Source: an uncultured candidate division Zixibacteria bacterium
GTDB lineage: Bacteria > Zixibacteria > MSB-5A5 > GN15 > FEB-12
Length of the DNA: 64,000 nucleotides
Assembly: GCA_963806185.1 (NCBI GenBank)
Contig: CAWDXE010000001.1
Coordinates: 256,001 to 320,000, forward strand
Direction: 5' to 3'
Part shown: one piece after another, positions 1-64,000 of the stretch
Layout of the letters: each line of letters begins with the position of its first letter
How positions within the stretch are numbered: the first letter of the stretch is position 1
The notes under the pieces: model-generated
The model's input: only the letters and a program-made list of their open reading frames with translations
What the model was told of the DNA's origin: nothing
Databases searched by the model: none
Translations under genes and position numbers: made by a program

Positions 1-451
1 ACAGGGTGTAGTACGCGACGCGAGTCTGGAAAGCGAGGCGCATGCGCTCGGCATCCAATTGCGCCTGACTCAGTTCGCGGGCCGCCTTGGAAGTAGCGAT
101 ACTGTTGCTGATTCTTCCACCGGTATAGAGCGGCATGGATAGACGAAGGTCGAGTTGATAATTCTGTTCGCTGCCGAGTTCGCGGGAAAATGACGGTGCA
201 CCTGGAATCGGGAGGGCAATGTCGAATGATGGAACAGCACTGATGTACGACGCTGCGCCGTTGGCCGAAAGTGTGGGAAACCGCTCCGCTTGCAGAGCGC
301 GTACGTCCGCTTCGGCACCGGCCAGCCCGGACTGCGCCCGTTTCAGACTTCGCGAATGTTCCTCGGCAAGGCTGAGCGCCTGAGTAAGAGTGAGATCGCG
401 CGCTTGAGCGACACTGCACAGATACACTAGAACAAGGACTATAGCTTTCAT
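1..451 (-). CDS. TolC-family outer membrane efflux protein (N-terminal part; runs off the window)
   Basis: Hand translation from ATG 451: MKAIVLVLVYLCSVAQARDLTLTQALSLAEEHS...RFPTLS...LSMPLYTGGRI...AYYTL. Signal peptide, OEP-type motifs, ATGA overlap with the TetR stop. Not in the ORF track. Confidence 0.8.
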   Translation of the reverse strand, partial: MKAIVLVLVYLCSVAQARDLTLTQALSLAEEHSRSLKRAQSGLAGAEADVRALQAERFPTLSANGAASYISAVPSFDIALPIPGAPSFSRELGSEQNYQLDLRLSMPLYTGGRISNSIATSKAARELSQAQLDAERMRLAFQTRVAYYTL

Positions 452-1086
452 GCTGGTTTAGCTCGCAAACCGTTAAGGAGTAAATCGACAATTACTTTCT
501 TTCGTTCTTCAATAAACGCGTCGCGATCAGTGAGGGGTCCCATGGTGGCAAAAAGTGGTTCGAGAAAATAGAAACCGATGCTCAACGTGAGAAATGCGGT
601 CATGATCTGGCGCGGATCAAAGCGCCGGAACTCACCGGTCTCCATAGAATTTCTGAGCCGAACGATCACGTCCTGCGGGAGTCCGGAGCCGAGAATATTC
701 TTGGTCATCCGGTCGAGGAACTGACGGTCGGGGTTGGCCAATTCACGCATGAGAATGGAACGGACATCGGGCCGGTTTCCAATGAGGGTTGCATGGCGTT
801 CGACGGCGGCGCGAAGGAACTCCTCAAAAGTGAATGATGCAGACAGATCCTGGCGAATGAGCGACATAGCGCGTTGCTGGAATTCATCGATGACGCAGCC
901 GTAGAGCTCGTCCTTGGATTTGAAATGATAGTAGATCATCGCCTTATTGACGCCGGCGTGTTCGGCAATACGATCAACGCGGGCACCGGCAAGGCCGAGT
1001 TCGGCGAATTCCAGGCGGGCGGCTTCGAGGATCTTCTCGCGGGTGGTATCGCTAATGGAATGTTCGTGATCGTTCGCTTCTCTCAT
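448..1086 (-). CDS. TetR/AcrR family transcriptional regulator
   Basis: N-terminal HTH ILEAARLEFAELGLAGARVDRIAEHAGVNKAMIYYHFKSKDELY. Confidence 0.95.
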   Translation of the reverse strand: MREANDHEHSISDTTREKILEAARLEFAELGLAGARVDRIAEHAGVNKAMIYYHFKSKDELYGCVIDEFQQRAMSLIRQDLSASFTFEEFLRAAVERHATLIGNRPDVRSILMRELANPDRQFLDRMTKNILGSGLPQDVIVRLRNSMETGEFRRFDPRQIMTAFLTLSIGFYFLEPLFATMGPLTDRDAFIEERKKVIVDLLLNGLRAKPA

Positions 1087-1119
1087 AACTAACCAGTCAG
1101 TTCAACTAAACTGTTAGTT
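1087..1119. promoter_or_regulatory. Two tandem 16-bp imperfect palindromes, probable TetR autoregulatory operators
   Basis: AACTAACCAGTCAGTT (1087-1102) and AACTAAACTGTTAGTT (1104-1119) abut the tetR start codon. Confidence 0.7.
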
Positions 1120-1221
1120 ATATACGAAAGAAGGGAGGAAAGTTGCAGGAAAATCTGCACTCCCCGTCAAGAATTTTCCTAAGCTATTATACAGCAATAT
1201 CTTACTTTGTGATTATTCCGT

Positions 1222-2814
1222 CTATTTGAGCAGGAGCATCTTCTTTGCTTGGTCGAACCTGCCAGTCACCAGACGGTAGAAATATATCCCGCTGGCGGCT
1301 GGCTGGCCGTTGTCCCCGTAGCCGTCCCAGGTAATCTGATGGGTTCCCGCCGTGAGTTCCTGATCGCCAAAGATTCAGACAAGTTGTCCGAGGCTATTGT
1401 AGATGCGAAGAGAGACCCTTTCTTTCTGTGGCAGACTGAAGCTGATCACAGACTGGCTGTTGAAGGGGTTGGGGTAGTTTTGGGAGAGGCTGAAATCTGA
1501 CGGCAGCGGCTCCGGGTCATCGTTGGTCACATCGGTTGGAATCGCTGCGGTCCCGGTCTGGACAAAGAGTCGGCGCTGGTTGTACGGTTCCGGGGCGACA
1601 GCGGTATAGCAAACGGCAAACGATGAAGAGCTTGGCATCGCTGCGATCCAGACATTCTGAACAGATTCGCCCGCATAGGTAATGTTGTCTGAGGTAAGGT
1701 GGCTCCACGAACGATCGTATAGTTCGAGGTGGTCCCCCGTGTGCGATCGAGTGGTTGCGAGAATAGCAAAGCCATTCTGCAGCGTTACGGGCAGGAGGTT
1801 TTCGGATCTCGCGGCCGGGACCGAGGCCACAAATTCGAACCCGTCCGTTTGTGTGTTTAGTTTGCGGATTTCACGAGCCCCTCTCAGGGCAAAAAACTGT
1901 CCGGAGTCGGTCGTTACATGGCGGACATCGTACCAGGTGGCATCATCCGCAAGATACACGCTGTCGATGACGACGCCAGAGTCGTTAACGCTGTCCAGCG
2001 CAATGGAATGGGTTCGGTAGTACACCTCGGGACGAAAACACCAAGGTTCCATATCCATGTAAAAATAGAGATGGCAAAACAGATCAGGATCGACGATGGA
2101 TATACCCTGGGCGGTAGTGATAAATTCCGATCTTCCCCCGGAGGTATGCGCCGAGGGATAGGTATTTGCCCGGGGCAGGCGGAAGTTTTCCTTCTGCTTT
2201 GTTACCAGATTCGTCACGACGACGGAGTGAATATCGCGGATGGTTTCGAACCAATCACTACCGGTGGTATATTCGAGATACAAGAGCGAATCCAGAATCG
2301 CACTGCGAACATCCCAGGGCCAGACTGTTCTGTCGGATGTTTGCCATTTGCCCAGCAGAATACTCTGTGCGAGTTCATCAGTAGTTGGGACGCTCGATTG
2401 GAAAATCGTTTCAAGGAAGTAAACGGAGTCAACGGACGGCGTGGTAGTTGCGCCGACTGACCGGTCTGTTTTCCAAAGAAGAACGTTATGATTGCCGGCC
2501 TTTGTCAACCAGGCATCAAAAACCATGGCATCGGGAATAACTGATCCGAGAGGAACGCATGATTCGGGGTGGGTCGGATCGGCGATCTTGAATCCGACAA
2601 GCTCAGTGTCGGTAGTCGTCTGACGTATTGCATAAATCAGGATGCCGCTGGAGTCGACAATTATTGACGGCTGACCAAGCGTATGCCCAATTACGGTGTC
2701 GAGCATGACGGCGGGACCCAATTGGATATCTTGTCCGAACGCCGCGCCTTCACAAAGTACGGCAAGCACGAAAAGTGCCGAAATGAACGGCTGGCAAGAT
2801 ACACCGCGAGTCAT
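1222..2814 (-). CDS. Secreted protein with T9SS type A/FlgD-like C-terminal sorting domain; in-frame TGA at 1375-1377
   Basis: GGAGG RBS before ATG 2814, signal peptide, LSQNYPNPFN. After the TGA the same frame continues IFGDQELTAGTHQITWDG...ASGIYFYRL...KKMLLLK to TAG at 1222. Confidence 0.75.
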
Positions 2815-2920
2815 AGATCCTCCAGAGGTATCATAGATAATATAGTCGAATTGCGGGAAGTCACAAGGTTGAAACAAGAAGATCGGCGCGATGGCGATGG
2901 AGACGCTAACCAATTGTGGA

Positions 2921-3451
2921 TTAGCGCGTTATCTTGAGCTTCACCCGACCGTCGAGAGTGATCGCGGCGCCGGCCGAATTGGCGAACTGGGCGTTGACGG
3001 TGGCAAACAAGTGTCCCTTGCTGATCGAGTCGATCACCATCTCACCACTGGTCGGTCGATAGATCTTAGATTCGGCCGGCAAATCATAGCGTCCGACCAG
3101 ATTTACAAATGAGTTCTCGGCCAGCGGTATGGTCTGAGGCGAAGGTTCACCGGGGAGGTGGACGTACAGGCGGTACCGGAGGCTTTCATCGTAGCCGAGC
3201 ACTGAACCGTATTCGGTGGCGTGGCGCTGTCCCCGGCGGTTCATCGTGACAACGATGGTATTGCCGGTACCGGGCACAACTTTGACGTCGGCGTACGGAT
3301 CGGCCAGTTGTGATCCGACGATAAATTCGCGCTGGAGTACTTTGGCATTGCCGCGACTGCCCTCATCGGTAACAAAAAGATCGAGGCGGTAGCGGCTGGT
3401 GCAGCCGAAGGTGAGAAAGAGAAGCAGCGAGACGACAAGTATTCGTCGCAT
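2921..3451 (-). CDS. Hypothetical lipoprotein
   Basis: MRRILVVSLLLFLTFGC lipobox-type signal peptide; co-directional with the upstream genes. Confidence 0.7.
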   Translation of the reverse strand: MRRILVVSLLLFLTFGCTSRYRLDLFVTDEGSRGNAKVLQREFIVGSQLADPYADVKVVPGTGNTIVVTMNRRGQRHATEYGSVLGYDESLRYRLYVHLPGEPSPQTIPLAENSFVNLVGRYDLPAESKIYRPTSGEMVIDSISKGHLFATVNAQFANSAGAAITLDGRVKLKITR

Positions 3452-3470
3452 GACAGCGGGCTCAAATCAC

Positions 3471-4598
3471 TTAAAGGGGCATCTCCATGATGCGGTATTT
3501 CTTATACAACCTGGCGCCCATATCGGCGGCCGCGCGGTTCATCAATTCGTTCGTCTCGAGAATCCACGACAGCTCGGCCCAGTGGTACCCCTTCTCGCTG
3601 CCCTGACGAAAGGTATTGGTGTACAGCATAAGGTCGATCGCCCGCTTCTGAAATTTGGGGACGACGCCCATGGTGAGCATGCGGACACCGTTGATTTTGT
3701 TCCGCACCTTGGTGTGCCAGAGAAGTTTGAAGATGCCAACGGGGAGCAGGCGGCCGTGGAGGTGGATCAGGGCCTGATTGATATCGGGAAGCGCGAGCGA
3801 GAACGCCACCGGCTCGCCGTCGTGTTCGGCGATGAAGACCATGTCGGGATCGACAATCTGTTTCAGCTGTTTGGCCATGGCGAAGAATTCCTCTTCATCC
3901 ATCGGCACAAAGCCCCAATTGGGCGCCCAGGCGGCGTTATAGATTTCCAATACCTTGCGGACTTCATTGTCGAAGTCTCGCATGCGCAGAGTTCGGATCT
4001 TAATCCCGCCGCGTTTTTGCAATGCCTCGGTGACGCGAGCGACCCGATCGGAAATGCCGGCGGTCTTGTCCAACCGATAGGCATTCAGGTCCATGACCTT
4101 CTTGAGTCCGAATTTCTCGGCCAGTTTCGGCTGGTAGGGATAGTTCCAGGGCATCATGACGGTAGGCGGCAGGTCGAAGCCATCGATCAAAAAACCGATC
4201 TCGTGATTGGTGGAGAAATTCATCGGGCCGCGCATCCGTTCCATCCCCTCTTTCTTGAGGGTGATCATCGCCACTTTGAGCAGCCGCTGGGCGACATCGA
4301 AATCATCAATCGAATCGAAGAAGCCAAAGAAGCCGGTCTTTTCAGCGTGATAATCATTGTGACGGTAGTTGACGCAGGTTGCGACGCGCCCGCACACTTC
4401 GCCATCCTTTACGGCCAGAAACAGGCGCGTGCGGGCAGACCGATAGAAGGGGTTTTTCTTCGTGTCGAAAAACTCGTTGCGTTCGCTCACGAGTGGGACG
4501 ACGTATTGTGAGATACCCTTGTAGAGGGTGGTGGGAAAACGGATAAACTGTTTCAGTTGATCTTTCGACTCAACTTCAACAACATCGAGAGTGGCCAT
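3471..4598 (-). CDS. GNAT-fold acyltransferase, bacterial ceramide synthase (bCerS)-like
   Basis: 375 aa; GFFGFFDS, RGPMNFSTNHEIG, AELSWILETN motifs; starts 9 bp after the spt-like gene. Confidence 0.7.
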   Translation of the reverse strand: MATLDVVEVESKDQLKQFIRFPTTLYKGISQYVVPLVSERNEFFDTKKNPFYRSARTRLFLAVKDGEVCGRVATCVNYRHNDYHAEKTGFFGFFDSIDDFDVAQRLLKVAMITLKKEGMERMRGPMNFSTNHEIGFLIDGFDLPPTVMMPWNYPYQPKLAEKFGLKKVMDLNAYRLDKTAGISDRVARVTEALQKRGGIKIRTLRMRDFDNEVRKVLEIYNAAWAPNWGFVPMDEEEFFAMAKQLKQIVDPDMVFIAEHDGEPVAFSLALPDINQALIHLHGRLLPVGIFKLLWHTKVRNKINGVRMLTMGVVPKFQKRAIDLMLYTNTFRQGSEKGYHWAELSWILETNELMNRAAADMGARLYKKYRIMEMPL

Positions 4599-4607
4599 AA
4601 GAGATTT

Positions 4608-5834
4608 CTACGAGATAAGTCCTTTTTCGCGTCCGACTTTGGCCATGACCTCGACCACACGGTCCAGGTGCTTTTCGGTGTGGGTTGCGGTGTACGAGGT
4701 CCGGATCATGGCTTGTCCGGGGGGAACGGCGGGTGAGATCACCGGGTTGGTAAACACGCCGTTGTCATAGAGCGCTTTCCAGAAAGCGAAGCATTCCAGA
4801 TCTTCGCCGACCACGATCGGTACGATGGGGGTCTGCGTGTGTCCGATGTTGAAGCCGAGGCTTCGGAATTCCCGCTGCATGCGCTGGGCGTTTTTCCAGA
4901 GCTGTTCGCGCCGCTGGGGTTCGCTTTCAATAATGTCCAGGGCAGCCAGCACGGCGGCGGCTGAGGAGGGTGTCATGGAAGCGGAGAAGATGAGCGCCCG
5001 GGCCGTGTGCTGGATGTAGTCGATAACGTCAGCCTCACCGGCGATAAACCCGCCCAGCGCGGCAAATGATTTGGAGAAGGTGCCCATGATGAGGTCGACT
5101 TCACTGGACAAGCCGAAATGTTCGGCGGTGCCGGCGCCGGTCTTGCCGAGGACACCGACCGCATGAGCGTCATCGACCATGACCTTAGCGTTGTACTTCT
5201 TGGCCACTTTCACCAGGTTCGGCAAATCGATGATGTCGCCTTCCATCGAGAAAACGCCATCCACGACCACAAGAATGCCGCCCCGACCGTTGTTGGCGCG
5301 CACATTCTTAATGACGCGTTCGAAATCTTCCATGTCGTTGTGCGCGAACTTGTAGACCTTGCCATATGAGAGGCGGCAGCCATCGACAATGCAGGCATGC
5401 ACCTGGCGATCGATGATGATGGCGTCGTTCTTTCCAACCAGACAAGAAATGGTTCCCAGGTTGGTCTGGAAGCCGGTGGAAAAAACGAGTGCGCGCTCCT
5501 TGTGGACGAATTTAGCCAGACGTCGCTCAAGTTCCAGATGGAGATCGAGCGTGCCGTTCAGGAAGCGTGAACCGGTACATCCGGAGCCGAATTCCATGGC
5601 GGCCTTGGCGGCGGCTTCTCTGACTTTGGGATGATTGACCAAGCCGAGGTAGTTGTTGGAGCCGGCCATAACGCAGGGCTGGCCATCGACGATGACCTCA
5701 TCGCCCGGGGCACTCTGGATGGGGTGAAAATAGGGATAGATGCCGAGCGCTTTGACATCGTCGGCGGCGGTGAATTTGTAGCACTTCTCAAAGAGGTCAG
5801 GAAATGTTACTTGCGGTGCGTCCTTGGCCTGCAA
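4608..5834 (-). CDS. spt: PLP-dependent alpha-oxoamine synthase, probable serine palmitoyltransferase
   Basis: GIYPYF, GSNNYLGL, GSRFLNGT, DDAHAVG, MGTFSKS (PLP lysine). The bCerS-like neighbour favours Spt over BioF/Kbl. Confidence 0.75.
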   Translation of the reverse strand: MQAKDAPQVTFPDLFEKCYKFTAADDVKALGIYPYFHPIQSAPGDEVIVDGQPCVMAGSNNYLGLVNHPKVREAAAKAAMEFGSGCTGSRFLNGTLDLHLELERRLAKFVHKERALVFSTGFQTNLGTISCLVGKNDAIIIDRQVHACIVDGCRLSYGKVYKFAHNDMEDFERVIKNVRANNGRGGILVVVDGVFSMEGDIIDLPNLVKVAKKYNAKVMVDDAHAVGVLGKTGAGTAEHFGLSSEVDLIMGTFSKSFAALGGFIAGEADVIDYIQHTARALIFSASMTPSSAAAVLAALDIIESEPQRREQLWKNAQRMQREFRSLGFNIGHTQTPIVPIVVGEDLECFAFWKALYDNGVFTNPVISPAVPPGQAMIRTSYTATHTEKHLDRVVEVMAKVGREKGLIS

Positions 5835-6074
5835 TCCGACTCCTTCGTAGTGAGGTTCCGATTCTCGCTTAAGCCGCTCATAAAACCACTTTTGACCGCA
5901 TTTGTCAAGAGGTTAGCCGGGGCTGCCAAGCGTAACACGGTCGCAAGACGGTCCATCGAGAGCCATTCAACCTCTTGCAGGACAACGGCAAAAAAACTCC
6001 CGACCAACCAGGGTGGGCAGCCAGCATCAAAACCGTGGCCGATTCTGGCCGAGGTAGCGTGTGACGCTGAAAGT

Positions 6075-7301
6075 TCAGCCTCTCCCCCGATGTCCGCCTC
6101 CCCTGGACTTCAGGCCCAACCCCATGACGGCTGCTGGAATGATGTCTCGGCGGTTGAGCCAATGGTAAAGAATGGCCAGGACCACGTAGGCGATGGCCAC
6201 CTCAACGCGAATTTGTTCGACCAGCAATTGGGCGGCAAAAAGCACAAAGAGCAACAGGCCGTCAAGGCGACTCAGCCGCAGATTAACCAACAGGGCAACA
6301 GCAAACAATGACTGGGCGGCGGTGAGAATGAGCTCGTGATCCTGCAGAGTGTCGAGCATGAACGGCCTGATAGCGCCGCCCGAGATGGCATAGACGAGAG
6401 GAATGGTTCCGACCAGCAGGGTCCATTGATTGACTTTCGACGAAATGAGCGCTTTGAGCGCTGAGCCGGCAGCACCCCGAAGGGTCCAGGTGGCGGCGAC
6501 GATAAATTCCGGTGACTCCGAGGCGATAGGGGCCAGCCACTGCACCAGCAGGAACTCCTTGATGCCGAGCACTTTGCCCATTGAGACGAGCGATTCGGCA
6601 AACGGTTCAGCGACAAAGAAGATAACGCCACCAGCGAAGAGAAACATCAAGCCGGTGGTCAGCCTTCGCGGCATCGTTTTCATATTCGCCACGATCTTAA
6701 CGGGGCCGACTAGTTCTGGTTCATCGGATTCTATCTGAGCGGCACGTCGTGTATACAAGAAGAAGAGTGTCACCAAGATCAGCGTGTCGAACAGATTGAG
6801 GCTACCCTTGAGAGGAATGGTAAAGGAGTACAGGGTGGCCATAGCGAGATAGAAGATCTCGACACGTTGCGTCTCGTGCAGGATGATTTCTTTCTTCTTT
6901 TTGGCGATGACATAAAGCAGGAGAATAAACGGCCAGCCGAGCCCGACGAGCAGGCGATTGGCGCCAGTCATGTTGGCTATGGCATAATGGGCCTGGCTGG
7001 GATCGTGAGCCGCTTTCCAGGTGAAGACGAAGTCCACGGCATACTCAGGTAAGACGGCGATGAGCGCGAGGATGGCGACGGCGAGCGATTCCGATATATC
7101 GACCTGGGCCGCTTCGGCGGCCCAGGACAGGATGAAGGCGGCGCCGAAGATCGCGATACCAAAGGCGAACACGCCGATGATGGGCGAGAGCGGGACATGA
7201 AACAGGCCGCACAGCAGGCCGGGCAGAGTGACGACCAGGGCCACAATGAGAATCAAATAGAGATACGGATCGATATCATACTTTTTGTGTTGATGCTCCA
7301 T
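6075..7301 (-). CDS. Sodium/calcium exchanger (CaCA) family membrane protein
   Basis: Two alpha-repeats (IAVLPEYAV...ANMTGANRL; IASESPEFIV...SSKVNQWTL); multiple TM segments. Confidence 0.85.
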   Translation of the reverse strand: MEHQHKKYDIDPYLYLILIVALVVTLPGLLCGLFHVPLSPIIGVFAFGIAIFGAAFILSWAAEAAQVDISESLAVAILALIAVLPEYAVDFVFTWKAAHDPSQAHYAIANMTGANRLLVGLGWPFILLLYVIAKKKKEIILHETQRVEIFYLAMATLYSFTIPLKGSLNLFDTLILVTLFFLYTRRAAQIESDEPELVGPVKIVANMKTMPRRLTTGLMFLFAGGVIFFVAEPFAESLVSMGKVLGIKEFLLVQWLAPIASESPEFIVAATWTLRGAAGSALKALISSKVNQWTLLVGTIPLVYAISGGAIRPFMLDTLQDHELILTAAQSLFAVALLVNLRLSRLDGLLLFVLFAAQLLVEQIRVEVAIAYVVLAILYHWLNRRDIIPAAVMGLGLKSRGGGHRGRG

Positions 7302-7333
7302 GAGAAGTTGCCCCTATTTCACCAGAGACTTGA

Positions 7334-8242
7334 TTAGCCTCGAATTACCATATTGACGATGTCCTTGCGCAGGAGTACGCCGACCAAGTTGTTGTCGTTG
7401 TCGGTGACGAAGACGCGGCGGACGTCCTTGAAGATCATGGCCGCAGCAACGTCAACGATTCGGGTGTTCGGCGAGGCGACCATTTGATCGGTGCGATAGA
7501 GTTGGGCCACCTTGATTTTATCCTCCTGCTTGAGAAGGTCTTCAAATGGTTCGCCGTCGATCGAATATCTCATATATTCAATTTCCCGGGCATCGGCCGG
7601 CAGAGCGGCGCGAATCAAATCTCGATCGCTGATTTGTCCCAGCAGTTTACGGTTATGGTCGACAACGGCGAGCGCCGACAGGCGATGACGAAACATCAGA
7701 TTGGCAACATCCTTCAGTGAGTCCTCGGGGGTGACGGTCGCAACGCGGTGGCGCATCACGTCCTTGACCACCAGTTCCTTGTCAACTACCACGTTGGCGT
7801 CGGAGATCATCTTGACGATGTCGGGCGGGCCGGCGGCAGCCAGCAGGCGGGCGAGGGAATCCGGCCGACGAGCAAAGGTAGCCAAGCCGGAGAGCGTCTG
7901 TAAATACAGCTTCGCGATGTGTGACGGAGTCAGCAAGAGGCACACAACGTGCAGCATCTGACCATCACTGGTACGGCCGGCCATGCCGTGCTTTGAGACA
8001 CCGATGAGGATAAACATCTCGGCCACAGCGTCAGTCCGCGCGTGGGGGAAGGCAAAGCCGTGGCCGTAACAGGTATCCTCGATTTCTTCGCGTTCGCGAA
8101 TAGATCTGAGAACAGAATCGTAATCGAATGCCACGCCTTCGGCGACGATCATGTCGAGGAGTTCACGAATCGCCTCGTCTTTTGTCTGAGCGACGAGATC
8201 AATATTGATCCGGCGCTCCATCAGCAAATTAGCCAATTTCAT
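7334..8242 (-). CDS. PTS EIIA(Fru/Ntr)-type domain fused to a CBS pair
   Basis: EREEIEDT...FAFPHAR phospho-His motif, then two CBS domains (VKDVMRHRVATVTPEDSL; LVGVLLRKDIV). Confidence 0.85.
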   Translation of the reverse strand: MKLANLLMERRINIDLVAQTKDEAIRELLDMIVAEGVAFDYDSVLRSIREREEIEDTCYGHGFAFPHARTDAVAEMFILIGVSKHGMAGRTSDGQMLHVVCLLLTPSHIAKLYLQTLSGLATFARRPDSLARLLAAAGPPDIVKMISDANVVVDKELVVKDVMRHRVATVTPEDSLKDVANLMFRHRLSALAVVDHNRKLLGQISDRDLIRAALPADAREIEYMRYSIDGEPFEDLLKQEDKIKVAQLYRTDQMVASPNTRIVDVAAAMIFKDVRRVFVTDNDNNLVGVLLRKDIVNMVIRG

Positions 8243-8248
8243 ATGTAG

Positions 8249-8899
8249 TCACCTGCCGGTTGTCGCGGGCCGCGACAAATGACGGGCATGAATCAGGTCG
8301 GGGGACGCGGCGCCACCCGATACCAGATACTTCACCCCTTGCTCGACGGTCATATCCAGGACATACGCTTTGTCGGCCGGGACGAGGGCGACGTTACCGG
8401 TCATCGGAGTAGGCGTCGAGGGAATGAACACGGCGATATAGGGGTCGCGAGATCCGTCGACAGCTATTTCCAGACGATGCGTAATGAATCCGATCGCGTA
8501 GATGCCGACGCGCGGATATTCGACCAGAGCAACCTCTTTGAAGGAAGTCGAGGACGAGCCGGCCATCGCTTCCAGAAGCTGCTTGGCGGCGGAATACACC
8601 GGCCGCACCAAAGGCATGCCGTTGAGAAATCGGTCGCCCAGATGGTAGATTTGAGCACCGAGGAAATTGCGCGTAATGATTCCGGCGATAATGATGATGA
8701 CAAGCGTGGTCACCAGGCCAAGGCCGGGGATGGCAAAACCGAAGAGTTTGGTGATGACCGGCTGGAGGATGTCATCGACGGTGCTAAAGAGCAGCCGCAG
8801 GACCAGATAGGTGAGTATGACCGGAACGACAACGAGAACGCCGCTGAGGAAATACCGTTTGATAATGTTGGCCGCACCAGAGAATACCGACATACCCAT
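8249..8899 (-). CDS. DUF502 family membrane protein
   Basis: FLSGVLVVVPVILT, PLVRPVYSAAKQL, VEYPRVG, VFIPSTPTPMTG. Confidence 0.85.
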   Translation of the reverse strand: MGMSVFSGAANIIKRYFLSGVLVVVPVILTYLVLRLLFSTVDDILQPVITKLFGFAIPGLGLVTTLVIIIIAGIITRNFLGAQIYHLGDRFLNGMPLVRPVYSAAKQLLEAMAGSSSTSFKEVALVEYPRVGIYAIGFITHRLEIAVDGSRDPYIAVFIPSTPTPMTGNVALVPADKAYVLDMTVEQGVKYLVSGGAASPDLIHARHLSRPATTGR

Positions 8900-8947
8900 C
8901 CCATCCACCAATTAGTGCCCGGAGTATAGAATTAGTACGGAATAAAG

Positions 8948-10496
8948 TCAATTGGAATGGAATGTACTCAGTGCGGGGGAATGCAGCCCGTAGGCAGCCG
9001 GGATCTGGTTCGCGAACTGGAGAATCGGCTCAGGGAACAGACCAAACAGAACGACGCCCACCAAGCCAACCATGACCACGATCATCGCGGCACGGGAAGG
9101 CCGGAATGCAGCGGTGTCGGCGGTGGGATTGAAGTACATAGCGCGAATGACTCCGGCATAGTAGTAGAGGCCGAAAACCGAAGTGAGCAGGCCAATGCCG
9201 ACCACCCAGTAGAGCCAGGAGAAGCTCGGGCCTACGCCGGCCATTTTGATGGCCGCGGCGAAAACGTAGTATTTCGCGAGGAAACCGGCCAGGGGCGGTA
9301 TGCCGGTCAGCGACAGGAGAAAGACGCTGAGGGTACCGGCCAGGAAAGGAGAGCGGCGCGACAGGCCGTTGTAAGCGTCGATTTCGCATGAGCCGGTCTT
9401 GTCTTCGATGATGGCTACGATGGCAAAGGCACCCATGTTGGCGAACAGGTAAGCGAACATGTAAAAGCCGACCGAAGCGAGGCCGAGCTCGTTGACGGCG
9501 ATCATGCCGATCATGACGTAACCGGCCTGGGCAATCGACGAATAGGCCAGCATACGCTTGATGTTGGTCTGGCGAATCGCCAGTACATTGCCGATCACCA
9601 GTGCGGCATCGCCAGAGCGCCGGCAATGATTCCCCAATCGTTGGGGCTCATGACCGGATCGTAGAAGGCGAACAATCCGTTGACGATGATCTTGGCGAAC
9701 GCGACCAGCCCGGCGGCCTTGGAACCGACCGACAGGAAAGACGCGACCGGGGTCGGCGCACCTTCATAGACATCCGGCGCCCACTGGTGGAAGGGCGGCA
9801 GCGCCAGTTTGAAGCCGAGGCCGGCCAGAATGGTCGCGGTTGCCAGAATCAGCACCACGCCGATATCACCGCCATTGCCCAATTGGGTGATGGCGATATT
9901 GACTTTCATCTGCAGAATGTCGGTCGTGCCGGACAGACCGTACAGGAACGACAGACCGTAGAGCAGCACGGCCGAGGAGAAGGCGCCGATGATCAGATAC
10001 TTGATGCCGGCTTCGACGGAAAGGCGATCATCCTTGAAGAAGGCGGCCAGCACGAACAGCGGGATGGTGGTCAGTTCAAGGCCGATATACAGCGACAGCA
10101 ATTCGTTGCTTGAGCGCCAGAAACATCATGCCGACGGTCGAGAGCAGGATCAGGCCGAAGAACTCGCCGCGATGGTTGATGATCTTTTCGCTGAACGATG
10201 CCGAACGACGAGCCGATGGCCATGAAGGCGGCGCCGAGGAAGATGATTTTGAAGAACAGGGCGAGCGGGTCGTTGAAGAACATCGTCCCGAAGCCAGACC
10301 GAAACCGTAGACACCGGCGCAAGAGAGCCCACAGAGAAGCCGGCGACAACCAGGCCGACCATGGCGAGGTAGGCGACGCTGTGGCCGACTTACGGCTGGT
10401 GAACAGGTCGTAGGTGAACACCAGGAGCGCCCAGCCGAAGAGAATGATCTCCGGGGCCATCAGCCAAAGGTTATAGTCGGGCAGTGTCGTTTCCAT
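8948..10496 (-). CDS. nuoN: NADH-quinone oxidoreductase subunit N (apparent frameshifts)
   Basis: Fragments in three frames: APEIILF, EAGIKYLIIGAFSS, PFHQWAPDVYEGAPTP, KRMLAYSSIAQAGY, GIPPLAGFLAKY. Confidence 0.9.
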
Positions 10497-10500
10497 ACGT

Positions 10501-11988
<1,488 letters not shown>

Positions 11989-11993
11989 ATGTC

Positions 11994-14113
11994 TTATCTA
12001 CCTCTATACACCGACCTTAGGTTTTTCGATTTCTTCTGCGGTTCGAGTCTGGCCTCGCGCGTGAATATGACTTTCGACGCAATGCCGAGAGCAACGAGGC
12101 CGGCGACGAAAAACGTCGTCAACATCGGCCAGCCGACAGACTTGAACAGGACGCCTTCAATTTTCGCCAACATCACCACGATGATGCCACCGAGGAGAAA
12201 CAGGGCATAGAATTGAACCGCGCCGCTCTGCATGTATTTCAGGAAAGAGCCGAAAGTACGGACGAGCCAGCCCGAACCGTTGACGGCGCCATCGATAATC
12301 CATTTGTCGAACCACATCTTGATGTCCGCCCAGAGGACCGTCAGCCAGGCGGTGCCGTTGACGGCGCCATCGACAACGTTGGCGTCAAAACTCCACATGA
12401 AGCGGCTGATGGCCAGGATGGGCCGGATCAATATCAGATCATAAAGTTCATCAAAATAGTATTTGTTGTACAGGAGCGTGTAGATCGGTCTGAATCTGCG
12501 CCGCAAGCGCATCGGCTGAGATCGACTTCTTGATAGTACATCAGGTAGGCGAGCCCGATACCGGCGAGAGAGATCACCGTCGAGAGCGCCATCATGAAGT
12601 AATTTGGCGCGGCATGATGCGGTTCGCCGTGGAAGACGAACGATGAAAAACCGTGCGACAACCAGGGGAGCGCCACCCAGCCGGCGCAGACCGAAAGCAC
12701 GGCCAGGAGAATCAGCGGATAGGTCATAACGTTCGGCGATTCGTGAGCGTGGTCATAGCGATGCTGATTGCGCGGCTCGCCGAAGAAGGTCAGGAAGCAG
12801 AGCCGCCACATGTAGAAGGCGGTCATGAAGGCGATAGTCAGCGTGCCGATGAAGAAGACCGGATGATGCAGGGTCGTGGCGATGATTTCATCTTTCGACC
12901 AGAAGCCGGATAACGGGAAGATGCCGGCGATCGACAGCGAGGCGATCAGAAAGGTTTTGCTGGTGATCGCCGAGTTTCCTGTTCAGGCCGCCCATCTCCT
13001 GAATGTCGTTGGTGTGCACGGCGTGAATGACCGAACCGGCGCCGAGGAACAGCAGCCCTTTGAAAGAAGGCGTGGGTCATCAGGTGAAGAGTACCGGCGA
13101 CAAAACCGGCGGAGTGTTCGCCGAGGGCGGTATCGTGACCATACAGGCCGAGGGCCATGATCATGTAACCGAGCTGGGAGACGGTCGAATAGGCGAGAAT
13201 TCGTTTAATGTCGTTTTGGACCAGGCCGATGGTGGCAGCCAGGAACGAGGTAATCAGGCCGATGATGGCGACGACCATGGAGGCTTCGGCCGAGCCGACG
13301 AAGATATTCATTGAGCGCGCGACCAGATAGACGCCGGCGGCGACCATGGTGGCGGCATGGATGAGGGCGGACACCGGGAGTCGGGCCTTCCATAGCGTCG
13401 GGCAGCCAGACATGCAGCGGGAACTGGGCGGACTTTCCGACCGCGCCGCAGAAGAGGAAAATGGCGGCGGCGGTCAGGATGGCCGGCGGAATCTGCCACC
13501 GGCAACTTTGTCAAACACCTCATGGTAGTTGAACGTGCCACAGTAGATGCCGATCAGCATCAGGCCGATGATGAAGCCGAGATCGCCGATGCGGGTGGTG
13601 ATGAACGCCTTCTTGCCGGCATCGGCCGCGCTCTTCTTTTCGAACCAGAAGCCGATCAGGAGGTAGGAGGTCACGCCGACCAGCTCCCAGAAGATGAAGA
13701 TCATGAAGAAGTTGTTGGCCAGCACGAGACCCGAGCATCGAGAACAAGAACAGCGACAGGTAGGCGAAGAAGCGGCTGAAGCGCGGGTCGTCTTTCATGT
13801 ACCCGAGCGAATAGATCTGCACGCAGGCACCGACGGTGGTCACCACGACCAGCATAATGGCGGTGATGGAATCGACCAGAATGCCAATTTCGAAGTTGAG
13901 TCCGGAAAATGAAGTAATCAGCGTGCGCCACTCGTACGATTCGCCATGGCGAGCAATCGTCTCGAAGAGAATGACAATCGACATCACCCAGCCGATGAGG
14001 ATCGTCGCGATAGAGAAGCCGGCCGAGACCTTTTCGTTCCAGCGCAGGAAGAAGACGATCAGGGCAAACGAGAGAAGCGGCAGGAGCGCAATCAAATAGG
14101 CATGTTGTGTCAT
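11994..14113 (-). CDS. nuoL: NADH-quinone oxidoreductase subunit L (apparent frameshifts)
   Basis: [67 protein letters not shown]. Confidence 0.9.
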
Positions 14114-14123
14114 GTATCTTCCC

Positions 14124-14423
14124 TCACCACTTCATCACGCTGAAGTTATCGGAGTCAACGCCGCGCCAGTTTCGGTAGACGAGCAATACGATCGCCAGGC
14201 CGACGGTCGCTTCGGCGGCGGCCATCGCCACGATGAAGATCGCGAAGATCTGTCCGGACATGCCGGCGGTGGCGACAAATTTGTTGAAGGCCACAAAATT
14301 GATATTGGCCGCGTTGAACATCAGCTCGAGCGACATCAGGATGCCGATGGTGTTGCGGCGCGTAATCACACCAAAGAGACCGATGGCAAACAGGATGGCC
14401 GCCAGGATCAGGTAATATTGCAT
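14124..14423 (-). CDS. nuoK: NADH-quinone oxidoreductase subunit K
   Basis: MQYYLILAAILFAIGLFG...LMSLELMFNAA...AAAEATVGLA, 99 aa. Confidence 0.9.
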   Translation of the reverse strand: MQYYLILAAILFAIGLFGVITRRNTIGILMSLELMFNAANINFVAFNKFVATAGMSGQIFAIFIVAMAAAEATVGLAIVLLVYRNWRGVDSDNFSVMKW

Positions 14424-14931
14424 CAGGCCCTCTCCCCTCTTGCCAGGACGATGGCGCCGATCAGCGCGGCCACGAGCAGGACCGAGATCAATTCGAACGG
14501 GCAGCATGAATTCAGTCAGAAGCAGTTTGCCGATCACGAACGTGTTTTTCAACGGCAGGGCGTTGGCGCTAAGTCGCCAGATATCGGTGGCGCCGATCAG
14601 AAGCGACGCAACGGCGACGAAGAACAGGCAGATGAAGGCCCCGGTGACGGCGTGCTGATTGACCTGGGCGATGCGCTGGCCGGCCAGATTCGAGGTCAAC
14701 ATGATGGCGAACATCATCAGAATGGAGACCGCGCCTACATATATGAGCACCTGCGCGGCCGCCAGGAACTCGGCATGCAAGCAGGATGAATATACCGGCC
14801 ACCGCCGAGAGCGAGACAATCAACGCCAAGGCGCAATGGAAGATATTCTTGAGACTCACAACGAGCAAGCCGGCGAGCACGATCACAAAAGCGAGGATCC
14901 AGAACACAATGCCGACGTCAGGCTGCATCAT
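14423..14931 (-). CDS. nuoJ: NADH-quinone oxidoreductase subunit J (apparent frameshifts)
   Basis: KNIFHCALAL...AEFLAAAQVLIYVGAVSILMMFAIML. Confidence 0.85.
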
Positions 14932-15479
14932 CACTTTGCCTCTCCTTCGGGATCTCCGTCGGGCTTGCGGCATCGGTGCTCGGGCTGCTCGGCGCGGCGA
15001 CCAGGAGCGGCGGCCGCAGCCGGAGCTTTCTTCTTTCGGGTGTCGACATAGTCGACATTGCGGCCATTCGCCTGCAACTTCTCCATATCCCAGATGGTGT
15101 CGCTCTTGGTGAGCGTGGAAAATTCGTACTTGGGAGCCATCTTCAGAGCGCTGAAGTTGCAGGCCTCTTCGCAGAGTCCGCAGATAGCAGCAAATGCCGA
15201 AATCGATCTGGAAATTCTGCAGATGACGTTTCTTGGCCTCGTCGCGCGGAGCGTCGATAACGATCGCGCCGGTGGGACAGGCGCGCATGCAGAGCATGCA
15301 GGCGGTGCAATTGAGTTCGCCGGTTTCCTTATCCGAAAGCAGGACGACGATGCCGCGCGACCGCTCGGGCATGGTCATTTTCTGTTCCGGATACTGAATA
15401 GTGATGGCATGGCGGCCGAGATGCTTGCTGGTGATCCTCATCCCGGTGAGGAGTTCTTTATGTCTTTCCAGATTCCCAT
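14931..15479 (-). CDS. nuoI: NADH-quinone oxidoreductase subunit I (apparent frameshifts)
   Basis: TIQYPE, CTACMLCMRACP, second ferredoxin motif split by an indel, APKYEFS. Confidence 0.85.
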
Positions 15480-15495
15480 CGTTATCGTCCTTGTC

Positions 15496-16566
15496 TCACC
15501 AGTACCATTCGGCGTATTTCATCCAGCCGGTCAGGATCAGATTGGCAAACGTCAGCGGCACCAGGAATTTCCAGGCGAACTCCATCAGCTGGTCGACGCG
15601 CAGTCGCGGGAAGGTCCAGCGGAACAGCATCAGTATGAAAACGACCAAGAGCGTCTTGCCGAGGAACCAGATCCACGACGGCAGGAACGGCCCGTTCCAG
15701 CCGCCGAGGAACAGGGTGGTGGCGATCGCCGAGACGGTGAACATGTTGACGAATTCGGCCAGAAAGAACATGGCGAACTTCATGCCGGAGTATTCGACAT
15801 TGTACCCGGCGACCAGTTCCTGTTCGGCCTCGGGAATGTCAAACGGCGTGCGGTTGGTCTCGGCCGTGGCGGCGATCAGATAGGTCAGGAACGCGATCGG
15901 GCCGAACGGCACGCGGAAGATGAACCAGTTGAAGATACCATGTCCCTTGCTGGGATTCGACGATATCGACCATCGACAGCGAGCCGGAAAAGACGATCAC
16001 GGCCAGAATCGAAGCGACCATCGGGACTTCGTAGCTGACAACCTGCGCGGCCGAACGAATGCCGCCGAGCAGGGCGTACTTGTTGTTGGAGCCCCAGCCG
16101 GCCATCAGCAGCGAGATGATGGTGAAAGTCGTGACGGCGAGGATGTAAAGGATGCCGATGTTGAGATCGGCGACGATTACGCCCTTGCCGAACGGAATGA
16201 CGATGTAGGCGAGAAAGGCGGCGACAAAGCAGACGACCGGCGCCCAGAAGAAGACTACCTTGTCGCGCGTGGTGACGCGAATATCTTCCTTCTGCAGCAG
16301 TTTCACGGCATCCATGACGGTCTGATACCAGCCGTGCCAGCCGGTGCGCATCGGGCCGAAGCGCTGCTGAATGTGCGCGGAGATTTTGCGCTCCCACCAG
16401 ACCAGGAACAGCGCCACCAGAGCAAGGAAGCCGAAGACAACAACCGCGAGCAGAACGTATTCGACAATGGTGAGCCAGGGATCGCCGAGCCCGGTGGAGG
16501 CAAGCAGTTCATGGAGCCAGGTGAAAAGCGGCCCAGTTCGAGTGCCTCAATCACGGGGAGCATCAT
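15496..16566 (-). CDS. nuoH: NADH-quinone oxidoreductase subunit H (apparent frameshifts)
   Basis: [70 protein letters not shown]. Confidence 0.9.
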
Positions 16567-17666
16567 CGATCGACCTCCGGCATGATGATATCGAGCGAGG
16601 CCATGATCGCGACGATGTCGGCGATGAGATGCCCTTTACCAAGTTCCGGAAGGACCTGCAATGCGTTGTAGGAACCGCCGCGCGTCTTGACGCGAAGCGG
16701 TTTCGTGGTGCCGTCGGACTGGAGATAGACGCCGAGTTCACCGCGGGAATTTTCGATGCGGGCGTAGGTCTCGCCGACCGGCGGCTTGAAGACGCCGGGG
16801 ACTTTGGCCTTGAAGTCGCCCTCGGGAAGGCCGTCGAGCGCCTGCGTGATGATCTTCAGCGACTCTTTGATTTCCTGAAGACGCTGGATATATCGGTCGA
16901 AGCAGTCGCCGTTCTTCTGCACGGGAATATCGAAATCGAACCGGTCGTAGATGGAGTATGGATCATCTTTGCGGAGATCGTAGTTTACGCCGCTGGCGCG
17001 GAGAATCGGACCGGAGACGCCGTAGGCGATCGCCAGTTCCGGCGACATCACGCCGACATTCTTCTTGCGAGCCATCCAGATCGGGTTCTCGTTCAGCAGA
17101 CCCTCGTAGTCGCGACATCTTCTCGGTAATAGTCGCCACCGCTTCGCGGCCTTGGCGACGAAAGGTCGGATGAATATCGCGCGAGACACCGCCGATGCGG
17201 ATATAATTGTAGGTGAGGCGCTGACCGCAGGTCATTTCGAACAGATCCATGATCAGTTCGCGTTCGCGGAAACCGTACAGAAACGGCGTGATCGCGCCGA
17301 GATCCAGCGCGGTCGTGCCGTACCAAAGAAGGTGCGAGGCTATACGGTTCAGTTCGAGCATGATGACGCGAAGGTATTCCGCCCGCTCCGGCACCTGAAT
17401 CCGGCCAGCCGCTCGGCGGCCAGGGCGAAGACGTAGTTGCAGGACATGGCCGTGACATATTCGAAGCGATCGAGAATCGGAATGCACTGCGGGTAGGTGC
17501 GGTTTTCGCAGATTTTTTCAATCGCCCGGTGCAGATAGCCGATCACCGGTTCAATCTTGACGACCCGCTCGCCGTCCATGGTAAGCAGCAACCGGCAGAC
17601 ACCGTGGGTCGACGGATGGTGCGGCCCCATGTTGACGACGAATTCTTCGGTCCGCAGCTTGCTCAT
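16563..17666 (-). CDS. nuoD: NADH-quinone oxidoreductase subunit D (apparent frameshifts)
   Basis: [42 protein letters not shown]-terminal PEVDR. Confidence 0.9.
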
Positions 17667-18139
17667 TTATCAAACTCCGGCAACCGAATGAAATCGGGCG
17701 CGTCCCAATCCTTGCGCATCGGATACCCCTGATTCCAGTCGTCGGGCAGCAGGAATCGTTTCAGGTTGCCGTGATTGCGGACGTTGATGCCGTACAGCTC
17801 CCACATTTCGCGTTCGAACCAGTTGGCGGCCGGCCAGATGGTCTGAATGGAGTCGAGCTCGGCACTATCGTACGGCAGGATCAACTTGAAATCCAGGCGG
17901 AGATTCTTGCACGAACAGGCGAGATTGTACACCACCTCGAAATTCGTCTTATTGTCCAGCGCCCCCATATTGCAGAGCGTGTCCATGCAGGTAGTCGAAT
18001 CGTCACGCAATGCTTTGGTTACCGCGAGAAGATCATACGGCTCGATTTGAAACATCGGATCGTGACGGCCGGTGTCGAGAAGCTTCAACTTGCCGTCGAA
18101 GTGAGCAACGATGTAGGCTTTCAGTTCGTCCTTGGTCAT
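17663..18139 (-). CDS. nuoC: NADH-quinone oxidoreductase subunit C
   Basis: [17 protein letters not shown]...GYPMRKD. Confidence 0.9.
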
Positions 18140-18653
18140 CCCCTCGCTCCTGCCAATCGGACAATTTCTGCGCTTTGATCTTCTTCTGAAGTGTCAGACA
18201 TCCCTCGAGCAGTGATTCGGGACGAGGCGGACAGCCGGGGATATAGACGTCGACCGGGACGATATGATCGATTCCCTTCTCGACGGCGTAGGAATCGTAG
18301 TAGAACGGGCCACCTTTGATCGTGCAGCCGCCCATCGCGATGACATAGCGGGGCTCGGCCATCTGGTCGTAGAGGCGGCGAAGGCGGGGAGCCATTTTCT
18401 TGGTAATGGTGCCGGCTGCGATAATCAGGTCGGATTGGCGCGGCGAGGCGCGGAAAATCATACCGAGGCGATCGAAATCATAGCGCGACGCACCGGTGGC
18501 CATCAGTTCGATGGCGCAGCAGGCGGTACCAAACAGGAGGTACCAGAGTGAGCAGGCCTGTCCGTGATGGAGGATAGCTTCCAACGACGTGGTGACGATC
18601 GCACCGCCCGGAATCTTCTCGGCGTAGACGGGGAGTTCTTTGATCAGACCCAT
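18136..18653 (-). CDS. nuoB: NADH-quinone oxidoreductase subunit B (3' end approximate; a probable indel extends the ORF to 18033)
   Basis: [33 protein letters not shown]. Confidence 0.9.
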
Positions 18654-18997
18654 TTGAGGGCTCCCTTCTTCCAGGCGTAGAAGAATCCATAAAAGAGGAT
18701 CAGGACGAAGAGTATCATCTCAACCAGGGCGTAGAGCCCGAGCTGGCCGAAGGCAACCGCCCACGGAAAGAGGAAGATCGCTTCGACGTCAAAGATCACG
18801 AAGATCAGCGCAATAATGTAGAACCGGTTGTTGAACTGTATCCACGAGGAGCCGATCGGGTCTTCGGCACATTCATAGTTGAGATTTTTGGCCGGATAGG
18901 GGTGATGAGGGCGAATCAGGCGGCTGAGAAAGAAGGTAAAAAGGACGATCCCGGTCCCAGCGGCGAGGAAGATCAGAACGGCTAAGTATGCACTCAT
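18644..18997 (-). CDS. nuoA: NADH-quinone oxidoreductase subunit A
   Basis: [38 protein letters not shown]. Confidence 0.92.
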
Positions 18998-19025
18998 CAC
19001 ATCAAGTCCTTCTCGGTTCAGTATC

Positions 19026-19051
19026 GGACTTGTGACGGAATTCACAAGTCC
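19026..19051. promoter_or_regulatory. Perfect-arm palindrome upstream of nuoA, Rex- or CRP/FNR-like operator
   Basis: GGACTTGTGA-CGGAAT-TCACAAGTCC, 10-bp arms, core TTGTGA-N6-TCACAA. Confidence 0.65.
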
Positions 19052-19505
19052 ACCTTGGGCAAGAAACATTTCTGGCCTTCAAAGTCAAGGCCTTTTTTGG
19101 GATTTTGTAGAGCCAACTTGTTATATAATATACAGAATGGTAAGTACAAGGTGAGGGGAACGAAAAGGTACCGAAATTGGCTCCAAGATGGACGAGTCGG
19201 GTAAATTATATACATCCTATCCTGCAATTGGATGGTCAGTTAGAGAGAATGTTTGTCGACTTGCTCTGGATTCGGGTTTGGGGAGTGATGATGGAACGGG
19301 AGCGGCAAAATGGTGCGATCAACTCCATGATATTTTTGAGAATTGAAAAAATGGCAGAAAAGGCATTGGCCCCAATTTTGGCTATTGAGGTCTTTAATAT
19401 TTTGCTTTCACCCGGCTGGAGCGGGAGCTGGGAACGGTGGGAGGAATCAGTCAGTGAACCGCCAAGCATAGGGTCCGAGCCCCCGAATTCGGCGAAAAAG
19501 AGGGT

Positions 19506-20708
19506 TTACTGCTCGACTCTTGGCAGATCGCGTTCGAGTTCCTTGTCCTCGCGGTAGCCGAGCGCGTAGTCAGCCTGCAACAGGGTATGGATTTCGCGGG
19601 TCCCCTCGTAGATCGACGCACCCTTGGAGTTGCGATAAAACCGCTCCACCGGATATTCGTCGGAAAAGCCGTAGGCACCGAAACATTGCACGGCGTTGGC
19701 GGCAGCCGCCTCGGCCTCGCGGCAGGCAATCCACTTGGCCATCGATGTCGCCCGAGTGGAGCGTTTCCCCTGATTCTTGAGCCAGCCAGCTTTCATCCAA
19801 AGATAAGTTGAATACTCATACCCGGCTTCCATGTTGGCGATCATCTGTTTCACCAGTTGATGCTCACCAATCTCTTTTTCGAACGTCTTACGCTGATGCG
19901 AGTAGCCGGCAGCGGCGTCGCGACAGGCGCGGATGAGTCCGCACGAGCCGGCGGCGACGGTGTACCTGCCCTGGTCGAGGCAGAACATGGCGATCTTGAA
20001 GCCTGCTCCCTCTTTGTAGACGAGATTGGCGGCCGGGACTTTGACATCCTGGAAGGCGATGTAGCCGGTACTGCCGGCGCGGACGCCGAGCTTGCCGTGA
20101 AGGGTGCCGGTGGAGACACCGGGCCAGTTGTTTTCGACTATGAAAGCCGACAAGCCGCTGTGGTCGCGTTTGCGTTTCTTTTCGAGATCGGTCCAGGCGA
20201 AGACGAGGAAGTAGTCGGCGACGGCGGCCAGCGAGATCCACATCTTCTCACCGTTCAGTACATAATGATCGCCCTGTTTGACAGCGGTAGTCTGAATGCC
20301 GACCGCGTCGGAACCGGCCGCCGGTTCGGTGAGACCGAAGGTGGCGATCTTCTGCCCTTTGGCGGCGGGGACGAGGTATTTTTGTTTCTGTTCCTCGTTG
20401 GCCCAGACGAGCACCGGTAGGGAGAAAAGGCCGATGTGAACGGAAAGGATGACGCGTGCGGAGGTGTCGCCGTATTCCATTTCCTCGGACGCGAGGCCAA
20501 GCGAGATATAATCCATGCCCAGCCCGCCGTACTGTTCGGGGATGCAGAAGCCGAGCAGGTTGGCCTCGGCCATGGCCGGGAGGAGGTCGGGGTTGAGTTT
20601 CTGGGCGCGATCGAATTCCTGGATATTGGGGAGAATCAGCCGATTGACCAGTTCGCGGGTCATGTCGCGGACGGCGAGCTGGTTTTCGGTGAAGCTGAAA
20701 TCTATCAT
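19506..20708 (-). CDS. Acyl-CoA dehydrogenase
   Basis: FGLTEPAAGSD, LNGEKMWIS, FGAYGFSDEYPVERFYR, IYEGTREI. Confidence 0.95.
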   Translation of the reverse strand: MIDFSFTENQLAVRDMTRELVNRLILPNIQEFDRAQKLNPDLLPAMAEANLLGFCIPEQYGGLGMDYISLGLASEEMEYGDTSARVILSVHIGLFSLPVLVWANEEQKQKYLVPAAKGQKIATFGLTEPAAGSDAVGIQTTAVKQGDHYVLNGEKMWISLAAVADYFLVFAWTDLEKKRKRDHSGLSAFIVENNWPGVSTGTLHGKLGVRAGSTGYIAFQDVKVPAANLVYKEGAGFKIAMFCLDQGRYTVAAGSCGLIRACRDAAAGYSHQRKTFEKEIGEHQLVKQMIANMEAGYEYSTYLWMKAGWLKNQGKRSTRATSMAKWIACREAEAAAANAVQCFGAYGFSDEYPVERFYRNSKGASIYEGTREIHTLLQADYALGYREDKELERDLPRVEQ

Positions 20709-20867
20709 GCGGTTACTACTCCTTTGACGCCGTTTGCGGCGTGACTATATACGTCTTTTCGCACGTAATGTCAATCGACGTGGCCCATGATCGGGGACGC
20801 TTTCGGCAGTTGCCGAAGGTGGAGACGGGGAGTATATTGGCGCCAGATAACCAACCACGATTGATAT

Positions 20868-21344
20868 ATGAGCCATCCACTGAAGACCAAAACCGATCTT
20901 GTCCCCTACTCGGAGCAGTACTCCACGCTGGTCCGTTCCTGGCTGGACACGCCCAAGACATACCAGGATGTCTGCCGGGGGAAGGATTTCCCGCCGCCGG
21001 AAGATATCGTCGACAACTGGCAGCGTCAGGACACCGAATCGTTCCTGCTTTTCGCGGACAACAAGCCGGTCGCGTATGGCGAATTGTGGCACCGACCGGT
21101 GGAAATGGCGAGTGAGATCATGCACCTCTTGGTATCGCCGTACGATCGGGGCAAAGGGTATGGGACGCACATGACGGAGATGCTCTTTCAGCGCGCTGCA
21201 CAGCGGGGGAATCTGGTGAAGGTGCTGATCAATGTGTATGGCGACAATCGCGAGGCGCTGGGCTGTTATGTGAAGGCGGGGTTTGAGCTTTTGGGGACGA
21301 CGACACACCTGACCGGTTTACGGCTGGTGAAGCTGGTGGAATAG
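20868..21344 (+). CDS. GNAT family N-acetyltransferase
   Basis: LLVSPYDRGKGYGT acetyl-CoA motif; NREALGCYVKAGF. Confidence 0.85.
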   Translation: MSHPLKTKTDLVPYSEQYSTLVRSWLDTPKTYQDVCRGKDFPPPEDIVDNWQRQDTESFLLFADNKPVAYGELWHRPVEMASEIMHLLVSPYDRGKGYGTHMTEMLFQRAAQRGNLVKVLINVYGDNREALGCYVKAGFELLGTTTHLTGLRLVKLVE

Positions 21345-21378
21345 GGATTCAAGCAATAAAACTTAGGGATAGAGACAC

Positions 21379-22234
21379 ATGATCAAGAAAGTCGGTATCA
21401 TCGGGTTCGGGCAGATGGGCTCGGGCATCGGACAGGTCGCGGCGGGCGCCGGGTATTCGGTGGTCGCACGCGAGGTCAACGATGCAGCCTTCCAAAAAGG
21501 ACTCGGCTACATCACGAAATCGATCGACAAGGCGATCGAAAAGGGAAAGGCCGACCAGGCGTTCAAGCAGAAAGTGGTCGGCAATATCAACGGGACAACG
21601 TCGCTGAGTGATCTGGCCGACTGCGATATCATCTGCGAGGCGGTGATCGAGAATATTGAGGTCAAGAAGGCAGGTGTACAAAGAGCTGGACGGCATCTGC
21701 AAAGCCGAGACGATATTTGCGTCGAATACCTCTTCGCTGTCGATCAGCGACATGGCGGCAGTGACCGGCCGTCGCGACCGCTTTGTCGGTCTGCACTTTT
21801 TCAACCCGGTGTCGATGATGAAACTGTGCGAGGTGGTAAAATCGATTGATACGTCGGAAGCGACCTTCAAGGCGGCGTTTGATTTTGCCTCGTCGCTCGG
21901 CAAGACGTGTGTGACGGCGAAGGATTCGCCGGGATTTATCGTCAATGTGCTGTTGATGCCGTTCTTGCTCGACGCGATCCGCCCGCTGGAACGCGGACTG
22001 GCGTCACGCGAGGATATCGACAACGGCATGATGCTCGGGTGCGGACATCCGATGGGGCCGTTGGCGCTGACTGATTTTATCGGCACCGACACGATTCTGT
22101 ATATCGCGGACATCATGTTCGAGGAATTCAAGGACTCTCATTACGCTGCGCCGCCGCTGTTGCGCCGGATGGTCAACGCCGGGTATCTCGGCAAGAAGTG
22201 CGGGCGCGGCTTTTACGATTACAGCAAGAAATAA
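21379..22234 (+). CDS. hbd: 3-hydroxybutyryl-CoA dehydrogenase (one apparent frameshift near 21670)
   Basis: GFGQMGSGI, EAVIEN; then ASNTSSLSI, GLHFFNPV, PMGPLALTDFIG in the next frame. Confidence 0.9.
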
Positions 22235-22255
22235 CGAGGAGACAGGAACGAATAT

Positions 22256-23043
22256 ATGACTGATTACAAGAATCTCATTGTCGAACGGGACGACAAGATC
22301 CTGATGGTGAAGATCAATCGCGAACGGGCGCTCAATGCGCTGAATCGCGAGACGATCGGCGAATTACAGCAGCTGTTCAGTTTTCACTGGTCGGATGACA
22401 CGGTCCGTACTGTGTGATTCTCACCGGCGCCGGCGAGAAGGCGTTTGTGGCGGGAGCCGACATACCGGAACTGGCCGATCTCGATGTCCGCACCGGGGCG
22501 GATCTGTCCGGGCGCGGGCTGTATCTGATGAAGACGATCCAGAACTTCCCCAAGCCGGTGATTGCAGCGATCAACGGGTTTGCGCTCGGCGGCGGGTGTG
22601 AACTGGCGATGGCGTGCGATATCCGACTGGCGTCGGAGAAAGCCAAGCTGGGTCAGCCGGAAGTGAATCTGGGGATTATTCCCGGCTACGGCGGCACGCA
22701 GCGGCTGAGCCGTCTGGTGGGTCGGGGCAAGGCGATGCAGATGATCCTGACCGGCGAGTTGATCAACGCGCAGGAAGCGCATCGGATCGGCCTGGTCGAC
22801 GAAGTCTATCCGCCCGACCAGTTGATGCCAAAGGCGCTGGAGATGGCGCGGACGATTTGCACGAAGGGTCCGCTGGCGGTTTCAATGGCCAAGGAGTGCA
22901 TCAATCGCGGCCTCGACGTCAATCTGACCGCCGGCTGCGATCTGGAGAAGGCGAATTTCGGATCGATCTGCGGCACCGGTGACAAGAATGAAGGGATGGA
23001 GGCGTTTCTGGAGAAGCGCAGTCCGAAGTTCACGGGGCATTGA
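22256..23043 (+). CDS. crt: Enoyl-CoA hydratase/crotonase (one apparent frameshift near 22410)
   Basis: MTDYKNLIVE...INRERALNALN; AFVAGADI, GFALGGGCELAMACD, GQPEVNLGIIPGYGGTQRL. Confidence 0.88.
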
Positions 23044-23052
23044 AGTAGTGAA

Positions 23053-23287
23053 GTCAGGTCACGCGCCGCTCGGAAGCGGCGCAGGAGCTGACGTAACGGG
23101 GGGATGGTGGATATCAAGATTCAGACGAGTCAGGCTTCTTGATCGATTGGGTAAGGAAGCCTGACCTCTACGAAGAAGTACGCCCCTACCGGCCCTCACC
23201 CCTGCCCCCGTCCCTAAAGGGAGAGGGGGTAAGAGAAAAGCGTCAGGTCACACGATGCCGGGAAGCAGCGCAGCGACTGACATAACG
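23053..23287. repeat. REP-like palindromic repeat cluster
   Basis: Two 46-nt GTCAGGTCAC...CTGAC(G/A)TAACG copies (23053-23098, 23242-23287), a GTCAGG...CCTGACCTCTACG unit and a CCCTCACCCC...GGGAGAGGGG unit between them. Confidence 0.65.
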
Positions 23288-23380
23288 AAGGATGAGGTTC
23301 ACACGTGGGCAAGGGAGATTTCTGCATGGTGGAGATCACTGCCAAACGGCAGAAATAGGATCTCATCTCGAGCTATCAAG

Positions 23381-23410
23381 AAAGGCCGGTCATCTTTGAC
23401 CGGCCTTTTT
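23381..23410. terminator. Bidirectional intrinsic terminator
   Basis: AAAGGCCGGTCA-TCTT-TGACCGGCCTTTTT between convergent crt and PEP-CTERM genes. Confidence 0.8.
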
Positions 23411-23437
23411 GTGTGTGCGATGGACCTAAGGTAAGAC

Positions 23438-24127
23438 CTATTTTCGCATTTTTCTTTTCATCGCGCCCGCGCCGATCATCCCGACTGCAAAGAGAGCAAG
23501 AGTAGTCGGTTCGGGCACCGGCTGGTTGGGACAGGGAGACGCAGTTACGTTGACGGTTGCGTTTGAGCCGAACGGGCAGAAGAACTTGTCCGGCACATTG
23601 TTCGGGACCATACACGGATTAATATTCCCGGCAAACACAAGTCCGGCCTTTCCGGTACTCGGTGTCAGGAACTTGTAGTCGAACAGCAGAAGCCCGTCAA
23701 TATCCCACGAGTCAAACTTCGCACTAATCCAACTGGCGCCGGCCATGAGGTCGGAGTATGACGCCTTGCGCGTGAAGCTGAAATCCGGCAACGGAGTTGG
23801 ATGTCCCGGGACGGTGAGGTTCTTCACCGTCAGAGTCCACTTCCAGTCGCTGAGCGGATCTGCGATCATCCCCTCGATGGGCGCGGTGTCGGGCGCGTAG
23901 GCGAAGTCGAAGCCGACGCCGGCGGAGACGTTGAATTTCTTGCCAGTGGCGCCGTACGACAGACGCGGATCCAGTCCGAAAGTATTGACGACATCGCCCC
24001 CTTTGTCATAGGCGGCATAGCCCCTGAAGTTACTCGCGCTGAAGGCGAAACCGAACGCCTGCGACGGGAGTCCGGTAAGGGCGACAATTCCCAGGATCAG
24101 CACTGCGCTCAGGACGCGGTGTTTCAT
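23438..24127 (-). CDS. PEP-CTERM sorting domain surface protein
   Basis: GGAGG RBS, signal peptide MKHRVLSAVLILG..., C-terminus VPEPTTLALFAVGMIGAGAMKRKMRK. Confidence 0.9.
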   Translation of the reverse strand: MKHRVLSAVLILGIVALTGLPSQAFGFAFSASNFRGYAAYDKGGDVVNTFGLDPRLSYGATGKKFNVSAGVGFDFAYAPDTAPIEGMIADPLSDWKWTLTVKNLTVPGHPTPLPDFSFTRKASYSDLMAGASWISAKFDSWDIDGLLLFDYKFLTPSTGKAGLVFAGNINPCMVPNNVPDKFFCPFGSNATVNVTASPCPNQPVPEPTTLALFAVGMIGAGAMKRKMRK

Positions 24128-24186
24128 GGTTCCTCCGATTTTTAGCGACAGGTTGACAGTTGGCATATTTATCTGGGCAGTACAGC

Positions 24187-24201
24187 GCAACCAGCGTGCC
24201 G
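24187..24201 (-). promoter_or_regulatory. sigma54 -24/-12 promoter of the PEP-CTERM gene
   Basis: Minus strand CGGCACG-CTGG-TTGC, about 60 nt upstream of the ATG. Confidence 0.75.
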
Positions 24202-24342
24202 TTTTGGAAACCGACAGAGGGTCTTGTAATAGCGGGAGTTAGCGAACAATCAGGGATGAGTTGACGCAGGCAATTGCACAACCAACTCGGACAGAACTCA
24301 GGTTTAGCAGGAAGTTCAGGAAGTGAACAGCAGTTCGCCGGC

Positions 24343-24873
24343 TTATCGGTTAGAAATGATCTTCTTACTCATCACTACGCTGCGATAGTTCGTCACGTCC
24401 CACTGCATGTATTCTACGAAGCGATAACCGAGGCGAGTATACCATTCGATCAAGTGCGTCGCCGGTTCAGCGGTATCGAGCGCGAGCTCGGCGGCATTGT
24501 TGTCGCGCGCACAGTATTCGGCCGCAAGCATCAGCCTGGCGGCGATGCCCTGTCGTTGGTGTCGCGGCTCGACACCCATCTGACCGATCACTGCGACATC
24601 GGGGCGCGACATCCACGGCGTGGGTTTGCCGATTTCCTTGGGATAAAACGTAATCGTGCCGACCATGCGGCCATCGAGCTCGGCGATCAAACAGATGCCT
24701 TTGGCGATGCGCTTGCGGGTGACATGGACGTCCTGATACGTAGCGACAAATTTCAAGCCGAGGTTGGCGAGATAGGCATACGCCCGGTGCAGCAATTCTG
24801 TAAGTTCTTCGAGGGAATCAGTATCGGTGAAGGGACGAATGATGACGCGATCAGCTGTAGAATCCGATGTCAT
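24343..24873 (-). CDS. GNAT family N-acetyltransferase
   Basis: QMGVEPRHQRQGIA; LDTAEPATHLIEWYTRLGY; ATGA overlap with the upstream symporter. Confidence 0.85.
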   Translation of the reverse strand: MTSDSTADRVIIRPFTDTDSLEELTELLHRAYAYLANLGLKFVATYQDVHVTRKRIAKGICLIAELDGRMVGTITFYPKEIGKPTPWMSRPDVAVIGQMGVEPRHQRQGIAARLMLAAEYCARDNNAAELALDTAEPATHLIEWYTRLGYRFVEYMQWDVTNYRSVVMSKKIISNR

Positions 24874-26243
24874 GCCAGACCGGCCTCCTCGTCGGACAAT
24901 TTCGGCATGAGTCGATGTCCCTCGGAGCGGGCGACGTAGGTGGCGGCGGTCAAATCGCCGGTCACGTTGAGCGTCGTGCGGCACATATCGAGAATACGGT
25001 CGACGCCCAGAATGATCGCGATGAGCGCGGGGTTCACACCGACTGTCGCGAGGACGATGATGATAAACGGTATGGAGCCGGAGGGCACGCCGGCGGTGCC
25101 GATGCCGCCGAGAATCGCCAGATAGGCGACCATGATCTGCTGGCCGAGGGAAAGATCGATGCCCGCCAACTGCGCCAGAAACAAGACGGTGACGCCCTCA
25201 TAGAGAGCGGTGCCGTTCTGATTGGCCGTCGCGCCGATAGTGAGCACGAAATTATTGATTTCACGCGGGACGCCGAGATTGCGTTCGGAGACGGCGAGAG
25301 CGGTCGGCAGGGTGGCATTCGACGACGACGTGGAGAAGGCTGTGACCATTACCGTCTTGATGCGCCGGAAAAACTCCAGCGGCGAGATTCGCGACAACAG
25401 CGCTATCGAAAGGGAATAGACGCCGAACATATGCAGGCTCAGGCCGAGCAGGACGGTGAGCACGAACCAGCCCAGCGCGCCGAGCAGGTCGACACCAAAT
25501 TGCGCGATATTCGTAAAGAGAAGACATGCCACCGCGTAAGGAGCGAATTTCATGATGATGTCGATGATCTTCGCCGACAGCGCGTAGAGTGATTCGAGAA
25601 TATTCAGGAATGGCGAGGCAGTAGCCGGGGCGATGAGAGTTGCGGCAATGCCGAGAATCAGCGCAAAGAACATCAGGTGAAGCATGTTGGGCGTTTCGCT
25701 GGCGACGGCGGCGATCGGATTGGAGGGGATAGCTGACTTGATGATCTGCATCACCGGCGAATCGCTGCCAGCGGACTTCTGCGCAGCTTCTACTCGTTTT
25801 GACGCCTCCGTTCCGTATCGTTGCTCCAAAGCCTGAGCAGTCGATTGATCCACCCGCTTGCCGGGGTTTATCGTATTCGCAAGCGTGATACCAATTACCA
25901 CCGAGATGGCAGAAATCACAAGGGTGTAGACAAACGACTTGACACCAACTCGCCCGAGTGTCCGCAGATCGCCGATGCCGGCGACTCCGACGACCAGCGA
26001 AGAGAAGACCAGCGGGATGACGGTCATCAGGAGCAGGCGAAGAAATATCTGACCGATCGGTTCGGTAAGATAGCGAATGACCCAAACGGTCAGCGTGCTG
26101 CTTCCATTTCCGGAGAGATTGACGATCAGCCCGGCGGCCGCGCCTGCTCCCAAGCCGAGGAGGATCTTGGTATGCAGAGGAACCTTCTTGCGCCTCGGCG
26201 AGGCCGAATGGGGAGAATCAGGGCTGGAGGAAGAGCGAGCCAT
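24870..26243 (-). CDS. Dicarboxylate/amino acid:cation symporter (DAACS, GltP-like)
   Basis: AFSTSSSNATLP, GATANQNGTALY, GTAGVPSG, DRILDMCRTTLNVTGD. Confidence 0.95.
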   Translation of the reverse strand: MARSSSSPDSPHSASPRRKKVPLHTKILLGLGAGAAAGLIVNLSGNGSSTLTVWVIRYLTEPIGQIFLRLLLMTVIPLVFSSLVVGVAGIGDLRTLGRVGVKSFVYTLVISAISVVIGITLANTINPGKRVDQSTAQALEQRYGTEASKRVEAAQKSAGSDSPVMQIIKSAIPSNPIAAVASETPNMLHLMFFALILGIAATLIAPATASPFLNILESLYALSAKIIDIIMKFAPYAVACLLFTNIAQFGVDLLGALGWFVLTVLLGLSLHMFGVYSLSIALLSRISPLEFFRRIKTVMVTAFSTSSSNATLPTALAVSERNLGVPREINNFVLTIGATANQNGTALYEGVTVLFLAQLAGIDLSLGQQIMVAYLAILGGIGTAGVPSGSIPFIIIVLATVGVNPALIAIILGVDRILDMCRTTLNVTGDLTAATYVARSEGHRLMPKLSDEEAGLA

Positions 26244-26494
26244 CGATGCAAATATCCAAAACGGAAAGTCGGTTGACAAGTTAAAGCGAGTCAATTGAAC
26301 CAATACTGCGCCGACGGTTCATCGGGAATCTTCCATGATCATTCCAATCCACCTGACCTTAATGTATGGGCGGACGCCCATTCTCGTTACTCAAGCGGCT
26401 GACCAGCCGCAACAGTTCATCCGCGAACAACAGTAAGTCCCTTGCCCGCCAAGAGCATAGCCGGGCCGTTGAGAAACGACAGCTTCGGCACGGA

Positions 26495-26510
26495 GGGCAG
26501 GAGCCTTGCA
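26495..26510 (+). promoter_or_regulatory. Possible sigma54 promoter of the C25 peptidase gene
   Basis: GGGCAGG-AGCC-TTGCA (GG-N10-GC spacing), about 75 nt before the GTG start. Confidence 0.4.
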
Positions 26511-26584
26511 CTATTGGTGTGAAGGTTCAGGGTGAAACAGCACCTACAGGCAGGCACTGGAGGCGCGAAAGGGGAGCAAGAGAC

Positions 26585-28864
26585 GTGGTCCGAATTCTAC
26601 TGACTTTAACTTTGTTGGTCGCGACAGTCGAGGCCGAGAATCAGGCGACGTTGATGTTGTCACCCGATCTGGTCTCGGCAGATGTTTCGACGGGCACTTT
26701 CGACTACCCGAGTTTCCCCAAGATTACGGTTTCCGGTGGGCTGCGCCTGTCAGCGCAGGTTGTCTTCGTTCCGCTCAGTTCCGACCAACATGCCGACGAC
26801 GTTACGTATCAATCAACGACCGATACGCTTGGTGTTATTCCGGCAGGCAATCTGACAGACATTCCAACATCGCTCGAACCGGAACGATATGATGCGATCG
26901 TCACCCGGGCGGCGGTCAATCGCCCCGGCCAATCGGCAGTCGAAGTAATAGATGAGACGACAATAGCGGGCGAGCGATACGCCAGAGTACTGATCTTTCC
27001 GGTGTCGGTCGACGCAAATGGTTTGGTCTCCTTCAATCGAGAGGTCTCGGTTCGCGTCGGTGGCATTCTGCTGACATCTCAACAACTGCTCACTGCCGAA
27101 GCGGCTGCAAGCATCGCCACGGCGACACCCGAATTGACTTCGGGAGGCAGTGGGCCGGAATACCTGATTGTGACAACTTCAATCCTGACACCGGCTATAC
27201 AACGACTGGCCGACTTCAAAATAGCACTGGGGATTACGACCGAGGTGCGGTTGGTCGACGACATGGTCGCCGCCCAAACCGGCCGTGATACAGCCGAACG
27301 ACTGAGGGAAGCGTTGAAAGCGGCGTACCAATCGGGCACCCGGTATGTCCTGCTCGCCGGGGACGAGACGCTGCTTCCCGTCCGGTATGCCTATCCATAC
27401 ACAGTGACTCCCCCGCCGACATTTGACGAGACGCCGATCTGCGATCTTTACTTTGCCGATGTCAACGGCGATTGGAATGCCGACAATGACGATCAATGGG
27501 GCGAGCGGTACTTCGACCAGGTCGACCAGACGCCGGAGTTGATGGTGGGGCGACTTCCCTTTTCGACGCTTGTCGAAGCCGAAAACTACGTTGAAAAGCT
27601 GATTGTCTACGAGACCGATCCGGGACGCGGCAACCGGTCGTACCTCGAGAACGTGATGTTCTTCTGTTCAGATCAGATGCGCGACACGTCGTACGGCCTT
27701 CAGCACCAGTATGTCGCGGCAGGTTTTTCCGGCGAATTGTCGGTCGATACCATTACCGGGCTCGAGCAGAGCACTGGTGATGATCCGTCCCCGACAAATC
27801 TCGCGGCTCCGGAGATGGTGGGAGTACTCGACGCCGGATATGGATTCGTGAACGTGCTGGCTCACGGCGCGGCGGGGCAGTTTGCGGTAAAGACGGCCAA
27901 ATACAACACGTCGCCGAAATCGTGCATCGTGACCGATTCGACAATTCCGGGACACGGGCCGATAACCGAGCTCATGCCGAATGATTACACCGGTTTCTGG
28001 TATTCGGCGGCTTGCGACAATGGAGCCTTTGATATGGACCTTCCCCCCTACCCGTATCCATCGCCAAGTCTCGTCCAGACCCTGCTCGGACTGAGGCGTG
28101 CGGGGGCCGTGGCCATGATTGCGTACTCGCGGTACGGATGGGTGGCACTCAGTTACCTTCAACAGCGGACATTCGTTGATTCTCTGTTTGCCCATCCGGA
28201 TCGGCCGGCGATTGAAGCGTTTTATGCCGAGAAAGCTGTGCATGCGTCGTATCGCGATCTGGTATACGGCCAGAATTTCTACGGTGACCCGACGCTGCAC
28301 ATATATACGTCCGCACCGCAGCCGCTGGTCACGCAAACGCATCTGGACGGCACCGACCTGATGGTAAGGGTCGTATCCGCCGGCACGCCGGTCGCCGGAG
28401 CAAAGATCATCGTCAGTTCTAATGGCATTTGTCAGGGGCAATACATCACCGGGATGTCGGGAGAGGTCAACCTCGCTCAGAGTCTCACCGGAGCGAGTGC
28501 ATTTACGATCGCAGCAGTGAAGTCGGGGTATAGCTCGAATCTGTTAACATACATTCCGGCAATTGGCACCGACGTAGAAGGAGGTGAGGACAATTTGCCC
28601 GCGACGTTCGCGTTGTCGCAGAACTATCCCAATCCGTTTAACCCATCGACCAGTATACATTTCTCGTTGCCGACCGCCGCGCATGTGAGACTGATTGTCT
28701 ACAACGTGCTCGGGCAAGCGTTGGCAACACTGCTGGACGGCGAGCAGCGCGCGGGTGAGCACGAAGTAACGTGGGACGGGTCCACCGCGGCGAGTGGAGT
28801 CTATTATTACCGCCTTGAGGCGGGTGATTTCGTCCAGACCAAGAAGATGGTTCTGCTCAGGTAG
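26585..28864 (+). CDS. C25 (gingipain) family cysteine peptidase with T9SS-type C-terminal domain
   Basis: Signal peptide; YVLLAGD, DLYFAD, VGRLP, LAHG (His), SAACDNG (Cys), FYGDP; LSQNYPNPFNPST...KKMVLLR. Confidence 0.88.
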   Translation: MVRILLTLTLLVATVEAENQATLMLSPDLVSADVSTGTFDYPSFPKITVSGGLRLSAQVVFVPLSSDQHADDVTYQSTTDTLGVIPAGNLTDIPTSLEPERYDAIVTRAAVNRPGQSAVEVIDETTIAGERYARVLIFPVSVDANGLVSFNREVSVRVGGILLTSQQLLTAEAAASIATATPELTSGGSGPEYLIVTTSILTPAIQRLADFKIALGITTEVRLVDDMVAAQTGRDTAERLREALKAAYQSGTRYVLLAGDETLLPVRYAYPYTVTPPPTFDETPICDLYFADVNGDWNADNDDQWGERYFDQVDQTPELMVGRLPFSTLVEAENYVEKLIVYETDPGRGNRSYLENVMFFCSDQMRDTSYGLQHQYVAAGFSGELSVDTITGLEQSTGDDPSPTNLAAPEMVGVLDAGYGFVNVLAHGAAGQFAVKTAKYNTSPKSCIVTDSTIPGHGPITELMPNDYTGFWYSAACDNGAFDMDLPPYPYPSPSLVQTLLGLRRAGAVAMIAYSRYGWVALSYLQQRTFVDSLFAHPDRPAIEAFYAEKAVHASYRDLVYGQNFYGDPTLHIYTSAPQPLVTQTHLDGTDLMVRVVSAGTPVAGAKIIVSSNGICQGQYITGMSGEVNLAQSLTGASAFTIAAVKSGYSSNLLTYIPAIGTDVEGGEDNLPATFALSQNYPNPFNPSTSIHFSLPTAAHVRLIVYNVLGQALATLLDGEQRAGEHEVTWDGSTAASGVYYYRLEAGDFVQTKKMVLLR

Positions 28865-28918
28865 ATGAGCGGATCGTTTTCTGTTTACAAGGAGCGAATC
28901 AGGCCATAGACTTCAGGT

Positions 28919-30688
28919 GTGCCTGGAATATTCCTCAGAGTTCGACGATCAGCGCCGACGCAATCGGCTCCGCTGGCTGCGCCACGGCCGCCGGCTTCCT
29001 CACAGCCGCTCTCCGTACAGACCATAAGTGCATCGAACTTGTCCCGACTGGACATATTGGACCATTCGGGATATCCAGTGTCGGAGTACGATACCGACAA
29101 TCATCAGCTCATCGTCGAGGGCGAGATCGTATCGCTCCAGACGATCAGCCCGGTACAAGACTTTGCAGCACTCGCCCGGATACTGCTGCATGAACCCCGG
29201 CCTGAAATCGCGGCGTTGCGCGAATGGCAGCGCAATCATACGGGCGAGTATGTTATTGCGGGTCATCGAAGGGGAAGCGATCAGTGGGTGCTGCTCACCG
29301 ATGCACTGGGTCGGTTGCCGTCATACTATCTGGTTGATGACGATGGTGTGACGATTGGGCGTGACATCCAGGCCGTCGTAGGTGGTCGCACGGCAATCGA
29401 TCGCCTGTCGTTGGCACAGTATCTATTATTCGGGTATCCAATCGGATTTCGGACACTGTTCGCCGGGATGAAGCGGGTTCCGCCGGGATCCTGTCTGATA
29501 GTTGGGGCGGAGGGACAACTGCAGATCGATCCGATATCGACGCTGAATTTGCAGGATGAGTCGTCGGAGAATTATGACGCCCAATTGGAGCGCATAGAGT
29601 CTGCGTTTGTGGCGGCATGCCAACAGCTTGGGCGGGATGAGCGACGCGTACTGGTATCGTTGAGTGGCGGGCTCGATTCGCGGAGTGTTGCCGGCGGGCT
29701 GGTGCGGGCCGGGGTGTCGTTTTCGGCGGTTACGTTTGTCACGCAAGACAATCAGACTTCGCGAGATGCCGCACGGGCAGAAGAGGTGATGAGGACGCTC
29801 GGGTTGCCATGGCAGCTCATGCAGTTGGGGCAGGCGGATGAGGCGGCGCGAGAGGAGATAATCGCCGCCAAAGCGGGGCTGGTGTATCTGGGGCAGGCGT
29901 ATGATGTCGAGTTTTTCAGGCGACTTCGCGGGGCGTTCGGCGACCAGGTTACATTTGTGTCCGGCGACGGCGGTGACAAGTGCCTGCCGTATTTGCTGCC
30001 GGCCAGGCGCCTGACCGGCATTTCGGAGCTGGTCGATTTCATTGTAGCGACGCAAACGCTGTTGTCGTTGGCCGAAGTCTCGGAGTTAACCGGAGTGGCT
30101 CAGGATGACATCAGAGCGAGCATTCGTGACACGGTCGACGCGTATCCCGAGAGTTCTCCTGACTACAAGTATTTCCGCTTCCTAATCTCCGAACGGGCAA
30201 TGCAGTGGTTGTTTGAGGGCGAGGATCGCAACCGGTATCAATTCTGGGCGACGACGCCGTGTTACCGGGAACCCTTTTTCAGTGCTGTCATGCAGTGCCC
30301 GCAACGGTTCAAGCGACGGCATCGATTGTATCGCGACTTTCTGGAGCGCCTCTCCCCTGCGCTGGCAGGTATCCCGGACGCCAATCGTGGCATGGCGCCG
30401 AGGTCGTGGAAATTTACTGCGTATCTTCAGGTGGCGGATTTGATGAAGAAGTTTCCGGGGTTGGCGGCGAAGGCACGGTCGCTGCGCAAAGGAAGGTCAA
30501 GGGCACTGACTGTCGCAGCCGATGAAGGCGGCGACAGGGCGGCCACCGGAAATCGCGAGAAGCTGGCTCAGTATGTCAATGTCGAATGTTATCAGCGATT
30601 GCTTGCGCCAGGGGCAGAAACGGGGGCGGCTGCGCGGGATCTGCTGAAGACGCTAGAGAATCTCGTCAATCGAATGGCGAGGCGATGA
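28919..30688 (+). CDS. Asparagine synthetase-related protein (N-terminus MPG, no glutaminase Cys)
   Basis: TDALGRLPSYY, RVPPGS, LSGGLDSR PP-loop, SGDGGD. Confidence 0.8.
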   Translation: MPGIFLRVRRSAPTQSAPLAAPRPPASSQPLSVQTISASNLSRLDILDHSGYPVSEYDTDNHQLIVEGEIVSLQTISPVQDFAALARILLHEPRPEIAALREWQRNHTGEYVIAGHRRGSDQWVLLTDALGRLPSYYLVDDDGVTIGRDIQAVVGGRTAIDRLSLAQYLLFGYPIGFRTLFAGMKRVPPGSCLIVGAEGQLQIDPISTLNLQDESSENYDAQLERIESAFVAACQQLGRDERRVLVSLSGGLDSRSVAGGLVRAGVSFSAVTFVTQDNQTSRDAARAEEVMRTLGLPWQLMQLGQADEAAREEIIAAKAGLVYLGQAYDVEFFRRLRGAFGDQVTFVSGDGGDKCLPYLLPARRLTGISELVDFIVATQTLLSLAEVSELTGVAQDDIRASIRDTVDAYPESSPDYKYFRFLISERAMQWLFEGEDRNRYQFWATTPCYREPFFSAVMQCPQRFKRRHRLYRDFLERLSPALAGIPDANRGMAPRSWKFTAYLQVADLMKKFPGLAAKARSLRKGRSRALTVAADEGGDRAATGNREKLAQYVNVECYQRLLAPGAETGAAARDLLKTLENLVNRMARR

Positions 30689-30708
30689 GTATCCCGCTCA
30701 CTGTTGAA

Positions 30709-32094
30709 CTACTTATGTATCCGCTTCAGAAATTCTTCTATCTCGGGGACGCCGCCCTGGAAGATCAGGTAGCCGTTATACGGTTCGCGTTCGGTGATTT
30801 CGCCGCAAATCGGTTTGAGCATTAGCTCCGTCACCTTCGCCAGGTCATCCGTCTGTCCCAACGCCCACCCCAGCTTAATGTAGGCCACCTCGGGAAGCAT
30901 GTTCTCCAGCGGAATGATTCCCTTCGCCATGAGGTCACGGCCGGTGTCGTACACATACATGTGCACGTATCCCCAAAGGGTCTGGACCGTCATGTAGACG
31001 CAGATTCCCTTGTCGCGGGCCCGTTCAATGGCCGGATAGAGGGGCTTATTGATATGCCCGAGACCGGTGCCGGCGATAACAATGCCGCGGTATCCGTTGT
31101 CAATGAGAGCGTCGATAATGTCCGGGCGCATGGCCGGGTAGTAATAGACGATGGCGACTTTCTCTTCGAAATAGGGCAGGATGGTGACATTGCGATCTTT
31201 GCGGCGGCGATTGTAATCGTCGCGCAGCGGCGTGATCGTCTTGGTGTCAACCATTGCCAATGGTATGTCGCCGATGGTACGGAAGGTGGAGCGATACGAC
31301 GAGTGCATCTTGCGTACGCGCATGCCGCGATGCAGCAGGCCGTATTCGTCGGAAGTCGGGCCGAACATGCAGACCATCACCTCGGCGATATCCGATTCGG
31401 CGGCAGTTTTGGTGGCGTGCTGAAGATTGAGGGCGGCGTCGGATGACGGACGATCCGATGATCGCTGCGAACCGACCATGACAATCGGCACGGGAGAATT
31501 CTGGACCATGAAGCCGAGGGCAGCCGCGGTATGGTGCATGGTGTCGGTGCCGTGGCCGATGACGATACCATCCACGCCTTTTTCGATCTCGCGACCGATG
31601 GCGATGGCCAGCGCCTTGTACTGTTCCGGCCCCATGTTTTCGCTGAAGACGGCAAATAATTTCTCGGTGCTCAGATTGCAGATGTCGGCCAGTTCGGGGA
31701 CGGCGCCGTACAGCTCGCCCGGTGAAAAGGCAGGAATAACGGCGCCGGTACGGTAATCGAGACGCGAGGCGATCGTTCCACCGGTGCCGAGCAATTTGAC
31801 ATAGGGCTTTCCCTTGGAGATCGGGAATTCTTTTTCGGGGATTTTGTAGTGGGCTTCCTTGTACCCCAGCTCTTTCATGTCGGTGATGGTGTCAACGGCG
31901 ATGCCGACGTTGTACCCGGAGGCGAGCTTGATGACAATATGCTGATCGTCGTCGTTCTCTGAGCGCGGCAGCAGGATCCCGCGGAATTCGCCCCGGGTTG
32001 TCGACACGGCCGTATCGCCCCAGACGCGGGCGCTGAATTTGGTGAGCACGCCGAGCGAGGCGCCCTTATACCCCTTAAATGCTTCAGCGGCCAT
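30709..32094 (-). CDS. gatD: Glu-tRNA(Gln) amidotransferase subunit D (archaeal type)
   Basis: GatD N-domain (GILLPR...IKLASGYNVGI), GTGGTIASRLDYRTGAV, HGTDTM, GSQRSSDRPSSDA, RKMHSSYRSTF, MLPEVAYIKL. Confidence 0.92.
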   Translation of the reverse strand: MAAEAFKGYKGASLGVLTKFSARVWGDTAVSTTRGEFRGILLPRSENDDDQHIVIKLASGYNVGIAVDTITDMKELGYKEAHYKIPEKEFPISKGKPYVKLLGTGGTIASRLDYRTGAVIPAFSPGELYGAVPELADICNLSTEKLFAVFSENMGPEQYKALAIAIGREIEKGVDGIVIGHGTDTMHHTAAALGFMVQNSPVPIVMVGSQRSSDRPSSDAALNLQHATKTAAESDIAEVMVCMFGPTSDEYGLLHRGMRVRKMHSSYRSTFRTIGDIPLAMVDTKTITPLRDDYNRRRKDRNVTILPYFEEKVAIVYYYPAMRPDIIDALIDNGYRGIVIAGTGLGHINKPLYPAIERARDKGICVYMTVQTLWGYVHMYVYDTGRDLMAKGIIPLENMLPEVAYIKLGWALGQTDDLAKVTELMLKPICGEITEREPYNGYLIFQGGVPEIEEFLKRIHK

Positions 32095-34063
32095 TGAGCA
32101 CCGTCCTTTCAATCGTCTGCGAGAGTTCCTCGAGACAGACGTTGCCGATAGCCATTTTGCGCAGATTGGCCATGATCCAGCGGACCTCGGCGAGCGGGTC
32201 CTTCGACCGGCGGATGCCGTCGAACTTTCGGCGCAGGGCCGGCACAAAGACCTGGAGCTGTTCCATAGTTTGCGGTTTGAATTCCAGGATGATCAGGATT
32301 GATTCAAAATCCATGTGGGGATGAGCATACAGAATCTTGAGCATTTCCTTGATGATTTCATCAAACAAACGACGCTGTTTGACAAAGCGGAACAGCTCGT
32401 ACACCTGTTCGTAGCGGAACCCGTTGGATTTCCGGTGCACACCCTCAAGGCGGCGCAAGGTGTGTCCGATCACTGAACCGACAAATACGGGATCCTCGTC
32501 GAAGTCTATTACGATTCGCTCAAGCAAACCGGCCAGATTTCGTTTGAAGATATACCGGTGGGTGTCGGCGGGGACGCGCCAATCGCTGAGTTGCTTCATG
32601 CGGGCGTCGATAGCCATCGGCAAGGCCCGCCCGGCGTCTTCGATCATCGGTTGCGTTATAGAAATAGGAGCGGAGTCGGTGTCCGGGTACATGCGATCCG
32701 GGCCCGGCAATACTCGCTCGAAGACATTGACCCCGCTGGGCAGAGCCTTGCGCGTTTCGCCGGGAACGCCGACCATGGCGAGGCGGCAGCGTTCGTCAAT
32801 AGTCTCGACAGCGGTTTTGACATCGTCCTTCGGCCCCCAGAATACGACCAGTCCGTCGTTGTCGGTAGTGCCGAGCAGTTTGCGAATGAAACGCAAGTCA
32901 TCTTCGGCAAGCGCGGATTCGTCGCCGTCAGCATAGACCATATTCGGCTTTTCGATACAGGCGATTACTTTCAGACGATCCGATAATTCGTCGGCGAAAG
33001 TACGTCCGGGCTGGGTAAAGTGGGAGAGAATTCCGGCGAACTGCGGCAGATTGACCGCGACCGTAGCCATGCCCTCGGCGGTGGCGTTCTTCATCGCATC
33101 AGGCAGCGAGACAAAGCGGGAAGCATCAATCTCCCGCGATGACAACTGCCAGGTTTCCTTCTTGGGAATCAGCTTCTGCAATAGATCGCGGATCATGAGC
33201 AGCGATTTTTGGCGAAAGGCCTCGTTGTGCACGAGTTCCGGAATCCATCGGATGCGGGAAACACCTTTGATTTCAACGCGGGTGCCGCCGGCGACACTCA
33301 CGTTGACATCTTCGCGGCCTGCGCCAATACCGGTGCGGACTTTGCCGGAGCTGCGAGCTACATAGCGAAGGTACTGGGCGGCCTCGGCCACTTCATCGGG
33401 GGTGGTCATATCCGGATAGGTCACCATCTCGATCAGCGGCATGCCGAGGCGATCAGTAGTATAGATCCGCCAGTGGCCTTGATCGGAGACTTCGCGGCAG
33501 GCATCTTCCTCGATGGAGAGTTGGATGAGTCGAACGGTCTTGTGGGTAAGCGGAATACTTCCCTCGATAGAAATAATTCCGGTTCGCTGGAAACCAGTCG
33601 GGATGCTGCCGTCGAGATATTGCTTTCGCGTAATGTGCAGTTCGCCAACAACTTTCATGCCGAGCAAGAGGGCGATCTCCAGCGCAATCCCCAAGGCCTC
33701 GCGATTGAGCGCAAACGGCGGCGTGTCATCAATATCATACGTGCAGGCCGTTTCATAACGAAGGCGGTAGATGATATTCTTCCGCGTTTTGAATTCCATC
33801 AGGGCAGTACCGTCATACTCACCTAATTCCGACAGAGTTGGGCGCATATGGCGGATGATTTCAGCGTCGTATTCGTCGTGCTGATACCGTCCGGCAGGAC
33901 ACCGGCAGAACAGTTTCTTCTGAGTCTTTAGTTGTTGATGGATTTCCAGTCCGGATTTGAACCCGAGGGCAGCATAAGTGTCCGGAGTAGCTTGAGATCG
34001 AGGGATATATCCGACTTCCGCCTTCGTTCGGGCGTACGTGGATTTACGTTCAGAGACCGACAT
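32084..34063 (-). CDS. gatE: Glu-tRNA(Gln) amidotransferase subunit E (archaeal type)
   Basis: GLEIHQQL, MRPTLSELGEYD, RKQYLDGSIPTGFQRT, DRLGMPLIE, GTRVEIKGV, GAD-like insertion, RVLPGPDRMYPDTD; overlaps gatD. Confidence 0.92.
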   Translation of the reverse strand: MSVSERKSTYARTKAEVGYIPRSQATPDTYAALGFKSGLEIHQQLKTQKKLFCRCPAGRYQHDEYDAEIIRHMRPTLSELGEYDGTALMEFKTRKNIIYRLRYETACTYDIDDTPPFALNREALGIALEIALLLGMKVVGELHITRKQYLDGSIPTGFQRTGIISIEGSIPLTHKTVRLIQLSIEEDACREVSDQGHWRIYTTDRLGMPLIEMVTYPDMTTPDEVAEAAQYLRYVARSSGKVRTGIGAGREDVNVSVAGGTRVEIKGVSRIRWIPELVHNEAFRQKSLLMIRDLLQKLIPKKETWQLSSREIDASRFVSLPDAMKNATAEGMATVAVNLPQFAGILSHFTQPGRTFADELSDRLKVIACIEKPNMVYADGDESALAEDDLRFIRKLLGTTDNDGLVVFWGPKDDVKTAVETIDERCRLAMVGVPGETRKALPSGVNVFERVLPGPDRMYPDTDSAPISITQPMIEDAGRALPMAIDARMKQLSDWRVPADTHRYIFKRNLAGLLERIVIDFDEDPVFVGSVIGHTLRRLEGVHRKSNGFRYEQVYELFRFVKQRRLFDEIIKEMLKILYAHPHMDFESILIILEFKPQTMEQLQVFVPALRRKFDGIRRSKDPLAEVRWIMANLRKMAIGNVCLEELSQTIERTVLNGR

Positions 34064-34333
34064 GACAGCTTTCCTTACTCTGTCCGGCCCATAGGCCGGC
34101 ACGAACCGGGGCAAAATAGGATAATGGCATCGGGTTTACAAGGGGATTTCCGTTGTCGCGTGTCGGGGTCATCCGGCGGGGATAAACCGAAGGCGTTTCG
34201 CCGCTTTCCTCTCATGCCGGCCCGATTGCGTGACAACATGTTGGGCGAAGATCGCGGAAAAGGTTGACCTAACGATCGGCGTTGCTAGATTGCGGCAAGC
34301 ATTTGCACCCAGGAGACTGCGAGAGAGATAACA

Positions 34334-35620
34334 ATGCCACATTCATTTCTGCGATGTCTTGCCCCTCTTGCGCTGGTCATGACGGCAAGCATGGTCGGTG
34401 GTGAGCCGGCCGATCGTGTCAAGGTATCGTACACTCAGCGTGTCAGAATCGAGACCACTGACAACGCCACTCAACTCGATTACGATTCCTCGGCCGGATC
34501 GAGCTATATGCGCAATCGGACGGGCCTGATGCTGCAGTATCGCCCGGTGCCGCTTTGGGAGTTCGGTGTGCGGTTGACCAACGAATTCCGCTACTATTTT
34601 GTCCCGGAGAGAAAACAGTTCACGCTGGATGAGATTTTCTTCGATCAGCTCTATGTCCGGCGCGACAGCGTTTTTCACCAACCGCTGAGGGTTGTCATTG
34701 GCCGACAGAATCTCAATTTTGGAGAAGGGTTCGTCATCGCCGAGGGAGGGCCGCTCGACGGATCACGGTCGGCCTATTTCAACGCACTCAATTTGCGATG
34801 GGACTTTTCGGCAGACAAATCGCTCTCGCTGATATTTGCGCATCAGCCGCGTAAGGACGAATGGTTCCCGATCATTCACGATCAGGAGAAAGTGATGGTG
34901 GAGCAACGAGAGCAGGCGGCGATGGCGTACTACCAAGCCAAGGGTATTCGAATTACACCGCAAGTCTATTTGATCTATAAACATCTCGGCCGTCACTCGT
35001 CGCGGCCGGCGGCGGACATTTACTGCCTTGGTGGTCGCCTTCAGGCGACTCTGACCAAGACACTCACCTCGACCACGGAAGCGGCGATCCAGCGCGGTAC
35101 ATGGGGCGACATCAATCAGACGGCGTTTGGTGGGTATTCGTATCTGGAACAGAAAACCGGCTGGCCGTTGTATTTTCCGCAGTCGTTTACCATTGGTGGA
35201 TTGTATTTGAGCGGCGATGATCTATCGACGACAGACCACGAGGGGTGGGAGCCGATTTTCGGCCGGTGGCCAAAGTGGAGCGAGTCGTATGCCTACACGT
35301 TGACGCGGGAGTACGGCGTGTCTTATTGGTCGAATTATGCCTCACTATTTGTCAAGACCTCGGTGAATCTGGCAGAGGAACTGACGCTGACGCTGGATTA
35401 CCACCATCTGATGGCGCCGCAACATACGGATTCGGTAGTCGGATTTCCCGGCGGCCAAGGGCGTGACAGGGGGAATCTTTTTGTCGGCAAGTTGACCTAC
35501 AAGGCGAGTCCGCATTTGTCCGGACACCTGCTGTGGGAATCGTTTGAGCCGGGCGATTACTATTTTCGGGGGGCCGACCATTCTTCGTGGATGCGTACAG
35601 AAGCATTTCTGACGTTTTGA
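34334..35620 (+). CDS. Outer membrane beta-barrel protein (alginate export family-like)
   Basis: Signal peptide, IGRQNLNFGEG, YLSGDD, alternating beta-strands, C-terminal Phe. Confidence 0.7.
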   Translation: MPHSFLRCLAPLALVMTASMVGGEPADRVKVSYTQRVRIETTDNATQLDYDSSAGSSYMRNRTGLMLQYRPVPLWEFGVRLTNEFRYYFVPERKQFTLDEIFFDQLYVRRDSVFHQPLRVVIGRQNLNFGEGFVIAEGGPLDGSRSAYFNALNLRWDFSADKSLSLIFAHQPRKDEWFPIIHDQEKVMVEQREQAAMAYYQAKGIRITPQVYLIYKHLGRHSSRPAADIYCLGGRLQATLTKTLTSTTEAAIQRGTWGDINQTAFGGYSYLEQKTGWPLYFPQSFTIGGLYLSGDDLSTTDHEGWEPIFGRWPKWSESYAYTLTREYGVSYWSNYASLFVKTSVNLAEELTLTLDYHHLMAPQHTDSVVGFPGGQGRDRGNLFVGKLTYKASPHLSGHLLWESFEPGDYYFRGADHSSWMRTEAFLTF

Positions 35621-35656
35621 CCGTGACCGTTTCGAGCGTCTCTCACACAAATGGTA

Positions 35657-35684
35657 ACGCCGGCGCTTAATCGAGCACCGGCGT
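35657..35684. terminator. Stem-loop between convergent genes
   Basis: ACGCCGGCGCT-TAATCG-AGCACCGGCGT. Confidence 0.5.
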
Positions 35685-35713
35685 CATAAGTAATCTTCGA
35701 AAGCCAGCTTTGA

Positions 35714-36157
35714 TCAGGCGCTGACCGGCTGACGTGGCTGCGTGGTCGGGCGAGAGGGGGGCATCGATTTGCCTTTGTTCGGAGTGCTAAACGCCAGGAC
35801 GCAGGTAGCGGCAATGCCGATGAACGGAATCAGCATGCAGACTCCCCACCAGCCTGATTGGCCGCAGTTTCGCGCGATCTGCCAACTAAGCGCGATAATC
35901 GCGACGATGTTGACAATCGGTACCAGAAAGAGAAGCACCCACCAGTAGGACTTTCCGCCCATCTGGCACATCAGGAACAAGTTGAGGATTGGTACCCAGG
36001 CCCACCAGGCGTTTTCGGTGCAGCCGGCATTCTTGGCAATTCGAAAGAACAACCATGAACCAATGATGTAGATACCGATCATAAACAGCCAGAACATGCC
36101 GCCCATCATCGCCAGCATACCTACGCTGCTCGGTTCCATTGCATACGTGTCACCCAT
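35714..36157 (-). CDS. DUF5684-like small membrane protein
   Basis: AWWAWVPILN, GKSYWWVLLFLVPIVN; GGAGG RBS. Confidence 0.75.
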   Translation of the reverse strand: MGDTYAMEPSSVGMLAMMGGMFWLFMIGIYIIGSWLFFRIAKNAGCTENAWWAWVPILNLFLMCQMGGKSYWWVLLFLVPIVNIVAIIALSWQIARNCGQSGWWGVCMLIPFIGIAATCVLAFSTPNKGKSMPPSRPTTQPRQPVSA

Positions 36158-36431
36158 CGTGACCTCCAGTAAGGGGATTTGAGTTTTCGCGTTCTAGCCC
36201 GCCCGGACAGGCGGGTATGTAGATTATCGGCAGGAAAGCTGAACCGGTTTAGCCGGATCCGACTGAGTTCAGCGTCAAGGGAGTATGGGGTTCTGGCGCG
36301 AGGCGGCCTAAAACGGCTTGAGTAGCTGACTCAAATTCGCTATTGTAACAGGCAAACGATTGCCCGTGAACGGATAGCCGACAGGCCTCCGTACAGCCCG
36401 AAAATGGATGACCTCATGAAGAAGGACGTTT

Positions 36432-37952
36432 ATGGCTAACTTCTTTGTCTATCTGGCAGTCATTGTCTGCGGCGCGTCGGTGCTCGCTATTGAGCTCCTC
36501 GGCACGCGCATCATTGCCCCCTTTTACGGCGGAAGTCTCTATCTCTGGTCGGCCCTGATCAGCGTCACGCTGGCCGCACTCAGCCTGGGGTACTGGCTTG
36601 GCGGGCGATGGGCGGATCGGGGGGCAAGCCTGACCCGCCTCTGCTGGATCATCGGACTCGCCGGAGTCTGGATCACCGTCAGTCCGTGGCTGCGAGGCCC
36701 GGTCTTTGCACTGGCGGAACATCTGGAGTTGAGATTAGCCGTGCTGTTTATCGCTACGGTGTTGTTCTTTCCGCCGCTGGCTCTGCTCGGCATGGTCAGT
36801 CCGTACGCCATTCGCATGAAAGCATCGAGTCTCGACGTGGTCGGCAGAACCGCTGGGAATCTGTACGCAATATCCACGGTCGCCAGCGTGGTAGCGGCCC
36901 TGCTCACCGGATTCGTACTCATCCCCAACGTAGGCGTTACCGTATTGGCCGTTTTGGTTGGGATCGTATTGTTAGCCACGGCTCTGCTGGGGTTCCTTTT
37001 CGGGCGTCACTTTTCAGGAGCCGTCGCCGTTGGACTACTGATCGTTGCGGCCGGAGCTTGCGAGCTCGGGTATTCGCCCGACGTGGCGACAAGCGACGAC
37101 TTCACGATCATTGCTGTTGAGCAGAGTGCGTACGCCGAGATTCGCGTTGTCGACGCAGACAGCACCCGCTTCATGTTGATCGACGGCGCGATGCATACCG
37201 GACTGGATCAGACCACCGGGGAGTCGTCGTTCCCCTATGTTCATGTGATTGATCTGGTCAAGGATTTTGTCTCGCCCGGCCGGATGCTTCAGATTGGACT
37301 CGGGGGGGGCTCAACGGTGAGGAGTTTTTTTGCGGATGGCTGGAAGGTGGATGCGGTGGAAATCGACCCGATGGTGACAAGACTGGCACACCAGTATTTT
37401 GGGCTGGCGGATTCCGAAGCGACTATCTATAGCATGGATGGGCGGCAGTATTTGAAGAATGCGTCTGACACCTATGACGTGATTCTGCTCGACGCCTTTG
37501 GCGCGGCGACGGTGCCGTTTCATCTGGTGACGGATGAGGTATTCGGGTTAATCCGGTCGCGTCTTGCCCCTGGAGGTGTGTTTGCAATCAACGTTCAGTC
37601 CCTGGGTTGGAACGACAAGATTGTCCGGTCACTGGCCAAAACGTCGGCTCGATATTTTGCGCACAACCTGGCGCTTCCGACCGCCGAACCGCCCGACCAT
37701 GTAGGCAATCTGATCCTGCTTTTATCCGACCGTGGGCTGACCCTCTCTCGTGACTTACCGGTGCCGCTGGACCGCCAATCGGCGGAGTACGATCGCGCCC
37801 ATGCCTGGGATAACCGCTTTGTAGTCGACACGACCGGAGCGCTGATCATCACCGACAATTGCAATCCGGTCGACATCTGGTCGGAGCGAGTCAACCATGC
37901 CGCGCGAGCCGAGCTGCACGAGACGTTCCGAGGGCGTCGTCTCGCCTGGTAA
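36432..37952 (+). CDS. Fused membrane domain / spermidine synthase-like methyltransferase
   Basis: N-terminal TM block (ELLGTRIIAPFYG, GNLYAISTVAS); IGLGGGS, VEIDP, DGRQYL, YDVILLDAF. Confidence 0.88.
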   Translation: MANFFVYLAVIVCGASVLAIELLGTRIIAPFYGGSLYLWSALISVTLAALSLGYWLGGRWADRGASLTRLCWIIGLAGVWITVSPWLRGPVFALAEHLELRLAVLFIATVLFFPPLALLGMVSPYAIRMKASSLDVVGRTAGNLYAISTVASVVAALLTGFVLIPNVGVTVLAVLVGIVLLATALLGFLFGRHFSGAVAVGLLIVAAGACELGYSPDVATSDDFTIIAVEQSAYAEIRVVDADSTRFMLIDGAMHTGLDQTTGESSFPYVHVIDLVKDFVSPGRMLQIGLGGGSTVRSFFADGWKVDAVEIDPMVTRLAHQYFGLADSEATIYSMDGRQYLKNASDTYDVILLDAFGAATVPFHLVTDEVFGLIRSRLAPGGVFAINVQSLGWNDKIVRSLAKTSARYFAHNLALPTAEPPDHVGNLILLLSDRGLTLSRDLPVPLDRQSAEYDRAHAWDNRFVVDTTGALIITDNCNPVDIWSERVNHAARAELHETFRGRRLAW

Positions 37953-37958
37953 CGCGGC

Positions 37959-38333
37959 CTACTTTCCTTCCATCGGCTTGATCTCGCCGGTGACCAGCAG
38001 CCGGGTGGGAAATCCCTCCAGAGTTTTGGGTACGTCGCGCTTCACCTGATCCGACGCTTCTTTGACCAGGACGAGAATACAGGGGGCCTTCTCATCCGTT
38101 TCCCCAATTGCCACCCCAACAACTCCGGAGATCTCCATCAGCTCACGAGAGTGGGCCTCCAGGACGGCATTGATGTCTTTCTTTGACACTTCGGTTTTGT
38201 CTTCCTTATTGCTCTGACAGGCCGCACCGAGTACGAGGAGGAAGATCATAGCGAACATTCCCCATCGTCGAATGGCGGCGAAACGACTTGTCTTCGATCT
38301 GTGTCTGAGATGGCTGTTTCCTTCCGTATGCAT
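37959..38333 (-). CDS. Small lipoprotein homologous to the N-terminal domain of the adjacent protease
   Basis: GGAGG RBS; LGAAC lipobox; HSRELMEISGVVGVAIG...VPKTLEGFPTRLLVTGEI. Confidence 0.7.
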   Translation of the reverse strand: MHTEGNSHLRHRSKTSRFAAIRRWGMFAMIFLLVLGAACQSNKEDKTEVSKKDINAVLEAHSRELMEISGVVGVAIGETDEKAPCILVLVKEASDQVKRDVPKTLEGFPTRLLVTGEIKPMEGK

Positions 38334-38355
38334 TGCCAATGTGCCTCCAGCAAAA

Positions 38356-38384
38356 ACCCGACCCCAGTGAATAACCGGGGTCGG
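38356..38384 (-). terminator. Stem-loop with U tract after the protease gene
   Basis: CCCGACCCC...GGGGTCGGG followed by TTTTT on the minus strand. Confidence 0.6.
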
Positions 38385-38429
38385 GCGCAAATGGTGAGTA
38401 CCGGCCCTTGGGCCGGCATTCGGTATTGC

Positions 38430-39533
38430 TTAGTTACCGACCATGGTGGCCCCGAGGAATGTCAGGACCGAATTGATCGGGTTGGCTACCGCGATCGAAG
38501 TGCTGCCGGCAAAGAGAAGCCCGATAGCTTTCGGATTGGTAGTCACGTCTTGAACCATCAACGAACCGGAGTCACCGCCGCCAAGGAACCGGCTACGCGT
38601 GTTGGTAACGAGAATCTGACCGGTGAACGTCTTGGTGAAAGCGGTTCCGCCGGCGCACTCGTTTTCGTAGGACACGCTGATAGTGGCGTTCAGGCCGCTC
38701 ACCTTGCTGCGGGTAAGACCGGTCGTACGACCGCTCTTCTTAACCGCCTGTCCGACTGACGCCGCGATTGTCGTCGCCGAGAGCGTGCCGATCTCAAGAA
38801 TATTGCCGGTCGCATCAACCATGCCGGAAATGATGTTGGCGCTGGAGCAGTCGACGTTGTTGTTCGGCAGCGAGTGCGACACGACGAGGGTCGCGACATT
38901 CTGGGCGCTGGTCGCGCTGCAGTTGACATCGATCAAACCCGGCTGGATGATATAGTCACCGGTAGTAGCAACGGTGCCGTTGCCGCCGGAAACAATATCG
39001 GCCTCAAACACGTGGTAGTTGCTCAGGATGCGCTTCGTCCCGCCGACTGAGATCAGCGAGCCCAGCGTGCCACCGCAGCAATACCCGTTGGCCAAGTCCT
39101 TGCGCCATCCACCCGACGTACCCAGCTTGATCGGCGGGGTCTGTTTGGTCTTGTGGCTGACGCTCGCCATGGCCACAATCTTGTCTGTAAACACGACCTG
39201 TACCGGGACGCCGTCCAGTTCCTTCGGTGCGGATCTGAGAGCGCGGTCAGTGGTTACCAGCATCATGATCGCGGGCTTACCATTATCAGCCATGGTGGTC
39301 GCGGTGCCGATGACATCGGGATCGCTCATGAGCTGACGCGTGTGACGGTCCTGAACGACCATCACCGATTGCACCTCGGGGTTATCATAACTCAGGGTGC
39401 CGTTGAGGGAGTTATCGGGAGCAACGACGTTGTCGTTGTTATCCGAACATCCCCAGAGTCCCAGCATGAGAATGACAGCGGCACTGGCGATGACAACTGC
39501 CAAGCCGCGTGGACGAGTGAATGAACGCATCAT
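38430..39533 (-). CDS. Trypsin-like (clan PA, Nal1-like) serine protease lipoprotein
   Basis: LWGC lipobox; GTLGS, LSNYHVF (His), NVDCS (Asp), KSGRTTGLT, GGDSGS (Ser). Confidence 0.82.
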   Translation of the reverse strand: MMRSFTRPRGLAVVIASAAVILMLGLWGCSDNNDNVVAPDNSLNGTLSYDNPEVQSVMVVQDRHTRQLMSDPDVIGTATTMADNGKPAIMMLVTTDRALRSAPKELDGVPVQVVFTDKIVAMASVSHKTKQTPPIKLGTSGGWRKDLANGYCCGGTLGSLISVGGTKRILSNYHVFEADIVSGGNGTVATTGDYIIQPGLIDVNCSATSAQNVATLVVSHSLPNNNVDCSSANIISGMVDATGNILEIGTLSATTIAASVGQAVKKSGRTTGLTRSKVSGLNATISVSYENECAGGTAFTKTFTGQILVTNTRSRFLGGGDSGSLMVQDVTTNPKAIGLLFAGSTSIAVANPINSVLTFLGATMVGN

Positions 39534-39896
39534 TCCTGTCCTCCTAGGTCGTGAGGTTATAGAGAACTAATCTACAATCCTGAAGTCGTTACTCTTGGGT
39601 TGTAGCGTGGCTTCCCGGTGACAACCGAATATTATTCTCCAATTTCTCGCCGGCCGACCGAACTGTCAAGAACAAACTGCGAGTAGGGTCCAAGTTATAT
39701 TTTTCACATAACAAAATTCAGATACAATTCTGCACTTCACATCGCCAATTCGTGCGCAATTTGCAGTGCGCCCCGCACCCGCGAGGGATCCTCGATTACA
39801 CTGGCCTACTAGGGGACCCGAGGGGACGAAATGATCCGCAAGTAATGATTCCCGAAGGGAACTTGGGAAGTGCGTCAGGAGATTGCTCGGCCGCAG

Positions 39897-40883
39897 TTAT
39901 CGGGGGGGGAAATCCGGACCGGATTTCGAGAGGTATTGAGTGACATAGCGGCGAACGCCTTCCTCTATGGTCAGGAAGGGGGCCACATAGCCGACCAGAC
40001 GCAGCTTACTGAGATTGGCTTCGGTGTGGTACTGGTAATTGTCCCGGATACTCAGCGGCATGTCAATGAACTCGATTCGGGGAGGCAGTCCGGCCGAGGC
40101 GAAAACGGTCCGGGCCAGATCGATCCAGGTCCGGGCCTGTCCGGTCCCACAATTGAACAGACCGGACACTTCCGGATGGTCGAAGAAGAACAGAGTCTCG
40201 GCCACGGCGTCGTCGACATAAACAAAATCCCGCTCCTGTTTGCCGTCCAGATACTCCGGCCGGTAGGATTTGAACAACCGCATGACTCCCTCAGACTTGA
40301 CCAGACCGTACGCCTTATTGACCAATGACCGCATCTCCCCCTTATGCTCTTCGCCGGGGCCGTAGACGTTGAAGTACTTCAGCCCGGCAATCTGCTTGAG
40401 AGTGCCAGTCCGAATTGCCCAGAGGTCGAATTTCTGTTTGGACCGGCCGTACCCGTTAAGTGGCTCTAACTCAGATACGGTTGCCTCATCATCGATGTAC
40501 CCGCGGCGGCCGTCGCCATAGGTGGCAGCGCTCGACGCATAGACAAACCGGGCCCCGACTTTCAGGGACCACTCGCACAGGTCGACCGTGCACTGGTAGT
40601 TGTTGTCGGTCAGGTAGGCCTCGTCGGTCTCCATGGTCGAGCTGCAGGCCCCCATATGAAAGACCCCATCCACCGGGGAGACGCGGACATCGCGCAGCTG
40701 TGTACGGAAATCGGCTTTGTCGTAGTAGTCCTTGAACTCAAGCCGGTCAAGATTGCGCTGTTTGGCCGGGTGATTGAGGTGGTCAACGATTGTGATGTCA
40801 CGGTGGCCGCGCTCGTTTAGCGCTCGGACCAGATTGCTGCCGATAAAGCCGGCGCCGCCCGTGACGATAAATTTCTTGTCCAT
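39897..40883 (-). CDS. rfaD: ADP-L-glycero-D-manno-heptose 6-epimerase
   Basis: GGAGFIGSN, HMGACSST, YASSAATYG, YGRSK, YFNVYGPGEEHKG, YQYHTEA. Confidence 0.93.
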   Translation of the reverse strand: MDKKFIVTGGAGFIGSNLVRALNERGHRDITIVDHLNHPAKQRNLDRLEFKDYYDKADFRTQLRDVRVSPVDGVFHMGACSSTMETDEAYLTDNNYQCTVDLCEWSLKVGARFVYASSAATYGDGRRGYIDDEATVSELEPLNGYGRSKQKFDLWAIRTGTLKQIAGLKYFNVYGPGEEHKGEMRSLVNKAYGLVKSEGVMRLFKSYRPEYLDGKQERDFVYVDDAVAETLFFFDHPEVSGLFNCGTGQARTWIDLARTVFASAGLPPRIEFIDMPLSIRDNYQYHTEANLSKLRLVGYVAPFLTIEEGVRRYVTQYLSKSGPDFPPR

Positions 40884-40990
40884 TTCCAGTTCGACTTCCC
40901 TGTTCGGCTGTTCGCGAGTCAGATGACCGTCGTCTAATACCTACAAGGTACCCTTTTCAATCAGTCAGTGTCAATAGAAGCAGGGAATGA

Positions 40991-42118
40991 CTAGAGCGAG
41001 CGGAGGAGTCTCTCCCACGATTCACATTGTGTAACGTGCGAATACTTCGCCAGGGCATCGGCTCTCCCCTGCGCTGCCAACTTCGCCGCATAAGCCGGCT
41101 CCTTGAGATACTTCAACAACCTGTCGGCCAGCGCCTGGTCGTCGCCGGGTGGAAAGCGAAGACCGTTTTTCAGATCATCAATCAGATCGATTGTTCCGCC
41201 GCTGTCGGTGCCGATCACCGGCAGGCCGCAGGTCATCGCCTCGATCGTTACCAAGCCGTAGGTTTCGGAGAGCGAGGTCAACAGGAAGATATCCATGGCA
41301 CTGTAGGCGATTTCGGGATATTCGAGGAACGGTCGGAAATGAACGAACGGTTCCAGATGACACTCGCGGACCAGAGTACGCAACTCCTGCTCGTAGATGT
41401 CGCTTTCGTTCCGGGTCGGATCACCGACTATCAGGAGGTGTGCCCTGCAGCCCTGCTCGTGACACCGGGAGAGCGCGCGAATGCCAACATGCTGCCCACG
41501 CTTGGGATCGAGTCGCCCAATGGTGCCGATCAGGGTACCTTCCGCCGGCAGATCGAGAGCGCGGCGAGATGAGAGTTTGTCTCGCTTCTCGATGAACTTC
41601 GACTGGTCGATGCCGTGGGGGATGATGTGAATTCTACTGAGGGGAACACGCGTGTTTCGTCTCGCTTGCTCGGCCAGAATCGGGAGCGGTGCGACGAAGG
41701 CGTCGAGCTTTCGATACTGCCAGACATGGAGCAGGTCGCGTTTGTTGCCGAGGTGCATGTTCTGAGAAAAGATCAGCTTGAGTTTGTCGCCGGATCGTTG
41801 CTTAGCTACGGCACAGACCAGTACGTCGCGGGATTGGTGAAAGATCAGGTGCGACACATGGTCTGCCCGGGCCAGTTGTGCCAGTTTTCCGCCGTGGCAA
41901 ATTGCAGACAAGGTTGAGGTGATCCTGAGGTCGCGCGTCGGGACCCGATATTCGGTGCGAGCCCGCTCGGCGAGTTTAGTGTCGGGGTTGGCATAGAGAA
42001 AGACCGGCCAACCTCGCTGGCGCATCCAATTGAGGAAACGGAGAACGTTGAGCTCGAGTCCGCCCCACGCGGTGGAGGAGCAGTAGGAGCCGATGGGGAA
42101 AGTCGGCTGGTCCTTCAT
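40991..42118 (-). CDS. Glycosyltransferase family 4
   Basis: WGGLE, IGRLDPKRG, SETYGLVTIEAMTCGLPVI. Confidence 0.9.
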   Translation of the reverse strand: MKDQPTFPIGSYCSSTAWGGLELNVLRFLNWMRQRGWPVFLYANPDTKLAERARTEYRVPTRDLRITSTLSAICHGGKLAQLARADHVSHLIFHQSRDVLVCAVAKQRSGDKLKLIFSQNMHLGNKRDLLHVWQYRKLDAFVAPLPILAEQARRNTRVPLSRIHIIPHGIDQSKFIEKRDKLSSRRALDLPAEGTLIGTIGRLDPKRGQHVGIRALSRCHEQGCRAHLLIVGDPTRNESDIYEQELRTLVRECHLEPFVHFRPFLEYPEIAYSAMDIFLLTSLSETYGLVTIEAMTCGLPVIGTDSGGTIDLIDDLKNGLRFPPGDDQALADRLLKYLKEPAYAAKLAAQGRADALAKYSHVTQCESWERLLRSL

Positions 42119-42207
42119 AAGGACGGAATATAAGGCTAGTGAGGGAACGACGGGAAGGAAAGAATTCGGAAGCAGAGCCAAGCCGGCAGGAGCACAAGGC
42201 TTTGGCC

Positions 42208-42570
42208 TTACACTTTGGTCTCGTTCAGTCTGAGGCGTGCCTTGATCAGCTTTCGGATGAGTGCGATGGGGAGTTTCTTGTCCAGTGGAAAGCGTACCGT
42301 CGCCTTGGAAGTCTCGTACTCCGTCAATTCATTCTTGTGCTCTTCGATCACGGGTGTCGGCACGTAAAATCCGATGTGTCTCTTCGCAATGGAAAAGTAG
42401 GCCAGCCGACCCCTGAAGTGATAATAAGGTATGCCGTAACTGATGTATTCGTCGGCAGCCGGCGCGGCTTTTCTGATGGCAGCCCGAAGCTCTTTGAGTT
42501 TGCTCTGCACTTCCTTAGGAGCCGCCGCAATGTAGGCGCTGACGTCTTTTGGTTTCGGTAATTTCTTCAT
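42208..42570 (-). CDS. DUF1801 (YdhG-like) protein
   Basis: LRAAIRKAAPAADEYISYGIPYY...HIGFY...TVRFPLDKKLP. Confidence 0.85.
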   Translation of the reverse strand: MKKLPKPKDVSAYIAAAPKEVQSKLKELRAAIRKAAPAADEYISYGIPYYHFRGRLAYFSIAKRHIGFYVPTPVIEEHKNELTEYETSKATVRFPLDKKLPIALIRKLIKARLRLNETKV

Positions 42571-42658
42571 GGTTCCTCAGTACCAAGATTTGCCGCTATT
42601 CGCGCAGGGAAAACCGGTGAAGCTGAACGCAACTGACGGGTGGTGCACAAGAATTCGC

Positions 42659-43165
42659 TCATCTGATCTTAACTCCCTGCCCCGATGCCTCTCCCCCGCC
42701 TTCGACTGGCTTTCCGGTCCGATCGAACGCCTGGAAGTGAATTCGTGACGAAAACGCCTGACCATCATCAGTAACCGAAATCGTATCCACCAGTACTCCG
42801 TGCCCGGCCGGGAGCCAGCCGGAACCGGCGGGGGCGTGGTCGGACGAATCCGGCGGGCGAGTCATGTAGAATTCATAGTGGGCCACAAACTGACGTTTGC
42901 CAATGGCTTTCCAGGTGCCATAGGCGGGCGGCACCGGTGGGGCGGCGTCGTAGTTTGACGATTCGGTCATCGTGCCGCCGAAGTTGAAGACGTACATGAA
43001 TTCGAGATCGGTGATCGAAGCGAAGGCGCCGTTGGTGAACTGAATTTTCGCTCGCCAGGCGCCGACAAGAGCAGGCGCAGACGCATCGTCGGGAGTCTTC
43101 GGCTGGCTGCAGCCGAAAAGGGTCAGTATGCAGATTGTACATACGCCGAAGGCGAGACGAAGCAC
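42659..43165 (-). CDS. Hypothetical lipoprotein (beta-rich)
   Basis: GGAGG RBS before GTG; LFGC lipobox; LVGAW. Confidence 0.65.
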   Translation of the reverse strand: MLRLAFGVCTICILTLFGCSQPKTPDDASAPALVGAWRAKIQFTNGAFASITDLEFMYVFNFGGTMTESSNYDAAPPVPPAYGTWKAIGKRQFVAHYEFYMTRPPDSSDHAPAGSGWLPAGHGVLVDTISVTDDGQAFSSRIHFQAFDRTGKPVEGGGEASGQGVKIR

Positions 43166-43373
43166 TGAAACCTCCTGAGTGAACGCAAAAGGTGAACATG
43201 GATTTTGCTAATCGACAATTTAACGAAAAGGATGGGTTGCGGCAAGTACCAGATATGCCGTGCGGGATGGTCTTGCCCCGTGTTCCCCGTCCATATGGGC
43301 TTGCCTTCACCTCAACGAGCAGCCACGGAAATGGCACGATGGCGTCTTTACCGCCACCCGCGGAAAATGATAA

Positions 43374-43400
43374 GGGGAGCAGGAACAAGTCCCGCTCCCC
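43374..43400 (-). terminator. Stem-loop downstream of the metalloprotease gene
   Basis: GGGGAGC...GCTCCCC inverted repeat about 35 nt past the stop. Confidence 0.5.
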
Positions 43401-43433
43401 AGTGTGTGCGATCGAAAAAGTGGAAGCGTGCTG

Positions 43434-46400
43434 CTATTTGATGAGAAGCATCTTCTTGCTCTCGCTGAACGAGCCAGCGACGATTCGATAGAAATAGATA
43501 CCGCTCGCACGATTTGCCCCATCCCAGGTTACCCGGTGCAGGCCGGCATCGAGCTGACCGTCAACGAGTACATCGACCTGCTGACCCAAAATGTTGCAGA
43601 CATCGAGATGAACCTGGCCCGCCTCCGGCAAACTGAATTCGATTTCAGTTGTCGGATTGAACGGATTCGGATAGTTCTGGGAGAGACCGAAGCCGGCCGG
43701 CAGTACCTCATCGTCAGCATACGTCGTCTTGGGCTGACCCACCGTGTAATAACGGTAGCCCATATCGTTGCGACTGGCGTCCGGATCGATGTACTGAGCA
43801 TCCGGGTCACCCGCGTTTATACATGGCGAGCCCGAAGACAACAGGAAGTCAGTGCCGCTGAACAGCGGGTTGGCACTAATCGTACCTACCCCCGTATCCG
43901 GGCAATTGTAGTAGTGACCACCACAGTTCCAGACGTCGTTGTACGACAACACCGGCGGCGCGGTTTGCTGTCCGTTTAGCCACCCCTGGTTGTGGACGGC
44001 GTAATTGCAGTTGGCGATGATCGTATTCTTGATCGTCGGAGCGACAAGTGAGAAACTGGAGAAGGCTCCGTTGGTCGAGTTAACAATTGTATTGTTGATC
44101 AACACGGCGGGAGAATTGCCGAGTGAGGCCCAGGTCGACCCTGAGAGTACGACAGCAGCCCAGTTCGTAATGCCCTGGCCGCGCATCAGATTGCGGCGAA
44201 TCGTCGGCCCGGCGTTCTGGCACCAGACGGCGATACGACCCGTGTCAAGAATGAAGCCATCGAGCGTGGCAGCCGAGGTGACTCCACTCGTAAACACGAC
44301 CAGGTCGGTGGAGGCATTGTTCACAATTCTCGGCCGATCGTCCAGATTTTTCGAGACCAGCCGAAGATTCTTATTGATGACCAGGCTCTCCTGATACCTT
44401 CCGCTGCTCACCAACACAACCTCACCGATCTGAGCAGCGTTCTTTGCCGCGGTTATGCTGGTATAGTTGGTCGTTGCGCTGACCTGAAGAGAAGGCACGG
44501 CCCCCATGTCATCTCTGGTGCCATCAGGATCATTGTACGCAGTCGCCGCACTCCCGGCGTCGAGGCAGGGTGACCCGCGGAACAGCGTAAAGTCCGACGT
44601 GAGCACGGGATCAGCGCTGATCGTGCCCGTGCCGGCGGTGGCGTCCTGCCAGTTAGTCGCATTTCCCCAGACATCGCTATAGGTCACATCAGGATTCGTC
44701 AGAAGCATCCAATATATCTTCTCGTTGACAATCCCCTGGAGGTTGCGAGTAACGATGGTGTTGCGAATCGGAACGGCCGTAAGGGTAGTGACTCGAATAC
44801 CTGCTCCCGCACAATCGGCAATGGTGCAGTTTTCAATGAGGGGGATGTTCCACGCATCGTACAGAGCATCGCTGTACACGTATATGCCGCTGCTTGTCTG
44901 ATTCTTGAAGATGTTGCCGATGATTTTCGGACCTGCCCACATACAGCGCGCCCCGATAGTCCCGCCGTCGATGGTGAAACCCTGAAGGGCGGCGTCACGG
45001 GCCTCGTAATTGCTGAAATCAACAACCATCTGACCGGCCGTACCTTGGATGGTGGTGACCGTCGGCCCGTTGGTCGACATGATCGAGACCGACTTTCCTC
45101 CGAACAGTACCTGGCCCGAATACACTCCCGGCATCACGCGAACCGTGTCGCCAAAACTGCTCGCGGCCTGAATACCTCGACCAATCGTGGCATACGGAGT
45201 ACTTGAGCTTCCGTCACCAGTGATATCATTCCCCGTGGCCGCACTCACCCAAATAGTGAGACCCGCCGGCAGATCCATGTTGTGGGCGGCGAAACCTGCC
45301 CGAATTTGCACTGAGTGCGGCGTGCCGTTGTAGATATTACCATCATTGTCGTCCAGGGTAAGGAAGTCTATGGTAATCTCCGGAGTGATTGATTCACCGC
45401 TGTGCAGGAGAATGCTGTTCACGGTTAAAGACCGTAGAATGGAGAGATAGGTTGTGGGATATGCGGCCGCCAGCGCATTGCGCGTGCTCCAAATGCAGCC
45501 GGACAGCAGGTTTCCGCAATAATGCACCTCGCCACGACATGGATACTGGAACGTATTGTCGGCCGTACGATCCCCCGAGGAGCAAGACCCGAACATTCCG
45601 AGTCCCATCACCGGCTGATCGGACATCAGCACGGCCACACAATCACCCATGCCTTCGCCGTACTGACCCTGGCCACTTCCCGCCATCTGCACCAGGTGGT
45701 GTCCATACTCATGGTGGATGATTGAGGAGTAGGCGGTATTTGGATACGAACCGGAGGATTGGCAGAAATTCATCGTGAGAGCGGACGCATCGTACCACGC
45801 ATTCGCCGGGCAATAGCCGTCAGTCCTGTTCACGTATATAGGGAATTCATTCTGCGACAACATCGGATAGTTGGGATTCCATTTTTTCACCATATCCCGG
45901 ATGGCGTTCGCTTCAACGTAAGCATTCACCTGAGCTCGTTCCGCTTCGTTATTGGTCTCGTTGTGGAGGAAGTCATACCACCCCTCCGGCTCACCTGTAG
46001 TTGTCAGGAGAGCATCCGCTCCTGCAGAGTTGAAGACTCGGAACCAGAGCCCCCATAACCGGGACGCGACCGTTGACGGATACTGACCGAGACGAATCCT
46101 ATACATTCCCAGCGTGTCAGTGTACGCCACCCACTGCCCGCAGGTGATCTTGGCATACTTCAACGCCTCACTGGTTTCGTCTTCGCACTGTTCTGATGCC
46201 GCACCCTGAGTAGTCAGACCACTAACGCTGCCATACATGTACACAGGGAGCGGCTGCGGCCCTCCGCTTCCAAAAACGATCATGTCCTCCTTAAGAAGGA
46301 TTTCCGAAGTCTGTGCGTCCACGACGTAATGCCAACGATTATAGCCTTGATCGCCGTCAGTACCAACGAATTCGACAGCGACCCGAGGCTCGACGGAAGC

Positions 46401-47060
46401 GTCGGACTGACCGGTCCAGATGACCAGCCGTTCATCCTTTCTTCCCGTCATCTGCGGAAAGTCCGCATCCACTGCACTCGCGGCGATCTGTCGAGGGTCG
46501 TACGACGAGGCCACTCCTTGAAAGCTCTTGTAGCGAATGTCTTTGACTCCCGGTGAAACCCAGACAACCGGATAGTCTGCCTCATTTTGCACGAGCACTC
46601 TTAACTCACCACCATACACCGGTATGTCGTCCTTGTACTGGTTAAGAGAAAACAGGGTGAATTTATAGTTGCCCGTCTCGGGATCGTACATGATCGGCTG
46701 ACCAGTCGGCAAGTCGATCGTGTTGGGCGAAACTCTCAGGTCCCCGGGATTTGCACCGAAGGCCACCGCGAATTTCTCGCGAAAGGAAACAACAGTGGCC
46801 GAAGGTGACGTGCCACTTCCCGGCATTCTCCCGACGACTCGCTCCACTCGGCCTTTGTCGCCGATCAATCGTATGCCTGGATTCTCGCTCTGGAGCGTCT
46901 GCAAGGCGCTTTGTCGCTGTTCTTCCAGCGCGCGGCGATCGTTAGGAAGGCCGGCGGCGGCACTAGATATAGTGGCCGCAAGTAGAAAGTATGCGAACAC
47001 AATGATGACAGCTGATGCAATTGGCCCCCGAATCAACGCGAATCGAATGTTGGATTTCAT
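43434..47060 (-). CDS. Secreted M4/M36-like (gluzincin) metalloprotease with propeptide, two beta-helix modules and T9SS-type C-terminal domain
   Basis: GAGGAGG RBS; FTP/PepSY-like VVDAQTSEIL; ANAWYD; HHEYGHH...GEGMGD; two modules ending SPC-x-[DN]AG...DPD-xx-R-x-DMG; LSQNYPNPFNPTT. Confidence 0.82.
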   Translation of the reverse strand: MKSNIRFALIRGPIASAVIIVFAYFLLAATISSAAAGLPNDRRALEEQRQSALQTLQSENPGIRLIGDKGRVERVVGRMPGSGTSPSATVVSFREKFAVAFGANPGDLRVSPNTIDLPTGQPIMYDPETGNYKFTLFSLNQYKDDIPVYGGELRVLVQNEADYPVVWVSPGVKDIRYKSFQGVASSYDPRQIAASAVDADFPQMTGRKDERLVIWTGQSDASVEPRVAVEFVGTDGDQGYNRWHYVVDAQTSEILLKEDMIVFGSGGPQPLPVYMYGSVSGLTTQGAASEQCEDETSEALKYAKITCGQWVAYTDTLGMYRIRLGQYPSTVASRLWGLWFRVFNSAGADALLTTTGEPEGWYDFLHNETNNEAERAQVNAYVEANAIRDMVKKWNPNYPMLSQNEFPIYVNRTDGYCPANAWYDASALTMNFCQSSGSYPNTAYSSIIHHEYGHHLVQMAGSGQGQYGEGMGDCVAVLMSDQPVMGLGMFGSCSSGDRTADNTFQYPCRGEVHYCGNLLSGCIWSTRNALAAAYPTTYLSILRSLTVNSILLHSGESITPEITIDFLTLDDNDGNIYNGTPHSVQIRAGFAAHNMDLPAGLTIWVSAATGNDITGDGSSSTPYATIGRGIQAASSFGDTVRVMPGVYSGQVLFGGKSVSIMSTNGPTVTTIQGTAGQMVVDFSNYEARDAALQGFTIDGGTIGARCMWAGPKIIGNIFKNQTSSGIYVYSDALYDAWNIPLIENCTIADCAGAGIRVTTLTAVPIRNTIVTRNLQGIVNEKIYWMLLTNPDVTYSDVWGNATNWQDATAGTGTISADPVLTSDFTLFRGSPCLDAGSAATAYNDPDGTRDDMGAVPSLQVSATTNYTSITAAKNAAQIGEVVLVSSGRYQESLVINKNLRLVSKNLDDRPRIVNNASTDLVVFTSGVTSAATLDGFILDTGRIAVWCQNAGPTIRRNLMRGQGITNWAAVVLSGSTWASLGNSPAVLINNTIVNSTNGAFSSFSLVAPTIKNTIIANCNYAVHNQGWLNGQQTAPPVLSYNDVWNCGGHYYNCPDTGVGTISANPLFSGTDFLLSSGSPCINAGDPDAQYIDPDASRNDMGYRYYTVGQPKTTYADDEVLPAGFGLSQNYPNPFNPTTEIEFSLPEAGQVHLDVCNILGQQVDVLVDGQLDAGLHRVTWDGANRASGIYFYRIVAGSFSESKKMLLIK

Positions 47061-47808
47061 AACCAACCTCCTCAATAATCGTGACTATTACATGAGATGT
47101 GGCTCTAGTTGAGGTCTGGACGTTTTCTGCATACTCCTTTCCTGGTCAGATCCATGGTGTGCTGCGAAATCAATCTCAGCGAGCAATATAGAAATACGGC
47201 TCGGCCCGCTTTTCAGGATCACACTGAACAGCAAGCTGAGACGGCGACGGCAACTGTAACCAGCCACCGGCGGATCGTAATTGGGACAGTGGACGACAAG
47301 TCAGGACAAATGATATATTTGACGAATGTCAGATTCTGTCAGTGCAAAGAACGCGATTCGAAGATTTTTTTTCGGATTTCTTTGTGAACATGGCGTTGTC
47401 ATCCTGTGCAGCCAACAGTCACGCCGTTCACACAGTAGCGGTCAGACAGCTTCAACTATCAGCTATTCAATTACTTAAACAAGCCGCCGGAGACCTCGCC
47501 GGACAGAGTGCTTCACTCGCGTGTGACGGAACGCCGATATGAACATACTTGGCCGCCACTGACGACCGGCAAGTTCCATTCAGGATTTTGCACCACAAGA
47601 TGTTACGACGAAATGCGGCATTGCGGAGACCGGTAGTGACCGACAGTCACACGGAAGGGCCGGTGTGGGGTGCATGGCACGACAATTGTCCGCGAATGCA
47701 GCAGGAAGGAGAAGTCACTCCCATTCACCGAGAGTGAGTACAGTCTCTGTAACCTGCGTCGCTGTTAACACATCGATGCAGACCGGGGCCCGTCAACTAT
47801 GCATAATA

Positions 47809-48306
47809 TCATTCAGCAGTGCGCGTGCGGTGCCAGGTGATCAGCTCACCATCCTCGTGATCGACCCGAGAGCCATCGCGGCTGAAGAAGGCCTTTTCCA
47901 GAACTCGCTGTGAGGCTATGTTCCAGACGGCCGTCTCGGCGGTGATGGCAGTGACCTCGGGTTTCGAGAAGCCCGCGGACGCCATTAAGTCGACACCCTC
48001 GGTGGCGATATTTCTTCCACGATACGATTCGGCGACACCGCACCCGATTTCCACTGAGCCGTTGCGCGGCGAGTTCTTGAAACCGGCAGAGCCAACAATG
48101 CGGTTTTCGGTAGAGAGTACAAAGAGTCGGGGGGCGCACCAGAACCAGATTTCGGCGGCGCGATGTCGCCCCATAGCGGCGGCAAGGACGATCTCCGGCG
48201 GTATGGCCCCGGTGGTGATGTCGAGGTCGCGGAACCTGATCGCCGACGAATCCTTGAGCAGACGCTCTACCTCGCCGGGTCCCATCGTGAGCAGTTGGAT
48301 ATTCAC
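47809..48306 (-). CDS. GNAT family (RimJ/RimL-like) acetyltransferase
   Basis: VEIGCGVAESYRGRNIATE, NIASQRVLEK. Confidence 0.8.
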   Translation of the reverse strand: MNIQLLTMGPGEVERLLKDSSAIRFRDLDITTGAIPPEIVLAAAMGRHRAAEIWFWCAPRLFVLSTENRIVGSAGFKNSPRNGSVEIGCGVAESYRGRNIATEGVDLMASAGFSKPEVTAITAETAVWNIASQRVLEKAFFSRDGSRVDHEDGELITWHRTRTAE

Positions 48307-48327
48307 GTCGTCCCTCGAGCAAGTTGA

Positions 48328-48777
48328 TTAGCCGTCATTGGAAGTCGACGACGATCCCTCGTCCTTTGTTTTTAGGGCCTCAGCCTTCCGCGCCGCTCGG
48401 CGCTCGATTTCTTCTGTACGCACCTGTACGGCAAACGACACCAAATCGATCGGTGCGAGCTCAGCGGCGAGCTCCTGCCATCTGGTCGGCCAGGTGGACG
48501 GCCGCGTATAGACCTTACCCGCCGGGTCACGCTCGAGGCAACGGTAGTCGACCAAGTAGCGTCGCATCTCAACAGCATCCGCCTGAATATTGGTTCCGAC
48601 TGTGCCGAGCCACTGAGCAAGTCGCTCGGTAACTTCCTTCTCGGTGCTGGATGGTTCATTCGGAATTGCCAGCCCGGCAGCAACGATAATCAGCCCCAAA
48701 TCGGAGGCGCTCAGATTGCCGATATGGACCTCCTGCCGGAGAAGGAGGTGTCGGAATCGGTCAAGAATAGGAGACAT
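48328..48777 (-). CDS. DUF2087-like protein
   Basis: TEKEVTERL...DAVEMRRYLVDYRCLERDPAGKVY. Confidence 0.75.
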   Translation of the reverse strand: MSPILDRFRHLLLRQEVHIGNLSASDLGLIIVAAGLAIPNEPSSTEKEVTERLAQWLGTVGTNIQADAVEMRRYLVDYRCLERDPAGKVYTRPSTWPTRWQELAAELAPIDLVSFAVQVRTEEIERRAARKAEALKTKDEGSSSTSNDG

Positions 48778-48802
48778 CGGCTTTTATCCTGTCGGGTCAA
48801 AG

Positions 48803-49312
48803 CTAGTCCAACCTGGATATGGCGGACTTGAGCCCGTTGGTAATACGGTCGTCACCGATCACGTGATTGAGAGCGGTCAGCCTCTCCAGCACAACCGTGT
48901 CGCGAATCCAGGTGTCAACCTTGGGGACGATAAGCACCGCTACATTCAGCACAATCAGCAGGCCGGCAATGAAGACGAATCCATTCAGCACAGCTCCGAG
49001 GATTGAATTGACGATACCAACGACATTCGGTTTTATCGCGTCGGTGATCTTGTGTCCGATCCTGCGTATGATTAGTACCGTGGCCACGACCAGGATGATG
49101 AAACTAACGCCAACCGCCACGGTCTGGCTCGGAATGAACGAATCGAGAACCGTGGCCAACGTGCCGGCGAAACGCGAACCGACGATATAGCCGGCCAGTA
49201 AGGAAATGAACCAGATGATCTGGCTAATCAGGCCGTTGCGGTAGCCGCGATAGATCGCCAGCACCAAGGCAAGGACCACGATGGCGTCAATGACGAGACT
49301 GAGTTTTGGCAT
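48803..49312 (-). CDS. CvpA family membrane protein
   Basis: DAIVVLAL...RGYRNGLISQI...NSILGAVL. Confidence 0.8.
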   Translation of the reverse strand: MPKLSLVIDAIVVLALVLAIYRGYRNGLISQIIWFISLLAGYIVGSRFAGTLATVLDSFIPSQTVAVGVSFIILVVATVLIIRRIGHKITDAIKPNVVGIVNSILGAVLNGFVFIAGLLIVLNVAVLIVPKVDTWIRDTVVLERLTALNHVIGDDRITNGLKSAISRLD

Positions 49313-49369
49313 AACGAAATCCGTTCACTGGTTCTCTTCCAAACAACGACAGCAAGGAATGCGGTCGCT

Positions 49370-51675
49370 TTATTGGGCCGCCTGCTGGTCAGCGCTGTTC
49401 TTGTTGGACTTCCGAGTGGCTATCCAATAGAGAAATACACTCATGGCTGCAAACGGCACCAGGGTCCACAGATCACTCTCGGCCCACGCGCCGAGCCAAT
49501 GCGATTTGTCAAACGCGTCATTCCAATTCATAATGAAGAATATCGCCTGCGTGAGCCCGGCAATCGCGCCACCGGCAATCAGACCGCTGGCCAACAGTAC
49601 GCCCGGGGAGAATTCAGATTCCGCAGCGCTCACGCCCTTGCGCCGGCGATCGACCAGCATTCGGATGATGCCGCCGACAAAAATCGGCGTGGAAGTTGAT
49701 ATTGGCAGATACAATCCAACTGCAAACGGGAGCGACGAAACACCGACCAGTTCCATTATCAAAGCCAGCGCGATGCCAACGAGCACGAGCGCCCAGGGAA
49801 GTTTGTGTGTCAGGATGCCGTCAATGATCAAGCTGAAAAGACGCGCCTTAGGTGCGTCATACTTGGTGACCGGCATCAATCGATGCGACAACGCGCCGGT
49901 TGAATCGACCAGATAACTGCCCGCCTGAATACCATCACGATCGTCAGTGAGTTTCAATATCTTCTGCGGGCCGTCCACGGTCAAGAATGTCGGGGTTGAA
50001 TCCGGCAGAATGCCGGCACGGAATTCTTGATATGGCGCTTCCGTCATGCGTACCGCGCGGTGCAGATCGGTGCCGCAGACGCCAGGGTCGATCAGGTAGA
50101 TGATCTTGCCGACATCGTTAACGAGGTAGCGACCGGTGGGAATACCATTTGTCGGCTCGGGAATGGATATCTGACGGTACGTCTTGCCATCGTACTCGAC
50201 AAGCTTTGCGTCGGCCGGGACGCTCGCGGTGAAATCAGGATAGTTGCGGGCCGAGTAGGTGGTCATAGCCTGATTGAGAGAGAGGAGTGTCCAACCGATT
50301 ACCAACGCACTGGTGGCGACGCCGACCAGAATACCTATTTGCTGCCGTGACGGTGTCGCACCCACCAGGAAGCCTGTTTTCAAATCCTGCGAAATCGTGC
50401 CGCCGTTTGAGGCCGCGACACACACGATCGCTGCCGTAGTCAGAGCCATCACGCGGAAATCAACACCCGTCCATCCGACGAGCAGGAAAAGGAGGCAGGT
50501 AATAAGCAATGTGGCGACGGTCATGCCGGAGATTGGATTGGACGATGAACCGATCTCACCGGTGATTCGACTCGACACGGTGACGAAGAAGAAGCCAAAG
50601 ACAACAATCAGCGCCGAGGACGCGAGATTGATGCCAAGAATCGGCGCCAGCCAAATCCCGATCACCAGGATGAGACTTCCGCCGAGAACATACGGGAGCG
50701 GAATGTCCTGCTCGGTACGAAGTACAATTACCTTCTTGCCCGACTGCGAACCGGCCAACGATTTCATACCGCGCTTGAACGCCCCGATAATGCTCGGAAT
50801 CGAACGAATCAAGCTGATGATACCACCGGTCGCCACGGCACCGGCACCAATGTATAGGACGTATGCGTTGCGGATCGCTCCCGGACTCATGTCCTTTACC
50901 AGTACCTGGGTCTCGGGAAAGAGGGGCGCGCTCAGACCATCGCCGATTAATTTGATAAGTGGAATGATGACGATGAAAGCGAGCGAGCCGCCGGCCATCA
51001 TGTTGGCTGCGGTCTTCGGGCCGATGATATACCCCACGCCGAGCATGGTCGGCGCGACTTCCGCCGAGATGGATGCACCCCGGAAGAAATTGATGGTCCA
51101 GTCGGATGTTTCTTTCCAGAAGCGGCTGATCAAGTTGAGAAAACCGAAGACAAAACCGAAGATGCCGCCAAGGAAGACTGTTTTCGCCGACGTTCCTCCC
51201 TTGTCGCCCGCGATCAACACCTCCGCACATGCGGTGCCCTCGGGATAGGTGATCTTGCCATGCTCCTCGACTATCAGTCCGTGACGCAAGGGGATCATCA
51301 TGAGAACACCAAGCGTCCCGCCCAGGAGCGCTACCAGCAGGATGCGAAAGAATTCAATGTCCTGCCCCATGAGGAGCAACGAGGGTAAGGTGAAAACGAC
51401 GCCGGCCGCGATCGACTCGCCGGCCGAGCCCACGGTTTGCACCATGTTGTTTTCGAGGATGGTGGCCTTGCCGAGAGCACGGAATATCGTAATCGACAGC
51501 ACCGCGATTGGGAATCGACGCCGACACGGTCAGACCGACCTTTCAAGCCAAGATAGACGGACGAAGCGGCAAACGCGATGCCCAGCACCGCACCGAGGAT
51601 CAGTCCCCGGAGTGTCATTTCGGTCATCGACTGATTGGCTGCAATGTAGGGTTTGTGCTCTGTCGACTCGCTCAT
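49370..51675 (-). CDS. Oligopeptide transporter, OPT family (apparent frameshifts near 51505-51545)
   Basis: MSESTEHKPYI...EMTLRGLILG; LENNMVQT, YPEGTACAEVL, SSNPISGMT, QDLKTGFL, FAVGLYLP. Confidence 0.9.
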
Positions 51676-51809
51676 ACGGGTAGCTCCTCTGTCGCGGACA
51701 GATGTTGCGTAAAGGCCGATCCAGCCGGTCTCAGGGACCGGCACACATTGGGGACATCGTAGTAAGTTTTGGGTTCGGACACAAGAGGAGAATGGTGGGG
51801 AGGTGACTT

Positions 51810-51899
51810 GTACCCCACCGCCTATGCGGTGGGGTATTTGAAAGTCAGGATCCACAGAAGATTTCGTCCGGGGCAGGCCAGAAGGCCTGCCGCCCACGG
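51810..51899. repeat. REP-like composite repeat, copy 1
   Basis: GTACCCCACCGCCTATGCGGTGGGGTAT...GTCAGGATCCACAGAAGAT plus GGGGCAGGCCAGAAGGCCTGCCGCCCACGG. Confidence 0.75.
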
Positions 51900-51929
51900 G
51901 GACACACGTTCAGGCAATCCGGACTTCGT

Positions 51930-53753
51930 CTATTTGAAATAGTATGGCGTCTTCGCCGCCCACGGGCTGTCTTTGTAGAGCTTGTGCAACCGTTTGAACG
52001 CCGCCTTGCTTCTGGCAATGGTCTCATCATCGGCGTACTGTTTCCATGCGAATTGTGTCGACCTCGGCCCGGAGCGCCCGCCCAGGACGATATAGTGCAG
52101 CGCTTTTGCTTCAGCATCACTTCTGATTCTGGATCGTCGTGATATCTCGGCAGCCGAGACGAAAAGGGTCATTGGCGGCGTATACGATGCAACACGGTCA
52201 CGAAATGTCCTGCAAGGCTCGCACTTCGGCAAATCTGACGACGGATCGTAAATACCGTGGAACATGTTATCGCTTCCGATGAAGCCAAAAGGATTGACTT
52301 GGTACTTGCCTAACAGTTCTCCCATGTCTACGAGAGCCTGAACGTCGCGGGGATTTGAGGCCAGTGTTGCGATAATTGTCTTCGCGGAGGACAGCGGCCA
52401 TACCTCGCTTCCTTCAAGAAGCTTCTCCAACGCCTTGAAGCGCCAAGATAGAGCGTAGCGCCGAGCCAATTCGGACACCAGTATATGCCGTCTGTTTCCC
52501 GAGATATCGCTTCTCTCAACACCGGTTTCCAGATCTCCATCCGATAACCCGGCTGTGGCAAATGCTGACAGGTTTCGCTCGCTGACTATTGGTGACCGGT
52601 CAGTGTAAAGCCACAGTCCGTCACCACTGTTAAGTTTCAAGCACGCCATCTCAACTTCGACGGCATCTTCCGGCCTCACCTTGTGCATCTGCTCCAACAC
52701 GTTCGATGCCAATTGATGGTTCTGGATTTTTTCAAAGGCACGCACTCTGAGTAATTCCGTACTTAGCCATCGCACCGTATCCACCAAGGGTGTCTCAGGA
52801 GTCTTGTCCAGGAGCTCCTGATATCGCTCTAACCGGTACAGTCCAAGCTCTCGAACATACTGAAAAAGGCCCGGATAATTCGCGAAATCTCTCTCGCGTG
52901 ATTCCAGTGCCGTCATGTCTTGAAGGGTCGGTCTGTCATCTCCCAATAGCGAAAAAGCAATGAGCATGGGTGAGTCTGCGACAAAATCTATCTCCCCATG
53001 AAAGTAATTTTCAAATTCTTCGATTTCATTCCTTTTCACCGATCGACCCATAATTAGCGTCCCGGTTGCAGGGAACTGCTCCAATATTCTTTGCTTTAGT
53101 TCCGAGTCGAGAAGAGCTTGCCTGCCTGATAGGAAATAGATTCTGCGACGGAGATTGCGGGCCGAATTTGCGTATAGTCCGTCCGGAAACTCCGACATAT
53201 ACCGACGGTATGAAGAATCCGCCAACATCAGCATATCCTGATTTACGGTCTTGACCGGACTGCTATAGCCGTTCCAGTCATTCTGCGCGATAATCAGTTG
53301 GCATCGACCAATCATGTAAGCCGACGCTTCATGCACCCACGAGTAATTGCCTTCTCTTTTTAGGTTGTCCGAAAACACGGCACTCAAGTTCTCCGTGCCG
53401 CCCAACCGTTCAAATATTGCGAGAGCCCCTTGGTAATCCGCCTCCTGAAAACGCTTTGCTCCGAGTTCATAGTATGTGAAAAGCGGCAGCTCGTCCCGTC
53501 TGCTTGCCTCGCGTGCGATGGAGTCACGATTGGCCATAATGCTCGATTCAAGAGTTACGTATTGCCGCAGGACCAACTCAAACATCCACCGTCTTCCATA
53601 TCTCTCGTACGCATAGTTTGGGGCCCTATACTCCGGGTCCACATACGATGGCCGGGAGAAATACGGAGATGGTGACATACTACAGGCACGCGTACTCGCA
53701 CCCGCCAACAGCACCACCCCTACACAAAGGCCAATAATCGTTTTGATCTTCAT
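51930..53753 (-). CDS. Secreted alpha-helical (TPR-like) protein, partner of DUF3142
   Basis: Signal peptide; WVHEASAYMIGR, FPDGLYANSA; C-terminus FKRLHKLYKDSPWAAKTPYYF; ATGA overlap with the upstream gene. Confidence 0.65.
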   Translation of the reverse strand: MKIKTIIGLCVGVVLLAGASTRACSMSPSPYFSRPSYVDPEYRAPNYAYERYGRRWMFELVLRQYVTLESSIMANRDSIAREASRRDELPLFTYYELGAKRFQEADYQGALAIFERLGGTENLSAVFSDNLKREGNYSWVHEASAYMIGRCQLIIAQNDWNGYSSPVKTVNQDMLMLADSSYRRYMSEFPDGLYANSARNLRRRIYFLSGRQALLDSELKQRILEQFPATGTLIMGRSVKRNEIEEFENYFHGEIDFVADSPMLIAFSLLGDDRPTLQDMTALESRERDFANYPGLFQYVRELGLYRLERYQELLDKTPETPLVDTVRWLSTELLRVRAFEKIQNHQLASNVLEQMHKVRPEDAVEVEMACLKLNSGDGLWLYTDRSPIVSERNLSAFATAGLSDGDLETGVERSDISGNRRHILVSELARRYALSWRFKALEKLLEGSEVWPLSSAKTIIATLASNPRDVQALVDMGELLGKYQVNPFGFIGSDNMFHGIYDPSSDLPKCEPCRTFRDRVASYTPPMTLFVSAAEISRRSRIRSDAEAKALHYIVLGGRSGPRSTQFAWKQYADDETIARSKAAFKRLHKLYKDSPWAAKTPYYFK

Positions 53754-54469
53754 ATGCGTTTCTGGATGAAGTAGATGATCCCCCGGAAATTCTGATTAGC
53801 CTCGAGTTCGACGACCGACTTTGGCGCCTCTGACCCGGACAGCAACCCAATGCGAAACGGCATCGAGTATTCGCCCAATACTCTGATACTTGATTCGATT
53901 TCAGGAAGTGGCCGCCTTCCCCGATACAATTGAAAGACGATCTCATCCGCCGACTCTGAAATCGACCGCATCGCTTCCTTATCCCCGCTCGTCGCCCAAT
54001 CCATCAGCCCCGTGACGCTCAGTCCGTACCGCGCCGCCAGCTTCTCTCTGATATCCTGCATGAACCGGCCGTAGGTCGAGAGCTTTGATGTGGGACAATC
54101 GAAATCGAGCTGGATCCCTGAAACCGTCACGGGATGGCGCTGCCACTGGGCCACACTATGCTCGAAAACACCCACGACCGTTTGCGCGTCCGGCAATTGT
54201 CCGTCCAGCCGATAGACCAGGTACAGTCGGTCGCTCTTGACCGGATGCGGATACAAGCCCAAACGCTCATACGTGGAGGCGCCTTCCTTTGTGATTATGC
54301 GCCCCTGAAAGACATACAATTCGGCACTCGACGGCGCATCTTCAGGAGTTATTCCCGCCCACAGCCAGTACGAAACCGGAATCTCCGCCTTCTCCGTCTC
54401 CCCATAAAGTGAGATTCCAATTATCACGAGCAGCAATAGAGGAATGGCTCTGCCAAATCGACTGTGCAT
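53750..54469 (-). CDS. DUF3142 family protein
   Basis: YWLWAG, GIQLDFDCPTSKL, LSVTGLMDW, DEIVFQLYRGR. Confidence 0.75.
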   Translation of the reverse strand: MHSRFGRAIPLLLLVIIGISLYGETEKAEIPVSYWLWAGITPEDAPSSAELYVFQGRIITKEGASTYERLGLYPHPVKSDRLYLVYRLDGQLPDAQTVVGVFEHSVAQWQRHPVTVSGIQLDFDCPTSKLSTYGRFMQDIREKLAARYGLSVTGLMDWATSGDKEAMRSISESADEIVFQLYRGRRPLPEIESSIRVLGEYSMPFRIGLLSGSEAPKSVVELEANQNFRGIIYFIQKRI

Positions 54470-54700
54470 ACTGGGATTCTCGGTTCCCGGGAAACTCCCC
54501 GCTCTTCTTGATATCGTAACCGGTTTTCCGTCGCCCACCCGGCCTGCTCTCCCAATATCGTAGCTTATTGAATCTACGGACGCAAGCGGTGATTAGGAAC
54601 AGGCGAGTCCCCGGGTTCTTTCCTCGCTGAAGCAGCCTTGACACACTCGCCAAATGTGTATGATTTAGGCCTACTAATCGCAACGAACAACATGACCCTG

Positions 54701-54789
54701 GGCCGGTGGCCTAGGTCTTTCTCTTCTCTTCGGCCGGCCGGTGGCCCGCGTCTATCTCTTCTCTTCGGTGCCCCACGGCTTGCCGTGGG
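54701..54789. repeat. 33-bp imperfect tandem repeat plus REP-like hairpin
   Basis: GGCCGGTGGCC....TCT.TCTCTTCTCTTCGG at 54701 and 54736; CCCACGGC-TT-GCCGTGGG at 54772-54789. Confidence 0.6.
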
Positions 54790-54888
54790 TTCCCCGCATG
54801 CCAACAGGTATGCTCACAATTCTACCGAATTTATAACAATCGGCACATCCCGCTTGCCGGCATAGCAACCTCGCAGCCCACCCAAATC

Positions 54889-55743
54889 TCACAGCTGACT
54901 GGCGCTGAAGGTGTCGCCCTGGCTAATGTCGCCGGATTTGTACCCCTTGACGAACCATCGAACGCGTTGGTCCGACGTACCGTGCGTGAAGGCGTCGGGG
55001 ACGACATACCCTTGCGATTGTCTCATTATCCGGTCGTCGCCAACCGCCCCGGCGGCGTTGATCCCTTCCTCGATATCTCCTTGCTCGAGAAGATTCGCCG
55101 TGCGCTCCGCGTGATGAGCCCAGACACCGGCAAGGAAATCGGCCTGAAGTTCCAGTCGGACTGAGAGACGGTTGTACTCGGTTTCGCTCATGCGGTCTCG
55201 CTCGGCCATTACCTGATCCATGATGCCCATCATATTCTGGACGTGGTGACCGACCTCGTGGGCGATGACGTAGGCCAGGGCGAAGTCGCCGCTCGCACCG
55301 AGTTGAGCCTGCATTTCTTTGAAGAAGCTGAGGTCGATGTAGACTTTTTCGTCGCCCGGGCAATAGAACGGCCCCGAGGAAGCACCGGCGACACCGCAGG
55401 CTGATGATATCTGGTCCGAGAAGAGAACCAGTTTCGGCTCGCGATAGGCCTGACCGCTCTGCTGAAAGACGCGGTTCCAGACATCCTCGGTCTCGGCCAG
55501 AATGACGCCGACAAACTCGCCTTCCTGCTGTTCTTCCGCACTGAGCGGCTGGTTCACGTCGGCGGACGTCTCCATGCCCGGCTGCTGCAGTGATTGCATC
55601 ACCTGATTCGGGTCACCGCCGAGAATCAGGAAGAGAACGGCGATGATGATCCCGCCCACTCCTCCGCCAACCGCCAATTGTTTGCCGCCGATTCCGCGTC
55701 GATCTTCCACGTTATCGCTTGTCCGTCGACCTTGCCATTTCAT
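54889..55743 (-). CDS. Neutral zinc metallopeptidase (YpfJ family)
   Basis: MKWQGRRTSDNVEDRRG, GPFYCP, AHEVGHHVQ, ELQADFLAG, FTHGTSDQR. Confidence 0.92.
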   Translation of the reverse strand: MKWQGRRTSDNVEDRRGIGGKQLAVGGGVGGIIIAVLFLILGGDPNQVMQSLQQPGMETSADVNQPLSAEEQQEGEFVGVILAETEDVWNRVFQQSGQAYREPKLVLFSDQISSACGVAGASSGPFYCPGDEKVYIDLSFFKEMQAQLGASGDFALAYVIAHEVGHHVQNMMGIMDQVMAERDRMSETEYNRLSVRLELQADFLAGVWAHHAERTANLLEQGDIEEGINAAGAVGDDRIMRQSQGYVVPDAFTHGTSDQRVRWFVKGYKSGDISQGDTFSASQL

Positions 55744-55864
55744 GTCTGATTCCTTTCCGGAAGCGGCCGAAGCGGTGAGGAGGCCGCAGATCGCCGTCCC
55801 AGTCCGACCAAGCCGTTTGATGAAAATATCATAATGTGTGGGGGGTGGAATGTCAAATCACTCC

Positions 55865-56084
55865 GTACCCCACCGTCTATGCGGTGGGGTATCTGAAGGT
55901 CAGGATCCACAGAAGATACCCCATCGAAAATCGATTCTGTGCGCGGCAGGTTTCCCGACCTGCCCGTTCGTTCTTTCGAACATAACGGACATTGCCGATG
56001 GAGGCAAGCGACGCGCTCGCAGAACTGCTCCTGATGTCATGCACAATTCGTACTGGGGCAGGCCAGAAGGCCTGCCGCCCACGG
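55865..56084. repeat. REP-like composite repeat, copy 2 (parts at 55865-55917 and 56055-56084)
   Basis: Near-identical to 51810-51862 and identical to 51870-51899, same orientation; extra GGCAGG...CCTGCC hairpin near 55946-55965. Confidence 0.75.
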
Positions 56085-56260
56085 AATGTTGACGACACGT
56101 AGCAAGCGGTGGAGGTGGCGGGAGAATGGCGGGGATATTGAGATGCAATTAGAACTAATCTGTCCGGGTTACATGCAGCTTAGGAGATGCTTCCACGAAA
56201 CGTCGACGACACGTATGCCCGCCACACCAAAATTACCCTGAAGTGACAAGTTCGGGCTTC

Positions 56261-57007
56261 TCAACTAATCTGTATCAAATTGAAGGGCAGCATCGCCCAC
56301 ATTGCCCAAAATGCCCAGAGACAAACCACAATCAATGCCGCCCGGCCCTTGGATACGCCGGCCACGACTGACAAACCCAGCGCCACGAGAATCGCCATCC
56401 AAATACTGAAAATGTCAAGCCGGTCCAGACCTCTGAACAGAGCTGTACTCTGCAACTCGACGGGCAGGAACACCGCTGGTCCTAAATGGACCTGATAACT
56501 CTCTTTGGCGACAATTAGTCCGGCCTTTATCAGTTGCTCTGGGACCGTGACAAGGAACACGAAACTCGTCATCGAAAAGAGCTTGCCGAACGTGGCAGTA
56601 TTGGAACCGATCTGTACTGCAAGCCAGAGGAGCGCAGCCAAGGACAGGACTTTGGCCGCATGAAGCGATGACAAGAGAACGGTGCCCATCGCCAATTGTA
56701 AAGAAGATACTCCGTGGGTTCGCTGAGCCTCGATATTATCAATGCGGCGCGACACTTCCTCAGCACTCAAAGTCGGATCGCTGCTGATACGAGCCTTCAT
56801 ATCCTCCATGCGATAGCGGCTCGTCACCGCCTCATAGCCGACCGAGACTAGCGCACAAACAATGATCGGAATGAGCCATCGACGTGTCCGGGCCAACGTC
56901 TGAAAGGCTTGCCGTGGTGCGGTTAATACGTTGAACATCGTCGTCAGGTAATCGTCGACCGACGTGGCTGTCGGTTCCACCGGCTCAACACTCATTGCAG
57001 GTTCCAT
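56261..57007 (-). CDS. Yip1 family membrane protein
   Basis: VLTAPRQAFQTL...WLIP; LDIFSIW...GLSVVAGVSKGRA. Confidence 0.75.
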   Translation of the reverse strand: MEPAMSVEPVEPTATSVDDYLTTMFNVLTAPRQAFQTLARTRRWLIPIIVCALVSVGYEAVTSRYRMEDMKARISSDPTLSAEEVSRRIDNIEAQRTHGVSSLQLAMGTVLLSSLHAAKVLSLAALLWLAVQIGSNTATFGKLFSMTSFVFLVTVPEQLIKAGLIVAKESYQVHLGPAVFLPVELQSTALFRGLDRLDIFSIWMAILVALGLSVVAGVSKGRAALIVVCLWAFWAMWAMLPFNLIQIS

Positions 57008-57029
57008 TTCCCATCCCTCCATTAGTTCA

Positions 57030-57833
57030 TCAGTACTGAGCGAGTGATCCCGTTCGGCGGGATTGATTGAATCCCGCGCGGACAGCCAACAGGCCTAGCG
57101 GTAATGTTACGAGCGAAATAACTCCGAGTATAGCCAACTGCGGCGCTATCGTGCCTGTCGATGCATTCTTGATGAGAGCCAGGCGAAGCGCGTCAAGCGC
57201 ATAGGTCGTGGGGAGCAGCATCGAGATCGGTTTGAGGTACGCCGGAAGGTATTCGACCGGAAAGAGCACGCCCGAAAACAGAGTGGTTAGAGCGGTGAAT
57301 GCCCACGAAATCGGGTCGCCCACCTTGGTGACGATTATAACTCCGGCGCTCATAAGCCCAATGCCGGAAAGCGACGTGACCGTCAGGACAATCGCCGCCA
57401 GAGCAGCAGGCAGATTGATGTCCATCGGAATGCCGAATACCAGAATGACAACGGTCAAGAGCAAGGCGACATTTAAGAACGCCTGAACGAAATTCATCAA
57501 CCCGGAATAGAGCAGGATAAGCTCCAATCGAGTATTCGATAACAGGAGAAACTCAAGGGTGCCCATCTGCTGTTCTGAACGAATAGTGCTTGAGAATGAG
57601 CTCAGCGAGACACCGAGGAAACCTGAGAATGCCGTGCCGATAATCAGGTACGCCAACAAGTTCCCGCCATACTGGGACAGTGCCGGGAAGCTGTTGCCAT
57701 CGTTTAAGAATTTCCCCATGAACGTAAACTGGAGCAAACCGACAAAGCTACCGACAATTCCGAGCGCCAGCGCAGTCTTGTAACTAATAAGGGTGATGAA
57801 CCCACGCTTAATGAATAGCCATGCTCGATACAT
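57030..57833 (-). CDS. ABC-2 type exporter permease
   Basis: EQQMGTLEFLLLS, FSGVLFPVEYLP, LPTTYALDALR. Confidence 0.9.
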   Translation of the reverse strand: MYRAWLFIKRGFITLISYKTALALGIVGSFVGLLQFTFMGKFLNDGNSFPALSQYGGNLLAYLIIGTAFSGFLGVSLSSFSSTIRSEQQMGTLEFLLLSNTRLELILLYSGLMNFVQAFLNVALLLTVVILVFGIPMDINLPAALAAIVLTVTSLSGIGLMSAGVIIVTKVGDPISWAFTALTTLFSGVLFPVEYLPAYLKPISMLLPTTYALDALRLALIKNASTGTIAPQLAILGVISLVTLPLGLLAVRAGFNQSRRTGSLAQY

Positions 57834-57837
57834 TGCA

Positions 57838-58776
57838 TCACCCCGCTAACTGAATGAACACGTCTTCAAGCGACGCAGTATAGGTATTGGTGCGAACCAC
57901 TTCCAGACCGGAGGCAGATACCTCAGCCAGCACAGCGGCCATATCGAAGGAGCCGTTGTACGAAATGGTGATTCGATTGCCAGTCGCGGTAAGCGCCTGG
58001 AACGCCGATACCGCGCGTATGCGCTCGACCAACCGGCTCACACGGTTATCACCGGCAACATCACTACCTTCAAAGTCAAACTCGATCCGCTTCTTATTGC
58101 TGAACTTGTGAAAATCCGCCAGTGCACCTACCTTGAGCAGTTTCCCCTCCTTGAGAAAGCCAATGCGGTCAGAAAGGCGTTCTGCTTCGGTCATATCGTG
58201 GGTGGTGAGCAAGATAGTCTTCCCCTGCCGCTTCTGATCGGCCAGAATTTCGCGGATGGTGCGGGCCGACGCCGGGTCGATACCGCTGTTTGGTTCGTCG
58301 AGGAGGAGCACTTTGGGATCGTGCAAGAGGGCCCTGGCCAGTGCCAGACGCTTTTTCATCCCCGTCGAGTAGCGCATATATTGCAGCCGTGCGTCCTTAT
58401 CCAGCCCTACCAAAGCGAGCAAAGTCTGAATTCGCGTTTTAAGTGCGTGCCGGGGGATACTGTACAGACCACCGAAGAACTCAAGATTCTGTGCCCCGGA
58501 GAGACGGTAATAGAAGCTCCGTTCCTCGCCAAGCACCAGGCCGATACAGGCGCGGGCTTGATACTGGTGGGTGTGCATATCGAAACCGCAGACTCTCACG
58601 GTTCTCGACTGAGGGATGATAAGGCCGGAGATGATGCGAAGCAGCGTAGTCTTTCCGGCCCCGTTGGGACCAAGGAGGGTGAATATTTCGCCGCCCCGGA
58701 CATTTAGGCTGATCTCTGCCAGCGCTGGCAGAGATTTCCCGGAGAAGCTATAACCAATGTCGGTCATTGACAGCAT
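57838..58776 (-). CDS. ABC exporter ATP-binding protein
   Basis: GPNGAGKTT, YSTGMKKR, LLLDEP, TTH. Confidence 0.92.
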   Translation of the reverse strand: MLSMTDIGYSFSGKSLPALAEISLNVRGGEIFTLLGPNGAGKTTLLRIISGLIIPQSRTVRVCGFDMHTHQYQARACIGLVLGEERSFYYRLSGAQNLEFFGGLYSIPRHALKTRIQTLLALVGLDKDARLQYMRYSTGMKKRLALARALLHDPKVLLLDEPNSGIDPASARTIREILADQKRQGKTILLTTHDMTEAERLSDRIGFLKEGKLLKVGALADFHKFSNKKRIEFDFEGSDVAGDNRVSRLVERIRAVSAFQALTATGNRITISYNGSFDMAAVLAEVSASGLEVVRTNTYTASLEDVFIQLAG

Positions 58777-58778
58777 GG

Positions 58779-59495
58779 CTATTTTTGCTCCGCGCGCACA
58801 CTCTTTGATGCCCATCTGTGCTGAATGAGAAGATTTGCGACTCCATAGAGAATTGCCGGCGTGAGACACAAGAACAGCGTCAGATTGTCGTTAACGTCTG
58901 TGCGCAAATGGAAGAAGATCAGGGCCGGAAGGACAACAGTGGATCGACAATACACGTACCCAAAGAACACTTCTACCGGAAGAAACTTTGCAATTGCTTC
59001 AGGCGGAATATCCTGCGTCAGAAGTATCGCCAATGCACTCACGATGACGATTGCCAGTTTGCCTACAAAGCTCTGTCCATAGCGCGGCACAAGAACTCCG
59101 ATGAGACCCGCTCGGAGGAACAACTCCTGCGAAACAGCCGAGGTCGCAAGAATGCCCGTCAGTCGCCAATCTGTTGGGAAGCGCTGAACGTCAAAGATCA
59201 AAGCAACCAGAGTGAGCAGGGCGATGGCCAACCATATCGGGCGTTGACCTCGATGACTCACAAAACCGAAGAGGCTGGGGGCGGTATCTCTTTGGTATGC
59301 CAGGATAACCGCACAAAGGAAGAAGAGTGAGTAAACGCCAATCGCCAAGGCCGCGCTGATGTCTTGGTTGCCAAAGATTCCGCCTGATCGGATCAGCCGA
59401 GCCTCACACAGTGAGGCAACGAAAAAGACCATTGCCAAGCCAGCAACAAGTCGTTGGGTCGGCTGCCATGTACTGAGTTTGTTATCCATGTTCAT
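58779..59495 (-). CDS. CPBP/Abi (CAAX protease)-like membrane protein, degenerate
   Basis: SQELFLRAGLI (EExxxR-like), FFGYVYCRS...PALIFFH; multiple TM segments; AGGAG RBS. Confidence 0.55.
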   Translation of the reverse strand: MNMDNKLSTWQPTQRLVAGLAMVFFVASLCEARLIRSGGIFGNQDISAALAIGVYSLFFLCAVILAYQRDTAPSLFGFVSHRGQRPIWLAIALLTLVALIFDVQRFPTDWRLTGILATSAVSQELFLRAGLIGVLVPRYGQSFVGKLAIVIVSALAILLTQDIPPEAIAKFLPVEVFFGYVYCRSTVVLPALIFFHLRTDVNDNLTLFLCLTPAILYGVANLLIQHRWASKSVRAEQK

Positions 59496-59618
59496 GGGAC
59501 TCCTGCGTTGTTCGTAGTGCGCACGGCACAGACGTAGGCAATGATGCCGACCCCGACTGTTTCAATACTCCATTACCGCCGTACAGGTGTTACGTTCAAC
59601 GCTATGCGTGGCGTTCGT

Positions 59619-60305
59619 CTAATGTTCCGCCTGACGAATCAGCCCGGCGAATACAACGTAAATCACGCCCCCCGCGAGAAGCATCTGAATACTAGCTTGA
59701 CTCATCGATGGATTCAACAGTCGCACAGCGTCGCAGGTAAAAGACGCCAAAACACTACCGGTAATCGGGACAAATGATGAACTCAAGCAGTTGGATGCAA
59801 CATCTCCCATTATCGTCGCGTGCGGGTCAGGGTGGACCAGGGCACAAATGCACCCCGTAATAACCACAGAGAGTACAGGGACCGCCGCTCCGTTGCCCCA
59901 TCTTTCAATGATCAACCTCATGCAAAAGGCCCTAAGAATGACTGAGCTCATGAACAGAAGGCACAGTCCAACGATGATATGAGAGCTTGATGAATGCGGC
60001 GATGACTCTTTGCCCACTGAGGAAAGAGCTACTACTGTGATAATAATAGGGATACTGTACCATACTTTTCCCGAAAGAAGAAGACCCCAGTCCGAAGCAC
60101 TACTCTGACGAGCCTTAACAGATCGATACGCATAAACCAGGAGCCCAACAGCCATGAGAACCAATCCCGCCAACAGCACATATTTGATCGCCGCTGAACC
60201 TACTTCGCCTTCTGGTGAAACAAATTGAGCGTGCGTGAAGCGTGCCAGCACGGCGAAGGCGACCATTGCGGCCACCGTCATAACGACAGAGACTCTGGAT
60301 GACAT
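59619..60305 (-). CDS. CPBP/Abi-like membrane protein, degenerate
   Basis: GGGAGG RBS before ATG 60305; DWGL, SSVILRAF, ICALVH, ITGSVLA in CPBP motif order. Confidence 0.5.
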   Translation of the reverse strand: MSSRVSVVMTVAAMVAFAVLARFTHAQFVSPEGEVGSAAIKYVLLAGLVLMAVGLLVYAYRSVKARQSSASDWGLLLSGKVWYSIPIIITVVALSSVGKESSPHSSSSHIIVGLCLLFMSSVILRAFCMRLIIERWGNGAAVPVLSVVITGCICALVHPDPHATIMGDVASNCLSSSFVPITGSVLASFTCDAVRLLNPSMSQASIQMLLAGGVIYVVFAGLIRQAEH

Positions 60306-60335
60306 GAGATCCTCCCGATGATGTTGATTATTGCT

Positions 60336-60364
60336 AACATACTCTGCCTTTGTTATCACGTCAA
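60336..60364 (-). promoter_or_regulatory. sigma70-like internal promoter for the membrane/ABC genes
   Basis: Minus strand TTGACG-17 nt-TATGTT. Confidence 0.5.
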
Positions 60365-60383
60365 GTGTTTCCCCAACGGGACC

Positions 60384-60415
60384 TGCAGGGGAGATGATCA
60401 TGTCACTCCCCTGCA
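60384..60415. terminator. Stem-loop downstream of the precursor peptide genes
   Basis: TGCAGGGGAG-12 nt-CTCCCCTGCA perfect 10-bp stem; no clear U tract. Confidence 0.55.
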
Positions 60416-60462
60416 TCTCTTGCTAGTGGAAAAAGCGGGAGGCGATTTTGCGCCGGGTCCAC

Positions 60463-60585
60463 TCAATCGCAGACAGGGCCGGTCCGTTTCCCTTCACAGT
60501 ATATCTTGCAGTATTGAACGCATAGAAGCACACAAGGCCACAGTCCGAGCTGTGTGTCTTCAATTGGTTCCACAAACCACTTCAT
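60463..60585 (-). CDS. Putative RiPP precursor peptide 3 (40 aa)
   Basis: Hand translation MKWFVEPIEDTQLGLWPCVLLCVQYCKIYCEGKRTGPVCD; GGAAGGA RBS; below the ORF-track cutoff. Confidence 0.8.
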   Translation of the reverse strand: MKWFVEPIEDTQLGLWPCVLLCVQYCKIYCEGKRTGPVCD

Positions 60586-60611
60586 GATGTCATCCTTCCT
60601 AGCTGGCATGA

Positions 60612-60782
60612 TCAAGTCGAATGTACGTTGCAGTACTTCTCACAGCCAACCCCTCCATTCAGAGCCCAGGTGGCGAGGAAGAATACGAAACCCAGCCAGC
60701 CGCACAATATCATGCGATTCGACGGCTGAGTTACCGTTGAGTCTAATTCGTCGGCGCCAGTCGGTTCAACAACCCATTTCAT
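60612..60782 (-). CDS. Putative RiPP precursor peptide 2 (56 aa)
   Basis: MKWVVEPTGADELDSTVTQPSNRMILCGWLGFVFFLATWALNGGVGCEKYCNVHST; GGAGA RBS. Confidence 0.75.
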   Translation of the reverse strand: MKWVVEPTGADELDSTVTQPSNRMILCGWLGFVFFLATWALNGGVGCEKYCNVHST

Positions 60783-60842
60783 AAGTACACTCTCCAATCG
60801 GACTGAATTGATCCTGAATAAGGCGTTCGTTTGTCGCAACTG

Positions 60843-61022
60843 CTATGATATCAGTAGCAATCTGCAGAGCGTGCTCCTGTTTTCGCAGTAAACTGGGCAC
60901 GCTGTTCGGCAATAGCAACTCTTACTGCAGCAGCTGAATACGAAACAAAACATGCTTCCGCTACACCCTTCATCCAGTTCTGAGAACGACTGCAGTACTT
61001 CCGGGGTCACAAGCCATGTCAT
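60843..61022 (-). CDS. Putative RiPP precursor peptide 1 (59 aa, 9 Cys)
   Basis: MTWLVTPEVLQSFSELDEGCSGSMFCFVFSCCSKSCYCRTACPVYCENRSTLCRLLLIS; GGAGG RBS. Confidence 0.8.
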   Translation of the reverse strand: MTWLVTPEVLQSFSELDEGCSGSMFCFVFSCCSKSCYCRTACPVYCENRSTLCRLLLIS

Positions 61023-61098
61023 TGGCACCACCTCCATTCTTTTTACTTTTTACGGACTTCCCACATACTGATTGGCACTCTCGCATGAAGATCTCGAT

Positions 61099-62468
61099 CT
61101 AGATTCGGGAACTCTCCTGCTGGGCGAGGCGCTTCAGTTCCAACATACTTGGAAGATTGTGGCGAAAGGATGTACACACGTTCTTGTGTGCGTCTTCCAG
61201 TTCATCAGAGTACAAGGACTTGTATGGGCACCCCCCCATGCACGAGGGCAGAAATGCACATTGCTCACAGCCCATGGGCTGTCCGAAAGCGGTCCATCCC
61301 ACCCATTTCACGTAGTTGTCGGTGAGAGCGATGCCGTCAGGTGTACATGTGCCCACCCGTTTATCTTGCTGGCCTACACTATTCCAACAAGTTTGCACAT
61401 CGCCGTTTGGTTCGATGACATATGATCCTTGTCTGACCGCGGAACATGGGCTGAGAATCCGCGACGGATAGTCCACTTCGGTGAAGCCATTTGCGAATGC
61501 TGCTCTGTAACCCTTCACTAAAAACCGGGCAAACTCCGGCGTATTCATACAACTCGAGCTTCCGCTCAAGCACGAACCGCCAAACTGAAGAACCTGTCCG
61601 AAGCCAATCGAAAAGTTCTTTCGTCGGTGCCAGCCCAGTTCTCTGAGTCGCCAAAAGTAGTCGTCCACGCATGACATGTTCCGCCGATCAACGTTCATTC
61701 GCAAGGAGATGTTGAGCAGTTCCTCATCTGCGATACGCATCAGATTCTCGACTATCTTGTCATAAGTTCCAGCGCCTGAAGTGAGAGGCCGACGCGCGTC
61801 ATTGATTTGTCGGGGGCCATCCAACGTTACTTGAAGGAATCGAACTTGTACCCTACGGACAAATTCCAACCCCTCTGGGTCAAGAAGGTAGCCATTGGTA
61901 ATCATGCCCGCGGAGTAACGAGCTTTCTTCTCACGGCAAATACGATCAAAATCGGTTGTCAGTCGCTCAATAATTGACCGTGCTAGCATCGGTTCACCGC
62001 CGTACCACGTCACCGACAAACAGCCTCTCTCTTCCACAAGTTTCTCACACAGATTGACGATATGCTGACAAATATCGTCCGGCATGGTTCTGGTCTGGAA
62101 CTCGGAAAGTGATTTCAGCGCAGTGTTCTCATAGCAATAATCACACGCAAAATTGCAGGCATACGTCGGGATAATTGTCAGTCCCAGTCCCTTCTGACCA
62201 AACCTCATGGCGTAGTGCGCCGCTCGAATCGCATCCAATTCATCCACATCGGCGGGGGTGATGAATCCACCCTTTCTTAGGTTCGCTACCAAGTCATCCT
62301 GCCCGTCGCCGTTTGACTTCTCCTCGTTCCATCAACGTCACAATACCGCCGGTAGCTCTCCTCATCCATCTCTGCCAGCCCGCAGGTCATGGCGTTGAAG
62401 GCCAGGCGTTTCCCGTTCTCTAGGTCCACAAAGTGATTGTACCGCGACGCCTTCACACGTTCAGCCAT
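61099..62468 (-). CDS. Radical SAM/SPASM peptide maturase with N-terminal RRE-like domain (one apparent frameshift near 62325)
   Basis: KASRYNHF...AFNAMTCGLAEM / LVANLRKGGFI; CNFACDYC; WYGGEP; SPASM C...C...CEQCAFLPSCMGGC...C; AGGAGG RBS. Confidence 0.9.
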
Positions 62469-62502
62469 AGCTCCGCCCTCCTAACCGGCGACCTTCTCCG
62501 AC

Positions 62503-62586
62503 TTCGTGCGGCCGTCCGAATGGGCATCCGGAGATGGTCTTCCCACAGTCTCCGGACACCCCCGGACGGTTTCGCAACTTCACGAA
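62503..62586 (-). other. Long stem-loop in the 5' leader of the radical SAM gene
   Basis: Nested inverted repeats TTCGTG/CACGAA, CCGTCCG/CGGACGG, GGGCATCCGGAGA/TCTCCGGACACCC. Confidence 0.55.
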
Positions 62587-62626
62587 TCGAAAGATCACCT
62601 GCGTTCAAGTCACGGTCACACAGTAA

Positions 62627-62641
62627 TCAAACGACATGCCG
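62627..62641 (-). promoter_or_regulatory. Possible sigma54 promoter (variant -12)
   Basis: Minus strand CGGCATG-TCGT-TTGA; GA replaces the consensus GC. Confidence 0.45.
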
Positions 62642-62748
62642 ATACGGCCTCCCCGCACGCAGAATCCGCTAACCCGTTACTACGTAGAAACATGGTGCGA
62701 CATTGCTGTCTTTGAGAGGAGTTCGATGACGCCACCATTTCGAGTTTG

Positions 62749-62841
62749 TTTACGAATTTCTCGGGGTGATTCGTAAAGGGGTGATTAACCCGTTGTGGCG
62801 CAAGATGCATGATTTGCGAATTGGTTTACGAATTTCGTAAA
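62749..62841. promoter_or_regulatory. Cluster of TTTACGAA half-sites, probable enhancer (UAS)
   Basis: TTTACGAA-T-TTCGTAAA (62825-62841), TTTACGAAT...ATTCGTAAA (62749-62777), TTTGCGAATT (62813-62822). Confidence 0.6.
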
Positions 62842-62862
62842 AGTGGAGGGGTGAGGGAGATC

Positions 62863-64000
62863 TTAGAGATCGCCCTGCTTGAGACGATAACGGATCGTGC
62901 CTTCGCTGATGCCCAGTCGACGCGCAGCCTTGCTCTTATTCCCTCCGCACTCGGCCAGCACGGTCGCGAGCTGGACGTCGTCGGAGATGGCGAGTTCATC
63001 AACAAATGCGCCCGCCATACGAGACAGACTATAGCCTTGCATAACCCAGAGTCGCTTGATTGTGTTTTCAAGCTCGCGGACATTGCCCGGCCAGTCGTGG
63101 TGTCCGAGTGCCTGAACTAATGCGTCAAGCTCTGCGTCATGGTTTGAACAGCAGGCCGCTCCTTGCAAGAAGTGTCGTACCAGCAGTTCAACATCATCCA
63201 ACCGTTCGCGGAGTGGCGGCAACGTCAGCGTGGCCTGATTGAGCCGGTGATAGAGATCGGCCCTAAATTTTCCAGAGCGAGCGCATTCGCGCAGATCGGC
63301 GTTGGTCGCGACGATTAGGCGGAAGGCGACAGGCTGGTCCGTATCGTCGCCCACCCGGCGCACTCGCCGAGTCTCAAGAACTTCCAGAAGCTTGGCTTGC
63401 AGTTCTGGACTGGCCTCACCGATTTCATTGAGAAACAAGGTGCCGTTTTCGGCTTGCCTGATCAACCCTGGGCGGTCTCGTTCGGCTCCGGTGTAAGCCC
63501 CCTTCCGGTGACCGAACAGCTCTGATTCGATCATCGCGGCCGGCAACGTGGTCACATTCTGACTGACAAACGCGCCGGTACAGCCGGAATGCTCATAAAC
63601 ATAGCGAGCCAGCAGGTCCTTGCCGGTGCCGGTTTCCCCGGTAAGAAGCACTGTCATGTCAGTGGGTGCCAAGTTGCGAGCTAGTTCCAGAACAGACGAC
63701 ATGGTCTTGTTGGCGGTGATAATCTGCACCGGTGCAGAGCCGCTGGACGGCTTGACCGGCGGCATAGGCAAAGTCGGGCGATGCAGAGTCTGAAGCGCAA
63801 CCTTCACTTTGTCTATGTATGGTGTGACCTGTTCGGATTCAAAATACTCCTTCGCCAAGAAAAGCAGGGCAATGCTCTCGGCTGGCTCAAACACGCCGGA
63901 GCGAGCGGCCAGATAGCGCGTGACGGCCAGTTCGTAGCGAGACGAAATCTGATTGAACAGGTCGATGGCCCGCCGGAACCAATCGCGAGCCTTGTCCTGC
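62863..64000 (-). CDS. sigma54-dependent Fis-family activator with N-terminal TPR-like region (start outside the window)
   Basis: GETGTGKD, ESELFGHRKGAYTGA, FLNEIGE, FRADLYHRL, WPGNVREL, GNKSKAARRLGIS; frame open to the window edge. Confidence 0.9.
   Translation of the reverse strand, partial: QDKARDWFRRAIDLFNQISSRYELAVTRYLAARSGVFEPAESIALLFLAKEYFESEQVTPYIDKVKVALQTLHRPTLPMPPVKPSSGSAPVQIITANKTMSSVLELARNLAPTDMTVLLTGETGTGKDLLARYVYEHSGCTGAFVSQNVTTLPAAMIESELFGHRKGAYTGAERDRPGLIRQAENGTLFLNEIGEASPELQAKLLEVLETRRVRRVGDDTDQPVAFRLIVATNADLRECARSGKFRADLYHRLNQATLTLPPLRERLDDVELLVRHFLQGAACCSNHDAELDALVQALGHHDWPGNVRELENTIKRLWVMQGYSLSRMAGAFVDELAISDDVQLATVLAECGGNKSKAARRLGISEGTIRYRLKQGDL

Follow-up and report, generated by a model that had tools for sequence, protein, structure and literature searches.

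An archaeal-type GatDE amidotransferase of Zixibacteria belongs to a large, mostly bacterial clade whose gene content and synteny point to asparagine

The window analysed here, a stretch of 64,000 nucleotides from the genome of an uncultured Zixibacteria bacterium, carries two overlapping genes on the reverse strand. The gatE gene (32,084 to 34,063) encodes a kinase/amidase subunit of 659 residues made up of the GatB/GatE catalytic cradle, a GatE insertion domain, a helical domain and a YqeY-like tail, while gatD (30,709 to 32,094) encodes an asparaginase-type, ammonia-releasing subunit of 461 residues with the GatD N-terminal domain (PF18195). The gatE stop and the gatD start overlap by 11 nucleotides (32,084 to 32,094, reverse strand), an arrangement suggestive of translational coupling. 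Both proteins passed the curated NCBIfam equivalog cut-offs of the archaeal families: GatE scored 410.9 bits with TIGR00134 (cut-off 319.55) and 466 bits with NF003107 (cut-off 456), and GatD scored 515 bits with TIGR02153 (cut-off 324) and 513.5 bits with NF003217 (cut-off 310). Six GatB models gave only 44 to 126 bits on GatE, all far below their cut-offs of 315 to 680, and GatD fell below the cut-offs of the type II asparaginase and AnsA models. GatD also exceeded the cut-off of TIGR00519, a model of the wider type I asparaginase subfamily (380.5 versus 260.5), as expected for a GatD. The closest solved structures by sequence were archaeal for both subunits (2d6f_C and 1zq1_C for GatE, 2d6f_A and 1zq1_A for GatD), and the AlphaFold2 model of GatE (mean pLDDT 93.6) had 1zq1_C and 2d6f_D as its top Foldseek matches.

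The initial annotation had described an intact, overlapping gatE-gatD pair with catalytic motifs, and alignment bore this out. The GatE metal ligands H42, E185 and E212 (33,428 to 33,940, reverse strand; alignment to 2d6f_C) correspond to His15, Glu157 and Glu184 of Methanothermobacter thermautotrophicus GatE (PMC2330236). They are conserved in 143, 145 and 145 of 146 clade GatEs, respectively. The GatD catalytic residues T107, T183, D184 and K262 (31,309 to 31,776, reverse strand; alignment to 2d6f_A), which we take to be T101, T177, D178 and K254 in archaeal numbering, were kept in at least 95% of 84 GatD sequences. The GatE-specific insertion domain (about residues 306 to 432; 32,768 to 33,148, reverse strand; alignment to 2d6f and 1zq1) is also kept, with an occupancy of 0.93 across clade representatives. 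The helical domain and YqeY-like tail (about residues 476 to 659; 32,087 to 32,638, reverse strand) are full length in the model, with pLDDT mostly above 90, and all clade members except the three shortest have at least 185 residues after the RMYP motif. These domains have diverged, since the Pfam GAD and GatB_Yqey models gave no score on the window GatE. PF02637, the YqeY tail, was recorded in only 4 of the best 120 closest proteins versus all 120 proteins listed by a Heimdall-centred search. Identity among representatives was lower in the tail of the clade than in that of the archaeal-type set (0.196 versus 0.302), while the catalytic cradle was more conserved (0.586 versus 0.501).

Two of the bacterial neighbours reported for the pair were confirmed, rfaD matching TIGR02197 (364 bits) and an alginate-export-type barrel matching PF13372. 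The composition of gatE (GC 0.555, GC3 0.656) and gatD (GC 0.579, GC3 0.747) is host-like and in line with that of the neighbours (GC 0.549 to 0.587, GC3 0.646 to 0.736). Genes flanking gatED in the kin genomes G027 and G011 have orthologues about 8 to 11 kb from gatD in the window genome, and the contig measures 1.1 Mb. The window genome also has bacterial GluRS, AspRS, GatCAB and tmRNA, its gatA, gatB and gatC being separate genes located away from gatED. An assembly chimera, archaeal contamination or a mis-annotated GatB plus asparaginase is extremely improbable and was ruled out: many frameshifts occur in the assembly and the sequencing runs were too thin on this stretch for a check of read continuity (two DNA runs, share 0.06), but model scores, composition, synteny and contig size all speak against it, and gatE is present in 138 of 201 genomes of the phylum and in complete chromosomes, such as that of Oceanirhabdus. 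Promoter and terminator scans gave counts at chance level.

The suspicion that more bacteria would hold such genes proved right. Of 200 other genomes of the host phylum, 137 carried gatE, as did 72 of the 161 genomes in an independent Bacteroidales set, and the carriers include cultured Clostridium and Oceanirhabdus strains. In the GatE phylogeny, rooted on canonical archaeal-type GatE, the bacterial sequences formed one clade that was sister to the Heimdallarchaeia-type GatE (99* SH-aLRT). With six bacterial GatB sequences as the outgroup the root fell among Asgard-type sequences with weak support, the node uniting the Heimdall group and the clade receiving 91, unstarred; the direction of transfer therefore depends on the canonical archaeal-type rooting. 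The window GatDE belongs to an old and large clade, found mostly in bacteria, whose members have also passed from one bacterial phylum to another. The inter-domain transfer proposed in the initial annotation holds insofar as a true GatDE of archaeal descent lies in a bacterial chromosome, but it was not a one-off event in this genome. The clade may go back to a single transfer from an Asgard, Heimdallarchaeia-type lineage, which would have been followed by an episode of rapid change in the cradle and then by spread among anaerobic bacterial phyla. In a set of 80 cross-phylum loci, 73 held both gatD and gatE; the gene overlap and the joint presence or absence of the two genes imply that GatD and GatE are partners.

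Comparison with the archaeal enzymes of M. thermautotrophicus (2D6F) and Pyrococcus abyssi (1ZQ1) showed the same two subunits, folds, domains, metal ligands and GatD catalytic residues, at about 33% identity between the window GatE and the solved archaeal GatEs. In contrast, the clade has a bacterial host, usually lives beside GlnRS, and has lost the equivalent of archaeal Gln240, a residue that we take to have a role in reading the tRNA acceptor stem. This position is S269 in the window GatE (33,257 to 33,259, reverse strand; by alignment); of the canonical archaeal-type GatEs, 74 of 76 have Gln here, as do all 29 of the Heimdall group, and at least 136 of 146 clade GatEs have Ala, Ser, Pro or Asp. 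Basic or polar residues conserved in archaea are replaced in the window GatE at T244, S269 and G541. The Heimdallarchaeia or Asgard type (cluster of TET29438.1; locus L142) has a GatD with 51% identity to that of the window and with the same C-terminal extension, while its GatE, unlike that of the clade, keeps Gln240, the archaeal loop Arg and the archaeal-type tail; the Asgard gene neighbourhoods come from three short contigs. The clade also carries 27 near-invariant substitutions of its own in the GatE cradle and insertion domain. Many of these residues are already present in Asgard-type GatEs, whose function presumably remains that of Gln-tRNA synthesis (14 to 18 of the 27 in the Heimdall group), so the signature alone is no proof of a new substrate.

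The Gln-tRNA(Gln) role implied by the initial annotation fared poorly and is doubtful as the job of GatDE here. GlnRS was present in 125 of 137 gatE-positive versus 45 of 63 gatE-negative phylum genomes and in 44 of 50 cross-phylum gatE genomes; gatE thus accompanies GlnRS rather than excluding it. GatB was found in 11 of the 12 gatE-positive genomes that lack GlnRS, and in 27 of the 30 GlnRS-negative phylum genomes overall, where it suffices. The window genome itself has GatCAB and no GlnRS was found in its 82%-complete assembly. Both of its tRNA(Gln) genes have the bacterial U1-A72 pair instead of A1-U72, the pair recognised by the archaeal GatDE (tRNAs were scanned in this genome), and five GluRS that we scored, all below the archaeal cut-off, were of bacterial type, which rejects a co-transferred archaeal-type GluRS partner. 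GatDE might still act as a Glu-tRNA(Gln) amidotransferase, a back-up or proofreader beside GlnRS or GatCAB relaxed to accept U1-A72, although we regard this as unlikely. It would agree with the retention of all catalytic residues and of the GluRS-docking insertion domain, with the loss of the Gln240 equivalent, which would suit U1-A72, with the lack of GlnRS in the window assembly, with the location of gatE no more than about 4 kb from glnS in three genomes of family f7 (G005, G048 and G113), and with genome G174 (94% complete), in which gatE was found but neither GlnRS nor GatB. However, it is not needed for glutamine, as glutamine-synthetase-family genes (PF00120) occurred in five of five genomes checked, which also ruled out a tRNA-dependent route to glutamine as a substitute for glutamine synthetase, and it leaves unexplained the exclusion of asnA in two phyla and the chromosomal slot common to the two genes. 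A role as a stand-in for GatCAB was not seen in the phylum, gatB being present in 75 of 137 gatE-positive and 37 of 63 gatE-negative genomes; it was present in only 15 of 50 cross-phylum gatE genomes.

Genomes with gatE seldom carried AsnA (PF03590). In the phylum sample, AsnA was found in 10 of 137 gatE-positive versus 32 of 63 gatE-negative genomes, and in the Bacteroidales in 10 of 72 versus 49 of 89 (Fisher odds ratios of 0.076 and 0.13, respectively, with p-values that overstate the significance because kin are not independent). Among the ten genera with mixed gatE status, four showed the swap (g26, g47, g67 and g70), two the opposite (g33 and g63) and four were uninformative. In three sister lineages, asnA occupies the chromosomal slot of gatE: gatE-gatD of G189 and asnA of G095 have common flanking genes, three of them 88 to 90% identical; the flanks of G157 and G076 are 86 to 92% identical on one side, with a small common gene on the other; and the flanks of G067 and G085 (gatE) are 50 to 75% identical to those of G080 and G130 (asnA). 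No common slot was seen in the other two of the five sister comparisons (g67 and g70). The asnA copy of locus L047 passes TIGR00669 (311 versus 292.8), and AsnA motifs are common to 14 copies. gatD was absent from five of five asnA-bearing, gatE-negative genomes tested, including family f14, where gatD is not linked to gatE. Both gatE and asnA were kept in 10 phylum genomes, 10 Bacteroidales, Clostridium tagluense and Oceanirhabdus, and asnA adjoins gatD in four genomes (G147, G182, G175 and the Bacteroidales G312).

AsnB-family genes were found in 36 of 72 gatE-positive Bacteroidales and in 42 of 54 gatE-positive, gatB-negative phylum genomes tested, counts that may take in many polysaccharide amidotransferases. 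Genomes without AsnA and any AsnB-family gene made up 30 of 72 gatE-positive versus 15 of 89 gatE-negative Bacteroidales; among 80 gatB-negative phylum genomes tested the difference was weak (12 of 54 versus 3 of 26). In genus g30, all four genomes (two of them single-contig, 95 to 96% complete) have gatE and AsnRS, and no asnA, AsnB over the cut-off or gatB was found. The window genome has AsnRS as well as GatCAB, and neither AsnA nor an AsnB over the cut-off was found in it. Replacement of a missing AsnRS by GatDE was ruled out by the presence of AsnRS in 75 of the 80 gatB-negative genomes. We assume that one position of the AspRS anticodon domain is His in many non-discriminating enzymes. 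At this marker, every one of the 15 gatE-positive genomes aligned had Leu or Met, and 7 of the 13 gatE-negative ones had His; sister pairs did not differ in it, and it tracked neither gatE nor GatB and was uninformative (G194, which misaligned, G070 and G130 were left out). A full-text search of the literature (main texts) gave no source for the marker or for the role of Gln240. The tRNA(Asn) of the window genome has U1-A72, a feature of tRNA-dependent asparagine synthesis that carries little weight, as the pair is also present in 77 of 89 genera without GatCAB (PMC4206432, Table 2).

Gene content and synteny point to asparagine and not to Gln-tRNA(Gln): because the pair swaps chromosomal positions with asnA in close relatives, asparagine is the likely product instead of the glutamine made on tRNA in archaea. 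We predict that GatDE of this clade has probably taken on a new function, the synthesis of asparagine either on Asp-tRNA(Asn) or from free aspartate, and stands in for the ammonia-dependent synthetase AsnA. By known GatDE chemistry, GatD would release ammonia from an amide donor, which would have to be glutamine if the product is asparagine, the ammonia would pass through an inter-subunit tunnel, and GatE would phosphorylate a side-chain carboxyl with ATP and then amidate it; gene content suggests that this carboxyl would be aspartyl and not glutamyl. In the window genome, GatCAB would make Gln-tRNA(Gln) while GatDE would supply asparagine. The 20 sample genomes with both genes, the frequency of AsnB-family genes and the lack of an AspRS change tracking gatE speak against the asparagine reading.

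We tentatively favour Asp-tRNA(Asn), which a relaxed AspRS would make, as the acceptor, since the domains that bind tRNA are still full length. The AspRS residues, the coexistence of gatE with gatB and the retained insertion domain would argue against this form; in archaeal GatE that domain blocks a complex with the non-discriminating ND-AspRS (PMC2943598). Close behind comes the tRNA-independent amidation of free aspartate, for which the GatB/GatE kinase fold would have given rise to an asparagine synthetase of a third kind, a possibility that we hold with less conviction. It would suit a swap with AsnA, the maker of free asparagine, without a matching change of AspRS, the lack of exclusion of GatB, the changes at T244, S269 and G541, and the faster divergence and scarcer PF02637 record of the tail, but in nearly all members the helical and tail domains persist, at about 190 residues and with a confident fold, and archaeal GatDE has no glutaminase activity without its tRNA substrate (PMC2330236). 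A scenario that we consider equally speculative is that an Asgard-derived archaeal translation enzyme was taken up once and rebuilt as an asparagine synthetase of a third class, independent of tRNA and combining the GatE kinase fold with the GatD glutaminase. This enzyme would replace AsnA, one gene for the other, in roughly two thirds of Zixibacteria and almost half of the Bacteroidales sampled. Another amidation or nitrogen role, for instance in ammonia assimilation or on an acceptor that is carrier-bound or non-translational, appears improbable; the asnA pattern would then reflect a common regulon or niche, or antagonism between the asparaginase-type subunit and AsnA. GatD is far more conserved across phyla than GatE (69 to 88% versus 53 to 66% identity to the window proteins), AsnB-family genes are widespread in gatE genomes, and no conserved neighbour besides gatD was found in the 80 loci, all of which would fit such a role; however, the analysis turned up neither a partner gene nor a candidate acceptor, gatD and gatE stay or disappear together even when unlinked, and the adjacency of gatD and asnA in four genomes speaks against strict antagonism. 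No tRNA(Gln) or tRNA(Asn) gene was present in the 60 loci scanned. A T-box riboswitch was sought upstream of clostridial gatE because it would have named the amino acid; none was found in 10 loci, where the only T-box was about 4 kb distant and on the opposite strand.

The supply of asparagine on tRNA has a precedent in the GatCAB of Thermus, Deinococcus and Bdellovibrio, which acts as an Asp-tRNA(Asn) amidotransferase (PMC2330236, PMC4206432). The role proposed for GatDE is the same, tRNA-dependent supply where AsnA and AsnB are missing and AsnRS and GlnRS are present, but GatDE has an asparaginase-fold glutaminase instead of an amidase and a GatE insertion domain, and gatE and gatB are not exclusive in the phylum. 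AsnA (TIGR00669) appears interchangeable with GatDE by distribution and chromosomal position, while its fold and activation chemistry are unrelated: AsnA adenylates its substrate with an AspRS-like fold and GatE phosphorylates.

Reviews call GatDE archaea-only, and our full-text search (main texts) gave no paper describing a bacterial GatDE or a link of GatDE to asparagine. A large bacterial clade with cultured Clostridium and Oceanirhabdus members overturns that statement, whatever the function of the enzyme. If the asparagine role is true, thousands of proteins annotated as Glu-tRNA(Gln) amidotransferases carry the wrong assignment, and many of the anaerobes regarded as asparagine auxotrophs possess a hidden route. 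GatDE, which its insertion domain was believed to tie to Glu-tRNA(Gln), would then have changed its substrate. The clade would also provide a naturally occurring GatE that is independent of the A1-U72 determinant, and an example of an enzyme of the translation family passing from Asgard archaea to bacteria. Within it, the GatEs of the sub-clade to which the window belongs have an N-terminal extension of about 30 residues.

The two genes lie where the initial annotation had placed an overlapping pair, gatE at 32084-34063 (minus strand, 659 aa) and gatD at 30709-32094 (minus strand, 461 aa), with an overlap of 11 nt. The results of our profile searches showed that both subunits exceed the curated cut-offs of the archaeal equivalog models, with 515 (cut-off 324) and 513.5 (cut-off 310) for GatD and 410.9 (cut-off 319.55) and 466 (cut-off 456) for GatE, in agreement with the archaeal-type identity first proposed. 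The alternative that GatE is really GatB was ruled out, since GatB models gave 126 bits at most and the AlphaFold2 model of GatE (mean pLDDT 93.6, input alignment of 90 sequences) matched 1zq1_C and 2d6f_D first, with GatB chains ranking below. The closest solved structures for the two proteins are 2D6F and 1ZQ1, and the pair belongs to the GatD and GatE families by sequence and fold. The catalytic motifs were all mapped by alignment: those of GatD are T107, T183, D184 and K262, the counterparts of the archaeal catalytic residues, and the metal ligands of GatE are H42, E185 and E212, aligned to the residues given in PMC2330236. Judged by its residues, this GatDE is intact, catalytically complete and strongly conserved.

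An assembly artefact, such as a chimeric contig, is extremely improbable as the explanation of these genes in a bacterial contig. The genome (G000; 3.65 Mb, 82% complete, 0.86% contaminated) is rich in frameshifts, which split gatB, asnS, lysS, one gltX and an enoyl-CoA hydratase gene and which we read as probable assembly errors because the housekeeping gene lysS is among them. The contig, however, is 1.1 Mb long, the GC and GC3 of gatE and gatD are like those of neighbouring genes, and in G000 orthologues of the genes that flank the pair in relatives G027 and G011 lie some 8-11 kb away from gatD. Most of the closest named GatE proteins belong to Zixibacteria, and the host is therefore likely a member of that phylum. 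The bacterial GatDE of G000 is real. Its gatC is on a different contig from gatA-gatB.

The suspicion that other bacteria carry such genes proved correct. Of 201 host-phylum genomes, G000 among them, 138 were found to carry gatE, as were 72 of 161 Bacteroidales in a sample drawn around a genome (G243) itself picked as a gatE carrier. When GTDB contigs were scanned with six patterns derived from the window protein, 480 stretches came out, 440 of them confirmed, and among the best 80 loci are records with the titles Zixibacteria, Bacteroidales, Clostridium (C. tagluense, Oceanirhabdus), Anaerolineae, Chloroflexia, Aminicenantes and Acidoferrum. Identity to the window proteins in these 80 loci was 69-88% for GatD and 53-66% for GatE; gatD was present in 73 of them, the sequence of six of the other seven runs out no more than about 320 bases from the gatE stop codon, and no third gene travelling with the pair was found in their neighbourhoods. 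In four host-phylum families gatD is unlinked or more distant, yet present (5/5 tested). NCBI already names such proteins GatE in bacterial MAGs, whereas GatDE is called archaea-only in PMC2811023, PMC8762117, PMC9499178 and PMC2330236 and is assigned to archaea in PMC7373986; our literature search, with subscription journals mostly outside it, found no paper on bacterial or Asgard GatDE.

GatE trees were made with FastTree on 231 sequences and with three IQ-TREE quick runs on subsets (68, 54 and 50 rows), many rows being unnamed representatives whose domain was deduced from tree position. All named bacterial GatE proteins formed one clade (SH-aLRT 99-100 in FastTree and the IQ-TREE subsets), whose named members are all bacterial except UCE36696.1, labelled Thermoplasmata, in a small near-basal sub-clade. 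With canonical archaeal-type GatE as root, the sister of this clade consists mostly of Heimdallarchaeota/Asgard-labelled proteins (support 99); when rooted with GatB the rooting was weak and the node joining the two had a support of 91. The window GatD shares 51% identity and its C-terminal extension with a GatD encoded beside a Heimdall/Asgard-type gatE. These trees sustain the inter-domain transfer claimed initially, likely from Asgard to bacteria. The stem of the window GatE's sub-clade is long, whereas the branches that link Zixibacteria, Clostridium, Bacteroidales and Aminicenantes within it are short (support 100), which implies later transfer between bacterial phyla. The sub-clade of UCE36696.1, with 14 similar proteins, has all 27 signature residues of the bacterial clade and lacks Gln240, with a tail still of archaeal type; it would represent an intermediate donor or else a transfer back. 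In G217, titled Calditrichales, GatE and GluRS (L064, L137) cluster with or resemble clostridial ones, so that the record may be mislabelled or misbinned.

The initial annotation also implied a role in Gln-tRNA(Gln) formation. In the 82% complete G000, gatA, gatB, gatC and asnS are present together with a bacterial aspS and two gltX of bacterial type; glnS, asnA and AsnB over the cut-off were not found. GlnRS and GatB are expected to be mutually exclusive. Among the 200 other host-phylum genomes, the 137 gatE-positive ones have GlnRS and GatB in 64, GlnRS only in 61, GatB only in 11 and neither in 1, versus 21, 24, 16 and 2 of the 63 gatE-negative ones. Exclusion is seen, with GatB in 27 of 30 GlnRS-negative genomes; gatE goes with GlnRS and is independent of GatB. 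Cross-phylum carriers (50 of the best 80 loci) have GlnRS in 44 and GatB in 15. Both tRNA(Gln) genes and the tRNA(Asn) of G000 have U1-A72, whereas archaeal GatDE reads A1-U72 (PMC2330236). In three defining features, host, A1-U72 and status as sole route, the pair departs from the archaeal Glu-tRNA(Gln) system. GatDE is redundant for Gln-tRNA and is not needed for that job, and a back-up Glu-tRNA(Gln) amidotransferase is unlikely; no bacterium with both routes was known at the date of PMC4206432.

In family f7 (G005:C34, G048:C39, G113:C28), gatE is about 1-4 kb from glnS and divergent. One of the two GluRS genes of G000 (L002:1489-2949 on C7; L001:1002-2490 on C1) is host-like (GC 0.55), with HIGH-type and KMSKS-type motifs that seem degenerate; the second is low in GC (0.494), adjoins a MetRS-like gene and has an orthologue as the sole GluRS of GlnRS-negative G027. 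The native GluRS looks replaced, perhaps in connection with GlnRS loss.

Comparison of gatE with asnA, the ammonia-dependent asparagine synthetase gene, showed that asnA was present in 10/137 gatE-positive versus 32/63 gatE-negative host-phylum genomes, and in 10/72 versus 49/89 Bacteroidales genomes. Because kin are not independent, sister genomes were compared. Ten genera were mixed for gatE, with a swap with asnA in four, the contrary in two and four uninformative; in both contrary genera the gatE-negative genome, also without asnA, is fragmented or 89% complete. Five sister comparisons addressed position. In genus g26, gatE-gatD (G189) and asnA (G095) lie in the same orientation between corresponding flanking genes, and in genus g47 (G157 and G076) and family f14 (G067 and G085 versus G080 and G130) the slot is common with opposite orientation; no common slot was found in g67 (contig end) and g70. 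The slot asnA copies are about 375 aa and have AsnA motifs in common, the one scored passing TIGR00669, and gatD was absent along with gatE in 5/5 asnA-bearing genomes tested. When both occur, asnA adjoins gatD in G147, G182, G175 and Bacteroidales G312, and is not adjacent in G129, G041 and G075. These positions are most simply explained if the two genes came together repeatedly and one or the other was later lost, as is typical of redundant genes. By distribution and position, GatDE appears interchangeable with asnA. Neither AsnA nor any AsnB-family gene was found in 30/72 gatE carriers versus 15/89 non-carriers of Bacteroidales, and all four genomes of genus g30 have gatE and AsnRS with no other asparagine route found.

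GatDE of the clade probably gives asparagine, formed perhaps on Asp-tRNA(Asn) or, only slightly less likely, on free aspartate. GatD would supply ammonia, and GatE would phosphorylate the aspartyl carboxyl with ATP and then amidate it. Against this role, gatE and asnA are retained together in 20 sampled genomes and in C. tagluense and Oceanirhabdus, and AsnB-family genes occur in 42 of 54 gatE-positive, gatB-negative host-phylum genomes (80 of 88 gatB-negative genomes tested), although, given that they are also found together with asnA and frequently in several copies, many of these are probably not asparagine synthetases. No AspRS change tracking gatE was seen in the aligned sequences, and no T-box that would name the amino acid was found upstream of gatE in 10 clostridial loci. 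Another nitrogen role is improbable. The insertion domain of archaeal GatE is reported to stop ND-AspRS binding (PMC2943598).

At 27 positions the 146 aligned clade members of GatE carry a near-invariant residue that sets them apart from 76 canonical archaeal-type sequences; most of these substitutions lie in the cradle, which holds the active site, and 14-18 are already present in the Heimdall group. The equivalent of Gln240, Gln in 74/76 canonical and 29/29 Heimdall sequences, is lost in the clade (S269 in the window GatE), and Arg/Lys at position 541 of the helical domain is Gly in 85/146 members, a change beyond the Heimdall group; we take both residues to be tRNA contacts. Position 244, in a loop adjoining tRNA's first base pair (PMC2811023), changed from Arg to Thr (Thr in 90/146, Arg in 41/146), also beyond the Heimdall group. 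Conservation in 50%-cluster representatives was 0.586 in the clade versus 0.501 in archaeal-type GatE for the cradle, and 0.196 versus 0.302 for the tail. The helical and tail domains, which anchor tRNA and read its D-loop (PMC4810234), are nevertheless kept in length across the clade and in fold in the window model. Substrate recognition has thus changed, while tRNA may still be the carrier.

The AsnA form usual in the host phylum is a distinct subtype (L047:10512-11648 and 13 further loci), about 375 aa long and extended at the N-terminus; in G312, too, it lies beside gatD. Five genomes without GatB or GatE (L162-L166), all with asnA and AsnRS, have His at one AspRS position, presumably a non-discriminating marker. 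Convergent with gatD, and with its end 20 bases from the gatD stop, is a 589-aa asparagine-synthetase-like gene (28919-30688, plus strand; PF00733 and TIGR01536 weak, far under the TIGR cut-off); relatives do not conserve it as a neighbour. Also near gatD, 23438-24190 (minus strand) encodes a PEP-CTERM-like protein and 26366-28864 (plus strand) a peptidase C25 protein whose C-terminal domain is T9SS-like.

Follow-up and report, generated by a model that had tools for sequence, protein, structure and literature searches.

Radical SAM/SPASM enzymes of the TIGR04463/Clo7bot clan are poorly studied, and the sole characterized member, CrpC from Methanococcus voltae (TIGR04463), was reported in 2026 to install ranthionine crosslinks in CAVD, CAGM, CAGD, and CPLVL motifs, with processing lowered when the substrate lacks its first five residues (PMC13692751). 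The substrate, CrpA, is a large protein (298 aa, built of repeats) that is hard to map by mass spectrometry. In Clo7bot systems (maturase TIGR04334, peptide TIGR04333), tandem precursors accompany one enzyme, and in the skf system of Bacillus subtilis SkfC is a CPBP protein. The skf operon combines a single precursor that acquires sactionines, a radical SAM enzyme with a twitch domain, a putative protease, and export/resistance genes, while the RumC cluster encodes five precursors (PMC8172795). Multiple precursors per cluster and a characterized member of the closest enzyme family are already known; what distinguishes the cluster described here is a set of mutually unlike cores in fixed order, and the exchange between loci of catalytically intact and dead CPBP modules.

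Layout of the locus and relation to described systems

We analyzed a 64,000-nt window of a contig from an uncultured member of the Zixibacteria, in which the cluster lies entirely on the minus strand; all coordinates are positions in this window. Ten co-directional genes are present where the original prediction placed them and run from a sigma-54-dependent activator through a radical SAM/SPASM maturase, three precursors (P1, P2, and P3), and two membrane proteins (m1 and m2) to an ABC ATPase, an ABC-2 permease, and a Yip1-family protein. The reading as a radical SAM RiPP locus with several precursors, their leader conserved and their cores variable, was supported and extends to relatives. As in the ranthipeptide class, the radical SAM/SPASM enzyme carries an RRE, retains its cluster ligands, and lies beside Cys-rich precursors. 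No C39 domain is found in the 11 proteins scanned, in agreement with the prediction that no such peptidase is visible, and the peptides have no conserved GG, of the kind expected in double-glycine/C39 bacteriocins, before the first Cys.

The locus resembles Crp in its RRE-RS-SPASM layout, in seven SPASM Cys arranged in the same pattern, in apparently similar active-site residues, and probably in recognition of the extreme N-terminus of the substrate, and TIGR04463 is the best or second-best NCBIfam match. It differs from Crp in that peptides of 36 to 63 aa without repeats adjoin the enzyme in place of a large Cys-rich repeat substrate, in having export and CPBP-fold genes, and in scores of 306.7 bits (window enzyme body) and 320 to 367 bits (four full-length clade members) against a TIGR04463 cut-off of 525. 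Clo7bot, named in the original prediction as the nearest analogue, is indeed one of the two nearest curated families together with TIGR04463, with a related maturase (TIGR04334, 271.5 bits for the window enzyme and 317 to 342 bits for full-length clade members; cut-off 600), short Cys-rich peptides, and weak leader similarity in 2 of 44 peptides (positions 1 to 21). Unlike Clo7bot, the present family has a Trp leader and longer, mutually dissimilar cores; none of the 44 peptides reaches the TIGR04333 cut-off (31; best 12.7 bits), and a Clo7bot-named homologue falls outside the clade of the window enzyme. Cys-every-fifth (CefA/CefB, NF038108/NF038107) and CLI_3235-type systems share regular Cys spacing and a related maturase (195 to 270 bits), but again miss the cut-offs (600; best peptide 17.8 bits versus 30). 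The comparison with curated profiles that had been proposed at the outset thus returned no family: neither maturase nor precursor reaches the NCBIfam cut-off for CefA/CefB, SCIFF, CLI_3235/CcpM, or FlmE/OhkG, the maturase passes no NCBIfam or Pfam family cut-off, and none of the 44 peptides matches Pfam at E 0.05. SkfB matches the window enzyme distantly (E 8e-10), and the CPBP proteins of the window, unlike the putative protease of skf, lack catalytic residues.

Closer to home are sister Zixibacteria cassettes, one of them on contig C6 of the same genome, with a paralogous maturase 33 to 37% identical to that of the window. Their precursors (28 to 48 aa; M-x-Y-L-[VI]-D-P...LYG and M-R-F-I-E-Q-P types) carry a leader of the form M-x-[YF]-[LI]-[VIE]-x-P, so the leader type is not unique to the window cluster. 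These cassettes have a second radical SAM enzyme, whereas the window cluster relies on one enzyme and combines a Trp leader with the CPBP/ABC-2/Yip1 module.

Precursor genes and peptide family

P1 (60843–61022; 59 aa, 9 Cys), P2 (60612–60782; 56 aa, 3 Cys, with a long hydrophobic core), and P3 (60463–60585; 40 aa, 5 Cys, with a C-x3-C-x3-C-x2-Y-C-x-G-K core) are each preceded at 5 to 12 nt by a GGAG/AGGA-type ribosome-binding site, and share the predicted M-[KT]-W-[LVF]-V-[ET]-P start, C-x-x-Y-C-[EN] motif, and acidic linker (net charge before the first Cys −4, −2, and −2). Across the entire 3.65-Mb genome, a strict scan for the motif recovers these three and nothing else; a looser scan gives 11 ORFs, with a ribosome site only in P1 to P3 and one poor Leu-start ORF. 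Relative to orthologues at a related locus, L001, identical residues number 22/56 (P1), 23/56 (P2), and 21/40 (P3; about 51%), codons have changed silently at 13, 16, and 12 of these, respectively, and mismatches fall mostly in the third codon position. P1, P2, and P3 are real peptide genes, not chance ORFs. An Illumina contig is identical to 60596–60746, overlapping P2. A candidate fourth precursor at C1:1022143 was rejected, as it runs antisense to a gene of 1021 aa and lacks a ribosome site. Sequence-atlas matches of P3 are to unnamed clusters or score below 0.9 and serve as leads only, among them weak ones toward CLI3235/CLOSPO-01332 clusters (0.78 to 0.84).

The family as a whole comprises 44 peptides from 17 loci, with the leader M-x-W-[LIV]-V-x-P, in which W3 was required by the search (44/44) and P7 is present in 43/44. 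Cys-dense peptides of the P1 type always occupy the first slot behind the enzyme. Cores contain as many as 10 Cys; with a net charge of −4 to +3 they are neutral to acidic, in contrast to typical bacteriocins, which are cationic. Cys pairs are over-represented at spacings of 4 (69 versus 36.6), 5 (55 versus 35.6), and 7 (50 versus 35.0), above all 500 shuffles, and depleted at spacings of 1 to 3. The +3 position after Cys shows only an approximately twofold enrichment of Y, R, H, N, K, and D, with no fixed acceptor residue, and aromatic residues are enriched immediately before Cys (H 2.7×, Y 2.4×, F 1.5×), with C-x-x-[YFHW]-C found in 16/44 peptides. C-x-x-Y-C itself occurs in just 10/44 while all have Cys, and we therefore discarded the earlier suggestion of chemistry at an invariant Tyr. 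Together with ten further sequences from metagenomes, these 44 short natural substrates from 17 genomes provide a test set for the clan, and peptide stapling would benefit from a single enzyme that accepts varied cores behind a leader of seven residues.

The maturase

The RRE-radical SAM-SPASM maturase gene (61099–62468) is assembled in two frames (62468–62286 and 62292–61099), with a frameshift near 62320–62335. A 151-nt Illumina contig, more than 99% identical over 128 nt, crosses the break in frame (one contig, depth 2), and frame changes occur in 6 of 39 tested genes of the same assembly; the frameshift is most likely an assembly error. The CxxxCxxC motif and the seven SPASM Cys are invariant or nearly so among homologues, and the best match of a structure model is CteB. 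Six active-site-facing positions have been defined in SPASM enzymes, and enzymes alike in sequence can differ in chemistry (PMC10288494). Placed by motif and not from structure, these positions read Y-Y-I-T-W-N in the window enzyme, F-F-V-T-W-E in CrpC (by eye), and F-F-T-S-H-Q in CteB, such that the window enzyme is close to CrpC and unlike CteB at positions 3 to 6. The same profile is common to most of 120 homologues, including Clo7bot-named and TIGR04463-named sequences, and is thus a marker of the clan and not of linkage type. Kinship to CrpC makes the thioether chemistry of the original prediction the likeliest reaction.

CPBP-like membrane proteins and the probable export module

The description of m1 and m2 as two CPBP-like proteins is supported by fold or weak profile match only, and the catalytic set is missing in both. 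m1 (59619–60305; likely start 60305, longest ORF from 60416) has no Pfam Rce1 match, and a fold search places Rce1 (4cad) and SpdC (6u0o) on top (E 0.07 to 0.08, probability 0.96 to 0.98); m2 (58779–59495) scores 21.8 bits to PF02517 against a cut-off of 22.4. A PF02517 match at E 0.01 is found in 15 of 23 CPBP family members. Neither protein has the EExxxR, FxxxH, and HxxxB motifs of an active, Rce1-like CPBP protease, the roles of which we take from bioRxiv 10.64898/2026.10.04.756536. m1 has S-S-R/H/D, with S-S for E-E and D for the motif-3 His, and m2 has Q-E-R/Q/H-D, with Q for both the catalytic Glu and the motif-2 His. A processing role is therefore unlikely, and m1 and m2 more likely serve in binding or immunity; the same preprint describes noncatalytic CPBP proteins, some of which confer bacteriocin resistance and others of which regulate sensor kinases. 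Among homologues whose operons are intact, 15 of 29 share the motif loss, and m2 clusters in the tree with catalytically intact CPBPs (support 91/94, not starred). Loci with intact CPBPs, such as L127 and L115, and loci with dead ones offer a natural comparison for asking whether the role of CPBPs in bacteriocin clusters is cleavage, protection, or sensing.

Downstream lie a DrrA-like ABC ATPase (57838–58776; PF00005, 96 bits; TIGR01188, 241.5 bits, below cut-off), an ABC-2 permease (57030–57833; PF01061, 45.7 bits), and a YknW-like Yip1-family membrane protein (56261–57022; PF04893, 50.4 bits; NF052650, 79.6 bits versus a cut-off of 110).

Conservation across Zixibacteria

Scanning homologous radical SAM loci, as the original prediction had proposed, placed this peptide type behind the enzyme in 17 of the 18 loci in which enzyme identity to L001 reaches 41% or more; the remaining one (L123) has the enzyme and no W-leader peptide. 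The leader pattern is found in 0 of 44 loci in which enzyme identity is below 40%, and a peptide profile search of 285 genomes of the phylum gave no match outside these loci. Two of the 17 peptide loci (L122 and L124) have no CPBP/ABC module, and L046 is a decayed copy, with an enzyme that ends at 186 aa and no peptides. The best-conserved gene is the ABC-2 permease (68 to 86% to relatives); CPBP proteins are less than 30% identical to relatives and the peptides likewise diverge fast, the pattern expected of product/partner pairs. Permeases of this module also occur without a peptide-bearing clade enzyme upstream (L166, L167, and L171, for example), and the export module is therefore not exclusive to the pathway. 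A metagenome scan added two loci, neither informative on peptides. The cluster extends the predicted small-molecule repertoire of Zixibacteria; among papers accessible without subscription, we found none on radical SAM RiPPs or SPASM peptides of this phylum, on Clo7bot, or on FlmE radical SAM peptides. "Zixibacteria" is absent from the supplement of PMC10288494, where its 15,000-enzyme dataset is perhaps not searchable, and from three supplement files of PMC13692751.

Proposed pathway and alternative explanations

The best reading of the cluster is a new ranthipeptide-like family. Genes, leader, conservation, CPBP motif loss, and kinship to CrpC are observed, from which we infer chemistry and function; new chemistry is not implied on present evidence. 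The activator would drive the operon from a sigma-54-like promoter. It is fairly probable that the RRE of the one maturase binds the M-x-W-[LIV]-V-x-P leader of all three precursors and that the enzyme links core Cys to nearby residues as ranthionine-type thioethers, in short, nonoverlapping Cys-to-(i+2/i+3) rings, which we propose because the Cys sit 4 to 5 residues apart. Export of the peptides by the ABC-2/Yip1 module is likely. The leader might be retained, or cleaved off by a protease encoded elsewhere, and the catalytically incomplete CPBP proteins would probably bind the products, not cut them. This explanation overall, in which one enzyme crosslinks three precursors, the products are exported, and the CPBP proteins bind, we hold at a probability of about 0.6. 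That the products jointly serve in competition, as a multi-component peptide acting on membranes, with self-protection provided by the CPBP-fold proteins, is a more tentative proposal, somewhat short of even odds. An elaboration we find improbable envisages a swappable polymorphic cassette, in which a promiscuous ranthisynthase staples three unrelated cores (Cys-aromatic/aliphatic links included) into a three-component product that retains its leader, with dead CPBPs as matched receptors or immunity proteins, a second version in which another core type is matched with an active CPBP cutting in CAAX-like fashion after a thioether-linked Cys, and a secreted-peptide/TPR sigma-54 switch.

Many Cys could instead be engaged in disulfides or in metal binding. 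With enzyme and peptides unchanged, the products might bind or detoxify metal, only some Cys being crosslinked and the rest chelating extracellularly or within the membrane, as the Cys-dense, mostly neutral or acidic cores and the metal binding proposed for CrpA by the CrpC authors (PMC13692751) would suggest; we regard this as unlikely, since the conserved gene set is devoid of metal transporters, receptors, and metal regulators, and the cores seem to vary far beyond expectation for a ligand with a fixed job. Doubtful, too, is another linkage, namely, sactionine (S-to-α-carbon) rings, or C–C or C–O links at aromatics, for instance the Tyr that precedes the last Cys: the aromatics before Cys and the divergent chemistry of similar SPASM enzymes (PMC10288494) speak for it, but Tyr is far less widespread at the motif than Cys, and CrpC, the nearest characterized relative, makes ranthionines.

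Strain-specific signaling, with CPBP-fold proteins as receptors or signaling scaffolds, would suit a variable peptide with a variable membrane partner, as in a pheromone system, and the regulation of sensor kinases by noncatalytic CPBP proteins noted above; we consider it very unlikely, as the conserved set has no sensor kinase and a candidate signal ORF is already associated with the activator. Least credible is a decaying locus, with a truly broken enzyme gene and CPBP genes as inactivated remnants. The frameshift, the decayed copy at L046, and the position of m2 amid catalytically intact CPBPs might be read this way, but the in-frame Illumina contig, the frame changes elsewhere in the assembly, and CPBP motif loss in intact operons oppose it.

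Regulatory region

The window contains the 3′ part (62863–64000) of the TPR-repeat, sigma-54-dependent activator gene (PF00158, 195 bits; HTH_8, 43 bits), which in full encodes approximately 710 aa and starts approximately 1 kb outside the window edge; the candidate signal ORF lies upstream of it. A similar activator is found upstream of several related loci. The label "thioredoxin-like" for the upstream gene of L001, L008, L009, and L046 was dropped for want of a Pfam match. A scan for sigma-70 promoters and terminators performed no better than chance. A 17-bp palindrome with 8-bp arms (62825–62841) is a candidate activator-binding site, and a putative sigma-54-like −24/−12 promoter lies at 62626–62641, with GA replacing GC. 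With a pattern definition loosened after inspection of the window, −24/−12-like sites are found in 10 of 16 loci, 79 to 349 nt upstream, versus 2.5 to 9% per locus in shuffled sequence. The GA variant is common to this locus, L001, and L008.

Gene cluster and precursor peptides

In the window (contig C1, 256001–320000), the minus strand between 56261 and 64000 holds an undescribed family of peptide cluster within a known kind; the family's one unusual feature is its dead-protease (CPBP) partners. All ten co-directional genes of the original prediction are present, in the order TPR/sigma-54 activator (3′ part), radical SAM/SPASM enzyme, three short ORFs, two membrane proteins, ABC ATPase, ABC-2 permease, and Yip1. 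The short ORFs (59, 56, and 40 residues; 9, 3, and 5 Cys) each possess the ribosome site ascribed to them and, on the evidence of the sequences, are real genes, since their orthologues in L001, a related locus in another genome, retain the same order with changes mostly at third codon positions. A strict motif scan of the whole genome returns these three ORFs only, and a leader score, the training set of which includes the three peptides themselves, ranks them 1, 2, and 3 among 23 matches from all ORFs of 25 to 89 residues.

Across 44 family peptides, the leader consensus is M-[NKT]-W-[LI]-V-x-P, the first Cys falls mostly at positions 16 to 23, and no double-Gly motif is conserved. Cys spacings of 4, 5, and 7 occur above all 500 shuffles. 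C-x-x-x-C is present in 38 of these peptides; the supposedly invariant Tyr of C-x-x-Y-C does not hold for the family, as that motif is found in only 10. The cores fall by eye into classes of fixed order, the first Cys-dense, the second long and hydrophobic, and the third short with an aromatic-Cys end; an alternative "D type," also assigned by eye, has C-[DNP]-x-C and then hydrophobic residues at its end. Scored against curated precursor families, as had been proposed, none of the 44 peptides reaches an NCBIfam cut-off (best relevant scores, CefA 17.8 with a cut-off of 30 and TIGR04333 12.7 with a cut-off of 31), and none matches Pfam.

Distribution among relatives

The closest loci carry the submitter labels Zixibacteria, "bacterium," or Ignavibacteria, and those labeled Ignavibacteria recur within the window's own phylum. 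A search of 285 genomes of that phylum with the L001 enzyme (E 1e-80) gave 37 matching genomes, 19 of them at ≥41% identity; 18 of these 19 loci were examined, the contig of the other, G166, ending at the gene. The strict W-leader pattern finds peptides in 16 of 18 loci and in none of 44 loci of <40% identity, a control set in which about a dozen have ≤1.5 kb of downstream DNA and from which L019, with none, was excluded. With a looser pattern, the suggested scan of short ORFs flanking the enzyme homologues yields the 44 peptides at 17 of the 18 loci (one to five per locus), the exception being L123; it finds none at two extra loci, L046 (truncated enzyme) and L081 (contig end). In 13 of the 17 peptide loci, CPBP-like, ABC, and, contig permitting, permease and Yip1 genes come next; two others reach a contig edge after the CPBP gene, and two (L122 and L124) lack the CPBP/ABC module. 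Because related genomes are not independent, these counts show conservation and do not constitute a statistical test. A profile of the 44 peptides matched 16 of the 285 genomes, all of them in the training set, and 15 among 1.84 billion proteins, all with the same leader and 10 of them new; annotation of 10 matches looked up gave nothing beyond "hypothetical protein."

L046 (5162–9377; equivalent to L164) is a decayed copy with the enzyme cut at 186 residues and no precursors, which keeps a degenerate CPBP gene, ABC, and permease. The L123 enzyme has no adjoining W-leader peptide; at a distance of 3.7 kb there is a 33-residue M-K-F-I-V-T-P peptide (minus strand, about 9235–9336), the ribosome site of which is strong. 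The same ABC/permease pair stands behind a more distant radical SAM gene (28–31%) and a different accessory gene in L168 (7870–12575) and L169, the latter with a 39-residue M-E-F-I-A-N-P peptide ending in Cys-Cys-Cys.

The leader type is wider than the W-leader family, since paralogues of 33 to 37% identity carry M-x-Y-L-[VI]-D-P…LYG or M-R-F-I-E-Q-P peptides, two of them on contig C6 of the window's own genome. A sister cassette on C6 (209363–212761, minus strand) comprises two radical SAM genes and two 41-residue M-V-F-I-I-D-P…LYG precursors. A second radical SAM/SPASM gene pair (C6, 222195–224641, plus strand), the first member of which is 32% identical to the window enzyme, has no precursor by the patterns used.

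Maturase

The enzyme gene (61099–62468, minus strand) is assembled in two pieces, a 60-residue N-terminal ORF and a 397-residue body; the enzyme of relatives is a single ORF of about 450 to 480 residues. This frameshift is most likely an assembly error. One Illumina contig (depth 2) from run X1 matches 62191–62318 with one difference and diverges beyond; in our reading of its loose end, two single window bases (near 62319 and 62332) are absent and the frame is kept. Frame changes affect 6 of 39 genes of this genome testable against relatives, the enzyme gene among them, and the gene is also broken in a few relatives (L120, L127, and L128). Near 51500, a frameshift, probably a further assembly error, interrupts a large membrane-transporter gene (49370–51897, minus strand) that by eye resembles oligopeptide transporters.

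The best NCBIfam models for the body and four full-length clade members are TIGR04463 and TIGR04334, both far below cut-off. Among 17 aligned sequences, CxxxCxxC, the SPASM Cys, and two extra linker Cys show no variation, apart from one SPASM Cys in one row. The L001 enzyme, as modeled (pLDDT 81), begins with a domain rich in strands, behind which helices follow, and its best match is CteB (about 470 columns); these features would be consistent with an RRE. A quick tree was built from 109 of 120 homologues (≥400 residues; the window's 397-residue body and CrpC lie outside the set). In it, a branch with support of 93 separates the 53 top-ranked rows and two others from the rest, which include the rows named TIGR04463 or Clo7bot.

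CrpC (TIGR04463) has been shown to bind three clusters and to install thioethers judged to be ranthionines (PMC13692751). At six active-site-facing positions, as defined in PMC10288494, the residues are Y-Y-I-T-W-N here, F-F-V-T-W-E in CrpC, and F-F-T-S-H-Q in CteB; as the entire clan shares this profile, it only moderately supports a CrpC-like enzyme. The system would work like CrpC and resembles Clo7bot, and skf in gene layout (PMC8172795), but falls outside each family by its membership test. Literature searches that combined radical SAM terms with Clo7bot, FlmE, or Zixibacteria gave no papers, and the available portion of PMC9062424 does not mention the cluster.

CPBP-like proteins and proposed function

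EExxxR, FxxxH, and HxxxB are kept in 14 of 29 CPBP homologues, a set without the poorly aligning L124 membrane protein, and not in the other 15, which include both window proteins, m1 and m2. The catalytic dyad pairs the first Glu with the His of motif 2, and noncatalytic members are described (bioRxiv 10.64898/2026.10.04.756536; bioRxiv 10.1101/2023.06.07.544157). The intact and degenerate labels cluster on the CPBP tree (two changes versus about 10 in shuffles), where m1 groups with L001 and L113, and m2 lies among intact members. D-type cores occur in six of eight loci with an intact CPBP and in none of seven with degenerate CPBP only, an association that is a lead because the class was defined after the data were seen. 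The most similar export genes are those of L127 (permease 86%), which carries the D-type/intact-CPBP version, whereas L001, with the orthologous peptides, has a permease of 77%; this discordance suggests that the peptide–CPBP block has been exchanged. In L115 (7812–11143), two near-identical 36-residue peptides with Lys-rich tails are scattered between CPBP genes, four in number, of which two are intact and two degenerate.

Most likely, the RRE would bind the N-terminal leader motif, the enzyme would close several small Cys thioether rings per core, and the ABC-2/Yip1 module would export the products or protect the cell against them. As the cluster encodes no recognizable active protease, leaders may be kept or cut off by something outside it. 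A role in competition would fit the fast divergence of the peptides and membrane partners, although the low charge of the cores speaks against it. Metal-binding products, a different linkage, a signaling role, and decay of this copy are less likely alternatives.

Regulation and upstream genes

In 10 of 16 loci, a pattern loosened post hoc picks out a sigma-54-like site ahead of the enzyme gene, with GA for GC in the window copy. The genome has an RpoN box, and behind the activator gene lies a palindrome; we infer that the operon is under control of the activator. An unnamed gene of 200 to 240 residues with an N-terminal membrane anchor and no Pfam match, absent from the window, precedes the enzyme in several relatives (L001:717–1388, L008:5581–6297, L009:5809–6447, and L046:4708–5328). 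In the window genome (C1, 320916–321263, minus strand, just outside the window) and most relatives checked (L003:414–1224, L005:3519–4337, L008:2571–2921, L010:1643–1972, L046:36–242, L081:23–247, and L125:1793–2146), the activator comes after a small ORF whose N-terminus is hydrophobic and which carries an acidic G-D-D-type motif. These ORFs, in two copies in L003 and in L005, stand directly before the TPR sigma-54 activator, are about 100 to 115 residues long if complete, and mostly begin like a signal peptide and bear an acidic G-D-D-x-x-W/P-like motif, a layout that we take to be reminiscent of Rap/Phr-type peptide signaling.

What the first reader, a model, noticed from the sequence alone, without database searches (positions are those of the whole stretch)
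60463..60585. Hidden 40-aa precursor with Cys every fourth residue, missing from the ORF track
Hand translation gives MKWFVEPIEDTQLGLWPCVLLCVQYCKIYCEGKRTGPVCD: C-x3-C-x3-C-x3-C-x8-C with an RBS. Its first 7 residues match peptide 2 at 6 positions. Peptide 1 ends similarly (C-x3-C-x3-C-x6-C). Inference: the i+4 spacing puts the Cys on one helical face or forms consecutive small rings. Gene callers would probably miss this ORF.
Basis: seen in the sequence. Interest (0 to 1): 0.75.

Follow-up and report, generated by a model that had tools for sequence, protein, structure and literature searches.

The report
Hidden Zixibacteria thioether-peptide precursor gene
A 40-codon gene missing from public protein collections encodes the third of three small cysteine-rich peptides beside a radical-SAM enzyme gene; the enzyme likely staples them with sulfur-carbon rings into an exported product, and the conserved cluster fits no named family.

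Summary
The ORF is real, on the minus strand (60463-60585), with an RBS and C-x3-C-x3-C-x3-C-x8-C. It is absent from a 15-billion-protein collection that holds its neighbour. An orthologue keeps the same Cys pattern, with synonymous changes dominating. It is the third of three M-x-W-x-V-x-P peptides between an RRE-radical SAM-SPASM gene and two CPBP-like genes, an ABC exporter and a Yip1 gene. The layout recurs in relatives, mostly Zixibacteria (54 precursors, 53 with the leader). C-x3-C is the commonest spacing (81 of 253 gaps), but a run of four occurs in only 3 of 54.

The enzyme clade is unnamed: below the TIGR04463 and Clo7bot cut-offs, yet with near-identical active-site residues. CrpC (TIGR04463) makes short Cys-first thioether rings. 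Best reading: abutting four-residue thioether rings (Cys to i+3), then export. Chemistry, leader binding and expression are untested. The window's enzyme gene is frameshifted; one near-identical environmental contig restores the frame, so this is probably an assembly error. New variant of a known kind.

The parts
60463..60585 (-). Precursor peptide 3 (the finding), 40 aa: leader MKWFVEP, core with Cys18/22/26/30/39
   Evidence: orthologue and codon pattern; absent from protein collection
60593..60600 (-). Shine-Dalgarno-like AGGAAGGA, 7 nt before the ATG of peptide 3
   Evidence: sequence
60612..60782 (-). Precursor peptide 2, 56 aa: leader MKWVVEP, hydrophobic middle, C-terminal C-x3-C
   Evidence: same class second in most related loci; in protein collection
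60843..61022 (-). Precursor peptide 1, 59 aa: leader MTWLVTP, nine Cys
   Evidence: orthologue in L048 shares SCCSKSCYC
61099..62468 (-). RRE-radical SAM-SPASM maturase gene, split in the assembly by a frame change near 62319-62332
   Evidence: contig loose end; orthologue model and fold search
62626..62641 (-). Weak sigma-54 (-24/-12)-like site, 173 nt before the maturase start
   Evidence: weak here (25 of 200 shuffles reach it), stronger at a similar place in 9 of 15 relatives; consensus recalled
62863..63999 (-). Sigma-54-dependent activator (AAA+ and Fis HTH), runs off the window; the homologue in L040 has TPRs
59619..60416 (-). CPBP/Rce1-like membrane protein (start probably 60305), catalytic motifs degenerate
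   Evidence: no Rce1 Pfam hit on its own; aligns with Rce1-like neighbours of related loci
58779..59495 (-). Second CPBP/Rce1-like membrane protein, catalytic motifs degenerate
   Evidence: PF02517 21.8 bits against cut-off 22.4
57838..58869 (-). ABC exporter ATPase (DrrA-like)
57030..57833 (-). ABC-2 permease
56261..57022 (-). Yip1 / YknW-like membrane protein
   Evidence: PF04893 above cut-off; NF052650 79.6 bits, below cut-off 110

Best explanation
The ORF is a real, conserved gene for a 40-residue peptide that is likely a RiPP precursor, which the neighbouring radical SAM/SPASM enzyme is predicted to grip by its M-x-W-x-V-x-P leader and would cross-link with cysteine thioether rings before likely export.

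Steps: (1) Shown: gene, RBS, leader shared with two sister peptides, conserved operon. (2) Inferred: a sigma-54 activator drives one transcript from the maturase to Yip1. (3) Inferred: the W-x-V-x-P strand adds to the beta-sheet of the enzyme's N-terminal RRE. (4) Inferred from CrpC: a SAM-derived radical removes H from a side-chain (non-alpha) carbon of the residue three after each Cys, and the Cys sulfur bonds to it. Here that gives abutting rings C18-L21, C22-Y25, C26-Y29 and C30-K33. C39, one residue from the end, cannot be an i+3 donor. (5) Inferred: the leader is cut and the product leaves by the ABC-2 exporter, with the CPBP-like and Yip1 proteins acting in processing or self-protection. 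The product is most likely a multi-peptide antimicrobial or signal. The split in this genome's enzyme gene is probably an assembly error.
For: Gene reality.

Coupling to the enzyme: the genome-wide leader-plus-Cys scan gives 5 ORFs, all beside rSAM genes. Leader peptides follow the enzyme in 13 of 13 related loci analysed and 13 of 14 top loci. 53 of 54 precursors carry M-x-W-[ILVF]-[VIAMN]-x-P.

Enzyme type: best families TIGR04463 and TIGR04334. The orthologue model (pLDDT 94.9) has an N-terminal strands-then-helices domain, and its best structural match over 471 columns is the thioether-forming CteB. The seven SPASM Cys (283, 302, 342, 345, 351, 355, 373) have almost the spacing reported for CrpC. 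The six catalytic-proximity positions (PMC10288494 section 7; mapped through) read YYITWN here, FYVTWH / FYVVWD / YYVTWH in three TIGR04463 members and YYVTWN in a Clo7bot member.

CrpC: it forms -2 Da thioethers in CAVD, CAGM, CPLV and PCAGD motifs, Cys first, with data suggesting ranthionine links (PMC13692751 sections 8, 12, 14).

Register: at Cys+3, D/N 42 against 26.8, Y/H 39 against 23.4 and G/P 24 against 42.1 expected; nothing beyond |z| 2.0 at +4.

Frameshift: a 151-nt contig matching the window at 127 of 128 bases continues with two fewer bases and reads CDIVERG in the enzyme's frame, matching the orthologue's CELIERG without a gap.
Against: No member of this clade has been assayed. 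All 7 intact orthologues scanned score far below the TIGR04463 (320-374 against 525) and Clo7bot (312-352 against 600) cut-offs. The tree does not resolve this clade as sister to either. CrpC's own six residues were not visible (figure only), and the profile differs from CteB's FFTSHQ.

The +3 signal is confounded: in C-x3-C, +3 is also -1 of the next Cys, where Leu (z 7.4) and Y/H (z 4.6) are more strongly enriched. 120 cells were tested and the peptides are kin. 24 Cys have another Cys at +3. PapB accepts Cys-Xn-Asp with n=0-6, so spacing need not fix the register.

Both CPBP-like proteins here lack the full catalytic set (5 of 15 aligned have it), so no leader peptidase is identified. The frame rescue rests on one contig at depth 2. 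Only 1 of 18 genome loci tested shows a frame switch, this one, and two relatives (L038, L079) have broken enzyme genes.
Confidence: 0.55

Rival explanations
1. Same enzyme-substrate pair and thioether chemistry, but another topology: sulfur-to-alpha-carbon (sactionine) links, or longer or nested rings.
For: Cys spacing across the family is broad: 40 gaps of x4, 26 of x6 and 24 of x2 among 253. Peptide 2 types have a long hydrophobic segment between Cys groups. PapB tolerates 0-6 spacers. Some non-hairpin sactisynthases resemble ranthisynthases.
Against: In peptide 3 the Cys fill the core and only 10 residues follow C30, too few for a four-rung hairpin. CrpC showed no sactionine-type fragmentation.
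Confidence: 0.22
2. The Cys are not the enzyme's substrate. They line one face of a helix and bind metal or form disulfides, while the enzyme does other chemistry, such as C-C cross-links at aromatic residues or epimerisation.
For: Cys18/22/26/30 span 120 degrees of a helical wheel, and the model has a helix at 15-31. Y/H are enriched next to Cys. TigE and ChlB are among the close PDB matches (that they are not thioether-forming is recalled). Metal binding was suggested for modified CrpA.
Against: The helix model is weak (pLDDT 60.7, pTM 0.29). A four-Cys i+4 run is rare (3 of 54). The top fold match and the nearest tested family are thioether-forming. Cys is the one conserved core residue type.
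Confidence: 0.17
3. The peptide gene is real but the cluster is dead in this strain, because the maturase frameshift is genuine. This does not exclude the family-level mechanism.
For: The frame change is in the assembly. 17 of 18 genome loci tested show none. Broken maturases occur in L038 and L079. The sigma-54-like site here is weak.
Against: A contig from a near-identical population has the open frame. Both gene parts are otherwise free of stops and 76% and 55% identical to the orthologue. Two single-base differences and a substitution within 17 bases look like a local consensus error (inference).
Confidence: 0.2
4. Chance small ORF in an intergenic gap.
For: No Pfam or NCBIfam match; not in the protein collection.
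Against: Orthologue with a synonymous-biased codon pattern, RBS, shared leader, and third-position peptides in seven other loci.
Confidence: 0.02

Closest known systems
Crp system of Methanococcus voltae (CrpC, TIGR04463; PMC13692751)
   Same: RRE-radical SAM-SPASM layout, seven SPASM Cys of similar spacing, near-identical catalytic-proximity residues in TIGR04463 members, Cys-rich substrate encoded next door. It is the only tested enzyme found among the two best-matching families.
   Different: CrpA is a 29 kDa protein with a 17-residue repeat and C-X-X-Q/D motifs. Here there are three different 40-59 aa peptides with M-x-W-x-V-x-P leaders and often Tyr/His/Leu/Lys at i+3, plus exporter, CPBP-like, Yip1 and sigma-54 activator genes. 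The enzyme is below the family cut-off and in another clade.
Clo7bot system (TIGR04334 maturase, TIGR04333 peptide)
   Same: Similar HMM score, profile YYVTWN against YYITWN, tandem short Cys-rich peptides with a hydrophobic-x-x-P leader. Two sub-cut-off TIGR04333 matches start MKFILKP next to such an enzyme.
   Different: Enzyme 312-352 bits against cut-off 600. None of the window's peptides matches TIGR04333 even at E 10. The leader here has an invariant Trp3. The three peptides are unlike each other and lie downstream of the enzyme. No paper naming Clo7bot was found.
Ranthipeptides: PapA/PapB (freyrasin) and CteA/CteB (SCIFF)
   Same: Cys-first non-alpha thioether rings made by an RRE-rSAM-SPASM enzyme; CteB is the best structural match.
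   Different: PapB links Cys to Asp/Glu at i+4, a position held by the next Cys here. Family scores are low (NF047865 110 against 340; TIGR03974 83 against 425). CteB profile is FFTSHQ.
CXXX-repeat (TIGR04115) and Cys-every-fifth (CefB, NF038107) systems
   Same: Regularly spaced Cys in a precursor beside an rSAM/SPASM gene (precursor description taken from the family names; details recalled).
   Different: Enzyme scores 47.6 against 350 and 195 against 600 (intact orthologues at most 270 for CefB). The peptides match no NCBIfam model.
Sister Zixibacteria two-enzyme cassettes (M-x-[YF]-[LI]-[IV]-D-P...P-[LM]-Y-G and MKFIE.P peptides; unnamed)
   Same: Related maturases and the same leader shape; one such locus lies on contig C6 of this genome.
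   Different: Separate clades, a second rSAM gene, peptides upstream of the enzyme, Tyr/Phe instead of Trp at position 3.

Membership tests
RiPP precursor of an RRE-rSAM/SPASM cluster (general) | Short conserved ORF with leader and core, next to the maturase in related genomes | tested here: met
RiPP precursor of an RRE-rSAM/SPASM cluster (general) | Maturase has CxxxCxxC, a SPASM domain and an N-terminal RRE-like domain | tested here: met
   PF04055 and TIGR04085 over cut-off; orthologue model aligns with CteB over 471 columns. The RRE label rests on secondary-structure order and that match.
RiPP precursor of an RRE-rSAM/SPASM cluster (general) | Leader binds the RRE | not tested
RiPP precursor of an RRE-rSAM/SPASM cluster (general) | Peptide is expressed and enzymatically modified | not testable with these tools
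   needs proteomics or co-expression
TIGR04463 (CrpC family) | Maturase reaches the curated cut-off of 525 bits | tested here: not met
   307 for the truncated window protein; 320-374 for 7 of 7 intact orthologues; true members score 535-626
TIGR04463 (CrpC family) | Substrate is a large Cys-rich protein | tested here: not met
   neighbours are 36-63 aa peptides
TIGR04463 (CrpC family) | Catalytic-proximity residues like family members (works-like test) | tested here: met
   YYITWN against FYVTWH, FYVVWD, YYVTWH; CrpC's own residues not seen
Clo7bot (TIGR04334/TIGR04333) | Maturase reaches 600 bits | tested here: not met
   312-352 for 7 of 7 intact orthologues; a true member scores 611
Clo7bot (TIGR04334/TIGR04333) | Peptide matches TIGR04333 (31 bits) | tested here: not met
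   no hit for the three peptides at E 10 (peptide 1 was given without its first Met); the genome's only match is elsewhere, 14.9 bits
PapA/PapB ranthipeptides | [quoted passage not shown] | tested here: not met
   peptide 3 has no C-x3-D/E; D/E not enriched at +4; 110-132 bits against 340
Ranthipeptides (class) | Sulfur-to-non-alpha-carbon thioether in the product | not testable with these tools
   inferred from CrpC only
CXXX-repeat system (TIGR04115) | Maturase reaches 350 bits | tested here: not met
   47.6 bits

The most novel reading that the evidence does not exclude
One enzyme turns three unlike peptides (a nine-Cys type, a membrane-helix type and this short type) into a three-component exported product. 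This peptide becomes a rigid chain of four abutting four-residue rings in which sulfur is joined to the side chains of Leu, Tyr, Tyr and Lys, including Cys-S to Tyr beta-carbon links: a residue-tolerant stapling chemistry from an uncultured phylum.
Probability: 0.2. Interest if true: 0.7.

Novelty: new variant of a known kind. Interest (0 to 1): 0.42.

Why it matters
It adds an unnamed, well-delimited RiPP family in uncultured Zixibacteria, with 54 natural precursor sequences and intact enzymes ready for E. coli co-expression. Some precursors, this one included, are missing from public protein sets, so genome mining undercounts them. If the enzyme links Cys to non-acidic residues at i+3 in tandem, it would widen known thioether chemistry beyond the Asp/Glu preference of PapB and be useful for peptide stapling. 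The kind of system (rSAM/SPASM plus Cys-rich precursors) is well known, so specialists would find it useful rather than surprising.

Tried and rejected
Plus-strand reading: has a stop. Pfam and NCBIfam scans of the three peptides: no family. The 11 related peptides were scanned only at E 1e-30, too strict to say anything.

Expression: no RNA holder listed, and the one RNA run laid gave no contig on the stretch; neither counts as evidence. No laid contig covered the peptide 3 gene itself.

Peptide model: too weak to use. The default tree run did not finish; the FastTree run was used, with no clade test. The leader DNA pattern gave 3 matches against 0.07 expected, but it was built from those three genes, so it is not independent. 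Sigma-70 promoter and terminator scans were at chance level. The Clo7bot peptide search in 401 genomes around G206 found no match over the cut-off.

Rows dropped before the counts: L045, L050 and L051 (contig ends at or within the enzyme), L079 (broken enzyme, no leader peptide found: a miss), L121 and L036 (duplicates). Two peptides were lost to the SD filter and added back. L213 had no peptide.

Literature: searches for Clo7bot / TIGR04334 / TIGR04463 / TIGR04333 / NF038107 / Cys-every-fifth (1 paper), FlmE / OhkG (none), and searches listed no paper describing this clade; most subscription journals are not in the library. PMC12703449 (passages) says nothing on FlmE/OhkG chemistry. Our-findings look-ups by place and by sequence were blank.

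Full report
Observation. AGGAAGGA sits 7 nt before the ATG. The matches to peptides 1 and 2 are as stated. In the 3.65 Mb genome this is the only one of 2566 SD-preceded 30-60 aa ATG starts with four Cys at i+4. A scan for M-x-[WFY]-x-[VI]-x-P ORFs with three or more Cys returns five ORFs: the three here and two beside a related rSAM gene on contig C6. The exact peptide is not among about 15 billion proteins, while peptide 2 from the same contig is, so it was indeed missed.

Locus. On the minus strand the order is: sigma-54 activator, radical SAM/SPASM gene, peptides 1-2-3, two CPBP/Rce1-like membrane genes, ABC ATPase, ABC-2 permease, Yip1/YknW-like gene. Named records holding close enzyme homologues are labelled Zixiibacteriota, uncultured Ignavibacteria or just bacterium, with one partial protein labelled Methanosarcinaceae. 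I infer that the window is from Zixibacteria.

Conservation. Close homologues of the enzyme (41-56% identity; 56 proteins, the query and the window's own included) carry downstream peptides with the same leader. These were found in 13 of 13 related loci analysed (dropped rows are listed under Tried and rejected) and in 13 of the 14 top-scoring loci among 200 other genomes of the phylum. The two sets overlap, and the family is patchy. A profile of 31 peptides found 23 proteins among 1.84 billion representatives, all 46-59 aa and all with the M-x-W leader; many are the query sequences themselves. The merged set has 54 precursors, 53 with M-x-W-[ILVF]-[VIAMN]-x-P. Loci often hold three positional types: Cys-rich, hydrophobic with a C-terminal C-x3-C or C-x3-V, and short. 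L048 has an orthologue of peptide 3 with the same length and Cys pattern. Of 27 codons compared, 16 encode the same residue and 9 of those differ synonymously; identity at codon positions 1/2/3 is 17/18/8 of 24. This is selection on the peptide.

Cys spacing. C-x3-C is the commonest gap (81 of 253; Cys at +4 seen 58 times against 27.8 in shuffles). A strict run of four occurs in only 3 of 54 precursors and a run of three in 16. Other third-position peptides mix x2 to x5 gaps. So the repeat unit matters, but the long perfect run is special to this peptide and its orthologue. With Cys positions fixed, position +3 is enriched in D/N (z 3.4) and Y/H (z 3.7) and depleted in G/P (z -3.3), and +4 shows nothing beyond |z| 2.0. 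This fits an acceptor at +3. It is confounded with a stronger preference just before Cys (Leu, z 7.4), and the sequences are related.

Enzyme. Best NCBIfam matches are TIGR04463 and TIGR04334 (Clo7bot), both far below cut-off in the window and in 7 of 7 intact orthologues. In a FastTree of 134 proteins the window's enzyme lies in a 45-row clade (support 99), apart from three TIGR04463 members and one Clo7bot member; the order among these groups is unresolved and no clade test was run. A model of the L048 orthologue (pLDDT 94.9) matches CteB best and TigE next. Using the six catalytic-proximity positions of PMC10288494 (abstract and section 7 read), mapped through the CteB alignment, the window reads YYITWN. 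TIGR04463 members read FYVTWH, FYVVWD and YYVTWH, the Clo7bot member YYVTWN, and CteB FFTSHQ. An extra conserved Cys pair before the SPASM domain (100 and 106 of 108 sequences) is shared with the Clo7bot member and two of three TIGR04463 members, so an open iron site on AuxI is not shown.

Tested relative. PMC13692751 (abstract, passages, sections 8, 12 and 14, supplement list, and a text search of supplement 1) shows that CrpC, a TIGR04463 enzyme, makes Cys-first thioethers in CAVD, CAGM, CPLV and PCAGD motifs, with data suggesting non-alpha links. Its six profile residues are in a figure I could not read, and the two spreadsheet supplements were not opened. PMC9413430 (passages) shows that PapB uses Cys-X3-Asp/Glu but tolerates 0-6 spacers.

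Mechanism. The most likely course is leader capture by the RRE, then radical thioether formation from each Cys to the residue three downstream. A Cys every fourth residue then gives four abutting rings (C18-L21, C22-Y25, C26-Y29, C30-K33), with C39 left over. Leader removal and ABC export would follow. All of these steps are inferred. CPBP and YknW-type proteins are linked to bacteriocin processing and immunity (recalled; the listing is consistent, papers not read). The two CPBP-like proteins here lack the full EE/H/H-N set (motif recalled) that 5 of 15 aligned proteins keep, so a protective or binding role fits better than proteolysis in this genome. A sigma-54-like site lies upstream of the enzyme in 9 of 15 relatives at 7 or fewer of 200 shuffles, and weakly here (25 of 200). 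I put gene reality at about 0.97, substrate of this enzyme at 0.9, thioether chemistry at 0.75 and the i+3 non-alpha version at 0.55.

The frameshift. The window's enzyme gene changes frame inside the RRE region. One 151-nt contig from run X1 matches 127 of 128 bases, then continues with two fewer bases and one substitution, reading CDIVERG in frame. The orthologue reads CELIERG at that place. An assembly error is the likelier cause. The support is one contig at depth 2, 17 of 18 genome loci tested show no such switch, and two relatives have broken enzymes.

Comparison and novelty. It works like the CrpC and ranthipeptide systems but fails the membership tests for TIGR04463, Clo7bot, PapB, CefB and TIGR04115. 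The literature searches listed no description of this clade; the library lacks most subscription journals. Earlier AI notes describe sister Zixibacteria cassettes, mostly two-enzyme, with the same nearest family; they are leads only. Verdict: a real hidden precursor of an unnamed rSAM/SPASM RiPP family, new variant of a known kind, interest 0.42.

Noticed in passing
G000:C6, L033 4367-7711 (minus): Second RiPP-like locus in the same genome: two 41-aa MVFIIDP...PLYG peptides upstream of a sister-clade rSAM and a second rSAM (best TIGR03913 and TIGR04103, below cut-off). The same layout occurs in many relatives. The YG motif recalls splicease substrates (recalled).
   Followed up: partly
G000:C6, L034 5280-7639 (plus): A third related rSAM paired with another rSAM; no leader peptide was found by my pattern. 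An IS-like transposase and a near-copy of a 358-aa gene also present in L033 lie close by.
   Followed up: no
L040 6413-11372: Five precursors interleaved with four CPBP-like genes, two with intact and two with degenerate catalytic motifs, which suggests duplication of peptide-plus-CPBP modules.
   Followed up: partly
L038 9500-10400; L079 4971-5600: Broken maturase genes (stops, frame changes, truncation) in two relatives. L038 keeps two peptides; L079 keeps the exporter but no leader peptide was found.
   Followed up: partly
L049 6640-6786: A precursor of this family with six Cys all spaced x4 (every fifth residue), although the enzyme is not CefB.
   Followed up: no
window 61549-61572 (maturase C241, C248): Conserved extra C-x6-C pair between the radical SAM core and the SPASM domain, in 100 and 106 of 108 homologues; role unknown, could supply a fourth AuxI ligand.
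   Followed up: partly
window 54889-55743 (minus): YpfJ-type neutral zinc metallopeptidase gene (NF050010 over cut-off) just downstream of the cluster, with its own sigma-70-like site at 55856; a link to the cluster was not tested.
   Followed up: no
window 51930-54538 (minus): DUF3142 gene followed by a PA5441-like gene (below cut-off).
   Followed up: no
L231 1332-3052: Two near-identical MKFILKP Cys peptides upstream of a Clo7bot-like rSAM in genome G225, below the TIGR04333 cut-off.
   Followed up: no
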